A stretch of 64,000 nucleotides of DNA from Vitrella brassicaformis CCMP3155 (taxonomy: Eukaryota > Protista > Chromerida): assembly GCA_001179505.1 (NCBI GenBank), contig CDMY01000294.1:1-64000 (forward strand), in the 5' to 3' direction. Shown one piece after another: positions 1-64,000 of the stretch (its first letter is position 1; every line of letters starts with the position of its first letter). The translations under genes and the position numbers were made by a program. The notes below the pieces were generated by a model. The model ran no database searches. It was not told where the DNA came from and saw nothing but the letters and a program-made list of their open reading frames with translations.

Positions 1-557
1 CATGGATTGTGTCCATGGGATTGTGTGTCGGTCGCCTTGATTGTGTGGCTGGCCTCGCACCCGTGGCTACCTTTTGGCGATGCATTCGTGTCGTCGCCAT
101 CCGCCAGCAGCGGCCCTTTTGCCTCGGTCAGACTCTCAGCGAGCAGGTCCTTGAGCGACCCGCGCGTGAAGCTGATGCACTGACGCATGGGGTCATCGTC
201 CACACATGCGCCGCCGCGAGGACTCAAGGGGGCGGGAGAAGGAACGCAGTCCTCCTGGGATGCGCTGCAGCCCTGCAACATCCCCAGTGGATTCGGTCCG
301 CGAGTGAAGGCGTCCCGCGGCGACTGGAGTCGAGCCATTGTGCTACTGCTGATCGGTGTGTAGACTTCTTGTTGATGGGAGTTAGGGTAAGAAGAGTGCC
401 TAAAACAATAGAGGGAGGGAGGGCCGCCTCTTGGACACTGACGATGAATGATGGCGTCTCAATGCACGCGGGAAACCGCCAGCTTGGCGAGATTCTCGCG
501 ACGAGGAGACAAACCGCCCATCCAAGCGGCGGAACTTCGTGCCTTTTGTTTCTCAGG

Positions 558-1510
558 CGTCAATTTCGCTGGACTGTCTTAGCTCCGGGCAGCCACAAGC
601 GGCAGCATCAGAGGACCATCCGGCCAGTGACGCCCCACCGGCCCGGCGAGAGGCTACCGCGCAGGAGGCCGTGACACTGCGGCAGGAGCAGTAGCAGACT
701 GTTGACGTTGTGTGCCTGCCTGTATGTTGCCGTCGTTCGCAGCGCATTGCATATCCTCCCGTTTGCTGCATCTGCCCTCTGCGTGCTGCGTGTTGCGTGT
801 CCGGGTTGCATGTTCGGGTGCGTGTTTTCATGTTGGACAGACCGACAGGGGACTTGGCCGCCAGGCCGCCTAGGGTGCTCTCTGAAACCGCTGCTGTTGA
901 CGACCATGAGGGGGCTCCCACTGCTCCCATGGCTGAGGAGCAAGTCAAAGGCCTACCACCTGGCCACCATCAAGATGGCGGGGTTGTCGGGTCAGCCGGG
1001 CTGCCAGCACTAATCGGCAGGGGATCGAGACAGCAGCAAAGTCGCCGGTGTCTCCTGTGCGAGTTCCGGCTTGCTCCAAGCGCAGCACACCCACCAAGCC
1101 GCGTACCAGCACTGTTACGAATGCCAAGCGGCCCGCACCCAAGCAGTCTGCGGCTCGGACAGTGCATACGACAGGCGATAGCTGCGGCGACCTGCAGCGT
1201 CCTGCGTTGCTTACACCCAATCGCATGCCATCGCAGCAGCACTTGGGAGGGGCCGCCCACGACAGGGCTTGTCAGCCGAAGCGCAACTTCATAAAGGAGA
1301 ACATGCTGGCTGTGTCAAAGCGGGGCGAGAAGGGTGAACAGGAGACTGGTGCTGGCGCAAGGTACGTCAGCCACTGCATTCCACCCACGCCGATGGATAA
1401 TCAGTCAGAAAAGGAAGGAGGCCGACCCGCACACATACCTGACCTGCATGTGTTGTGCGTAATTGGCTTGTGCCTGCAGGGTGCGCACGAGGCCGGCGGG
1501 CACCAAATGA
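558..1510 (+). CDS. Probable exons of a low-complexity hypothetical protein (model unresolved)
   Basis: Acceptor-like sites at 557/848, protein-like frames (ASEDHPASDAPPARREATAQE; KRNFIKENMLAVSKRGEK), donor at ~1362, stop at 1508-1510. I could not reconcile the frames between exons. Confidence 0.3.
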
Positions 1511-2056
1511 CAAGAGATCTGATGCGCGGTGGTGGACAGATGGATGGACGGCTGTCGCGGTGTGATGCGAGTCGGGTCGGTGGTGTGATACGAGTGGCCT
1601 CCTCTGGCGGACTGACTAGCTTGGCTTGGTGGATCTGTGTGTGAGCGTGACTCGTGTGTGCGTATGACTGACTGACGGGGACCCACTGACTGACTTGTGC
1701 GTGCCGTACATCCGTGTGAATGATGCAGACATATTCATGAGGAAAGCAAAGCAGGGAGGGAGGGAGAGAGGCAACAGACCGGTAGGAGGTGTGCAAAGAC
1801 AGAGAGAGAGGGAGAGGGGAGGGGCACCTGCCTGATGTTGACTTGATGTAGATAATCATGTGTGCAGGCCGTGTTGATTGATATTGGCCAGACAGGACCA
1901 TGCTCAACTTGTCGCTCAGCTTGTCTTTCAGGCACGGCTGCAGTGCAGCTTGACTTGGCTGCCCTGCCACTTGTCATTCATCTCATCTATCACTGCTGTC
2001 ACAGTGATAGTACACGCACTTGCAGATCAGATCCCTCCGCCCGTCGAATGCATTCA

Positions 2057-3462
2057 TCACACCCTCGTAGCACCTGCACACACATGCGACACACATGGGC
2101 AAGCACCCACTCCATGTGCATATGGCTACCTTTGAGCATTGGTCGGTGTCTGGTGACGCGGCCGCTCATCTTTTTCTGGCCCACCAGCACATTCGGGACG
2201 TACCCGCTCGCCCTGAAGACACCAACACACAGACAGAACAGACACCCAGCGCCATGTCGCCTGCGAGTGTGAGGCATACGCACATGTATGAGAAGAGAGG
2301 CTCGGCGGCACCGCTCTTGGCGTCGAAGAGTGCTGCGTATTTGGACTTTGTCTGCTGCAGCTGTGTGGCCATGTCAGGGTCATCTTGCTCATCGACAGGC
2401 TGCCACTGATTCTGCAGCACGATCCCGCCAGGCTTGAGAGAGCGCTCAACCTAACACAACAGACATTGGATGGACGACGACATGATGTCTTCTCTATTGA
2501 GCTTCTTCCGTCCCACCAGGCCGAGGAACTCCGTGTCTCTGCATTGTTCTGGCACATGGTTGTCCTGCTTGAAGCAGTCCACGATTACAGCATCGTACAC
2601 CTGTACGTGTAGCAAGAGACACAGGAAACTTTCGTCCATCCATTCGTCCATCCATCCATCTGTCCCTGCCTGGTTGTTTGTGTCTCTGAGGGCGTCGACG
2701 CCTGTCTTGACATAGATGGTGCCGCCGGGCGACGGCTTCAGGCCAAAAAAGTGCTTCGCCACCGACACAACCCCTGCACAACCGACACACGGGAACACAC
2801 GTATGGCGGGAGCCGGGAGAGGGATTTACTCTCGTCTGGTTCGACAGCATCGACTGTGAGGGATTTGCCGGCACAATCGATGCCAGACAGCGACGAGTAC
2901 AGCGCTGCATGCCATGCCACACACACCAAGACAGGGATGCGGATATATATGCAATCAATGTCTCCCTCTTTCTCGCTCACCTCCACCGCCCAGTCCGATC
3001 ACCATGACTCGTGGCTCGCCGTCCTTCGGTGTTCGTGTGTTGCAGTGTCCTCTCACGACTTCATACATGCGCTGGTACAGCAAGTTGGGCGGCGGCGAGT
3101 CGGCAGCTGCACCACACACATAGACAGAGACATAAAGAGGCCGCACTCACTCTGTGCGATGCCATGTGTGCTTACGGATTGTGCATTGGCATTCTTTGGC
3201 ACATCCGTTCTTTGGCACATCCGTCGGCCTGCTGGTCGCCGCCGAGCTGGCATGAATTGAGGTCGAAGTCGCCCTCACACCTCACTGCTGTCTGCACGCC
3301 TGTTGGCGGCAGAAATGAGAGAAACCGCTCGTTGGTGTCTGTGTCTGCCTGGACCAGCACGGGGTATGGTTGTGTGTTGATGGTGCAGATGTCGACCAGA
3401 GACCCGTGAGTGGCCGTCAGGGAGAAGGCGAGCAGAGAGAGACACAAGGCGAGAGGCGACAT
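2057..3462 (-). CDS. Signal-peptide-bearing spermidine-synthase-like class I SAM-dependent methyltransferase (apparent 16-bp frameshift in exon 1)
   Basis: Spliced exons give MSPLALCLSLLAFSLTATHG (signal), PRVMVIGLGGG (SAM motif I), VDAVEPD, VAKHFFGL, YDAVIVDCF...VPEQCRDTEFL, GYVPNVLVGQK. Confidence 0.7.
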
Positions 3463-3841
3463 GACCGACGAGTGGATGGACAGATGGATGGCCAGATGGA
3501 TGTGAGGTGCTTTGGTTGATTCACACACTCGTCTGTCTGTGTCTCTCTCCCTCTCAGTCAGTCACATGTGCGATCGATGCAATCATGTATTCGTCCATGT
3601 ACATGTATTCACATGATCGATATCTCTCAGCTGATGTGTCTGGTGTGTGGTGTGTGGTGTGCCCTCCCTCCCGGCCCCTCCCTCTATCCCTCACTCATTC
3701 ATTCCATTCACAGCACGCACACAATCACATCAGCACAAGCACAAACAATACAGACAAAACAAAACCGCTGGCTGCTGCATCGTCATCATCGAATTGTCAC
3801 GACCACAGGACACCCGTCCATCGACGAGGTAGGTCTCTTGA

Positions 3842-6800
3842 TTAAAAGTCGGCGTGTCCGGGGTATCTCGGGAATGGAATCACGTCGCGGATGTTGTCAA
3901 CACCAGTCACGAGCATGATCAACCTGACACACACACACACACACACACCCACAACCACAACCATACCACTCTCTCTCTCTCTCTGTCATCTGTGTGATCC
4001 GTGTGTGTGCCTGTGGGTGGCAGGTTCACCTTTCGAAGCCCAGCCCAAAGCCTGCGTGTGGGACGGAGCCGTACTTGCGCAAGTCACGATACCACCAGTA
4101 GCTCTCGAGGGGCAAGCCCTGCAGCCACACAGACACACACAGGGAGAGAGGACACACATCAATGCCGTTCGTGTGGGTGGGAGCTGACTCGGCGTGCGAT
4201 TGCTCACCATGTCCTTGATGCGTCTGTCCAGAACGTCTAGTCGTTCCTCCCTCTGCGACCCGCCGATGACCTCTCCGATTTTTGGCAGCAGGACGTCCAT
4301 GGCGGCCACCGTCCGGTCGTCATTATTCAGACGCATGTAAAACGCCTTTATCTCCTTCGGATAGTTGTAGACGGTGACGGGCTGCTTGTACACCTGCTCT
4401 GTCAGATAGCGCTCTGCACACACACACACACACAGACACACACACCAAGACAGCATTTCACGCCATCAATACGCCCCCCTGCAGTCAGTGCTCACCGTGT
4501 TCAGAGCCGAGGTCCATGCCCCACTGCTCGGGCTTCTCCTGGAACTTGCTCTTGTGCTTCTGTAGTGCACACACACAATACACGCACAACATACACACAA
4601 CATGCCTGGCTGTCTGGTCGATTGCTGGCGACATTCTCTCACTGACCTGTAGGATTTCGAATGCCTCTGTGTAGGTGATGCGGACAAACGGGCTATTGAC
4701 GATGTGACGCAGTCTGTCAACCAGGCCCTTCTCGACGCGCAAGTCAAAGAACTCCTGCAGCCATACAATACATGCCATGGACCCATGCACAACCACGCCA
4801 GTGCTCGTAAGTGTCGTGTGTCCATACGTCTCACTGGGGGTGAGAGTGTGTGTAGTGTGTAGCCCACCCCACCCACCCACGTACCAGGTCCGCCATGCAG
4901 TTGTCGAGTACCCACTGGACGCAGTATTTGACGTAGGCCTCCGCGCAGTCCATGTCTTGCTGCAAATCGGCAAAGGCCATCTCGGGCTCGATCATCCAAA
5001 ACTACACACACACACACCGCAGACACCCACAGCTTGTGTGTGTGCATGACGCCACTTGATCCATCCATCCACTCGGCTATCGTATTGACGTACGTACCTC
5101 AGCGAGGTGTCTGGAAGTGTTGGAATTCTCGGCTCTGAAGGTCGGCCCGAATGTGTAGACGTCGGACAACGCACACGCATAGTTCTGACACACAGGAGGG
5201 ATCACCGGCAGGCAAGGCAGGTGATGCGTGTGGCCCTCCCTGCGTTGTGATGTTTTCTGTCTGATCTGTTCGCATGGCTCAGTCACCTCGACAGCGAGCT
5301 GTCCGGAGACAGTGAGGAAGGCCGGCTTGCCGAAGAAGTCCTTCGAGTAGTCAATCCTACACAGAACACAACGCGCACACACACGTCACACGAATGAATG
5401 ATTGATGACTTCGGGGGCCGGCGGTCAGATGTCGGTGGGTTGTTTCCGCTCACTTTTGTTCCTTGTCGACTGGCGCATTGCCTTTCTCGCCCACCTTGGG
5501 CAGCACAGTCGTCACCTTCTCACACACCACACACCACACCACACCAAACACACCACACCAAACACACCACACCAAACACACCACACCAAACACACCACAC
5601 CAAACACACCACATTGCAGCAAAACAGCCACTGGATCCTCCCTCCCTCTCTCCGCCCTGTCTGTTTGTCTGTCGATCTGTCTGTCTGTCTGTCTGTCTGT
5701 CTGTCCCACCTGGAACATCTCTCCTGCCCCCTCGCAGTCACAGCACGTGATAAGAGGGGTGTGGATGTACAGAAACCCACGGTCCTGCAGACAACACGAG
5801 AGGCCATTCGTCAATAATATATGGTGTGGGGTTGTTAATTCTGTCCATGCCATCCATGTATCTGATCTGATCTGTACCTGGAAGAATCGGTGTGTGGCCA
5901 TGGCGAGGGCAGACCTCACACGGGCGACGGCGCCAATCAGGTTGGACCGAGGACGCAAGTGGCTGGCAGCACGCACAACAGACGACAGGAAGGACGGTCG
6001 GTGCGCAACTCTTGTGCATCTTCCCAATGTGGCTGTCTCGCTCACCCGATCTCTCTCAGGAATTCCCGCGAGTGCTGCTTCTTGGAGAGGGGGTACGCAC
6101 CCGCGTCCGCCTCTGTGACGAAAGAAACGGCACGCAACACATATGCCATGCCGTGGGTGGCGCCACCTCATTTCTCTCTGTGTGTGTGTGTGTATTCCTG
6201 ACCTCCGAGGATGGTCATTGTGTGTGCGTTGGGGTCCTTGACGGCCAGCTCCACAGCCTGACCCTTGGCAGGAGACTCGACAATCGTACCCACAAATCTG
6301 CACACCACACCACACCACATCACATCATGTCACACAACGTCGACCACTGACACATTCCCCCATCTCTCCGTGTGGGGTACCTGAAGCTGCACCCAGCGCC
6401 GCATTTGAGTAGCTTGTCGAATCCCGCGACGGCCTTGTCGACGACGACCTGCAGGCTCTTGAGGCAGGAGCCGTCGTTGAGTTCGACGAAGCAGAAGGTG
6501 CCGCCGCCCTGCTTGCGGATGGTGCGGCTCCACCCACACACGGTGATGAGCTTCCCAACCCACGACGCACCCATGTCCTCAGACGCAACCAACACACTCA
6601 CGCGCACTCGGCCACCGAAGCTGCAGACAGCACCCGACGCAATCGACTCACTGCACCCCGTCGCTTTGCCCTTGGGTCTGTCTGTATTCACCTGAAGCTG
6701 GCTTGTGGAACCTTGTGGTTCGTGTCCTGTATGAGGCCGGCGACGGCACTAGGGCCATCCGCCGCAAAGGGGGTCGATCCAGTGCCGTTGGTCACGAGGG

Positions 6801-7150
6801 TGCCGTTGGCCATCCCGATCCCGCCTACACCACTACCAGCAGCAGCGGCAGCAGCAGGAGCAACAGGGACGGGAGCCGCTGCTGCTGCTGCTGCTGCTGA
6901 TGGCTTGGATGGCTTGGCCGACGGCTGGCTCGTGGGCGCAAGGGCCGCTGCAGCAGTGGAGGCAGCGGCGGCAGGTGCTGGCTCGTCATCAAACTGACAC
7001 ATGATAAGACAATCTGCTGGTGAGAGGGGTAGAGAGGAAGTGTGGGTGGTGTTGATTCCCTACCTGTGGTGCCCAGTGCAATACGGTGTTGAACCAGCGG
7101 AACACACAGGGGTAGTCCTTCCGCCGCTCGGCCTCCAGGTACTGACAACA

Positions 7151-7182
<32 letters not shown>

Positions 7183-8185
7183 GTGAGAAGCCATCCATCC
7201 ATCCATCCATCCATTGGTGGTCCAGTCGTCGCGTCAGTCGAGTCAGTCAGTTACGTACCTTGAAGAGCTCGTATGCGGAGAAGGACAGCGAGATGTCCGC
7301 TATGGTGAGGGTGTAGCCCACAAGAAATGTCCGCGGACGCATGTGCTCGTTCAAATACTCTGAGTCACAGCACAGCAGCACACCCATTGCACAAACCAAA
7401 TGCTCTCACCCATGGGTGGTCGGCCACTCACCCAGTAGTTTCTTGACCTCGTCTGAGGCCGCCAGCCGCCTCAGGACGGCCTGCCCCCGCGCACTGTCGC
7501 TCTGTGACGGCTGCTTCTTGGCCTGCTCGACGTGGTAGGTGCGGAGGAGGTAGTCGACGTGCTTGTCGGTCCAGTCGAGCCACTGGTCCACCTCAGCCTG
7601 CAACACCCACCACCATGGACAACTTTTCTTGTGTGTGTGTGCGTGTGTGTGTGTGTGTGTGTGTGGTTACCGTGTTGGCGAAGGTCTCGCCATAGAGCTG
7701 CTTGCTGGGCATCACACCAGCAACTGACAAATAGGGAAAAGAGCCACACAACAGCGATATGTCGTCATCGCACCGCCCACCCACTCACTCACCGTATCTG
7801 AGGATGCTGTTGACGTACGACAGCTCGTAACCATCAGGAAGCTCCAGCTTCGGGATCTGTGTCACAATAGACGACAGAACGACACGCAAAATTCCACCCT
7901 CCTCAGTTACACTGATCGTGTCACAGCAACACACATGACCGTACCTCGAAGCCGCCGGTGGACTGAGTCAGTGACGAGGCGGTCGGCGCCGCCGGTGGCT
8001 CCACCTCCACTGCCAGACCGACATAACGCGCCGCTGACAAGATCTTGCGGGCGGCCAGACTGCCCGCACTCGCTCGAAGCTTCTGAAGCAAGCAATCATA
8101 CATAGGCAGAGAGAGAGGGTGACACACTGACTGACATGGATGTCTGGTAAGTAATGCTTGTGTGTCCTCTGCTTGCACCCACCAT
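3842..8185 (-). CDS. asnS: Asparaginyl-tRNA synthetase 1, probably cytosolic, with N-terminal GST-like domain
   Basis: Exons give [111 protein letters not shown]. The 5' exons give [23 protein letters not shown] and [11 protein letters not shown] (GST C-terminal-like). Confidence 0.95.
5521..5612. repeat. Intronic minisatellite, 14-bp unit CCAAACACACCACA about 5 times
   Basis: Read directly in an AsnRS1 intron. Confidence 0.85.
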
Positions 8186-8518
8186 TGTCGTGTTTCTGTT
8201 GATCGGGCCAGCCAGTCAAGATCTCCCACTCATGGATAAACAGCCTTCGCACGAAAGCTGTTTCGTCTCGAATTAAACAACGCCTTGGCACCAGCGACAG
8301 CAGAACACGTCCAGTCCCCTGTCGTTTGGGGTTTTCTCCTATGCGAGCTACGCTTGCAGCGCTCGCATGGTCTTCGAGCTTGTTTGTGGTAGAAGGGAGT
8401 GCAGAGGCCTTGGATATCACCGAGGAAGGGCACCTGGATCTGCAGCTTTTGGTAGACAGGCCACAGAGGTGCGTTGAGATCATATCTTGGTCTTCAGCGG
8501 CTGCCGGCCTTCTCCGCC
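8186..8518. promoter_or_regulatory. Probable bidirectional promoter between AsnRS1 and CRY-DASH
   Basis: The divergent ATGs (8185 and 8519) are 333 bp apart. The region contains two short inverted repeats (8238-8263, 8341-8368) and TGCGAGCT. Confidence 0.5.
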
Positions 8519-11500
8519 ATGTCAGTCCTCATTGTGCTCTTCCGCAACGACCTCCGCCTCCACGTAAGCACACTGCAAGGCAAGGAGCCACACACTACAC
8601 TGGGCTGGCTGATCCCTGTGCATTGATTGCAATACAGGACAACGAGGTGTTGCAGAGGGCTGTGTCGTCAGCCGCCGACCACGTCCTCCCCCTCTACTGG
8701 TGGGCACATAGACATGCAGGCCATGCAGGCCTTGGCACACACAGTCAGACGGGCTGTCATCTGGTCTGGCTGGCCATGGTGTGGTGTGTGACGATTATCA
8801 GTTTTGACCCCCGCCACTTTGCCAAGACGCACTGGTTCGGTTTCCCCCGTGTGTCGCCGCTGCGGTACCGCTTCCTCACGCAGAGCGTCTCGGACCTGCA
8901 GAAGAACCTCAGGAACAGGGGCAGTGGTGAGTGAGTGTGATGGAGATGGATGGCCACCACCCCATGTCATGTGTGTGTTGTGTGCCTGTGTGATGGGATG
9001 GCTGTGTGGTGTGCGGGTGCAGGTTTGTTGGTTCGCGTTGGGGCGCCTGAGGAGGTGGTGCCTGCGTTGGCCAAGCAGCTGGGTGGCAGTGCGACAGTCA
9101 AGGGCGTCCACCTGCATGAAGAGATCTGTGTAGGCAGGGGAGAGACAAGAGAAGCCACACCACAACAAACAGTAGCTAGCTATCGCTTCACGTCTTTCCT
9201 CCCTCTCTCGATGTGTGGGTGGGCGGATGCAGAGTGAGGAGCGGGGCGTTGAGCGGAGCCTGGCGTCAGAGCTGAAGGGACTCGGCATCCCCATCACCAA
9301 GTCAGCGAGACCTGTGGTGCTGGTCCTCACACTCCCACCCACCATCCCCTGTCTGTCTGTCTGTCTGTCTGTCTGTCTGCACACATCTATCTATCTTATC
9401 TCAAGGTGTTGGGGCAGCACCCTCGTCCACCGAGACGACCTGCCCTTCCCACCCACGCAGTTGCCAGACGTCTACACGCAGTTCCGCAAACGAGTCGAGT
9501 CGTCATGCGACATCTGCCCCGTTGTGGAGCTGCCCCAGCAGCTCAAGCCCCTCCCGCCAGCCATCGCAGCCGAGGAGGCCGCCAGCGCCGTCCCGCCCGC
9601 ATCGCAGTTTGGCATCAGCGAGGCTCCTGTGGACCAGAGGGGGGTTTTGCCGTTTCAGGGAGGGGAGACCGCCGCACTCAGCCGTCTGGACGGTGAGAGA
9701 CCAGCCTGTTGGGAAACTTGTCCTGTGGTGTCCATCTGTGGTGGCGCGCGTGTGTTGTGTTGTGTTTGCGTGTTGTGCAGAGTATTTCTTCAAGGCTGAC
9801 TGCTTGAAGGACTACAAGCAGACGAGGAACGGGCTGGTGGGTGCCAACTACAGCAGCAAGTTCTCCCCCTGGCTGGCACTGGGCTGTCTGTCGCCCCGAC
9901 ACGTCTACCACAAGGTCAAGGAATACGAGAGGCAGCGAGTCGCCAACGACAGCACGGTGAGGGGAGAGACCGACATGCATAATACACACACCCACTCACG
10001 AACGAAGACACATGCGGGCGCTGGCTGAATGTGGGAGTGGAGTGCCTCCTCATCGTGCGCCTGGATGTCTGTCTGTCTGTCTGTCTGCAGTACTGGTTGA
10101 TTTTCGAGTTGCTCTGGCGCGACTACTTCAAGTTTATCGGCGTCAAGTTCGGCACCAAGCTGTTCCAGGCGGACGGTAAGCCTTCCAATCACACAAACAC
10201 CATACAACAAATGCGCACAGTGTCTGTGCTGTGCTGTGCTGTGGATGCACCGCGTTGCCCCCTCCCTCCCTCCCTCCCTGTGTCAGGTCTCATGGGCAAG
10301 CAGGTCAAATGGCGCACCAACCGAAACGCGTTCGAGGTACACACACACACACACACACACACACAGGGGGTATATTTTTGCGTGTTGGTCAGGCCTGGCG
10401 CGACGGGCGCACTGGTGTGCCTTTCATCGACGCCAACATGCGTGAGCTGCGGGCGACGGGCTACATGAGCAACAGGGGCAGGCAGAACGTCGCCTCGTTC
10501 CTCACGAAGGACCTCACCCTCGACTGGCGCCTGGGGGCGGAGGTGTTCGAGGCAGAGCTGCTGGATCACGAGCCAACCGCCAACTACGGTGCGGTGAGGG
10601 GGAAGGAGGATGNNNNNNNNNNNNNNNNNNNNNNNNNNNNNNNNNNNNNNNNNNNNNNNNNNNNNNNNNNNNNNNNNNNNNNNNNNNNNNNNNNNNNNNN
10701 NNNNNNNNNNNNNNNNNNNNNNNNNNNNNNNNNNNNNNNNNNNNNNNNNNNNNNNNNNNNNNNNNNNNNNNNNNNNNNNNNNNNNNNNNNNNNNNNNNNN
10801 NNNNNNNNNNNNNNNNNNNNNNNNNNNNNNNNNNNNNNNNNNNNNNNNNNNNNNNNNNNNNNNNNNNNNNNNNNNNNNNNNNNNNNNNNNNNNNNNNNNN
10901 NNNNNNNNNNNNGGGGATGGGGCGGGCGGGAGGGGGTGAGATTGGTCTGGTCTTCTATCTATATGGCTGGCCTGGCTGCAGGCAACTGGAACTACGCTGC
11001 GGGCATCGGCAACGATCCGCGTGAGGACCGCAAGTTCAACATCATCAAGCAGGCCATGGACTATGACCCCAACGGCGAGTACGTCAAGCTGTGGTGCCCT
11101 GAGCTTACACACATACCGGTGAGGCGCATGCCATGGACGGTGTGGTGTGTACCATCCACCCACCCACCCATCCGTGTGTGTGTGTGTGTGCAGAGCCCCA
11201 AGTGTCACTGCCCCTGGACACTCACCCCCGCCGAGCAGCAGCAATACAACTGCAGCATCGGTCAGTCAGGCCCCCTCGCCCACCTCACACACACACATAC
11301 ACACACTTAACGGCATAGATGTGTGGATATATGGCTGTGTGCAGGTGAGGACTACCCCAACGCCATTTACGTGGACGGCAGCTGGCGCACACACCAGGAC
11401 AGGCGCCCGCCTCAGTCGAGCGGCGGTGATTCCTACTACGCCAAACGGTCCAATGTGGGCCGCGCAAGCAATGGCCGGGGAGGGGGGAGGGGAGGGGGCG

Positions 11501-11577
11501 GCCAGCAGCAGCAGCAGCAGCAGGACAACAACGGCGGTGGGAAGGGCAACGAGAGGAGATACAAGGTCAGGGAGTAG
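8519..11577 (+). CDS. CRY-DASH: Cryptochrome DASH (photolyase family)
   Basis: [118 protein letters not shown]. Gly/Arg/Gln-rich tail. An N gap lies inside an intron. Confidence 0.93.
10613..10912. other. Assembly gap (300 N)
   Basis: Run of n inside a CRY-DASH intron. Confidence 0.99.
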
Positions 11578-11908
11578 TTAGCTGGGGTGTATGTGGTGTG
11601 GTATGTGGTGTGGTGTGGTGTGGTGGTGTACAGTCTCATCTATCTCCCATCCATGGTGGCCTGGCCTGCCAGGCAGCTCAGCTAGCTGGGTGGGGGTGTG
11701 TTGATATCACAATGAATGGTGTGTGCGGATACTGCATGTCCGGACTGACCTGACTGAGAGACAGGGCCGCAAAGCGGCGCTTTGTCGACGACTTGTGTGT
11801 CTTCCTTCGTCGATACGTGAGTGGTCATTTGCTGGTTGGAACTTTGCCACAGGGGTCCATCTATTCGATCATCGCCACATCCACAGGCACTTGTTTGTCC
11901 ATCCACCG

Positions 11909-12005
11909 ATCTTCACACACACAGATGCACAGATGCTCAGTCCCTCCCTCCCGCCAGCCGACATCAATGCACCCACACACTGCGCCACCATCCACGGGGG
12001 CACAT
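11909..12005 (+). repeat. Direct repeat copy 1 (~95 bp core)
   Basis: Near-identical to 13206-13300 (CAGATGCTCAGTCCCTCCCTCCCGCCAGCCGACATCAA...CACACTGCGCCACCAT.CACGGGGGCACAT). Confidence 0.9.
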
Positions 12006-12563
12006 ACGAGGGTGACACACTGTCGACTTAGAGAGACGAAATGAGCTGAAGGCGCGCAGGCGACACACCGTAGCAGCACGAGAGACAGAGAGGGCATGTG
12101 AACCCTTTCATGAAGCGCATTCACTCCGCTCCCTCCCTCTCCTCTCACGCACTCACTCGTGCACCCATGCAGGCACACGCCTCAGCCCATGATACAGCTC
12201 TGCCGCTACTAGCATCCAAGCATAGACAAACACACATACACACACATCACACAGACACACACACACACACACACACACGAGATGCACCCTGTCTCTGTCT
12301 CTTCACCAAACATCAAACAACACACACCACAGCAGGGCTGAAAAAGAGGGCCAAAAAGACAGCCAGACAGATACAGTACAGGCAGTGCACTGGGAAAATC
12401 ACAGACACGCAAATACACAGCAAATAACGTACATCAAATTGACGTACACTCGTTTGTGTCCATAGCACAGTCGTACAGTAAACTTATGGCACACGGATTA
12501 TGGCTGGAGGATGTATTACCCTCCACTTCACGTACAGGTGGCGCTGCTGCTACGCTACACCAG

Positions 12564-12872
12564 TCAGACACCACAATGGCCATGGCCTGCTGTACCCGGA
12601 CCCAATTCCTTGTTAACCTGTACACCGAAATCATTCATTCGTTTCTGCTGGTCCGTTGTTTGCCCTTGGCCATCCCCAGAGAAATCGCAACACGAGCACA
12701 AACACTTTGCGAGGAGGGCCAGCAGGAGAATACCTGCTGGAGTACCAGCGACGGCCAGCAGAATAATGCCAGCGAGTGCCGCTGGTGTGAGAAGGAGACC
12801 AGCACCGAGGCCGATGAGGAGGAGATCGATGATGATCAGGACACCGATAATGAGTCCCTCTTTCAGCTCCAT
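12564..12872 (-). CDS. Small (102 aa) very hydrophobic membrane protein with a juxtamembrane Cys cluster
   Basis: MELKEGLIIGVLIIIDLLLIGLGAGLLLTPAALAGIILLAVAGTPAGILLLALLAKCLCSCCDF..., preceded by a typical (GTCT)n intron with acceptor at ~12882 and donor at ~12972. Confidence 0.55.
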   Translation of the reverse strand: MELKEGLIIGVLIIIDLLLIGLGAGLLLTPAALAGIILLAVAGTPAGILLLALLAKCLCSCCDFSGDGQGQTTDQQKRMNDFGVQVNKELGPGTAGHGHCGV

Positions 12873-13205
12873 TTTGTATCCTAAGACACAAAATGACACA
12901 GACAGACAGACAGGCAGACAGACAGGAAGACAAGGCTTAGCAGACACTTCACAGACATTGCTCAGACGTTACCTTGTCACAACCCGAGCACACTACTAGC
13001 AGTACTTCGTTCCCGTGCCGATGAGGGAGGGTGGATCTCCGTCCCAGCTGACGGTCTCCATTGTCCCAGAGAGAAGAGAGCGCGTCCATTCGATACGTGA
13101 GGCGGTTTACGGGGACCTTACCCTTAATCTCTGCACAACCTTATCAGCCATCCTCCCCTCCATCCATCCATCAACGCACTCGATCCGGATCATCGGTGTC
13201 CATGC

Positions 13206-13300
13206 ATCTTCACACACAGACGCACAGATGCTCAGTCCCTCCCTCCCGCCAGCCGACATCAAGGCACCCACACACTGCGCCACCATTCACGGGGGCACAT
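13206..13300 (+). repeat. Direct repeat copy 2 (~95 bp core)
   Basis: Matches 11909-12005. Confidence 0.9.
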
Positions 13301-13675
13301 GCGCGAGTGCAGTGAAGTCGTCTGACAGGCAGGGAGCGAGCTAGAGGCACACAGGCGACGCACTGTAGCTAGCGGCAAGAGAGGGAGACAAGAGGGGGAA
13401 ACAACCACGCTCGGTGACGAGCTGATGACATGGCGGACCCACAGACACACTCTTACACAGACAGTTTACACCGAAACCGCGGTCACACAGACGGACTGAC
13501 TGACTTCCCCTGTCTGCCCCAATAGTAGGAACACACTCAGACACACACGAATGCATTGCGACTGACTAGTGACTGTCTGCCTGTCGGTCTGTCTGTGTGT
13601 GTGTGTGTTGCGATGGACGGCCGAACAGCCAGCCAGCCTGACGCATCCATGTTCTCTCCCACCCAGAAGTGTTGG

Positions 13676-15648
13676 TCATCTCCGGTGATCTGAGAGCACT
13701 CACAACAAAGGGAAGACACACCAGTGAGGAAGTCCGTCTGCTCTGCCTCTCATCACACATGGGCCTAGTCGTGTGCTTACTGTGGGACGCCTCGTTCATG
13801 GCCATGTCTGCAGCAGCCATGCGCACAGACGAAACATGAGATTGAATGTGTGTATGTGTGTGTGGGGGGGTGAGTGGTGACTGACTGACCTGCCTCTTCT
13901 CCCTCGACAGTGGACAGCGCCTGCTTGAGCACTGTGGGAATCGACTCCTCAACCTTCACACCAGATACAGAAAAAGCAGAGCAAGGCGGTTTGGTTTGTC
14001 GCTTCTGTGGTGTGCAGTCTCTTGCTCAAAGTTACCATAGCGAGTGCCTCTAGGATGGGCATGAGGTCAAACAGCTCGCGGTCGTTGTCGTCGTCAAACC
14101 TGAGTGATACACACAGACATCGACAATCACACACACACAACTCTGACTTACCAGCTCTTGATGGGGATGGCGTTGTCAGGCTGCAAGCTGTACGCCAACG
14201 GGGAATTCTGAACGAATCGACCGAGCCACCAACGACAGAGAGAGAGAGAGAGTGGCGTAGTGACGTCATGCATTGCAGTGCATTGGTCTGTGTGTCTGTG
14301 CTTATGTGTGTGTTGTCTGGCTCACATCGATGATGATGAGTGTGGCGAGGTCTCTCCCCATCTTGGACAAGTCCTTGACGTAGGAGCCATTCCTGAACCA
14401 CACACACATGGACGCACACCCATGAAGAGCACTGACTGAGGTATTTATCTATTACCTGAGTGTGCATGCCTCCCTGAACAATCTCCATGTGCAGAGCCGC
14501 TTGGTGTCCAGCTGGTCCAACAGAGGGTCAGCATACTGTGTTAACACACACACACATTCCATTCCACACATCACACATATGGATCGGATCGACATCCATC
14601 CATCCGTCCGTCCGTCGGTGCGGTGCTGACCTTGGACAGCGAAGCGGTGAATATGACAACCTCATAGAAGCGAGCAACATAGGCAAGAAACTCATCCACA
14701 CCTAAACACACACACACACACACACACACAAGGTCGGTTGTGTGTGTGTGCCATGATATGATCGGCCGACGCACCGCCCCGCACCAGGTCTTTTGAGAAC
14801 GTATATGTCGTGGACGTTTCCCTCGATCTCGACGGGTATGATGAAGGCGGCGTTGGCCACCGGCTTGAACGAACTGTGCACCAACGTCTCGTCCAAATCC
14901 AACACCAACGTCTTCTTACCCTGACATACACACACACATCCATATCCACACACACACACACACACAGACGGACACATAGACGCATCCAGGAATCCCTCTT
15001 CGATGCCCGCCGGCCGGCCGTGTGTGCGAGCGTCCCTCCTTGACTGACCACGTCCCGCCCTCTCTGTGGCCCCAGGTATGACTTCGCCTTCGGCGATGGC
15101 GGCGCAGCCTCAGGCAACGTCGGCTTCAACGGCTGCGTCCTGAACACATCACGCCAAACCAAACCACACACCAATCAGCCTGCCCCCTTGGCCCTCTGTG
15201 TGTGTGCTGTTAGACTGACGGAATGGCGTCTTGCGCCCTGAAGCAGCCGCAAACGACTCCCAGCCCCCTCTTTTTGCGGACGTTGTCGGGGTTTGAGTGA
15301 GTGGGGCTGTCGTCGTCGCGGCTGTGTGGGTAGGAGGGGGGGTGGGAGTGGGGGCGGGGCGGGGAGGATGATGATGCTGATGCATGGGCCATCTTGGAGG
15401 CTGACGCCGATGCGTAGGCGTCGTCATGCGATGGGCGGTAGTAGCTCTGAGCTGGCTGCCCGTCCCGGCCCACCTGGGCAACCATCGATTGCAAAGCAGA
15501 GGGAACCTCCCCTGACAGATACAAACAATGTTACACACACAGCCACACGCACACAGACAGAAAGAACAGAGAGAGAGGGAGAGAGGCACAGCGCACAAAC
15601 AGACAGACAGACAGGGATTGCATGGCGTCACTCACTACCACCATACAT
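13676..15648 (-). CDS. CTD small phosphatase / NIF-family HAD phosphatase
   Basis: [32 protein letters not shown]...[30 protein letters not shown]. The N-terminal [10 protein letters not shown] resembles the CTDSP N-terminus. The 3' end is approximate. Confidence 0.9.
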
Positions 15649-16048
15649 AGCGATGGGTGTGCTTCTGGCTCGTTGTTCTCTCCTGCGGCGACTGACCTGC
15701 GTTTTGGTGTTTCCGCATGGTGTGTGGCGGAAGTGGTGTCCTCTGTTGTCAGCACCGGGGGAGGCCCAGCTATACGGGCTCGGAGGCGGTTTGCTGCTCA
15801 AGCCCTCACTCCAAGGCGGTAGCACCCGAACAACACACCAATGCAGCGACGGATTTCTTTTTTTTCCTCTCGGAGCCTCATGCGAGCTAAGCTCGCGAAG
15901 GACGACGGAGATTGCGCGGCGGGTGCACGTGGCCACACTGACGGCGGTGAGTGCACATACATGTGGCCACAGGCCGATAGATAAATTCTTTCACTCAGAG
16001 CTGGGAAGATCTGCAGTCAGTCAGTCTCCCTACTGAGCTGTGGAGGAG

Positions 16049-17731
16049 ATGACGGAGCTGCAGCCATCGGCCTTCTTCGCGGCTGCGAGGGATCTCACTG
16101 CAGGAACCATCGGCGGCATGGTGGGTATTGCATAAAGGCGTGACGCATCGCATTCATTCCGCACACTCACAGCCTCTTGAGTGTATTCTCGTGTGTGCAT
16201 ATTTCTGCAGGCGCAGACCATCGTGGGTCACCCCTTCCAGACGCTCAAGGTGCGGCTGCAGACACAGCCGTCCCCTCCCCGCTATCGCAATGGGTGGGAC
16301 TGCTTCAAGATCACCGTCAAGGAGGAGGGATGGCGCGGCCTCTACAAGTAAAAAAGAGAGGGACACACGCCACGGCACGCAATCAAAACATATGAATGAG
16401 TCAGCCAGCCATTATGGGCGGGGTGGTGGTGAATGAATGGAATGGCTGCATCCAGAGGCATCACTCCTCCGCTGCTTGGCATTGGTCTGGTGAATGCGGT
16501 GCTGTTCTACGCCTACGAGACGTCGAAGCGGTCGCTGCTGTTCATGATCAACAAGCGGCCGGACGGCGACCCTGAGGTGTGGGAGGCGGCACTGTGCGGC
16601 TCCTTCGCGGGCATCGCAAACTCAGGTGAATCGGCTGAAGGGACGAGTGGGCGAAAGAGTCAGGACGGTGTGCTGCACATGTGCTGCGTGTGTATGGTGT
16701 GGTGCGTTCGTTCAGTGGTGAGTTGTCCTGTGGAGCTGATCATGGTGAGGCTGCAGACGCAGTACGTCACCTCCCCCGACAAACAGCTCTACGCCGGTCA
16801 GCCTAGTGCTCACACAGATCACAGACAGACAGACAGACAGACAGAGCCCCAACACTCTCTTCACTCTCTTCTTACATCTGCACACACAGGTCCCATCGAC
16901 TGCGCGCGTCAGCTGGTGCAGCAGTTCGGCGTGCGTGGGCTCTACAAGGGTTTCGCCGCGACCGTGATTCGCGAGATCCCCAACTATATGTTGTTCTTCG
17001 GCATGTACGAGAACCTCAAGATGGTGGTGGCCAGGACCACCAAGCAGAGGCGGAGCGAACTCAGCCCTCCGGCTCTCTTCCTCTGCGGGGGGTTCGCAGG
17101 CGTCTCGGCGCAGCTGGCGCAGGTACGGACGGGACGGCGGTGGATGGGCGTGGCGTGGGCGTGAGGATGCATTGATTTCTCTCTCTCTCTTTGTTTGTTT
17201 CTCCCTCCCTCCCTCCCTCCCTGTGCGTGTCTGTTCGTTGTGTGTGTCAGCTTCCATTCGATCGCGTCAAGAACTACATCCAGATCCAGAGCGACACGAA
17301 CCCGACTTACAAGGGGGTTATCCACTGCTTTGAGCGGGTGCTCCAAAAAGAGGGACACCTGGGCTTCTACAAGGGGGTAAGCTAGCTAAGCCGGTCCGGT
17401 GGGTGGTCACGTGGAATGGATGGATGGAGGGTGGGGGATGGATGGATGGATGGATCGATACACACGACACGCCCTTGTTTGTCGGTGGGTCACACGTGTC
17501 GTCGTGTGCGGTGTGTGTGTCAGGTGGGGCCGGTGTTGCTGCGTGCTTTTCCGGTAAGCCAAGCCAAGCCAGGGGGTGCCTGTGTCAGGGGAGGGAGGCG
17601 GCAGTGCACCACTCACTGCATTGTACTGACTGTCCTTGGTTGTTGTCTGTCGTCGTGTCTCCTTCTTTCAGGCCAATGCTGCGTGTTTTCTGGGGTTCGA
17701 GATGAGTGTCAAGATCCTTAACGCTTTCTGA
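16049..17731 (+). CDS. Mitochondrial carrier (SLC25), carnitine/ornithine-carrier-like
   Basis: Three carrier repeats: [12 protein letters not shown]...[19 protein letters not shown]...[20 protein letters not shown]...[10 protein letters not shown]-terminus [17 protein letters not shown]. Confidence 0.92.
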
Positions 17732-18198
17732 TTTTGGAGGGCCCCTTGTGGACCTCCCCACTCCCCACTCCCCACTCCCTCCTGCCGGCGTGTCTGGGTG
17801 TGCGTGTACATGATTTTTTCACATGGCTCTCTCTGGTTTTGAGGCAGGCCTGCCTGCTGTGGTGTGATGTGGTGTGGTGTGGTGTGGTGTGTGGCGGCCC
17901 TCTGTGTGTAGAGAAGCTTCACTTGTATGTGTGTGTACAGACCGACTGACTGACTGCACGGGGAGGGAGGGAGGGAGGGAGGGAGGGAGCGAGAGGCGCA
18001 GAGATTCGATACCCGCGCGAGACCGATGATGGACACACACATCTCGTTGAGCTTAGCTTGCGCGTCGGTCGGCTGTCGGCTGTTGGTCAGTCAGTCAATT
18101 CCGTCCGTCCGTCCATCCATCCATCCATTCACTCAGTTGGGATCAACCACGCACGACAACATGCAGGCAGGCCTGCAGTATCTGTAGTGTAGGATTTG

Positions 18199-19130
18199 TC
18201 AGTCAGATTCGTAGCCAGCATCGGAGCCACCCATGCAGTTGAGTCGGTCCATGTCAAAGTCCATCTCGAACTCCTGGGTGGTCGAGAAATCTGTGACCTG
18301 CACTCGTTCATTGCACACACAGGGAGACACGGGCAGGGAGGGAACCCCGCCCTGCTCACGTACCTTGATGTTCAGGGTGCATTGTTTCGAGCTTGAAACT
18401 GTGCCTGTAGACGGATGGCAACGGAGACAGACAGACCGACAGACAGACAGACCGACAGACAGACCGACCGACCGACAGACAGACAGAGAGGAATGGCCGT
18501 CCGTACGCAAACAAGGTGTCCCATCCCAGGTTGTGAAAAAGTACCCGGCGTGGGGAAGTGGACCTTGCCGACGTCGAGCGTGTGGACGGCGTCGGCGAGC
18601 GTGAAGGCCGCAACCATGCAGTCCTTGCCGCCTCCGGTCGTGCACCGTTTCTTCGTTGCAGGCGTCTCGCACACGAAGTCCTTGACGATCCGCGTTCCAC
18701 TGCCGGTGCTGAAAATCATCTTGGTTTTCCTGCCGGTGTGTGGACACTGCCAGGCACACTCGCTGCCACCGCCGTCGGGCTCGTCGCCATCGGGCTCGTC
18801 CACCGACTCGGTTCCTCCGAGGGAAAAGAGACACAGGCCGCCGTTTCTGCAATCAAGCAACGCCTAGTACATCCCCCCGCGCCAGGCCACCGCCCGGCCA
18901 CCGCACTGTGGGCGCAGACTGCACACTTACTCGGGCTTGAAGGTCTTACGCATCAGGGTCCTGACGTAGTTGACTAGTGTGTCGATCCCAGGCTGCACGA
19001 CCTCGCTGCTGGCACCGATGGCAGCCCCACCGGCACCGCTTGTGCTGTTGGTGAGCACCGAGCCCTCCACAGGCAGGAGGGAGGCCATGATGATGACACC
19101 AACAGAGAACAACATTGCAGGCGTCCCCAT
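18199..19130 (-). CDS. Secreted Cys-containing hypothetical protein (~230 aa, 4 exons)
   Basis: Signal peptide MGTPAMLFSVGVIIMASLLPVEG. Four exons splice in frame to ...FDMDRLNCMGGSDAGYESD*. No family recognised. Confidence 0.7.
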
Positions 19131-19540
19131 TGTCCCGCGTGGCAGGGGCAGCTGACTTCTGCAGCTCAAGAGTCTCAAGCAGACCGTCTAACCACCCCTT
19201 TTAGCGACAAGGGTCCAATCTCGGCGGCAGTCTTGGCCCCCAGCCCGTGGGCGTCTCCACATGCATGCGGTAAACTTGAACATGCCTTGGGAACGCTGGA
19301 CGCGACCGTCACCTTGTATTGCCCTTGTGTCCACGTTTTGGTAAGCTCAGCAGCGCCTGAAACCATGCAGTGGCATCCTGAATGCAGGATGAGCATTGCC
19401 AGCTCATGATGCACACGGTCGGTTCTTGGGGTTTATTCAGCGCAGGAGTGAGGTCGAAGCCATGCATCGCATGACAGGGGAGATGCTCCACGCCATCGTC
19501 GGTCGGTGACGGGCCACTGACGGCATCTCATCTCCCATTG

Positions 19541-22500
19541 ATGGCGCAGGTGGGTACTACTTATTCTCAAAGAGAATGCATCGGATTCCCCTGATGACCG
19601 CATTAATTCGTTTTCCTTCCTGCGTGTGTATTGCCATGCCAGGCGGGCCGGACTCTGACCCTCACCCATGCATTGGGCTTCAGCAAAGGTGAACAACGAA
19701 CGCATCTCTATCGACACTCTCTTGAACCACAGTCCATCCATCCTCCATCCATCCATTTCGTCAAGTTTTGCTCTCTTGGTTCGTTTGATTCAGATGGCCC
19801 CTCAGCCGTAGCCTTTGTCAATGATAGCACCCTCGTATACTCGCTGGGGTCCGTGTGCGTCCTCGCCCCAATCAGCCCACACACAGACACGCACTCGTCG
19901 TCACCCACCAGACCGGCCAAACCACAACCGCAGACCGCCGCCTCTCCCTCCTCACAGCCACAGCAACAGCGGTTCTTCCGAGGCCACTCCGAGGCCGTCA
20001 CCTGTCTGGCCTACTGCCCTTCGGCCCATGTGTGTGCGTCCGCTCAGCAGAGGGGCTCTCGCAGCAAGCCGTTCATCCTTCTCTGGGACCCCACCGACCA
20101 CTCCATCCGCGCCAAGCTCTCGTCGCTGCAGGGCGACTTCCACTGCCTGGCCTTCCTAAAGGTGGCGGAGGGCATCTCCCGCCTCCTCACGGTGACCGAT
20201 GACCGGGAGCACACCCTCTCCGTCTGGCAGGTGCCGTCCCCAGGACGGTCCGTCCGCTGGATGGGCGGCGAGGGGGGATCGGCGAGCCCACAGCCGCTCA
20301 TCCAGCAGCCGGCCTTTCGGGATAGAGTGGAGGGGGTGGTATGCGAGCCTGCTGCTGCGGGGGGTGGGGGCGGGGGAGTATATGTCGGTGGTGGTGCGGG
20401 GGGAGGAGGGGGTGAGGGGTCGCATTGTGTGCGGTTCGTGACGTTTGGGACGAGCCACTTGAAGTTCTGGACGCTGAGTAGACATCGCCCGGCGCTCACA
20501 CAGAGGAGGGGCGCGTTCACGCCAGGTGGGTGAGGGACAAGGGGTCAGGGGTCATAATATCATGACTGTGTTGGGGTGGTGGTGTTGATGCACAGGTTTG
20601 GCAGTAGGGGAGACGGTGACGTGTGTAGCCTATCGTCGGAACAAGAGCGGGCAGGTCGTGGCCGCCACCTCAGAGGGCCGCGTATTCTTCTTCACAGACA
20701 TCGCCGCCACACGGTAATGTTCAGCAACGACAGAGACCTCATCTGCAAGATACATACCCACCCCTTGTCTGTCCTTCGCTCTCTGCCATCCATCCATTCC
20801 ATCAGATTTGTCAGTGTGCGTCCGGGTGTCCCGCTGCGCGCCCTCCTGCCGCTCCGCAGCTGCCTCCTGGTGTGCACACAGGACGCCTCGGTGCTCTCGC
20901 TGACCGACACTTTTCCAAGGCGTGAGACCAAGTTGCAGATCCAGGAGGGCCTCACTGGCGGCCGGGCGGTGGAGGTCACAGGCGGGGTCATCCTGGGGGA
21001 GCAGGTGGCGCTGCTCACCAGCTGCGCCATCCTCACCATGGACGCCAGGAACGTCTCAAAGGCCAAAGTCGTGCAGGTGGGTAAAATGGGAGGAGGACAA
21101 GATGGAGCCCTGTCAAGGTCACTCTTGTGTTTGCATGCCGCCATTGGCGGATGGATGGGCGGATCGGTGGGTGCAGGAGCGTCACTGGGGCTATGTGCAC
21201 TGCGGCGTGGCCCACCCGCAGCTGCCGATCCTCTACACAGGGGGCGGCACACCCAACGGTGGAGAGGTCAAGGCCTGGCACATCAGCACTGACACGCCAC
21301 AAGGTACGTCCGTCAGTCAACCCAACACACACAAACACACACAAACACACAACATAACCAACGCCATATCTCCTTCTATGGTCATTCATTCAGGCCGGAG
21401 CATTTTCCTCCCCGCCCCAGTGACGTGCCTCGCCATCTCACCCCCATGGCCGGTCACTCTCCCCGACCCTCTCACAGGCTCGCCACCGCCCTTGACCTCA
21501 CCCGGCCCTTCTGCTGCTGCTGGCCAGCAGGTCTGCCTTCTGCTGGCGGGCGGGTCGGACGGCGCCGTGCGGGTGCTTGTGTGGGATGAGCACACCGGCA
21601 GGAAAGACGTCTCGTTCGAGAGGAATCTCACCAACACACGTGATGAATGGATGGATGGCACGGATGGCCGGAAAAGGGCGGGCCTTGTTTCGTTCTTCGT
21701 TATTTGTGTGTGTTCTTTGTTTGCAGCGACTGTGTTGACGTGTGGTGCCTTTTCGCTCAACGGTCACTGGATGGCCGTGGGGGCGGCCGACGGCGCCATC
21801 CACACATTCGCCCTGGGCAACACGGGCGTCCTGGAGGACGGGACGATCGACGTGCAGCGGGGGCCGGTGTGTCGCGGCATCGTAGGGGGCGTGAGGGCCA
21901 TGCAGTTCGCCAATGTGAGGGACGCTGACCAGAGGAAACAGGTGAGTGGCTGGGTGGGCGGAGAGAGAGAGAGTCCCAAGACCAGCACAGCACAGCACAC
22001 ACTCGGTTCGCTCCTACTTACTGGTCGTCAGGTTGTGGTAGCTGTGGGTGACGATGGGGGAGTGCTGTGTTTTGCCGTTCCTGGAGGCCACCGGATCGCT
22101 GACAACCCCCAGGTGGGGTGGGGTGGGTCCAACCCCACCACACCACACGATGACCTACCTGTGAATGTCATTCACCGTGTTTGTTTGTTGCAGATGCGTG
22201 GTTGGGGTTTCGATCAGTGGCAGCTGCCCAAGGGTCCCCCGGTGGCCGGCTACTGGAGCGAGCCGGCCCTCTTCAGGCATGAGGGCGCCCTGGTGGACAA
22301 CCGGGCCTCCCAAGAGGCGCATCACGACCACCCCCTCAAACACACAAGGGTACTCGAGTGGGCTGGGCGTCATGCATCGCATCTCTCTCTTTATGCCTGC
22401 CTCCATTTTCCTTGTTGGGTTTCTTTGTGTCTGACAGGGTGTGTTGCCTCACCGCCTGTTCATGCAGGGCAAGGGGCCCACCCGCCAGACCGTCCTCATC

Positions 22501-24952
22501 GCTGACACAGATAGCAGATCGGTAGGTACAAGACAAAGAAAGCCACACACACACACATACAGTGTCACTTCTTTGCACCGTCCCTTGTGTGTGCAGCTCT
22601 TTCTCGCGCCGTTTCCCCACGCCCATCCGTCCACATCATCGCTGCCCCCGCGGCCCCGCCACAGCCGCCCATCGACGGCGCCATACGGACTCGACCACGA
22701 GGAGCAGCACAATGGGGCAGCCACGGTGACCATGGATCAGCGGTGCACGACACCACACGACCAACTGGAGCGTGTGACGTCGCCCCACACGTCGCCCGTG
22801 ACGGCCGCCTTCTTCGACTGCTCGGGCGAGGTGGTCTGCACGACGTCGCACGACGGGGCGGTCTTCCTCTGGACCACCACAGGCACACCCATCAAGATGC
22901 AGCCACCATCGCCACAGAAGGGCGGTGCGACCCTTCGCCCATCGTCTGTCCCATTGGCGGCACTCCCACCCCCTCCCCCTGAGGGCAGCAAGCCGCCCCC
23001 TGCCCCTCCCCGCCCATCCGCCCCACCTGCGCCGCCCCGCTGGAAGGTGACCACACGGCAGAATGTGGAGACCTGGAGCAGGCCAATCTCACCGGTAACC
23101 AAGGGCGGCCGGCGGGCGATGACTCCATTGGCCTCATACAAGATGCACCCCGGCCATCAGTCTGGCGGGCCCTCATCGCGCCAGGCAACACCAATGCGGC
23201 AGAAGAGGAGCAGTGGGACACCTGAGAGGGAGGGGGGCAGAGGGAGAGGGAGGGAGTTGGCGACGGCGAAGCGCGCGGTTGCGGTGCCGCAGCGGGAGCT
23301 GGACGAGGTGGCGGTGATGACGCAGAAGAGGCTCAAGGAGATAGAGGCCATCAAACAATTCACGGTCGTCGAGCCACCGCCACCGCCAACGGAGACTCAC
23401 GGCGAGCAGCAGCCCCACCAGCCCCACCAGCCCCCCCAGCAGCAGCAGCAGCAGCAGGAGGACAAGCAAGAGGCCAAGACCGAGACAGACAAGGACAAAA
23501 GGGCGGCAGAGAAAGATAAGGAGACACCAAAAGAGACCATTGTGCCTACCATGCAGCAGCCTGAGGCCCCCATCACCATCCCGCCCATGGACGGCAAGCC
23601 GATCATCCTGGAGCCACCCGCCCACACCCACACCGCCACGGGCAAGAAGAAGGCCATCGGTCGCTCGCCGTCCGAGCGCACCCTGCCAGTGTGGTATGGT
23701 GGGGCCAATGGGTGGACGGACGCCCGGCCGTCGCGTGAGGTGCTGAGCAAGCGCATGGAGGAGATCTCTCGTTTGCCGCCCCAAGCCATGAGCCGCAGGC
23801 AGCGGCTGATAGATGAGGTCGGTAGCCCGGTGGGAGATGGAGGGGAGGGCATGGTGAGTGTGTGTATCGCTGGTGTGGTGGCTGCGGTGCGATGTGTGCG
23901 CAGGATAACCAGGCACCGATCAAGATAGGGCATGAGGACGATCCCGTGAGGGGCGGGCGGTCCAAAACTCCACCGTAGACATGAACACACACACACACGC
24001 ACACACAAGAAAACGCCAAAGCATGCCGGCGTGGGTAGATTCGTGTGTCTGTGTGTGCTCTATGGTGTAGGCGTCGCGTGTTTTGGGACGATGCCAAGCA
24101 GAACCACGACGCGAATCGCCAGGCGTCGCGGCTCTTCAGGCAGAGGTAAGCAGACCCCAAACCCAAACCATCCACACACTCACTCTCAGCATGCCATGCA
24201 CCACATCCATCCATCCATCCATCCATCAGGTCATACGGTGATACGACACGTGACCTCTTCCACCCCAATGGGTATTCGTCGGCTCCCGTCGTCCTCGGCA
24301 CCGCTGTCACCGATGCCAAGGCTAGTGAACATCCCTTTGTCGTGCGGTCGGGCGAGAAGGACGGCTGCTACCATATCGACGCCAAACTGCCCGGTAGGCA
24401 CTCAATGCAACGGACCAACGTAGTCTTTGCTAGAGACACAAGTGGAGTGCCTACGTGTGTGTTTTGCAGGCGGCATGTTGACGACGGCCATATCGAACCC
24501 TCGGACGAAATGTCTGGAAGTGACGGGACAAATCATAAAACCATCAAGTACAGAGAGACGCACTCATCCAGATGGCGCACAGCGCCCCACACTGGGACGG
24601 CCCACCTCTGTACGTCTCTCTCTGTCTGTCTGTTTGTTATGCAGCCCCCGGTGTGCAGCCGCGGCAGCAGCAGGCGCCCTCGATCCACGCCACCTCGATC
24701 CCCATCCCCGCCGCCTACGACTCGTGCCACCCACACATCGCCATCCACACAGACCCCTTCAACGGCCACTGCGTCGCCCGCATCCCACGCAAGATCGTCA
24801 GGACGCCCTCGCCGCTTCCAGATGACCCCGTCACCAGCAACAACAACAACAGCAATGATAGGCCGGGAGGGGTGGGTGTGGACACGCAGGTGGAGGAGTA
24901 CACCTTTGGGCATTACGAGCCGCCCAGGGGGGCGGTGATTGGGGAGAACTGA
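19541..24952 (+). CDS. EML/HELP-like WD40 repeat protein with a Pro/Gln-rich C-terminal region
   Basis: TLTLTHALGFS, LVYSLGSVCVL, QRFFRGHSEAVTCLAY, WGYVHCGVAHPQLPILYTGG, AFSLNGHWMAVGAADGAIH, HTSPVTAAFFDCSGEVVCTTSHDGAVFLW. Confidence 0.75.
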
Positions 24953-25858
24953 CGGACGGACGATATGACACACACACACACACACACACGGAGAGAGAGA
25001 GAGAGAGAGGCGGGTGGCTGGGTTGGATTTTTCCTTCCGCGGCGGCTGACTGAGTGAGAGTGAGTGGTGCATTGCAGCGGGCGTGAGCATGAGCGTGTGG
25101 GTGTGGGTGTGGGTGTGTGGGCGACAGACCACTAGTTAAGGTTTGACTGACTGACTGAGTGGTGGGTGCTGGTGCATGCCATTCATCACACGACTGGAGA
25201 GAGACAGACGATTCAAGCTTCTAACGGATTCGGTGCGCGCACACTATCAGCAATACATCATTCCCAGTGCCTCAACAACGAAAAAAACCCTCCTCCATAT
25301 ATCCATTTCACCACTGGCTCTCTCGAACCATCGTCACTTTCCGCAGACAGAGCGGCTCAGCACAATAGCAGACAGAAGTTCGTGTCGCTCGTCCACGTGC
25401 GGCGTGCATGTCTGGCTGATGTAGAGTGGAAGGTCGGTCTGTCACGCGCACTTATCCTCTCAACACCAAGAACATATGCAGACAGACAGTTGCACCGTCT
25501 TCAAAATGCCATCCATCCAAAAAGAGGACATGGACCCCATATTATGATACAAACACGCAGACGATGGCATGCACACATCGATGAACACCGAGTTGACTCA
25601 CATGCAGGGAGGAGCAGAGACATGCAGACACATGATGACACATGATGACACACAAACAGAAACAAACACACCATCCTGCCCTGACACATTCTGTCGCTCT
25701 GCGCACACCAATCCCTCGGAGATAGTGGCTGCATAGTCGAGCGCCGGCCTCACTCCAGTAGCCAATTGAATGCACCAGTAGCGAAAAAAGCACTGACCAA
25801 AAGCGTTTGCTGTCAGCTGAGAAAAGGTCAAAAACGAGTCGGTGACGCGAGCATTGAG

Positions 25859-28800
25859 TCAGTTTGGAATTGTGGTCTCGACAAACTCACAGTCGACGCC
25901 CCTGCAAGCAGACACAGCCCATAGGTTGATGCATGTAGCACGTGGTGGATGGGTGCAGCTTGCTCACTCGCAGATGTCGGCTATGTGGTGGTAGAGGTCC
26001 GTGATGAGTGGGCTGCACTGAGGGCTGCCGTTCAGGTCCTTGATCACCAGAAGCCTGCGCAGACACACATGCATACGATACATCCATCCATCCATCCATT
26101 TTCGTTTGTCTGACCAGTAGTCGTAAGCTGCCTCCTGGCTGCTGAGCTTCGACAGCACAAACTCATTCCTGCAGTAACACACACACACATGTGGTTGCTG
26201 TTCTGGTCAATCGTCTGCTCACGCACCGCGAGAGCCGAAACTTGTAGCTGGCCTGTGTTGTGGTCTTGATTTCTATGAAGGTCACTTTGGCGCCCAACGG
26301 CAGGGACGGTCGGGGCAGAGTGGCCCCCTGTCGCAGCCACGGCTTGGTCACATCCAATTGACCCAAGAACTCCTCAACGGCTGCCCTGGTGTGGTCTGTC
26401 CATCCTCCAGCAGGCAAATCGAGCAGCATCATATCCTGATAGACAATTGACTTGTCCATTCATTCATTCATTCATTCTTGTGTGTCTGCGTGAGTGTGCA
26501 TTACGAAAGGGAGGTATCGCTCCTTCTTGGCGTTCAAGAAGAACACGCAGGACATCTTCATGCCACCACCCTCTGCAGCAGCAGCAGCAGCGGGCAACAA
26601 CGTTAATACTATGAATGTGCCGCGCTCCTCCTCACCTTCGGTGAGCGTGGCGACGTACACATCATTGCCGATGGAATTGTCGCCCGAACGATACCCCAGG
26701 CTCGAGAGGACCTTCGGAAGGAATATTTCAAACGCCATAAGCTCACCATCCCTGTGCACAGACACAAATGCGAGCTTTCCATTGCATTCACACGTTTAGC
26801 AAGCCTACCGTCCAATCTGTCGCAGCACGGCGTCGCTGGGTACTCGATGGGTCACTGTCACATACTCTTGGGCACTCAACACCACTCTGTTGGCAGACAA
26901 ACAGACAGCCAATAACACCAGCTTGATGAACCACAGGTAAGGCCGCTTACCTCGTCTGTCGTCGGCCGAGCTCGTCCTCAGTCAGAGTGAGGCCCCCTTG
27001 AGCCGTGCGACGTCTCACACCAGCTCTGCAGACAGTAAGAGACGTTTCTCACACCCGCCTTTTTCATTCATGGTTCCTTACCGCATTGTGGGCTGCTCGA
27101 CTCGTGCTGGCTCATCATCAGAGCTCCCGTCATCACACGCAGCCGTCGACAATACCAACGCAGAGCCGCCCATGGGAATGCGGCGTGCCTTCAGCATCAT
27201 TCTAAGGGCGTCGTCGGACGCCAGGCCGACCAGCAACCTGCACAAAGACAGAAACACACAAAGATAAAACAAGTCACCCACAAATGAAGAAAGCTCTTGT
27301 GTAAGCCGCTAACCATTCTTTGATGGCTTCGAAAGGCTCTTTGGTGGCTTCGAAGAGCTGCTCGGCGATATGATACGTTGTTTCTGTGGTCGGGTCGACA
27401 TACAGGGTCAGTGTGGCGTCTCGGAGAGGTCCTTGAGGCCCCTTGGACGAGCGCCCAGGGGCCACAGAGGGGGGCGTCAGCAGAGCTGCAGGATTGGACT
27501 CGAAGCTCTGCTGCCGCCCAGATACACACATACTGAAATGCACCTGCAGAAAGAAAGCAATTTAGGCGCTGGGCTGCGGATCGGCCTCCGGCTGACCTTG
27601 AGGGAGTCAACGTGAACCTGAAATAGTCCACAAAGCAGTAAGTCAATGGATCGACAAGCACACTCTCATGCCAAGGTGACTGACCTCTCGTATGTCGCCT
27701 TTTGCAAGCAGCAGCAGGGGATGGTTCGCGTCCTCCTTCTCTATCCTGGCCATCTCTTTCGGGTATTGGTGCTTGCACACGTGCAGAAGGGCTTCTCCAA
27801 AGAATGGGCTGAGACGCTTGGCGGCTTGTGGGACCTCATCTCCGATAGAGTACGTGATCTCAGCGCTGTAGCAAACAAGGAGCAGGGCGCCATCAGTGGC
27901 TGCTGAGGTAGTACACGTCGTCCTTACAACTTGGATAGTCGTCTCACTCCCAGGTGGGTCTCAAGGAAGTCTTGCATCATCGGGTATGGCGCGTACGCGA
28001 TCGGCATGTCCGCTGCAGACGAGCCCACGGGCAACCTGCCACAGCAGAATTATGACAAAGGCAAAATGCAGTGGCTCGGCGCGCATTCACCGACCCTACT
28101 CAACGTCGTGTGAGAGGCTCTCTGACTACCCGTCTGTGTGTGTGTCGTGGATGAATATTTGTTCCGGCGGGAAGAAGCGCCTCTGGTTGGAGTCCCAGAC
28201 AGAGAGCTGCCGCAAGCTGAGCTGGTGGGCCCTCTGCTGAAGTGTATCAATGGCTGTGACAATGAAGTCCTGCACACGTGACAGAGAGAGTGCTCCCTTG
28301 CTCTTTTAGATCGAATAGATCTGCGAGTGATGTACCTCGACGCTCTTCTTGGCGTTGCCGCTGGTCAGGTTCGGACACTGTTTCCGCCACCTGCAGCACC
28401 GGGGGAAAGACCAAGACGGTGTCTGGTGTGTGGCCCCTGATTCATTTCTGCTCACAGGAGTTCATAGTGGGAAGCCTCTGGCTCTCGAGGGACCAACTGG
28501 GCACAAGAGCAAAAGAGAATGCCATGAATTGACGTATTGACGTTTGTTTTGCAGTCTACTTGTTTCAGGAATGGCTTGAGCAGCTCTCGGAACTCAGGAT
28601 CGATGCAGTCAGAGAGAACGCGGACCACACTCTCCTCACCCACGAAGAACCCAGTGGGATCACGCCACACAAGCGTCTCGGGCGACAGGCTGACAACGAG
28701 ACGCAGTGACGCACAGCGATAGCCGTGTTGTGCTGTGCTGTGCGTTGTGGCGGCAGACCTCATCCATGTGGCATATGTCGAGCCTTTCCAGGGCATCGCA

Positions 28801-31800
28801 AACAGGTTGAGCCCCTCATCCTGCATCGCCTTTCTCATCAGCGTCCGCCCGCTCAAGTACCGCCCGCTGGCTGCGGCCATGCCCATCGTCATCTCCTCAT
28901 CCATCAAGTTGCTCATCAACGAGTACACCTCACTCAGCTGACGCATGACGTCTTTGGTCACTTGTGTCCGCTGAAGTGTCGGTGCCAGCTGCTTGAAGCG
29001 GATCAGGATGGGCTCGACAGCGACAGTGAGGTGCACTCCCAAACAGCTGAGGACTCCAGCGATGGGATCTGTATTGCCGCCGATGCTGAGAGGCGAATGA
29101 GGAAAGAGGCCTTCACCGCCGAGGACGCCATCATGGAGCTTGGGAAGGCTCAACAGAGGGGGGAGGTCGATGTCGACAAACCAAACCTGGAGGCAGACAC
29201 AAGAAGGTGGGCACATAAGCGGATGATAGGAAGGGCATTCATTCATTTGTGTGCTCTGACCTCGTTAGGTCGACAGACACAGGTGGAGCCGTCATGGAGA
29301 ACGGCCGGCAACCAGCGGGATGTCATGATAGGCTCCGCAAACGGAGCGAAGCGGCCAAAGGACGCGAAGTGGCCTCCACTGGAAGGTTGACGCCAGGACA
29401 TCACGAGCATGTCCCGTATATGTCCCGTTCGTGTGCGTGTGTGTGTCTTACTAGAGCCGATGATGGGCGAGGACCTGGAGGAAGCACCGCACCCTCTCTA
29501 CCTCCTTCGCGCCAACGACAGCTGGCTCTGGCCCCATCCAGCTCAGCGCCCCATCCACAGGTGGACACACCCGAATGGTCAATGGGTGGATTTTGCGGAC
29601 GAAACACGTCAGCTCCTCGTCGTAGTCGCTGCTGAGGATGAAGAGCCCCTTCTTGTCACTAGGTAGGGGAAAGACGGTCTCGAGCGAAGTGTTAAGAGAG
29701 AGACATATGGGCCCCGAGCGACTTGGTGAGACGATCTTCTTGTCGGGCTGCGCGATTGACGCATCGTGGACGAGAACGGGAAGAGATGGGAAGCGGTCTT
29801 TTGGCAGGTTGCTGGCAAGGAACTCAGTGACAGCCATAAGCGATCTGTAGAAGGACGGCGTGACGAGCTGTGCATAATATGGGCTTTGGGCTTTCATCTT
29901 TGCTCGCTCACTTGATGGCGTTCTGGTCTGTGGGTGACCTGAGAGCGTCTGCCTCGCAGGCATCCACCAACCACCTGCAAAGGAATACAAGTGCATCACG
30001 TATACCTGAAGATATTGGAATGTACTTTGCGTAGTTGTCCAGATTCATCTCTTGGACACCTGCATGACACGGAAACGTCCTCATATGCACACGTACATCT
30101 CGAAGGCTTGCAGGTCCTCACCCAGATGCTTGATGAGCCACTGACGCGACTTGTAGGTGAGCCGCTTCGCCACCTCCTCGCACACGAAGTAGCACGACAC
30201 CTGCATCAGCCAGCGATTTCCACGTCATCCAGCACATGGATTAGGAGGAGTGAAAGCTGCCCTCACCGTCTCGGCAATACGTTTGTCTTCAATCTGGGTG
30301 AATTGATGGGAGAAACAGACACGCTTGCGGCCAGGGCGAGCCTCGTACGGAACGCAGAAGCCTGCAGCAGCCAGGAAACCATACTCGAGACCGACCAATT
30401 GTCACCTCATCTGTGTTGTCCACTGGCTCACCGACGGACGTCTTGATGGTTGGCATATCTTCGAGAAAACGCATCGCCCCCGCTCCCACAAGATCCTCCA
30501 GATAGATGTACACTTGCGCGATCTCATCGTCAGAGAGGCCCTCGAGTGACGATATGCCCCGCCCGCCCGTGGCGCCCCACCCCTTGGCGTCGAACAGCAG
30601 TTGCAGTGGCACTTTGACCACACCAAGGGCCTCAAGCAGCTCCGGCTCAAGCGTGAAGCCAGGGTGTACAAGCTGAACGTGTCTGATGGCGCGGAAGAGG
30701 GCTGCCTTGGACGGCATGGACGGCAGCGGCAGCGTGTGCAGAGCGGACGGCATGGAAGGGGGCAGAGGGGACGTGTGTGATGGGAGGATGGGAAGTGACT
30801 TGGCACCATTCATGATCTCTTTGGCATAAACGAGGAACTCCTCCTGGACATCCTTGCTCGAGAACGGCAGCCACATCAGTACCAACTTCAAGTCGTCCTC
30901 AGACCTGACAAAAGAGGCAAACAGGTGGATGCGTCCGTGCGCTGATTTGTTGCGTCTTACTCGGCTCCTACTTGATGTTGTTGACGCAGTGTTCGAAGAA
31001 CTTGAGGCACAGCTCGGGGACCTTCTCCAGCACGAAGCGATTGAAGGCGTCGGTGAAGTCCAAACTCTCCCGACTACACGACACGACACGCAGATGGCCA
31101 CGGTGCAATGTCGCTCCACTCTGCCTGTGCTCTCCTCTCACCTTGCAGTGGCGACGAAGTCTCTTGAGTTGATGATGAAAGGCAATCCACTCTGCTGAGT
31201 TGTCGGCAGGCCCACGAAGACGGTCGGCAGCCGTCGGTCCGACTTGGCATCTGGCCTCGATGAAAAGGCAAGGGCGATGGTCGTCTTGTCCACTTTGCTC
31301 GTGCTGCGCTGTGCGGCATCCTACATTAAGGGAGACCACATGCGAGCAAGGCAGCACTGCACGACGATTTTCCTTAGTGCTGCTGACCTCCGGGACGTTG
31401 TACGTGCCCTGGTGGATGAAGAATGATTCGTGCACGCCGCCAGTGCCTGTCAGCTCCCGCACGATGCCGAATTGCTGCAAGACAAGCGGGACAATGCAGA
31501 AATAGAGGTCTGAACGTGTTTCGTTGCCCTTACGTGGTGCGACTCGACGCACTCGAGCTTCCTGCTGGCCGTCAACGCCCCCCCAATCTTCTCGACGACC
31601 TGGACCTCGATACACTTGAGCTTGTCCAGAAACAAGAGGATGCGGGGCGAGATGGACAGGAGGTCGTCCTTGACTCTCTGGGGGTCGACTGAGAGCGGCA
31701 GACGGAGGACCGTCTCGTTGGGCTTGTCCCCCACCCAAAAGGCGAAACGAATGACCGATGGATGTGGGCACTCAATCCACCTGGGGGAAGGGAAGAAGGA

Positions 31801-32279
31801 TGATGATGGTTCTTGGTCCGCCTGTCTTGTCACCCTGCTTACTGGGGTATGACGAAGGTCTCCTTCGAGAGGGAGAACCGGAATCCACCGCTGAAGATCT
31901 CCGGAGCGTCAGCGGCTCGAAACACTGACTTGAAACCTGCACTCATCAGTCAGGTAGATGTTTGCATTTCCGCGACTGTTGCGCCGTTGCATCAGCGTAC
32001 CGATTCCCTTCTCGCCTATAGTGCCCTCTTCGCTTCTGTATGCCTTCTTGGTAGACAAGTTGACGTCGCAGAGCGACTGGACGTTGGCCTCGGTCATGCC
32101 TTTTTCGTTGTTGTAGACCAGCAGGGAGGGGTCGGAAGGGTCGGTGTTGAGGTAGAAGATGAGCGTGGGCACACATGATGCGTCATAAGCATTGTCCTCG
32201 GCGTTCTGGATGAGCTCGATGGCGAAGCGGCCCGTAGATGAGTAGAGCTGCTCTGAGAGAAGCTGCACACAGACACAGA

Positions 32280-32310
<31 letters not shown>

Positions 32311-32577
32311 GCCGTGCATTCAATGGATGTGCCTCACTTAGTGTATGTGCAGTTGACTACGTCAAGGCCCGCTGCAGCATGGGGTTCATGAGTGCCTCTT
32401 TCTCCTTGCGGACTTTCTCCAAGATGGCACGCTTCGCGCCATTGTTGTCACCCTGACCGATGCTCGAAACACCAGACCTGTGGGTAGAAGCAGAAAGCAC
32501 AACAACAACGGACATCGTGGATGAAGAAAGATGTGTGCGCGTGTGTGTCGTCCTTACGGGCTGCTCACAGACGACAT
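25859..32577 (-). CDS. NO VEIN/sacsin-like protein: N-terminal GHKL (HSP90-like) ATPase and C-terminal DUF3883/NOV_C-like domain
   Basis: LQRAL.LLSEQLYSSTGRFAIELIQNAEDN, YNNEKGMTEANVQSLCDVNLSTK, IGEKGIGFKSVF, VFVGLPT..SGLPFIIN. C-terminus QIGRDGELMAFE, NAKKERYLPF, TFIEIKTTT. One splice junction is 1 nt out of phase. Confidence 0.8.
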
Positions 32578-32871
32578 GCTCCCTAGATCTGGCAACACAG
32601 GCAGCACTTCGATGCGAACGAGAGTGGCAGGAATAAAGGTTACAACAAGCAGGAATAGGAATAAGTCAGCGATCTACTGGCTGTCTCTAGCGCAATTCAC
32701 CCATGACTCATGCAGTCTCGTCTGTGGCTGTACAATTCAATTCGCTTTGCGAGGGAACAGACACAACCAGGCACTTGTCTGTCGCTTCATTTGCACACCG
32801 ATAGCATAGCACTGCACTCATCAAAAGGTCAAAAACGACCTGTATGTGTGCACATCTGACTGTCCGCCTGG

Positions 32872-35244
32872 TCACATCTCGGCGTGTCCTGGATGCCTTG
32901 GAAAGGGGATGACGTCTCGTATGTTGTCGACCCCTGTCACGAGCATGAGCAGCCTCTCGAAGCCCAGCCCAAAGCCGCTGTGCGGAATGCTGCCGTAGCG
33001 ACGCAAATCCCGGTACCTGAGTGACAAGGTGGTGCAGACAAGACGAGATGTAGTAACGATGGAAGGAGGGAGTGAGTATGTGTGCGTCGGTGGCGTACCA
33101 CCAGTAGGTGTCCTTGTCAAGGCCGCACTCCTCTAACCTCCTGCAAGACACCAAACAACAGAGACGGCGGACTCTTGAGCCAGTCAGGCTCATGTGGTCC
33201 ATCAATGTGTACCTGTCCAGAACGTCGAGTCGTTCCTCCCTCTGCGATCCGCCGATGACCTCTCCGATTTTGGGCAGGAGTACGTCCATGGCGGCGACCG
33301 TCCGGTCGTCGTCATTCAGACGCATGTAAAACGCCTTGATCTCCTTGGGATAATTGTACACGGTGACGGGCTTGCCGAAGACCTTCTCAGTGAGGTGCCT
33401 TTCGTGCTCCGTGCCGAGGTCGATGCCCCAGTCGGGCGACACGTCGAATGAGACACTCCCAGATGACACCTGAGAGGGCAGGGGAGAGTGTGGGTGCATC
33501 TGCATGTGTGTGGTGTGTGGTGGGTGTTGTGGCTCTACCCTACCTCCTTCTGCAAGAGGTCGATGGCTTCCGTGTATGAGACCCGCCTGTAGCCGCCTTC
33601 CACCTGCACCAGATGGAAGGAAGCCACAGATGGGTGGACACAACACACTTCAGTGTCAGTGTGTGCCGTTGTTTTCATCTGCATGCTTACGAGCTGTTCC
33701 AGCCTTTCGAGCAGCGACTTATCCACCCTGCAGACAACACACCGACAAGCCAATCGAGGCGAGAGATTCCTCAGTCGCGTTAGTGTGCGTGTGTGCTGAC
33801 CACTGATTGAAGAACTCCAGGTCATTCCCGCAGTGCTCCAGCGCCCACCGCACACAGTAGGCCAGATACTCCTCGGCACACGTCATCGTATCCGACAGCT
33901 CCGCAAAGGCCATCTCCGGCTCGATCATCCAAAACTCGGCCAAATGCCGAGCGGTCTGACACCCCACACCCATGCGCAAAGACAGACAGACACACACGTC
34001 CACCCACCCATCCCTCAGCACGTGCGGCTCCCTTTGTTCGCTGACATTGGAGTTTTCCGCCCGGAATGTTGGCCCGAATGTGTAGCAGTCGCCGACGGCA
34101 CAGCAGTAGTTCTCGACAGCCAGCTGGCCTGACACCGTCAGGTAGGCCGCCTTTTGGAAGAAGTCCTTCGAGTAGTCAACCGATCCGTTCTTGGTCAAAG
34201 GGAGGGAACGGTCACGGGAGAGGTCTCCCGGCAAGAGAGTTGTCACCTGCACCCATGCATCCGCAGACAGACGCAGTGGCGCATGAAGTGCGAGTTTGGT
34301 GCATGGGTCTGACCGACCTGGAACATCTCTCCTGCCCCCTCGCAATCAGAGCAGGTGATGATGGGCGTGTGGATGTACAGAAAACCACGTGACTGAAAGG
34401 AAAGGCCAACACTCACATGATCACACAACACACCCAGCATTTCAGCCAGCCCATGGCAACCAGCTCAGCTCACCTGGAAGAAGTTGTGTGTGGCCTCCGC
34501 CATGGCCGAGCGGACCCTCGTGACGGCCCCCATCAGGTTGGTCCGCGGCCTCAAGTGGCTGATGGTCCGTAGGTACTCGCGAGAGTGCCTTTTCTTGGCC
34601 AGGGGGTAGTCCTTTCCCTCAGTGGACGAGTAAATCGTGATGCTTGTTGCCTGCAGCTCCACCTTCTGCTCACGGCCCTTGGACGCCACCAGCTCTCCTT
34701 CGAAGCGGAGAGCGCTGCCCGTGCCGCACTTGACCAGCCTGTCGAAGCCGTCGACCGACCCATCCACCACCACTTGCAGCCCTTTCAGAGTGGAGCCGTC
34801 ATTCAGCTCCACAAAGGCGAACTTGCCCCCGCCAGCCTCACGGATAGTCCGCGACCAGCCGGCCACAGCGACGGTGCTGCCGATCTCCTTCTCGCCTCCA
34901 TCAGGCGACAGCAGGATGCTCGCAAGCCGCCGCCGACCGCCAAAACTTGACGCCGCAACTTGACGGGTGGGGAGGGAGGGTGAGGGAGCTGGAGGCGGAG
35001 AGGAGCTGACAGCTGACGACTCATCGCCGTTGATGCTGTGTGTCTGCACAGCTGCCGCTGCTTTAGCTGGCGGCTCTGCGACGGCTGCCACAGGGGTGCC
35101 TTGTGATGAGTCATCGAGCTGCCTTCGCGTGGCTGTCGGCCGCCTCGGGTGGATGCGGCTGATCCGCGGTCGTGACAGGAAAAGTGGGAGAGGGGATGAG
35201 GCGACGGACAGCAGGGGAAAGAGAAACGATGACGACAGATGCAT
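32872..35244 (-). CDS. asnS: Asparaginyl-tRNA synthetase 2 with an N-terminal organelle-targeting-like leader
   Basis: Same AsnRS motifs as copy 1 ([54 protein letters not shown]). N-terminus [41 protein letters not shown] is hydrophobic then Arg/Ser-rich. Confidence 0.95.
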
Positions 35245-35718
35245 TGCTGTCGGCTGAATCAGGCCGTCAAGCGAGAGATCCACTGCAGCAGGCCTTCATG
35301 CGCATTCGGGCAGCATCTGCAGTGCCTTCTTCTCTTCGGTTTGCTCTCGGGGAGTGCGAGCTTTCTTTGCGAGCTTAGCAATTTCGATGAGTCAAACACC
35401 ACCAAATCAAACCGCTGATCCTCCCTGGCAGCAGCAACGGCGCTGTGCTGCGATCCAAAACGGCAGCTGGTTAACTGGCTCGTTACCGGCCGCGGATCGG
35501 CGAGCGGTGCGGATTCGTTAGCTGCTCTCGAGAGCTATCTCGACTCCCTCTCGTCTTCCACGTCACGGTGTCTTCCGCAGACAGCCTTTGCCACCTCGAA
35601 TCAAGCCGCAACTCCATCCAGCTTCTCTCGTCCCTCGGCAGCTCTTTCTTCCTTTGTCAGCCCTTGGTCCCTTATATCTCTTGTGCAGCCAGCCACCTAC
35701 CCAGCCATCAAGATCAAG

Positions 35719-36829
35719 ATGCGTCGCACCTTCACGGTCCTCGCCCTCTTCGCCTGCCTGGCCTTCGCGGCTGCAACCGGCCCTGAGCCTCCGGCTGCTG
35801 AGACTCAGCCTGCTGTGGCCGACCCTGCTGTGGCCGAGCCTGCTGATGCAACCCCTGTGACGACAGACGACGACCCGGCAGCCGCTGACCCAGAGGAGCC
35901 TGAGGTCGAGGAGGAGGTGCCTCCTCCCCCTCCTGAGGGTCTTCTGGAGATGCCTCCTCCTGACGACGAAGAGGAAGATGAAGGTGCGTTGGTGGCACGT
36001 GTCGTGTAGATGCCTGCTTGTGTCGCTCACTCTCGTGCTCTGTCTGTCTGTCTGTCTGTCTGTCTGTGTGTCTCTGGGTGTGTCTCAGGTGCCCGCCGTC
36101 AGCTCGGCCACAAGTACGGGTATCACAGCTACTACAGGCCTTACCACTACGGCTACTATTATCCCTACTACGGCTACCACCACTACAAGTATTATGGCAA
36201 GAAATACGGCCACCACCGCAGCCTGAAAGCAGCAGAGACCGCAGAAGACAACGAAGGTACGATCAGAGGCCCACTACACACACACACACGCACGCACCCA
36301 CAACACACACATTCCTGCCTCGGTGTGTGGTGTCGGTGTGCTCATGTCAGCAGAGGCCCCCGACCGTCAGCTCGGCCACAAGCATTACGGGCATCACGGC
36401 TATTACTACCCTTACCACTACGGCTATTACTACCCCTACTACGGCTACCACCACTACAAGCATTATGGCAAGAAGCACGGCCACTACCGCCGCCTGAGAG
36501 CTCCGCAGGGTGAGTGACGTGACCATCACAGATGCTGGGGCTGGGCTTAGCTCGTGTCATGTCACCTTTGTTGTGTGGTGTGTTGTGGTGTGTTGTGGTG
36601 TGTTGTGGTGTGTTGTGGTGTGTTGTGGTGTGTTGTGGTGTGTTGTGGTGTGTTGTCAGGTGCTGATGCGCCTCAGGAGGCTGCTGACACTGCCGACGCA
36701 CCCGGCCGTGAGCTCGGCCACAAGAAGCATTATGGTCACAGCTACTACTACCCTTACCACTACGGCTATTATTACCCCTACTACGGCTACCACCACTACC
36801 ACAAGTATGGCAAGTACGGCCACCATTGA
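35719..36829 (+). CDS. Secreted Tyr/His-rich repeat precursor (253 aa, 4 exons) with R-x-L boundaries
   Basis: Exons 35719-35983, 36089-36256, 36351-36509 and 36660-36829 splice in frame with three phase-1 GT-AG introns. Signal peptide, acidic pro-region, then three near-identical YHGK-rich units. Confidence 0.88.
36581..36650. repeat. Intronic (TGTTGTGGTG)7 minisatellite
   Basis: Read directly in intron 3 of the Tyr/His-rich gene. Confidence 0.9.
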
Positions 36830-38063
36830 GTGTGAGACACACTTAGCCAGCCGAGGGCGTCGGTGGTGAACTGTCTCGTTGCGTGTCTGACTAACTAAAC
36901 AACACGATGTGCGCAATCCCCTGCCCTGTTGTGCTGTCCGTGTGGTGGGGGGGAGGGGGAGGGGAGGGAGAGGGCCAGCCAGTGACCGACAGCAGTCAGT
37001 GATGCGAGGGCACACTCGGGGGCACACTGGGGTTTCCCACTTGTTCGTGCCGTGTGTCTCCATCCATTGGTCGCTCTGTTTCTGGCCCCTCTCTCTCTCT
37101 GCCTACCTTTCTCTCCTCCTGTGCGTGGCGTGACTGTGGGTGTGAGGGTATTTGTCGTGCGTGGCTGGTTGACCAATCGGTAGGTCGGCAGCTGGAATTA
37201 ACAGACAGACAGAGAGACAGACAGACAGACGGACAGCACTCACCGAGCTCTCTGTTTTTCATGTCCATCATGTGTTTTTCCCGTTCTGTGCAGTACGTGT
37301 TGTCCGTCTCTCCGTCTGTGCATCTCACCTGTGCAGTCAGTGCCTATCTCTACTGCATGAATGAGCCTCGTCCCCACCGCACATGAGCAGCTCCGCTGTC
37401 CCCCTGTGTGCCAAGCTCGTCGGCAGACAGGGGGAGGGCGGGGCGGGCGGGGGGGCGGGCGCTAAGTTTATGAAGGGAAGGAAGGGACAGCCAGGGAGGG
37501 AGGGAGCAAGGGAGGGCGAATGGTCCTTTTCGGTTTTTGGCAGAGCGTTCAGTTCGGCAAGGCAGGCAGGCACTGGTCGTGGGGCATGGTGCCTGCGACA
37601 CACGACTGTGTGGAACGTGTGATTGTACTGTATTTCTCTCTGCGTATATTTCTCGCAATCAGTCAATGCAGTCAGTCAGTCGGATGGATGGTGACACTGC
37701 GAGGCAACAAACGTGTTGCTTGCATGGGCCGCTGGGTGCACGTCTGTGTGTCTGGGGGTCTTCATCGCATCGCAGTCGATGCCATCGAGGATGCATGGTG
37801 ACACTGGTGGTGGGTGGGACGCACGGATTGGATTAATCAACTGGTCAATCACACCAGAATAACGCAGATTGACTGACGCACAAACATACAAATGATTAAC
37901 ACTGAGACGGGTCCTCTCAACCCAGCCGCAGTAACGAATTAAGACGTCACACATCCGGTCCACCCATCGTATCCACCCACATACATCCAATGCTTCTGTT
38001 CACACACCAGAAAAAAGCCCCCGTGCCTGTCCCGAGGCAAGCAGAGCATATACCCACACGACT

Positions 38064-39584
38064 CTACCTCTCAACCACCTCAGCCGCCCCACCACCATCA
38101 TTACGGCTCCCTTCAGCCATGACCTCCCCCTCCCCGCTCACCACCTCTTTCGGACACAGTGAGAGGTACCACTTGGTGCGCTCCACACCATGCACGTACG
38201 TCACCGACCAGTCCCACGACACAGGGAACACGGCCGAGGCGTCGTGTCCCTGCCCGCCCGGCTTGAATGTGGTGGCGTAGATGGAGTGGTTGCCTGCGCC
38301 CGGTTGCGACGTGCTGATGGGGTAAGGAAAGAACCAACCCCGGTCGAGGCCCTTGGGGGTGTACTCGTGGGCACCTGAGAGCCAGACAGACAGACAGACA
38401 GACGGACGGATAAGACAACCGCATACAACCAACCAATGCAGACAAACCTGAGGGGTGGGTGGGTGGGGATATGTGGGCTCGGCTCGACCTACCTGTGAAT
38501 TGCCACTGTCCGTCCGCCCATATCTCGAGCCAGTTGTGGTTGCCGCCCGCAGGGGTGTTCCATATCGGAATTCCTACACCGCCAGCCAGCCAGATTGGAA
38601 GGCAGACAACACCCACACACAAACAACACATGCATTGATTGCACCATGACAATACACAGACGTCCTGGACACCCACCTGCCACTCTCGCAGGAATGCCCA
38701 CACTCCTGCACGCAGATGCTATGAGTATCGACAGGCCGGTGCACGAGGCGTTCCGGGCCTCTATCACGTCCAGAGGGCTCATGACGGCCGGCGTCCTGTC
38801 CGCTACAAACACTATCGGGGGCTCCCATGTCGACCAGATGTACTCGTTGAGCAGCTGGGCTGCCGCCCGGAGGGAGGAAGGGCTGGGGGGGTGGACGGAC
38901 AGCACCTTGCTGGCGTGAGAGTAGAGCACCGGCCGCCACGACTCTCGCTGCACCAAATCCACTCACCCACGAATGACCGACACACACACACACAGAGGGA
39001 AGTAAGGTGGTGCCTGTGTATACGTGTGTGTGGGAATGGTGGTCGGGTCGGTTGCTCACCGGCTCGTCAAAGTATGCGTAGGGCAGGACGTCATTGAGGA
39101 AGACCTCCCACGGCACCTCCTTGGCCCAGGGGAACTCCTCCCGAGCCTTGAGAGAGTACTGCACATGCTCCATCAGGTAGCCGAGAGACAGCCGCGCCAC
39201 GTCGACCTGCGGCATGAACTGCACCAAGAAGTGCAGACACTGCCACTCATCCGCAGACAGCCGGCCCTCCAAGCCAGCCACATCCTCCACGCGCAGCCCT
39301 TCCTCCGCACTGCTCCTCCCCGCAGCCAGACGCTTCTGCACCGTCTCGGAGAGCCTCTCAACATGCGACCGCTCTATTTGCGCGGTCACCGTGGGCATGG
39401 CGACGGTGTCTGCTGGCCGTGGGCGGTGGTGTGAGGCGCGTGGCGTGTGGCCGAACTTAGTTGCAGTAGGCGCGATGAATGTGGGCGGGCCGTGGACTGC
39501 AGCCGAGCACCAGATGGAAGAGAGGGCGATGAGAGAGGCTATTCGGGTCTCCTGTAAGCCAGCCTGCGAGCGGGCAGCTCCCAT
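38064..39584 (-). CDS. Transglutaminase-like superfamily protein (bacterial type) with N-terminal leader
   Basis: VPWEVFLNDVLPYA..EP..WR, ASCTGLSILIASACRSVGIPARVAG (catalytic Cys), GNHNWLEIW.DGQWQF (His). Hydrophobic IASLIALSSIWCSAAVHG near the N-terminus. Confidence 0.85.
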
Positions 39585-39741
39585 CTGCGGCCAATCTGCG
39601 GTGAGAAGTACGCCGTCAGCTGAGGAGAGGAACGTCCACCAGCGCAAGCAGCGAGTGGCTCAGATAAGAAGCATTCTCCTGAAGCATGAAGAATCCCTCC
39701 AGGCTAAGCTCTAAGCTTGCAGATGGGTCGAGGAAAGAATC

Positions 39742-41067
39742 ATGGCGACCAAGGAAGATGGCAGTGCTGCTGGAGCAGGACCAGTCGGGCTGGTGGCGCC
39801 CAGCAAGGAAAGTTTGAATGAATCACTCGGAAAGCTGAGCTCTGGCGACGATGCAATCCGCACAGCAGTTGACTCTTTCGCTCTTGAAGTTGGGGAGGCT
39901 GTCGACGATGAGACGGCAGTGCGCTTCCTGCGCGCAAGGGGGTACAAAACAGACTAGGAATGCAACGTGCTCGTGGTGTGCAATGCCATGATGATGGGTG
40001 CTGGTGTCTGTCTGTGCAGATGGGACGTGAGCAAGGCAGCGACGATGTACAGAAAGCACCTGACGTTTCGGAAAGAGAGGATGGATGAGCACAAGATGGT
40101 GTGTGAGCCGTGTGTGGCAGATCCAAAGGTGGGTGAGAACTCTTATCATCCCAGCTGGCTGACAGCGACACTGAGGACTTCCGCTGATGCCCCGCTATGC
40201 TGATGCCCCGCTGTGTCTGTTGTGCTATTGCCGTATGTTATGTGTGTGTGTGTGTGCTGCCTGCAGTCGCACTGCTTCCTTATCATCGGTGGATGTCGAA
40301 AGAACCGGCCTGTATTGTATGGGAACTCTCCTCGGTAGGCATAGGCATCACGCGACCAACTGACTGACTCACTGGGTGCGCTGATTGTGTGTGTGTTGCC
40401 CTCCCTCGTGCATATCTGTCAGTGCTGCGATGACGGACGCGCCATCGCAGCTGCATCACGTCATCTGCACCCTGGACCGGGCATTCACGGTGCCCGACAC
40501 AGCGCCGCAGTGGGTGTGGTGTGTGGACTTCAACGGCTTCGGGCTGTCGCATGCCGTGAACGTCCAGCTGGCAAAGGTGAGTGAGGAGGGGAGGGAGTAA
40601 AAGCACGGGATGGTCATCGAGGCCAATCAATCAATGCATGTACTGTATTGGATTCAGGATTGCGTAAGCACATTCAGCAACCATTTCCCAGAGCGGCTTG
40701 GGCTGCTTGTCCTGCTCGACCCGCCGACTGTTTTCCAGGCGTTGTGGTCCGTCGTGTCGCCTTTACTGGACCGCAACACGGCAGCCAAGGTGCGGTTCGT
40801 CAGGGCCAAGGAGACGGATGGCTTTCTGGATGAGCTGCTGCCAAGGTGAGCTAGCCGACACTCGCGTCTTGTCCGAGCGTCCAGCAACATCCGTGTGTTT
40901 GCTCATGCAGTGCTGAGAAGGAGTGGCTGCAAGCTGTCCGTGTGATGCGGCCTGTCCCTGGGAACCTCCCGCCGCTTCCTCTCTCGGCAAAGCCATTCGC
41001 TATGACGCCTAGTGCCGATAATGCGGGAGAGCCGGCTGGGGGAGAGGAGTTGAGGAGAGGAGGGTGA
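39742..41067 (+). CDS. CRAL-TRIO (Sec14-like) lipid-binding protein
   Basis: DDETAVRFLRARGWDVSKAATM, WVWCVDFNGFG, FSNHFPERLGLLVLLDPPTVFQALWSVVSPLLDRNTAAKVRFV. Confidence 0.88.
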
Positions 41068-41300
41068 CGGTGCGTGGATGGATGGATGGATGGATGCTGC
41101 AAAGAAGGCACGGACACCTTCTTGAAGGCACGGACACCTTCTTTGTTGATACGTACAGGGGTGCGCCGTGTTTCGGGAGAGAGAGATGAATGGATGGCCA
41201 TTTTGTTTGTCGCTCTTCTGCACTCACTTGCAAGACTCTTTCTTGTTTTGCTTGCAATGCATGGCGGGGACGATACGCACTGACTGAGTCATCAATCATT

Positions 41301-42234
41301 ATGTCGCTGGTATGACCTCCCTGCTCATCTGGTACAGCCGCCCTCATACGCCAAGGATGGTCAGCATTCACGCGACTGCCCAATGTTCACAAGCTGTGTG
41401 CGGCGTCCCCGCGCCCCTGTGTGTGTTTGTGCAGGCTGCGAACAGCGCCATAGAAGACGCGGTGCTGCTATTCGAGACACTCGAACGCTACGGATTTTGC
41501 AGTGACGATAGGCCGGTGTGCGCCTGCCATGGCACACGTGCCGGCCAATGTGCGATCTGCGTGGACCTCGGATGGCCGAAATAAGGCGGATGGGCAGGAA
41601 AGAGCTCAATAAGAAATACGTCAGTGGGCCGGTGAAGGAGACGCATGGTCGGTGCAGGTGAGTAGTTTGGTGCGTGGGATGATGTTGCGTTGTGCGTCGG
41701 ATGAGATGCCGTTCACGGGGAATGCTCACCTGTATGGTGGCGTGAGACGCAGACTCGCCACGACGGCTAAAGATGACTCGTGTGTCGGTTGTGTATGGGG
41801 CGTCGTCAATGAGCTGGAATAGCTCTGTTTTGTGCTGTAGAGAGCTTTCACGTATCTGTCTGAATGCAGCAATGACACAATGCACCAAAAGACGGTCCAA
41901 ATGCACTCACTACGAAGAGACGGCACTATCCGCTCCTCCATCACTCACTCACCGCATCCTCCCTCTTGAACAACTCTTCGCCCCCCGCCAATCCCTGCCC
42001 CCAGATGTCAAAGTGCGAAGACAAACAAAACGTGACAGACACCTTCTGACTGCGGAAAAGAAAGGTGTGTGGGGTTTGGGTGTTCGTGTGTGTATGATTG
42101 GCACAGCTTACATACCGTGTGTCTGTCACATCAATGTAGACAGCCATCCAGCAGAGAGACAGAAATACCAGCAAGCAGGCAGTACAGCAAAAACGGGAAG
42201 ATGGTACGTACAGCAAAAGCTGCTCATGTCATGA
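41301..42234 (+). CDS. Hypothetical protein (tentative spliced model)
   Basis: Sense-type TG-rich introns and partly phase-compatible exons (AIEDAVLLFETLERYG; RKELNKKYV; RELSRICLNAAMTQC). No family recognised. Confidence 0.35.
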
Positions 42235-43640
42235 CCCTCTTTCAAACTGCTGCTGGCCAGCCTTCTTTTGGCTGTACAGCAGGCTGAGCACGAGGCTTCG
42301 CGCCTCCTCTGGTTTCCCCATCGTATCCACTTGGCGATCGATCATCGTCTGCCACGCATGGCGCAGCACGGGGTTGGGGTAGTCCTGGTCGTCCAGGCGG
42401 ACCTGCGGCGTGTGGTAGCCGTGGCCATAAAGCCGGCCGCCCAGTTTGTTGTTGAACCGGCTGCAGTCGATCTCCCACACGTTCTTGTGCACTCTGTCCA
42501 TTTTCGCTGGCCCCAGCCGGCCTATCCGCTGGCGCCACCCGCTGGGGATACGGCCGAGACTGTACGTCAGAGGGAGGTCATCAGACGCGTAGTATCTGAT
42601 ACACACACACACACACACACACATGGACACAGAGAGAGATACATATACACACATGTGCAACACAACACATACACAGACACACGGTCCGCTGCCATGCAGA
42701 TGGACGACGGCTCGTCGAGCACGTTGTTGGGCACATCGGCGGCCACCATGAAGATATCGCGGAATATGCCTTCTATGGGATACATCTCGTCCGCACGAAT
42801 GAGCGTCTGCCACAGCACGCGGTTGCCCATAGAATGTGCCATGATGCTCACGTTCTTCTGCATGAGCAGGTCGGTCTCCGGGTCGGGCAGCTGGTTGGTG
42901 AGCATTCGCTCGTCGGCTCGCAGCACCTTCGCAAGCACTCGCTCGAATCCACACACGGACGCATATGCTCGCCGGCGGTCATCCCAATAGTCCCGGATGA
43001 TGCCGATCTTGTCGCCGCATGGCCAGATGAGACCCACCACCTTCACCCTGCCGGCGTCGTCCCCTCTCTCAGCAGCCATCGTGTTGAACTGCGCTTGGAT
43101 CTTGGCCGTCTCGTCGAGCGCATCTGTGGGCTGCACGTTGAAGCCATGGATGGAGAACAGGATGGTCTCGGCCTTGCTGTTGCGCAGACGCGCCAGGAAT
43201 TTCTCAGAGAAGATCTCCTTGTGTTCATCGTCGGTGCCGCTCTCGCAAAAGTGGACGTTTCCTGAGGCGTCGTTATTCTTCTCGTCGAAGCTGACGGAAG
43301 TGGGCTGTGATGCGGCTTGCCCGACCGATTCCTCACCATCAGGCACGTTCATTCGGTGGTTGGTGATGAAGAGGAGCTCTCTGCGTGGACGTGCACACAT
43401 TACATTCATGCATAATCAGACAATGAAGGGACGGCTGGGCCGCTCGTCTTTGATGTGCGTAACTCACTCGTCGGGGTCCACTTTATTGTTTCGGCCTTGG
43501 AGCGACGTAATGCGGCGCTTCAACGGAGATCCATTAATGGGCCCATGCGTGTGCAAGAAGCCAGCTGGCGTGCCTGCCGAGATGTCATGGCAGCGCACAA
43601 CAGGGAAGGCGACGCACAGCAGAAGGCCCAAGAACTTCAT
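42229..43640 (-). CDS. DUF900-type alpha/beta hydrolase with signal peptide and possible transit peptide
   Basis: LLFITN, ILFSIHGFNV, GLIWPC, SIMAHSMGNRV (nucleophile elbow), MVAADV, YYASDD, DCS...HGYH. Leader MKFLGLLLCVAFPVVRC. Only two introns. Confidence 0.85.
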
Positions 43641-43817
43641 TGCCTGACTCTGGTGCCTGACACAAAAGCACTCGTCATGCAACTCCCGGTCAAATGGGAA
43701 GAACCATACAGCATATAACCTTTGCGCTCACCGTTCTTTTGTCGGTCCTCCGGAGGTGGTTGTCAAGAGGGAGAGCAACGAAACCCAAAAGCCCGCACGG
43801 AAGAGGGAGGCACTCAT

Positions 43818-45975
43818 TGCAAATGGCAAGGCTGCAAGCAGATATCTGATCACCGCACAACAAACGGGGCGGGTCCAAGACGTGAGACGGCAGCTCTTCG
43901 TCTTTTTCCCCGCCCCCACGACCAGCGCTGGTCAGTGCATGCATGCAAGCGTGTTCTGTCGCCCCCCTCTTTTCAGCTCTACTGTCATCTGTTTCCGAGT
44001 TTTGCTCTTCGTTAACCTATCAGCACTCACCTGCCGTCCCTCAGCCTTCTTCAGCCACACCCGGCGACGCCCGCCGGCCATCACAAACCGCCCTGCGATG
44101 GCCTTCAAAGGCCACAACGCCCTTGCATCTGGGCGATTTGACATCGCTGCGAGGCCGCTGGGCACGGGCAGCCATTCCACTGTGTTCAAGGCCAAGGATA
44201 AAGCCTACACGGACCCGAGCCGTTCCTTCGCACTCAAAATCTACGACCCTCAGCGGCCGGATGAGGCGGCGGGCAGCACCGTCCACCCATCTAACAACAA
44301 CGAGATGCTGGCCTTCGATCTTCTGCAGTCCATCGCGGAGACCAAGACCATCGCCAGCGGCATACCCCCCGGCTTTTACCGCCGCGCCTGGCACCCCAAC
44401 GTCGTCAGACGATATGGCCACCACATGGCTAGCAAGAGCACTTGGCACGGGGACCAGTGGCTGCTGCTCGAACTGCTGGAGGGGGCTCAGTCGCTGGGGC
44501 GGTGCTCGAAGGTATCGGCCTTTGAGGCCAAGGCGGTGCTCTACGAGCTGCTCCGCATGCTGGCCTTCCTGCACCAGAATGACATCGCCCACGGCGACAT
44601 CTCTTCGGAGAACCTGGTGGTCTGCAGAAAGATCGAGGGGCTGCCGCTGCTGAACGCCATCGACTTCGGCCTCAGTGTCCATGCCAAGACGCAGCAGGCG
44701 ATGGGGGCCGCCGAGAGTGAGCGGGGGCTTCAGGGGGCGAGGGGCACTCCGGGCTACTTCACGCCCGAGATGACCTGGCCGTACGCGGCACACAGCGACC
44801 CCAAGGGTATCCACTCAGCCAGCCAGGATATCACAGAGAGGCGAGAAAGGGACAATGCCCTATGGACAATGCCTTATCCCTCTGTGTCTGTCTGTCCTTG
44901 ATGTGTGGATGCCTCCATTCAGGCTCACCCATGTTCCAGAGGTATGACGAGAGGAAGGGAGACATCTTCCAGGCCGGCGTCGTGGCCGTCGAGGTGGCCA
45001 CGGGCAAGAACGCCGCCAAGGACCTCTTCCCTCTCGCCAGAGTCACCAAGCAGGGCGTGGCGCAGCTGTCACGGCAGCTCTTCACGTTCACTGGACGGCC
45101 GGGCAACGAGGAGGCGGCGGCGATGGGATTCCCTCAGGGCCTGTTTAGCGATATCGAGGTCAGCAGTGCGGACGGCATAAAGGCCAAGCTGCGGCGATGG
45201 GGGGTGGGGGATGAGGGCCTTCTCGACGTGCTCTCCAAGTAAGACGGAGGCAGACACAGAGAGGTGTCCCATGTGCATTCAGCTCACTGTGTGTCTGTTA
45301 TGCGTTTGTTTGCCCTCAGGATGGTGTGTCTCCCGGGGTCACGCCACACAGCTGAGGAGCTCTCCATGCATCCCTACTTCACCCACGACGCGGCGCTGCA
45401 GCCCGTCGTCAAGGCGTACATCGACTGGGGCTTCCCCCCGCCACACACTATCCCCACCCCCACCGTCCCCGCCCCCCTCCCCCTCCCCCAGCCCACACAC
45501 ATCACCCCCACGGCCACCAACTCATCAATGGCCTCGTTGGGGTCGCCCCCTACGGACGACGAGCACATGATGGAGGTGGACGAGGAGGCGGACATGATGG
45601 TCATCGACCACTCACTGTGAGAGCAGACAGATGACCAGGCGGCCAGCCGAGGGCGCCTGTCTGTCTGGCTGTCTACGACTGTGTTTGACGAGAGGGATGG
45701 AGACAATTGAGGGGTGGCGAGATGTGACTGCGTAACTTAGCGGGACTGAGGGGGCGTTTGCCTTGCTACACGGATGCGTTGCCTGTGTGCAGCGATGAAT
45801 GGACGAGCCACTGATTGAGAGAGGGAGCTGGTTGCAGCACCTGTGTGTGCTGCAGCTGCGTGTGTCTGTCTGACTGACTATTTTTCCTGTCACTGTCTGT
45901 GTGTGCGAGTGTGCATATCTGTGAGGCGGCGAGCTGGACGGGATGCGCCAATGGGATGGACTCGATGATATGATT
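43818..45975 (+). repeat. Inverted segmental repeat, arm A (kinase gene plus flanks)
   Basis: The reverse complement of 54681-57051 aligns across the upstream region, exons, introns and 3' flank. By hand, exon 1 is ~96% identical. Confidence 0.95.
44098..45620 (+). CDS. Divergent non-RD Ser/Thr protein kinase, copy A
   Basis: LGTGSHSTV, ALK, HPNVV, HGDISSEN, IDFG, GTPGYFTPE, DIFQAG, SRHTAEELSMHPYF; 3 exons. Confidence 0.92.
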
Positions 45976-46526
45976 GCATCAATCAAACCCAAACCGATAA
46001 CGTGGTGTCTACGACAGAACAGTGCCTCCACTGCTGACCAAAAGCCAGATTACCACGATCAGCGTCACTTGTGGTCAAATTTGGTCAGGACAAGAGATGA
46101 TGAACATTCGTATCTGTGTGTGCGTCCGCTAAGCTGGTTCTCCTTAGAAGCCATGGCGGATGTTGTCCATTCTCTTCGTCTGTTGAATGTTTGTGGGCGC
46201 GGCGCATCTTCCTGTTTAATGTCTTTCTTGTCTCCGCTCTCTCCAGCACGAGAACGAGATGTTCTCAGTCAGTGAGTCAGAAAGAACGTGATCGGCATTA
46301 TCTCGTCCCAATCCATTATCAAAAGAAACTTGGGACAAACGCGCGTGAGCCACACATGCACTTCATGTCTCTGGGCTATCTCAATCAGAGTCCATCAAAA
46401 GGTTGTCTTTGCCGTTCTAAAAGAAAAACGAGGGGCTGCTGGCTTCCTTGTCTCTGTCGGAATCCATTGATTGCATTGTTGCCTGACATGTCATTCGCTC
46501 GGCTGCTCATCTTGAGCTGGGCACGT

Positions 46527-49205
46527 TCACGTCTGGAGGAAAGGCTTGTCGGCCCACTCGGCGAATTTGGCCGATCCTGCCCCACAAGACACATCCAGCA
46601 CCCCTTGCCATGAACCTGATTGGTCATCTGCACAACTACCATACCGGGCAGGTAGTAGTTGTAGCGAGTCTTGGTGCCGCCCTCGTTGACGATGACCGAG
46701 GCCGAGTAGTCCTCCGCTGGGAGGATCTTCGTCTGCAAGCCCTTGCCCTTCGGCAGGTTGGTGACTTTCACTGCCTGCATCCATCCATCCATCCATCCAG
46801 TGAATGAATCATCACGGAAGTCCATGCCTGTGGCTGGCTCTGCAATGTGCAGGCATACCGTCCCTTCCTGGGTGCACATCTTTGCGCCGTTTTCTGAGAG
46901 CAGGGAAGCCATGACAACGCGGTCTTCGGCGCACAGCTTCTCTGCGGTGGAAAAGCCGATGCACGCTCCGTCCAGAGTGGCCTTGCTGTCACCGAAATCC
47001 ACCTGCATGAGGCAAGCAAGGAAAAGAAGAGCACCAGTCACGCAGACGACTGAGACGCAGCATCAGCAATGTAATGTAGAACCTCGAGGACGTCCGTTTG
47101 ATGCAGTCCGACAGCGCAGATTTGGGAAGCCTCGCAGCCAGTAATCGCTTTCTGCGGAACGTAGTAGAAGTTCACCGTGTTGGCCGATTTGGTGTGCTTG
47201 CGCGTCATCTTGATGCTGCAGGGAGCTTCTGCATGTGCGCACACGGACACATCGAACTTGGCTGCGTGTTGGCCAAGGATGGGCAGCTCTGCCCTACCAG
47301 CTGGTTTGCTCGGCTTGGCTGGTTTGGCTGGCTCTGGGGCGAGAGGGGCCATCTCTGTATGTGTCAGCAGATATACAAATGACTGATGTGTGCACTGTTT
47401 TTGAGCCAGTCATACGCGTACCGAAGGTCTCTGTGTCGATGTCCGATTTCAGCTGTATACCAAGGAGACACGGTGACAATTCAGTGTCATGCGCACAACC
47501 ACAGATGGATGACTTACGTGGCATCCGAAGTCTCCGGTCTCTGAGTGATAGCCGCAGAGACACTCCTCAGACAGCCAGTCGGGCTCCTTTCTGCCCGTTG
47601 TCGACCTGTATACACACAGATACGGGTCAGCATGTATATGTATCCTTCTGTGTGTGGCGCATGTAAGTACCTGCTGCGCTCAGTCCCGCAGATCTGCTTG
47701 GTCATCGTGGCCATGGCTGAGACACACATACATGCGCACAAATCACAAATACGTCAGTGTCTCGTTCCTGTGTCTCGTTGCCATGTTCGTTACCGGAGCA
47801 TTTTTTGCCCTTCTTGGTCATCACGGGACAGGTGTTCTTGATGCGGATTTCCTTCTCGGGAAGGTTGGCCGCAACCTGGACACGCACACACAGACGGAGA
47901 GAGGAGGATGTCTTTCATGTGTGCCGCGTAGGCGTGATTGTATGGATGCAGGTGCTCACACCTACATGGCATCCGTATTTGCCGGTGTCTGTATGCTTTC
48001 CGCAACGACACTCCTCGTTGATGCCTGCCAGCAGGTCCGGCTTCTTCTCGCCACTACGTAAGAGAGAGACACGTGTGAGCACATGTGCGGGAGATGCGTG
48101 AGATGCAAACTGTTTGGCTACCCATCCACGTAGGCCCGGGCCGACCCACAGATGGTGTCATCGTGACCCGAAGCTGTAAAGGCCCATCGCAGAAAATGCA
48201 CACGCGAATGCCAGTGTGAGAATGTGCGTATGTACTGTGTGTTGTACCTCCGTGGTGTTGTACCTCCACACATCTGTTTCTCATCGTCCAAGATCATGTA
48301 TGGGCAAGTATCGTCTCCCGACTTCAGGTCGCTGATGAGCTGCACGCAGAAACGTGAAACGCACACATGATCCACACGTGGCTTCTGCATCCGCAACGTG
48401 TGCAAGTACATGGCAGCCGAATTTGCCAGTGTCGCTGTTCACGCCGCATCGGCAGTTCTCGGAACGGAAATCAGGCGTCTTTTCCCAGTCGCCGGCCTTC
48501 TTCGCGCCACAGACGAGGGACTTGCCGGGGTGGTCCGAGCACTTGGGGTGGTCCATCGTGACAGGGCACGTGTCATCATCGGAGCCTGCAAGCACGGAAT
48601 CGCAAAAGTCGCCAACACAGCACAAAGCATAGCGCCGCACGTCGTCACCTTCAGACGAAACCAGGTCTGTCACCTTCTGCTCACGTACAGTAAGAGAGGC
48701 CAAAGGAAAGCCGACATGCGTCAAAGGCATCCCATGTTTCTCTTTTTCTGCTCACGCACCTGACAGCCGAACTCATTGTGGAATTTGTCGTATCCGCATC
48801 TGCACTGAGTTGTCTTGCCATTCTTGCCCTTGACATCGCCGCAGAGCCGCCCTTCGTCTGCATGTCAGTGCAAGCGGAGGGGATGATATGCCATTGCCCG
48901 CCTGAACAGCCATGACATCTGTGTGTGTGCCCGCTGACTGAGGTCCGGGTCATCGCACTCCATGAAGATGTTGTAGTCCTGGAGCGAGGCAGCGTAACAC
49001 GAGCCACCGCCCAGCTCTGTCTGGCCTGTGCATGCATTCAGGGGACAAGAGCAAGGAACTCAAGCCATGCATGAATTCGATGCATTCTTGAGAACGCTTC
49101 ACCGAATTCGAGAGCAGTGGTTTCATCAAGAAAGTTGCCGTTGCACTGGCAGAACAACACGGCGAAAAGCAAAAGAGACGCCGCAAAGGACTGAAGAGCT
49201 GTCAT
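46527..49205 (-). CDS. Secreted protein with four tandem 6-Cys modules, a Pro/Lys linker and a C-terminal domain
   Basis: Signal MTALQSFAASLLLFAVLFCQCNG. Over a dozen exons splice in frame. Four repeats end in CxCG-x6-(F/Y)GC(Q/H), followed by the PAKPAKPSKP linker; the protein ends WADKPFLQT*. Confidence 0.78.
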
Positions 49206-49895
49206 TGTGATGAAAATGGGGTCTGAAGGAGGCGTGGAGAAACTACTGTGCAGTGGGGGCCGGCGAGAGAGCGGTTTCACGGAGGCGGCAACTGCCCAGA
49301 TCGTCTCAGCATGGGAATTGACACGTCAGGAATGGCATCTCATCACGAGAGGCTTGCTGAGGATCCCAAGACAGGCAAGTCTATTCTCGTACTTCCAAGA
49401 GACACCGCGGTTTTTGTATTACTAACTTACAGTGTATTACTAAATTACCAGAATGTACAATGAATACACTGTCATGCATTGCACCAGGAATACACATTCA
49501 CAGCAACATCAACCTCCCCTCGCACATTCATTCATTCATTCATTCGCGTCTCCTATGAACGCATAAAAATGCATCCATGGAAACGATTAGCAGCCCTGCA
49601 AAAACGAGTCAGAGACCAGGGCGGGTGTCCACAAAGACGAGCATCAATCATCTGCCCCCTGTCACCAGTGCATCTAGCCTGTGTGATGCATCAGGGAAAG
49701 TGTGCCGTAGAATGGCCTGCATGACACTGAGGCACAGATGGCGACACACCACACGCTGCCGCAGCAGCATCAGCACCAACGCCATCCCGCGACCAACACC
49801 CAACAAACCTGCCATACATACAGACAGACAGACATACAGACACATACACACATCAACACAGCACCGATGTGTTGTTAGGTCACACATCAGTCACC

Positions 49896-52800
49896 TTACT
49901 CACCGGCGAGCACCCGAAAGAAGACCTCTGCTGCTAATGGGAAGCGCCAGGGAACGAGGGGCAGGTGGGTGTCGTGTGGCGCCTCTGCCTCGTCCAATGC
50001 GGCCATGACAGCCTCGAGAGTGAAACCAGCCAACGCGGGCAGACTCGCACTCTCGACCTGACGAATTGACGGATGCACGCACCGACTCATCATGGAATGG
50101 CGTCGCTTACCTGTGTGATCATGCGAGCGACGCTCTTGTCTGCCAGACAGGCCCCCATGAGCTGCCTGGTCAGCCACCTCATCTGATGAAAGCGGAAAGG
50201 TGTGACACACACACGTGGGCGTATCCATCAACGCGGTCAGTCGGTCGTTTCTGTCTGTCTGTTCAGCTTCAGATAGATACCGTGTGCGAGAGGCCCATCA
50301 GTGTCCCCATGAGCTGAACCGCACTCCCCACCACATCTGCCCCGCCACCACCGCCACCTTCACCCCCTCCCCCCAGCCCATCTTCTCTCGCCTCAGCGTG
50401 CTCACCAGTGGCCCCTTCACTGCTGCCCTTGACCACCCCACGTCGCCGAATGCCATGAGGGGCGTCGTGCAGCTCACGGCTGGCGTGATGACGACAGGGC
50501 GGCTCGCGTTTGAGTAGTGGGCGGGGCGGGGGGTGCTGCAGTGCACGTACATCGGCCTGGCGCCGTAACCATGCTCGCCCCTCCATCTGACCATTCACAG
50601 ACAGAGACACAACGAGCATCCAGTCACAATAGGCTGTCAGTGGATGCCCACCTTTTGAGGGTTCCACCATTGAGAGAGCGCTCCCTCCCCCTCGAGCAGC
50701 TCGGCAGGCGCCGACGAGCGAGGCGCCAACACACTGATTAGAGAACACCAGGCACACGGGAGACATGTGTGCGCCAATGTGCAGTGGCGGCTGTCCGCCG
50801 GCGGGGTGGTTTGCATACTCGTTGAACACAGCAGAGGGAGGCGGCCTCGCCCGCAGCAGAGTCTCCAAAAGGAACCTCTGGACGGCACATACCCACACAC
50901 ATATATCCACACAAATGAATGCCGATGTATCCCTCCCTACGTATCTGTCTGTCTCGTACCGCTTTGTCAAATGCCAGCATCCTCTTTCCCCTCCTTCTCC
51001 GCCCCCCGGGCATCAGCACCGATGCCTCGTGCACGTGGCTCAGTGCACCGTACAGTGGCCCGTCCACAAAGGGCGACAGCATCAGCCGCTGACTCCACAA
51101 CAGACGCTCCCTCTCCTGCTGACGGCTGCTGACGCGCACGCCGCCCACTCTCCTCTGCCTCAGAAACACATGATGGTCGGCCGTCTCTGTGCGGCTCCTC
51201 TGCATGGCGCCGTCCAGCAGGGGCATGGGAGGGGGAGGGGATGAAGGAGGAAGCAGGTCCGGTTGGCTGTCATGCCTCAGTGAGGGTGACATCGACCGGC
51301 TTCTCCGCCTCCCATCGGCTGACGTGGAGTCCGCCATGACGCATGTGGTGAGCAGCGGCGTCGACGTGTCGGTCTGGCCCGTCCCCGTGATGTCGTGAGT
51401 GGGCATGGCGGGAAAGGACGCCTGAAGGGGCAAGGGGGGAGGGAATAATGCGGGGGCGTGGTCCACCAGATGCCACTGATGAGCGGGAGGGGACGGAGAG
51501 GGAGAGGGGAATGCTAGTGGACTCATAGACTCCAGCGCTGGGCACGACCGAGAGCGCATCATCATCACTTTGCCATCGTCACCATCTTGTCTCCTCTCGA
51601 GACCACGGGAGTGGCCGCAATCGCCATGCTCACCACCGACAAGCTCCACCCGTCTCCCTGACGGCATCTCCCTCCTCTGCTCTCTCGGTGAGGGCGACAG
51701 TGAGCCACACACAGCGGGTGACATACTGAAGAGCGACAGGGACCGCAGCAGAGGCGGAGGGCGGGGAGAGGGCAGGTGGGCGTAATGCGTTGCCTCATAA
51801 TCGCGGGGCGGGGTGGATGACCGGCTGTAAGTTGGAAGTTGTTGTCGCGATGGTGCCACATGATCGTGGTGGCGGGGGGTGGAAGAGTGGTCGAATGCTG
51901 GGCTGCAGAAGGGGTCGTGTGTGGGCGTGGGCCTCTCGTGGCGCATCAGGCTGTCGTCGTGACGCTGCTGCTCCTCTTCTTGCTCACACAGCTGTAGGCC
52001 CCCAGACGACGACACATCGCTGACGTCGCCATCGCCATCGCCATTGCTGCCCTCAACAGCAGCATGGCTCTCCACCACAGCACTCGCCGACACGGGCAGG
52101 TGTGACACCGACGTGCTGCTCGTCGTGTCACGCCACAGTAATGAGTCTTCTGCAGGCTTATGGGATTCCTTGCTGTTGCCATGTTTGGTGAGGACCGTCA
52201 GTGTCTGTGCGGGTGGTGGCGATGGGAGGGAGAGGGGCAGGTGGAGTGCGCGCATCTGGTGCTCGAGGGAAGAGGCGTGTGTGGGCAGGGAGTCCAGCAG
52301 CACACAGACGGGCGAGTAGAATACGAATGACGCGACCACCTCTATCACCAACCCACGGGTCAGCTGACATGACACAAGAGAGAGAGGGAAGGCGGACACA
52401 CACGCAGGGCAAGGGAGAGAGTGCCATGCCATCAACGGGCTCTGGGTCTTTCGTGTTGCCAGTAAGTACCTACCACTGATTGAATCTCCTCTGCGTATTC
52501 AGGGGGCGTGCACAGCTGCACCAACACATCGGCCAGCTGGCGGTAGTAGCTCTTCTCCTACACACAGCACGCTCTCACTCAATCACTCTAGCATCCCCCT
52601 CCCTTGATCGGCCAGCCACGCCACCACCCCGCACACCGACCTTTGCGAAGCTCTCCACAGCGGCGTGGAATGGCAGGCCCAGGCCGTCAGGGCCGCACAG
52701 GGATCTCAAAGCGGCCATCTCTCCTTCGCTACCCGCCCTCTGTGTCTGTGTGGGCGGCCCATTGTTGATGGTCTCAGTGGCAAACGACGGCACGCGCTCA

Positions 52801-53529
52801 CATATCTGCCAGACAGACAGACAGACAGACAGACGCACACACAGGTGCAATCAGGGCGTGTCAGGTCCATCACTTACGATGATGTGGGCGTGCAGGATGG
52901 CGAGCAGCTCGTCCAAGAGCCCACGCACATCAACCCTGATAGATACATACACCGATGGATGGACAAAGGATGGATGACAACCACCACACACAGACACACA
53001 CAACACGCACACAGAACAAGCCAGCCTCAGAGCTGTGTATACTGTCTGTGTCTGTCGCTGCCCACTGGCTGACCTTTGTATCCTGCTGATGACGTCTTCC
53101 AGTATCATGCGCATCATCCGCTGGATCTCGCGGGGGAAGGTATGGTCCGGCGGGTTGGACAGAGTGGTGTACCACGAGCTGATGTACATGTCAGCTGCCC
53201 ACTGTGCAAACCGGTCGGCGATGGCCGGCAGCCGCACCTGGTAGTCGTGCAATGTCGATAGGACAGATGACGTGCCCTGAACACACATTACACCACAGGA
53301 TGACAGACATGGTGAATCAATGACAAGATCTATCTATCGCCGTGTTTTCTTGTCCGATGCTTGCTTTAACCTGGTGTTGATATGTGTGGCTGCTGTTGCC
53401 CCCATTGGTCCGCCTCCATTGGTACAGCACGCAGTTGATCACCAGCGACACGCAACCGCACATCAATCTCCACAGCAGGGCCAAAATCTGAGACGTGCCT
53501 CCTGAAACCAGTGCAGCTGCCAAAGCCAT
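49896..53529 (-). CDS. PXA-domain sorting-nexin-like protein (N-terminal TM, PXA, long low-complexity insert, divergent PX/PXC)
   Basis: YISSWYTTLS...FPREI, FHAAVES..EKSYYRQLADVLVQL, TRGLVIEVVASFVF (PXA-like); LMGLSHTMRWLTRQL (PXC-like). The PX assignment is weak. Confidence 0.6.
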
Positions 53530-53646
53530 GGCTAACGCCTGCCGCTTTGATGAGCTTGAGCTCGCACTGAGAGATGAGCAGCAGTGACAGATTACGGGGG
53601 TCCGCCCAGCCGTGAAGGCAGGTCCCCTTCATCAGATCAGCAGAAC

Positions 53647-54573
53647 ATGATGGACGCCGACGACAATCACAGGCACCATCTGGATGATGCCGATGACGAG
53701 AGCCATGCATTCATCGAGGGCGTCGAGGCGGGCGCACTGAAGGCCGCGGATGACAATGAGCATGACAACGGGTCAGAAAGCACGAGAGCAACCGATGGCC
53801 ATGAATGAACGAATCGCCACACATGTCTGTTTGTCTGCGTGTTCTGCAGGGATGGCAGAGAGCGAGATGCAAAGGAGCGGCCACCGTCGCTCGTGTGGGA
53901 GTGGCAGGCGGCCCGTGATCTGCGACAGCAATGTGGCTTGGTTGCTGCAGAGATCGGGACACTCCCCATTGCCTGTCAACAGAACAAGCAGCTCGGCGCC
54001 CCTTTCCTTTACTCGGACGACCAGACCACGGCCATCAGGCACATGCAGCGAGGGAGCCGCTCGTCCAATGGACGGCGCGGCGAGTCGGGTGGGATCAGTG
54101 TCGATGAGGGTCCTGCGAGTGCGCTGGGCAAGAGAAAGCGGCAAGACGAGGATGCAGTGTGCTCTTCCGTGCGCTTCTCGATGGCGGGTCTCAAGTTCGG
54201 GGGGACCTCTGTGATGTACACAGGTACATAGACGTGGAGAGCCGCCCGGCTTTTAACATTTCATGGTGTGGTGTGGTGTGGTGTGGTGTGGTGTTCGCCC
54301 TTCCCTCAGGTGATCCACTGAAGTACCATGGCTTTGTTCTCATCCAGAGGGTGCCGCACAGCAGCTTGGTCTCGCCAGTGTCGCTGCTGAGGACGCATCG
54401 AGTGGCTACTGCTATGCACAAAGAGGTGGGTCAACGAGCCACGTGGATGAATGCTGCACGCTGCTGTCTATGCGGGCTTGTGAGTTGTGCAGATGGTTGT
54501 GGAGGTGGCGGGCAAGGGAGTGGGCGGAGGGGAGACGAAATATTTGAAGCTTGATAGACTTGAGTACTTCTGA
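53647..54573 (+). CDS. SEN34: tRNA-splicing endonuclease catalytic subunit, SEN34-like
   Basis: LVWEW..ARDLRQQCGLVAAEIGTLP..CQQNKQLGAP (SEN34 N-terminus) and AGLKFGGTSVMYTGDPLKYH, HRVATAMHK (Tyr/His/Lys catalytic positions). Confidence 0.75.
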
Positions 54574-55034
54574 GCGCGCCTGAGTCCTGGTGCACTCATC
54601 TACTTCTGTGAGGGACACCTGTACGTGTGTTAATGTTTGGATCAGACATCACCAATGGTGTGTGTAAGTCCGTTTGACGTAATCATGATCGAGTCCATCC
54701 CATTGGTGCATCCCGTCCAGCCCGCCGCCTCACAGATAGGCACACGCACACACAGACAGTGACGGGAAAAATAGTCAGTCAGACAGACACACGCAGCTGC
54801 AAGAGCACACACAGGTGCTGCAACCAGCTCCCTCTCTCAATCAGTAGCGCGTCCATTCATCGCTGCACACAGGCAACGCATCCGTGCAGCAAGGCAAACG
54901 CCCTACTCACCCCCGCTAAGTTACGCAGTCACATCTCGCCACCCCTCAATTGACTCCATCCCTCTAGTCAAACACACCACTGACAGCCAGACAGACAGGC
55001 GCCCTCGGCTGGCCGCCTGGTCATCCGTCTGCTC

Positions 55035-56783
55035 TCACAGTGAGTGGTCGATGACCATCATGTCCGCCTCCTCGTCCACCTCCATCATGTGCTCGTCGTC
55101 CGTAGGGGGCGACCCCAACGAGGCCATTGATGAGTTGGTGGCCGTGGGGGTGATGTGTGTGNNNNNNNNNNNNNNNNNNNNNNNNNNNNNNNNNNNNNNN
55201 NNNNNNNNNNNNNNNNNNNNNNNNNNNNNNNNNNNNNNNNNNNNNNNNNNNNNNNNNNNNNNNNNNNNNNNNNNNNNNNNNNNNNNNNNNNNNNNNNNNN
55301 NNNNNNNNNNNNNNNNNNNNNNNNNNNNNNNNNNNNNNNNNNNNNNNNNNNNNNNNNNNNNNNNNNNNNNNNNNNNNNNNNNNNNNNNNNNNNNNNNNNN
55401 NNNNNNNNNNNNNNNNNNNNNNNNNNNNNNNNNNNNNNNNNNNNNNNNNNNNNNNNNNNNNGCCCCAGTCGATGTACGCCTTGACGACGGGCTGCAGCGC
55501 CGCGTCGTGGGTGAAGTAGGGATGCATGGAGAGCTCCTCAGCTGTGTGGCGTGACCCCGGGAGACACACCATCCTGAGGGCAAACAAACGCATAACAGAC
55601 ACACAGTGAGCTGAATGCACATGGGACACCTCTCTGTGTCTGCCTCCGTCTTACTTGGAGAGCACGTCGAGAAGGCCCTCATCCCCCACCCCCCATCGCC
55701 GCAGCTTGGCCTTTATGCCGTCCGCACTGCTGACCTCGATATCGCTAAACAGGCCCTGAGGGAATCCCATCGCCGCCGCCTCCTCGTTGCCCGGCCGTCC
55801 AGTGAACGTGAAGAGCTGCCGTGACAGCTGCGCCACGCCCTGCTTGGTGGCTCTGCCGAGAGGGAAGAGGTCCTTGGCGGCGTTCTTGCCCGTGGCCACC
55901 TCGACGGCCACGACACCTGCCTGGAAGATGTCTCCCTTCCTCTCGTCATACCTCTGGAACATGGGTGAGCCTGAATGGAGGCATCCACATATCAAGGACA
56001 GACAGACACAAAGAGATGAGGCATTGTCCCTTTCTCTCGCCTCTCTGTGATATCCTGGCTGGCTGAGTGGATACCCTTGGGGTCGCTGTGTGCCGCGTAC
56101 GGCCAGGTCATCTCGGGCGTGAAGTAGCCTGGCGTGCCCCTCGCCCCCTGGAACCCCCGCTCACTCTCGGCGGCCCCCATCGCCTGCTGCGTCTTGGCAT
56201 GGACACTGAGGCCGAAGTCGATGGCCTCCAGCAGCGGCAGGCCCTCGATCTTTCTGCAGACCACCAGGTTCTCCGAAGAGATGTCGCCGTGGGCGATGTC
56301 ATTCTGGTGCAGGAAGGCCAGCATGTGGAGCATCTCGTAGAGCACCGCCTTGACCTCAAAGGCCGATACCTCCGAGCACCGCCCCAGCGACTGAGCCCCC
56401 TCCAGCAGTTCGAGCAGCAGCCACTGGTCCCCGTGCCGAGTGCTCTTGCTAGCCATGTGGTGGCCATATCGTCTGACGACGTTGGGGTGCCAGGCGCGGC
56501 GGTAAAAGCCGGGGGGTATGCCGCTGGCGATGGCCTTGGTCTCCGCGATGGACTGCAGAAGATCGAAGGCCAGCATCTCGTTCATGTCGGATGGGTGAAC
56601 GGTGCTGCCCGCCGCCTCGTCCGGCTGCTGAGGGTCGTAGACTTTGAGTGCGAAGGAACGGCTCGGGTCGGTGTAGGCTTTATCCTTGGCCTTGAACACG
56701 GTAGAATGACCGCCCGCGCCCAGCGGCCTCGCAGCGATGTCAAATCGCCCAGATGCAAGGGCGTTGTGGCCTTTAAAGGCCAT
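55035..56783 (-). CDS. Divergent non-RD Ser/Thr protein kinase, copy B
   Basis: Same exon structure and motifs as copy A. 14 amino-acid differences in exon 1. The last exon is interrupted by an N gap. Confidence 0.9.
55162..55461. other. Assembly gap (300 N)
   Basis: Corresponds to a ~70 bp C-rich tract in copy A. Confidence 0.99.
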
Positions 56784-58096
56784 CGCAGGGCGGTTAAGAT
56801 GGCCTGCGGGCGTCGCCAGGTGTGGCTGAAGAAGGCTGAGGGACGGCAGGTGAGTGCTGATAGGTTAACGAAGAGCAAAAGTCGGAAACAGATGACAATA
56901 GAGCTGAAATTTGAGGAGGGGGCGACAGAACACACTTGCATACATGCAAGTGACCAGAGCTGGTCGTGGGGGCGGGAAAAACCAGCCGTCTCACGTTTTG
57001 GAACCGCTTCATCTGCGGTGATCAGATCTGCTTGCAGCCTTCCCATTTGCAGTGTTGGTGGGCCTCACAATAGGGGCCTCACTTGGGCCTCACGCGATGA
57101 CATTTATGCATTTGTCTTCGTGTTGCGTCCCATGATGCTGTGATGTTCCGGGTGTGTGGGTGTAAGCAATGTTATTATAGCTCAGCTGCCATGGGCAGTG
57201 TATACATTCACATTGAAAACCACCTAGGCAACAGTTCGCCAGTCAGTCGAGCCCACCCACCCTTCCCGCACACAGGTACGTATGTATGCATGTATATATG
57301 TATGGATGTGTGTATCTACGCGGAGTCCGCCCACCCCTCCGTCCGTCCCTTGCTGTGTGTGCTGTGCTGTGCTTGGCACGTATCGTATCACACATATGTG
57401 AGTAGATAGACGTACCCCTCTCCCTCGTCGGCGTGCCGTGTGTATACAAATACCGTACGGAGACAGGCAGACAGACAAGAGAGCCCCATCGACGTAGCCA
57501 TGTGTCTGTCTGCTTGGCCATCGGGCGATTAATGAAGTGCATCAGGCAGCTGCTCAGTCGAATGTCATCAAAAAACGTTCACACGGAGATTGCACCATCA
57601 AAGGGGTGGGGGTTTGGGTCCATCTCTGCACACAGCGCGTGCGGCCGACCCAGCACTCCTCCACTCACCCTAGGAGGACAAACGACACACACACAGTCGT
57701 CTCCAACAGGCACACACGCGGTGGTCTGGCATGGGCACACACATTCGAACACGATACACACAGCGCAGACACACATGTAACATCAACATCAACACAGCGA
57801 GTCCACAAACACATCAGAAAGTAGCACGCAGGCAGGAGCTCAGCGAGGGGCCATGCACGAGGAGAAAGCGCACAGGCAGCCTAACACGAAGTGCTCCTTC
57901 CCTCATCTGCCGCTGCCACAACGCAGCGCGCAATCAGTGACCAGCAAGTGCAACAGAGCAACGGAACGACCGACACGTATTACAAACTAAGACACAAAGA
58001 TCTGGACAATTGACAGCAGTGAAATGACAGTGCGATGTCGCCATGGCGTCAGTTGGCCGTCAATGCGGTAGTCGACTGTCAGCACATGGCGTCAAC

Positions 58097-59023
58097 TCAT
58101 TCAACGTCAATGAGGTGCAAGTGGTCGACCGACTCGCGTCTCAGTGCATTGCTGCAGTTACCAGTGTAGAGATACAAGACACACAGACGTCTTCTGAGCG
58201 TCAGGCCTCGTGTGGTGCTCGTCAGGCGTCCTCATCGGTGAGTTCTCACCTGACGGTGCCGCGAAATCCGCACACGAAGATTTTCTTGCCCGTGGTCTGT
58301 TTGACCCTGTCCAGTGCGTGAAAGAAGTCACCTGACCCGCAGCGAGAAGTGCACCCGAGTCCAAACACAGACAGCCAAATATATATTCTCTGGCGTATAA
58401 TGTTCTCTCACCGTCTCCAGAGAAGAGAATCACGGCATCGACATCTCTCTCTCTAGCTGCTTCGTCGCGATGGCCACATCCGCGCCCTGCTGCACAGTCC
58501 TTCCGCCATGCCCCTGCTTCGTCTCCACCTCCCATACCGAAACACCGCTGCGCTCGATACTCTCGTGCAGTGCACCCATCTGGTCACGGCGCTCTCTCCA
58601 CCTCGCCGGCTTCGTGTTGACGAAGACCGAGTGGTTTCTCTGGAAGATGATCTCCTTGCCCAGTCGTGACCCGAAAGCCTGTTTCATCTCGTTGCTGTAG
58701 CGAGAGAAGTCCTCAGACGAGAAGCGAGTCCGAGATGCACTTTCATGGCAGTGGATGACGTTCGCTCCGTCGACGACCAACGCGCATCGGACCGTCCTTT
58801 CTCGTCCGCTGGTGAGCCAATAGCCAAGCGCCAAGCCTGCACCAAGGAGTGCTCCGCCGGCGAGCATTGCTCCCAGACCGTCGTTGTTCTCCTCCCTCTC
58901 CCTTTCCTCCCTCTCCTCCTCGTTCCTACGATACAAGCAAGGACACAGGCGGACAATCATCTCCGTATCGACTCTATCGAGATCTCTGGTGCGACCTGAC
59001 CTGCCGTCTGCTCTCCGGCTCAT
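58097..59023 (-). CDS. Membrane-anchored NYN (LabA/DUF88, PIN-like) ribonuclease domain protein, frameshifted as assembled
   Basis: TM segment GLGAMLAGGALLGAGLALGYWL, then LVVDGANV, QQGADVAIA, VILFSGDGDFFHAL, KKIFVCGF..VSNAL. The frame changes in an (AG)5 run at 58444-58454. Confidence 0.75.
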
Positions 59024-59647
59024 CTCGGACACAAGGAGATCTGACGCCGGGGGGAAGCGGTTCACGGGTAGGGAATGGTCTCCGAACGGAAGCAAACAAC
59101 ACCAGCTGCGGTCGACGAGGCAAAGACACGAGGGTTGGGGTTAGGGGTTTGCGGCAGGCGGAACCCTAAACCCTTATCGTTGGTCACCTCCGTAAGCCTC
59201 CGCGGCTCTGACCTGAGTCAGGCGTATTGTGTCTGAGGGCAAACCGCACATGTACAGCACACGCACGGACAGACAGACAGATGTCTGGGCGAAAAATGCG
59301 CACGCGGACAGAATGCATGCATGCACACACATGCACCAGGAGGAAGATGTGTATCCACACACATACACGTGTCACGGGCAGCAACAGATCTCATCGTAGA
59401 CTGTCAGTAAGGAAGGGTGTGGAAAATGGGATACTACTCTACAGCTGACTGACTGCCACAAATACACTCACCACTCACTCCCTTACCCACACATACACAC
59501 ACACAAGGACAACCGGACAAGCAAGTTGGAGGAAAAAGACGACAAGTCTCACGTCCGTCTCTCTCAGCACACAACATGAACCGACCGATAAACGCATTCG
59601 TTGATCACACTCACGCACTCATCCATGCACAGAAACTGATGGCCTGT

Positions 59648-62600
59648 CTACCCCCCGCCGTATCTGCAGTGCCCGATGCCCTCGTGCTCGTCGTCCTCTC
59701 CTCTCTCCTGATCAAAACCCCCCTTGATGGTCGCCAGTGCGATGAACGATGCCTGGCGCTCGGAGTAGGTGGCGATCAGCGCACCCATCTGCAGCGCCTT
59801 GGTGGGATGCCCTCTCAACGACTGCACATACTCTGACCGGCTCCTCATCTCGGGGTAGGGCGTGGGGGGGCGAGATGTGGCTCCTGCTGCCTGCTGCTGG
59901 TTTGGCGGTTGCTGAGCCATGGCTGGGTCGTGTTGTTGCTGCTGCTGCTGCGTGTCGGTGTCTTCGCTCTCATCGATGACAGACGGGGAGGGGGGCGGGG
60001 GCGGGGTGGGCGGCTCGGCTATCGACATACCAGGAGGGGGAGGGCCCGCGAACGGCATCCGACGACGGACCTGCCAACACACACACATACAAGACCCACC
60101 ACGTCTATGTGTCCGCTGTGTGCGCGTTGACTAGGGTGGTTGACTGACGTACCGATGAGACGAGGAACCGTATTGCCTGAGAGAATCCGGGCATGCGTGA
60201 GCCCCAGAGCGGGTTGCTGAGCAGCATGAGGCTGCCCTGCCCGTCGAACGAGACGGATGCGTTGCGGCCGGCCAGTCGTCGCGAGAGGGCCGTGCTGTCG
60301 TAGCCCATCCTGCTGGAGGAGGGGTCGGTGTCGCTCGGCAGGGGCGTCTTGAGCAGACCGTTGAAACGGATGATACCGTAATCCTCACCTGACATATATA
60401 TCAACCATGGCAGGGAGTGTGTGCTGTGCAGTGGTGGCTTGGCTGTGGCTGGGATGGGATACTCATGTATGGTGCCTACCGTGAATGCCCATGACTCGGA
60501 CGAAGCTCTCGTCTGTGGCGGCGGTGATGAAGTGACGACTGGTTGACAAATACAACGACCTAAAGAAGAAAAAAACGCAGGCCAGGCAGACAAAGAACAC
60601 ATACCTCGGGTGTGTCTGTCAGACTTGTCTGCTGCCGTCCGACTGACGTACCTGCGGTAGTTTTGCTGAGAGTGCAGCGGCGGCACCTGCAGGCCGTCAT
60701 GCGATGGGTACTCACACGCACTGCCCAGCGAGAACTGATGCAGACTTGCATCGATGCCACTGCACAGCAGGAATCGGTCGTCGGGCGAGAAGCAGCACAT
60801 GACGTTGAGACACCCCGTGTGGAAACATTGAGCCGGCCGGCTGCTGCAGATCTTCTCACGCAAATCCCACAACCTGCACACGACAACAGGCAACAGACCA
60901 TCAGCCTTTGGCACACACACAGAGAGAGAGAGAGAGAGACCCCGCCGAATGCTCACTTGCACGTCTGGTCGAACGACGATGTCGCGAAAATGTGAGGCGA
61001 GTGATTGGAGAACCTGGACAGCAGACACACACACAAGAGACACAGAGAGGTCACGAACGTGCCTCTGGTGCTGCCGGGGGCTTGGATTCCTTCCTGACCT
61101 CAGTATGTTGATGTGGTGGTGGTGCACGTTGTCGAACACCTGCAGCTGCCGCGCCGTGGCCACGTCATACAGCGCCAAGTCGCGCCTAAAGCCTGACGTC
61201 ATGAAGTAGTCGTCACTCACATTCACTGACAAAGAACTACACACACACACACAGAGAGACGGGGAGGGAGCAATGGATACACACATCGACCGACACAGAG
61301 ATGGCCGGAGGGCGTATGGTATCTGGCCCACCTACCTGAGTTGTTCGAATCTTCTGCAGCTGTGGAGTCTCCTGAGTCCCCTGCCCAGGCCCTCGTTTTC
61401 GTCCCACTGCAGCATGCAGGTGGTGCCATCGTTGGCCGCACCGCATATGGCGATGGTGGGGTGCAGATGCAGCCACGCCAAACCCAGGATGGGGCACTGC
61501 GCCACGGGCTCCCTGCCGACTGACACATCCCTCTCGAAGTCTATCACCGACACCTGCACACACACAATGTGTGTGTCTCCACTGTAAAGGACACACGTCA
61601 TTCCTCTCTCCCTCTCTCCCTCCCTCCCCGGCTCACCGCGCCACTTTTGTGTCCAACGAGCATCACATCTTCCCTCACAGGATGGAACTCAAACTGCCGC
61701 GCGTCGCGGGAGGTCCGCACCACCCGCAGGTCCTCGTGCGGCACCACACGCCAATTCGGACTCGACCAACCCTCCACCATTGCGCCCTCCTTGGCTCTCC
61801 GGCCATTGGGGGCCATTGGTGGGCGTGTGGCGGGCTCGCTGACGGGGGGCAGGTGAAATGCATAGCTCTCGGAGTAGGAGCGACATCGTGTCTTGGCTGC
61901 TGCTGCTGCTGCCGCTGTGGTGGTGGTGCATGTGGAGTGAGCGAAGCTGTATCTGTGTCGCTGCTCGCACTCATAGTGGTGGGGATGTGCCGCGGGGCTG
62001 TCGCAGCGGAAGTCCATCTGACAGGGGGGAGGGAGACAGGGGGGGAGGAAAGGGAAGGACACACACACACACACACGTGTATCATGGCTGGATCCCCTCT
62101 CCCTCTATCGGTACCTCTGAGTCGTCATCCGACATGCCGATGATTCCGTCGTCCTCCTGATCTTCCCCAGCACCAGCACCAGCACCAACACAAACCTCAC
62201 AAGGCTTCTCGTCCGCAGCGCTGTCCCCAGCCGGCTGGCGACACCTCGGCGACGGCGGCGACGGACCCGCCCCAAGCAAAGGCGAGCTGGGCCAGCCCTC
62301 CTCGGTGCCAGCCGTGACCCAGCTGTGGGTCTCGCCCCTCTCGTCGTCGTCACCGCCCTCGCCATCGTCGCTCACCACATCGCCACTCGGCAATGGCAGG
62401 GACTGCTCACAGCACGATGACGCGTCAGAGCCCTCATCAGCCCCATGTGGAGTGGGCTCGACCTCTCGAACCAGCAGCATGACTCTCTGTGTGCCGCTGG
62501 TCGATGGCTGCCTGGGCCCTCGTGTGCGGTAGAGTCCGCTGCGCATGGCGAGTGCCCACTGGAAGCAGCGGCTGTTGGCGGCCGTTAGAGTGTCGGGCGA

Positions 62601-63978
62601 CGGGGGGGTAGCAAGGTGGATGGTGACACGCTCCGACGAGCACCACCTCAGATCCTCTCTCAGCTTGAGGGTGGGCTTGGGCTGATCCAGCACTGATTAA
62701 TCAAACACACCACAGTCAGCGTAGCACACACAGTACGTCAGCAAATCACCCGTGTTGTGCGGCCAGCAGAGACTGTTTGGCTTACGTGGCTGGTGTGGCC
62801 GTGTTGGGTTGGCCCATAGGAAGCCGCTGACGGTCTCCATGACGGCCAGGCCCATGACTCGCTCCAGATGTCGACTTAGGGCATCCAAAAGGTCGCCAAG
62901 ACAGGCGTCACGATCCAACTCAAGGTACGTCTCCTCCATGCTGTGGTCGTCACACTGCAGGCAGACAGGCAGGCATCAGGCACACCAGTTGCACGACCGC
63001 CTGTGTGTGTATGTTATGTGTTTCTGTCTGCTTTTGTTTGTATGGTCACCCGTATAAGCACGATGAAGGTGTCATCAAAGCCGGCGATCGTTGCGCCCTC
63101 CAGTACATGTGCCTCGAAGTAGATGGCCTCCTCCCCGTCCCTCGCAGCCCCATGACGCTCAACCAGACTCCATTGCTCGTGGCCACGCAGGCCCAGGTCC
63201 CCCAGGCTGGCCCTCTGCCCGTCCTCCCTCCCAGGCAGCCTCCACCGTTGGTCGACCACACGGATGGCGTCTTGCGGGCAGTCGCATGACGACAGCAGCT
63301 GGCCGATGTCGGCAGATGGCAGCCAGAATGGAGGCGAAAAGTCATGACTGTCGCTGGCGTCCACCATGGGTGTGTCGCCGTCCACGGCGGGGGAGAAGTG
63401 CTCGGCGGCTTCGCCGTGGGGGGAGGGCATCTGGATGAGCACTTGTGAGGGCCACTCGAGCATGAGGGCCTGGTCGGCAGTCAGCACACCCGAGGGCGAC
63501 ACCGCACAGCCAGGACGCCCGCCGGCTGCAGGCAGACACACGGAACAGAATAAACACATTTCAGCAAGCCAGGTATTCCCTCGCTTCGTGTTTGTCTCTC
63601 TGTCTTGCTCACCTTGAACCTTCCTGAGTCTGAGCGGCATGAACTTGGGTATCCCGTCACAGACCACACGCAACGCATCCAACAACAGCGCACCCGTCAG
63701 CCGACCACCAGACGAAGCAGGACAACAAGAAGTAGACGAAGGTGACGACGACGATGGAACTGACACGGGGACCGCGGGCAGCCTGATGTCCATGCCCTGG
63801 ATCCTCACTGTCACGCTGCGATGCCGCACCCTCTCCAGCCTCATCGCCACCGTCGGCACCACATGCCGGCTCACGTACTGCTTCGACGCCCGCCCTGGAT
63901 GCGGCCGCATCATCGACCTGGGGCTGGTCGAGATGCGCAGGACCTTGCCGTCGCGCGATGACCGGGGTGAGGTGTCGT
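59648..63978 (-). CDS. WD40-repeat protein, 5' end outside the window
   Basis: DARQFEFHP, PILGLAWL, FEQLSSLSVN, HINILRFSNHSPHIFATSSFDQTCKLWDLR, NVMCCFSPDDRFLL, EYVQSLRGHP. The most 5' exon begins at an acceptor at 63978. Confidence 0.8.
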
Positions 63979-64000
63979 CTGTGTGAGGGGGAGCGGAGGA

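Follow-up and report, generated by a model that had tools for sequence, protein, structure and literature searches.

A four-exon gene of the alga Vitrella brassicaformis, which lives in association with corals, encodes a predicted secretory protein of 253 residues, in which an acidic pro-domain is followed by three cationic Tyr/His-rich peptides alternating with acidic spacers, each internal boundary between these parts being marked by an RxL triplet. The best explanation, to which we assign a probability of roughly 45%, is a secreted disordered polyprotein releasing the Tyr/His-rich peptides at RxL as wall, matrix or adhesive material. Judged by the sequence, processing at RxL is plausible; wall localization, cross-linking and the participation of a plasmepsin V/ASP5-type protease are further steps that we infer.

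Gene model and layout of the precursor

The gene lies on the plus strand (as do all features below) within the window, i.e., the whole 64-kb stretch analysed, at the start of V. brassicaformis contig CDMY01000294.1 (NCBI GCA_001179505.1). It comprises four exons (35719–35983, 36089–36256, 36351–36509 and 36660–36829), the first three being 265, 168 and 159 nt long; therefore, all three introns are in phase 1. Intron 1 (35984–36088, 105 nt, GTGCGT..CAG) holds a (TCTG)n microsatellite, intron 2 (36257–36350, 94 nt, GTACGA..CAG) is CA-rich, and intron 3 (36510–36659, 150 nt, GTGAGT..CAG) contains a perfect (TGTGGTGTGT)x8 repeat. The spliced coding sequence of 762 nt yields a 253-aa product identical to that read in the earlier note, and an exact-sequence look-up returned it as the deposited called gene with identical coordinates on CDMY01000294.1. 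The CDMY01 annotation was produced by Augustus with RNA-seq intron hints (PMC4501334).

The introns are mostly microsatellite, no homologue was found (see below), and the product is missing from the protein collection, with no transcript-derived copy, while the MMETSP copy of a neighbour is present. One could therefore suspect an error of annotation, or a low-complexity ORF without function in DNA rich in microsatellites. We find this scarcely credible, given that canonical phase-1 GT..AG introns join separately framed exons into one ORF with a textbook signal peptide, that neither strand has a competing ORF at the gene, that RNA-seq intron hints entered the annotation pipeline, and that all differences between the repeats in their core are synonymous (see below). 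A real, lineage-restricted gene is the best explanation. Within the 64-kb window, no tRNAs or Rfam families were found, nor were further copies of the peptide repeat detected outside the gene. A functional tie to the neighbouring transglutaminase-like gene was considered and rejected: the latter lacks an evident signal peptide, and no connection between the two genes emerged.

The start codon and the predicted signal peptide (residues 1–19, MRR followed by a hydrophobic core and AAA) occupy 35719–35775. AlphaFold2 models residues 3–19 as a hydrophobic helix, behind which the acidic region follows, bearing out the secretory N-terminus proposed earlier. Plastid targeting was rejected, since a strongly acidic region after the signal peptide is unlike a transit peptide. 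Beyond the signal-peptide helix, AlphaFold2 gives no fold (mean pLDDT 48), predicting disorder throughout the rest.

The acidic Pro/Ala/Glu/Asp pro-domain (residues 20–94, 75 aa; 35776–36105, spanning intron 1) ends in ARRQL and has a computed net charge of about -22 and a pI of 4.05. Peptide 1 (residues 95–131, GHK...GHH, 37 aa, 4881 Da, pI 9.4; 36106–36216) is bounded downstream by RSL (36217–36225), after which acidic spacer 1 (KAAETAEDNEAEAPD; 36226–36364, spanning intron 2) leads to RQL (36365–36373), the upstream boundary of peptide 2 (residues 153–190, GHK...GHY, 38 aa, 4943 Da; 36374–36487). The latter is closed by RRL (36488–36496), and acidic spacer 2 (RAPQGADAPQEAADTADAPG; 36497–36706, spanning intron 3) is separated by REL (36707–36715) from peptide 3 (residues 217–253, GHK...GHH, 37 aa, 4836 Da), which together with the stop codon fills 36716–36829. 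The alternating acidic/cationic layout described in the earlier note is real in the translated sequence. Its picture of each peptide in an exon of its own between phase-1 introns stood, with the small qualification that the exon boundaries fall within the acidic spacers, not at RxL.

RxL boundaries and the evolution of the repeats

RxL occurs exactly five times in the protein, at residues 92, 132, 150, 191 and 214. As had been claimed, all of them (RQL, RSL, RQL, RRL and REL, respectively) stand at the peptide/spacer boundaries, with none elsewhere in the protein. The five leucines present in residues 89–253 are every one part of an RxL. In shuffled sequences, 0.27 triplets are expected against the five observed, and none of 20,000 shuffles reached five. 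A test confined to one repeat unit is fairer because the repeats are not independent; here, two triplets were observed against 0.15 expected (p = 0.0045). The RxL enrichment is non-random even inside a single repeat unit.

Only two homologous positions bear RxL, one upstream of the peptide (three times) and the other downstream (twice); therefore, the five sites represent two independent observations plus retention after duplication. At the DNA level, the similarity between repeats extends from the upstream RxL codons to two codons past the downstream RxL, and neither spacers nor introns can be aligned between repeats. In peptide 3, the stop codon is located exactly at the position of RxL in repeats 1 and 2. 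The invariant core noticed previously was recovered as PYHYGYYYPYYGYHHY, 16 residues present in all three peptides, the DNA differing solely by synonymous TAC/TAT exchanges (dN = 0, dS = 0.14–0.52 between repeats); for the whole repeat unit, dN/dS is about 0.25–0.36. The GHK beside RxL shows the same degree of conservation as RxL and, taken together with the two independent positions, this means that RxL could be a mere part of the repeat.

Both observations speak for a secreted but uncleaved block copolymer of acidic and aromatic-cationic blocks, e.g., a wall, matrix or adhesive protein that coacervates by itself. The diatom cingulins are comparable, being extracellular matrix proteins composed of alternating domain types and not known to be cut into peptides. 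Against it, the terminal repeat stops precisely where RxL starts in the other two, RxL has been kept while the spacers evolve freely, it occurs zero times elsewhere in the protein, and the succession of signal peptide, acidic domain and RxL is a signature of processing in diatoms. On this balance, we regard the uncleaved copolymer as a possibility, albeit a rather doubtful one, and prefer the release of the peptides at RxL.

Cleavage could also be exerted by a dibasic convertase of the kexin/furin type acting at KK and RR, not RxL, as in metazoan G-K-R precursors. In an alignment with P0001, a database match discussed below, the YGKK of Vitrella repeats 1 and 2 falls opposite the YGKR that ends the P0001 peptides, and RR is found in two boundaries (ARRQL, YRRLR). 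However, the boundaries RSL, DRQL and GREL are without a dibasic site, repeat 3 has one K instead of two in the aligned column, and the KK directly after GHK in that repeat (GHKKHYG) would, if cut, remove the conserved N-terminus. The sole motif common to all five boundaries is RxL, so a dibasic convertase is a very unlikely processing enzyme here.

Composition of the peptides, database searches and proposed maturation

Peptide 1 contains 16 Y, 7 H, 6 G and 4 K among its 37 residues, and D and E are absent from all three peptides, both in line with the earlier note. Each unit (37–38 residues) carries 15–16 Y (39–43%), 7–10 H (19–26%), 4 K and at most one S, with a pI of 9.3–9.4. The computed charge of the peptides is +12 to +14 at pH 5 and +3.5 to +4.4 at pH 8.1, that of the precursor being -7 at pH 7 and -13 at pH 8.1; the latter values (+3.5 to +4.4 vs. 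-13 at pH 8.1) are consistent with the suggested charge shielding.

The cationic nature of the peptides (pI 9.3–9.4) and their His content (19–26%) would likewise suit soluble effectors released at RxL, e.g., histatin-like antimicrobial or Cu/Zn/Ni-scavenging peptides in a coral-associated microenvironment. The Gly-His-Lys amino terminus arises only by exact cleavage, and a polyprotein with acidic spacers is a layout typical of antimicrobial and neuropeptide precursors (cf. the arthropod-type family below). Still, about 40% Tyr without aliphatic hydrophobics is an unusual composition for peptides that act on membranes and a characteristic one for material proteins that can cross-link or phase-separate; this makes the effector role improbable to us. 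For the preferred polyprotein of structural peptides, we infer the material function from composition and by analogy.

The 253-aa protein was assigned to no Pfam family and matched no PDB sequence. A word-indexed search of 5.8 billion proteins returned P0001 as the only match, and an exhaustive phmmer search of 1.84 billion representative proteins returned P0001 and P0002 only, the E-values of the arthropod-type matches being 5e-6 and 6e-4. The JGI metagenomes contained no match to the back-translated motif YHYGYYYPYY, a search for related loci matched 600 pattern stretches of which 0 were confirmed, and no homologue, be it orthologue or paralogue, was found in the 1.84 billion representative proteins or the JGI metagenomes. 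A literature search returned no mention of Tyr-rich proteins of Vitrella.

The arthropod-type Tyr/Gly-rich precursors, represented by the P0001 family from Tara metatranscriptomes and by Anopheles aquasalis XP_050097697.1, resemble the Vitrella protein in that a signal peptide is present and aromatic peptides alternate with acidic Pro/Ala/Glu/Asp spacers. P0001 and the Vitrella protein both have three units and a common 13-mer, YYPYHYGYYYPYY; the 13-mer is an outlier, since a typical substring common across the P0001 family is only 4–5 residues long. The boundaries of this family are, in 117 of 120 cases, G-K-R (G[KR][KR]) with XA/XP spacers, and in none does RxL precede an aromatic block, whereas in Vitrella GKK is internal to the peptides, unlike the terminal G-K-R, and is absent from repeat 3. 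Gly abounds in the peptides of the family and His is scarce (4% vs. 22% in Vitrella), and the phmmer E-value of P0001 (5e-6) contrasts with 8.5 in composition-adjusted BLASTP. The P0004 gene is intronless and adjoins a Bcl-2-domain gene, thus indicating an animal origin. P0001 was rejected as a true homologue in view of its G-K-R boundaries, its Gly-rich/His-poor composition, its metazoan look and the absence of composition-adjusted BLASTP similarity; the likeness of the Vitrella protein to the arthropod-type polyproteins is, judging from these features, probably convergent.

In the proposed maturation route, the acidic pro-domain and spacers would keep the aggregation-prone peptides soluble at the near-neutral pH of the ER. 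An endoprotease of the secretory pathway would cut after the Leu of RxL, releasing the units; cleavage of this kind is known from diatoms, oomycetes, Plasmodium and Toxoplasma (PMC4557024; PMC11754927; PMC4077696; PMC4764566). Peptides 1 and 2 may then lose their C-terminal RxL by trimming, cf. the RRIL/RRNL tails of silaffin, so that three peptides of the form GHK...GH(H/Y), each of about 4.9 kDa, would result along with acidic by-products. In seawater (pH ~8), the histidines would lose their charge and the freed Tyr-rich peptides would condense. The new Gly-His-Lys amino terminus may bind metal (free Gly-His-Lys binds Cu(II) with a Kd of 240 fM at pH 7.4; PMC10382716), and oxidation may cross-link the peptides into an extracellular material serving as wall, matrix or adhesive. 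The wall, dityrosine and the "ancestral use of the export motif", all put forward in the earlier note, are speculation. A broader conjecture, which we rate as a long shot, is that RxL cleavage represents an ancient maturation system, common to all SAR, which at first served endogenous extracellular-matrix polyproteins like the present one, the parasite export signals PEXEL, TEXEL and RXLR having been recruited from it later. The same conjecture takes the peptides to be a new class of self-activating building blocks: the L|G cut would create a Gly-His-Lys Cu(II) site, and catalysis at this site might join the 15–16 tyrosines of the peptide itself as dityrosine once the acidic parts are removed and the pH goes up.

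If RxL is indeed cut, the precursor would serve an RxL protease as a natural multi-site substrate in an organism that is related to apicomplexans but free-living, linking the RXL maturation of diatoms with the PEXEL/TEXEL and RXLR pathways, and the role of plasmepsin V/ASP5-type processing before parasitism would become a testable question. Were it uncleaved, it would merely lengthen the list of orphan secreted proteins of low complexity and be of modest interest. Regardless of RxL, 37-aa peptides with about 40% Tyr, about 20–25% His and a Gly-His-Lys N-terminus represent unusual candidates for pH-switched, metal-binding, cross-linkable biomaterials.

Comparison with known systems

The PEXEL motif is cut by plasmepsin V and a PEXEL-like motif by ASP5 (PMC4077696; PMC4764566), whose substrates are matured at C-terminal as well as N-terminal sites (PMC4764566); in the RXLR motifs of oomycetes, cleavage takes place after Leu (PMC11754927). 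All five Vitrella sites have the core of PEXEL/TEXEL, R at P3 and L at P1, and in PEXEL, TEXEL and RXLR alike, SAR organisms cut behind the Leu within their secretory pathway. However, PEXEL needs E/Q/D at position 5, where the Vitrella pentamers (RQLGH, RSLKA, RQLGH, RRLRA and RELGH) have H or A, and it is situated near the signal peptide, whereas the first Vitrella RxL is at residue 92, 73 residues after the signal peptide. The TEXEL-type RRL is found at one of the five sites. Moreover, PEXEL and TEXEL are single N-terminal export signals; the Vitrella RxL is reiterated at polyprotein boundaries, and there is no host cell for export. Apicomplexans are closely related to Vitrella, which is itself free-living. 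A published aspartyl protease tree takes in Vitrella sequences, its text being silent on their placement in clade D, that of plasmepsin V/ASP5, and literature searches on these enzymes in chromerids brought no usable record.

In coccidia, Tyr-rich wall precursors are cut into small Tyr-rich peptides. These secreted proteins of a lineage related to Vitrella include GAM56, GAM82 and related Tyr-rich proteins, together with the His/Pro-rich GAM22. The presence of cross-linked Tyr-rich proteins in coccidian oocyst walls is described in PMC4776368. The tie of the Vitrella peptides to these proteins suggested in the earlier note did not hold at the sequence level, as no coccidian Tyr-rich wall protein was among the matches of the exhaustive or the word-indexed search, the proteins searched including NCBI, UniRef and EukProt sources. 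In addition, the density of Tyr and His is much higher in the Vitrella protein, and RxL is not described as the processing code of the coccidian wall proteins.

The histidine-rich proteins of squid beak (GHGxY) are, like the Vitrella peptides, disordered Gly/His/Tyr(/Lys) sequences of low complexity, and the mussel foot and sandcastle-worm adhesive proteins are of the same disordered, His-switched and cross-linked type. The His/Tyr-rich GHGxY peptides phase-separate on His deprotonation and are stabilized by Tyr clustering, and the assembly of the beak proteins is switched in this way before covalent cross-linking (PMC6884462). Still, the beak and adhesive proteins are animal proteins with another repeat motif and are not RxL-delimited polyproteins, so the analogy is chemical only.

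Vitrella is an alveolate and is not known to silicify; no homology of its protein to silaffins, silacidins or cingulins was found with Pfam or exhaustive phmmer. The likeness to diatom precursors is one of architecture and extends to the wider RXL-processed set of silacidin, cingulin and frustulin precursors; CinY/CinW are frustule-targeted, with RXL as a potential cleavage site (PMC9650480). The silaffin precursor Sil1p of Cylindrotheca fusiformis consists of 265 aa with a signal peptide (1–19), an acidic domain (20–107) and basic repeats ending in RRIL/RRNL, these tails being missing from the mature peptides, and RXL is the proposed recognition site of a dedicated endopeptidase in diatoms (PMC4557024; PMC5525289). 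The Vitrella protein is nearly equal in size (253 vs. 265 aa) and follows the same order, i.e., a signal peptide, an acidic domain of about 75–90 aa, RXL and tandem basic low-complexity peptides. Its residues 20–94, with a charge of -22 and RQL at the end, correspond to the "RXL domain" as defined for diatoms (PMC5525289). As in Sil1p, the basic units are terminated by R-x-L (RSL in unit 1, RRL in unit 2), unit 3 ending at the stop codon. The units themselves differ: those of silaffin are Lys/Ser-rich with lysine clusters, heavily modified and silica-associated, whereas those of Vitrella are Tyr/His/Gly-rich with acidic spacers between them. In terms of sequence layout, diatom Sil1p, rather than PEXEL/TEXEL or the coccidian wall proteins, is the closest known architecture.

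Gene model and layout of the predicted precursor

The chromerid Vitrella is a photosynthetic alveolate, and apicomplexans are its sister group. The Tyr/His gene of Vitrella (window 35719–36829, forward strand) displays a eukaryotic structure with four exons (35719–35983, 36089–36256, 36351–36509, and 36660–36829), separated by three phase-1 introns with GT..AG ends (105, 94, and 150 nt). The translation of the spliced 762-nt CDS coincides, letter for letter, with the protein sequence proposed in the earlier note; no competing ORF was found at the gene on either strand, and a scan of the 64-kb window revealed no Tyr/His units beyond the three. By exact-sequence look-up, the product matches one called gene (GCA_001179505.1, CDMY01000294.1; record positions equal window coordinates); it is already annotated, yet an uncharacterised orphan. 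Gene models of CDMY01, the V. brassicaformis CCMP3155 assembly, come from Augustus, guided by intron hints from RNA-seq (PMC4501334). An annotation artefact is very improbable, given the coherent splicing and the purely synonymous variation of the core.

The introns and the downstream region are mostly microsatellite, e.g., (TCTG)~9 at window 36039–36073, a CA-rich tract at 36270–36312, a perfect (TGTGGTGTGT)x8.3 repeat at 36574–36656, and, downstream of the gene, (ACAG)9 at 37201–37236. A purine-rich G tract, GGGGGGGAGGGGGAGGGGAGGGAGAGGG (~36947–36975), follows the stop codon by ~120 nt, presumably within the 3' UTR. Upstream, a divergent reverse-strand gene (window up to ~35244; 1–4526 in the numbering of the neighbourhood locus L001) encodes a 2079-aa product with an unusual combination of Pfam tRNA-synt_2/anticodon-binding and weak SACS and NOV_C matches; since only 474 nt separate the divergently transcribed genes, they may share a bidirectional promoter region. 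Another reverse-strand neighbour (window ~38064–39398, L001 7346–8680) encodes the 333-aa transglutaminase-like domain protein CEM00019.1, whose closest non-Vitrella relatives in the search were bacterial/metagenomic Transglut_core proteins, e.g., from an Akkermansiaceae MAG; nothing linking this neighbour to the Tyr/His gene was found.

The 253-aa product begins with a predicted, typical signal peptide (residues 1–19), the sole secondary-structure element of the AlphaFold2 model, the remainder of which is disordered (mean pLDDT 48). There follow a Pro/Ala/Glu/Asp pro-domain (residues 20–94, charge ~ −22) ending in ARRQL and then peptides 1, 2, and 3 (37, 38, and 37 aa), the last of which runs up to the stop codon. 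Between peptides 1 and 2 lies an acidic spacer of 15 aa, preceded by RSL and followed by RQL; the acidic spacer between peptides 2 and 3 has 20 aa, with RRL before it and REL after it. The peptides (4.84–4.94 kDa, pI 9.3–9.4) each contain 15–16 Tyr, 7–10 His, 6–7 Gly, 4 Lys, and no acidic residues; their computed charge declines from ~ +12 to +14 at pH 5 to ~ +4 at pH 8.1, and that of the whole precursor is ~ −7 at pH 7 and −13 at pH 8.1. That a protein with such charge blocks functions uncleaved as a block-copolymer material is rather unlikely. Short duplications also shape the evolution of the pro-domain, which harbors a 15-nt tandem repeat (CCTGCTGTGGCCGAC x2.5; window 35809–35845) encoding PAVADPAVAEPA.

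RxL boundaries and selection on the repeats

RxL occurs exactly five times in the protein, once at each of the five internal peptide/spacer boundaries, as the earlier note had claimed; a scan of the whole protein found no other copy, whether within the signal peptide, inside the pro-domain, or in any peptide or spacer. On shuffling residues 89–253, 0.27 triplets were expected versus 5 observed, and 0 of 20,000 shuffles reached five. The units are duplicates, therefore only two RxL positions are independent; within a single unit, 2 were observed versus 0.15 expected, so the pattern is still non-random (p = 0.0045). Processing at dibasic sites instead of RxL is very unlikely, as three boundaries and repeat 3 lack such sites.

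When the exon modules of the three repeats are aligned together with flanks of 60 nt, DNA similarity between the repeats extends from the upstream RxL codons to two codons past the downstream RxL; spacer codons and introns are unalignable, in the case of the introns perhaps because they are microsatellite-rich. The R and L are constant across the repeats, and x varies (Q/Q/E upstream, S/R downstream). In unit 3, the stop codon falls exactly where units 1 and 2 have RxL, as would be expected if the functional peptide ended in GH(H/Y) and RxL were a linker element. With the boundary-only RxL, the limits of similarity, and the stop in unit 3, the RxL-delimited polyprotein suggested earlier is a reasonable reading, now somewhat strengthened.

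Divergence between the repeats (dS 0.25–0.49, dN 0.09–0.13) indicates that they are not very recent copies. The 16-residue core, with dN 0 and dS 0.14–0.52, differs between repeats exclusively by TAC/TAT; either purifying selection or biased gene conversion acts on it. Beyond the core, many of the amino-acid changes swap Tyr and His for one another, preserving the composition. GHK is invariant in 3/3 units.

Search for relatives

The product has neither a Pfam family nor a PDB sequence match. An indexed search across 5.8 billion proteins yielded one match, exhaustive phmmer against 1.84 billion representatives returned two at E < 1e-3 and none below 1e-10, and two scans of JGI metagenomes found no relatives. 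No paralogues and no chromerid or apicomplexan orthologues were found in the same protein collection, a meaningful result because the neighbouring product CEM00019.1 is present there (NCBI, UniRef, EukProt, and MMETSP copies), although not an absolute one, since the exact 253-aa product itself is found neither in the 15-billion-protein collection nor in the representative library, which limits conclusions on paralogues and transcript evidence. Exhaustive phmmer of the 1.84 billion representatives likewise revealed no homology to coccidian Tyr-rich wall proteins.

One of the two phmmer matches, P0001, comes from a Tara Oceans metatranscriptome; the other is the uncharacterised Anopheles aquasalis XP_050097697.1, a single-peptide relative of P0001-type precursors. 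The P0001 family is large (at least 119 proteins, nearly all from marine metatranscriptomes) and apparently uncharacterised; its members are animal-type polyprotein precursors present in Tara Oceans metatranscriptomes, in which a signal peptide precedes repeated blocks, each made of an acidic XA/XP spacer, a peptide rich in Tyr/Gly (Tyr/Gly/His/Trp), and G-K-R. One member gene (1128–1826 on its contig, L002) is intronless and adjoins a Bcl-2-domain gene, which points to animal origin. The motif G[KR][KR] occurs in 117/120 of the proteins and RxL ahead of the aromatic block in 0/120; the peptides contain 25% Gly and 4% His versus 16% and 22% in Vitrella. Composition-adjusted BLASTP of the family against the Vitrella protein detected no similarity, and the 13-mer YYPYHYGYYYPYY common to P0001 and the Vitrella protein is an outlier, the typical shared substring in the family being 4–5 residues. 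The G-K-R grammar, low His, BLASTP result, and outlier 13-mer weigh against homology with this family, and the resemblance is probably convergent; if so, polyproteins of acidic spacers and aromatic peptides arose more than once, with differing putative cleavage codes.

Putative processing and comparison with known systems

The precursor is disordered, has a secretory N-terminus and blocks of alternating charge, carries RxL at all boundaries, and shows selection on the peptide core; the cleavage proposed for it would fall after the Leu of RxL. Such cleavage is documented across the SAR clade (PMC4557024; PMC5525289; PMC11754927): in diatom silaffins, silacidins, and cingulins, a putative endopeptidase strips RXL domains and RXL-terminated repeat tails (PMC4557024; PMC5525289), and RXLR-bearing proteins of oomycetes are cleaved between the L and R of the motif prior to secretion (PMC11754927). 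The PEXEL motif is a plasmepsin V substrate and a PEXEL-like motif an ASP5 substrate (PMC4077696; PMC4764566). The ASP5/plasmepsin-V-like enzyme envisaged in the earlier note finds no support in the details of the sites: they lack E/Q/D at position 5, only one is RRL, and the first lies 73 residues past the signal peptide. The "ancestral use of the export motif" is hypothetical, and so is the wall or sporangium localisation.

By analogy with Sil1p, processing would yield three GHK...GH(H/Y) peptides and acidic fragments. The acidic parts likely keep the peptides soluble at the near-neutral pH of the ER; in seawater, the peptides would likely condense through His deprotonation and Tyr clustering, as squid-beak GHGxY peptides do (PMC6884462). 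Oxidative Tyr cross-linking might come next, as described for coccidian oocyst walls (PMC4776368). An exact L|G cut would expose Gly-His-Lys, which, with a free amino terminus, binds Cu(II) with a Kd of 240 fM at pH 7.4 (PMC10382716). That the released peptides are instead soluble and histatin-like, antimicrobial or metal-binding, appears distinctly unlikely.

The best architectural match to the RxL-delimited Vitrella precursor is Sil1p (265 aa), with a signal peptide (1–19), an acidic domain (20–107), and a series of basic repeats that have lost their RRIL/RRNL tails in the mature peptides. Overall, the architecture is a variation on that of diatom RXL-processed polyproteins, here in a relative of apicomplexans and with putative processing, and the Tyr/His peptide chemistry of the Vitrella units is unprecedented.
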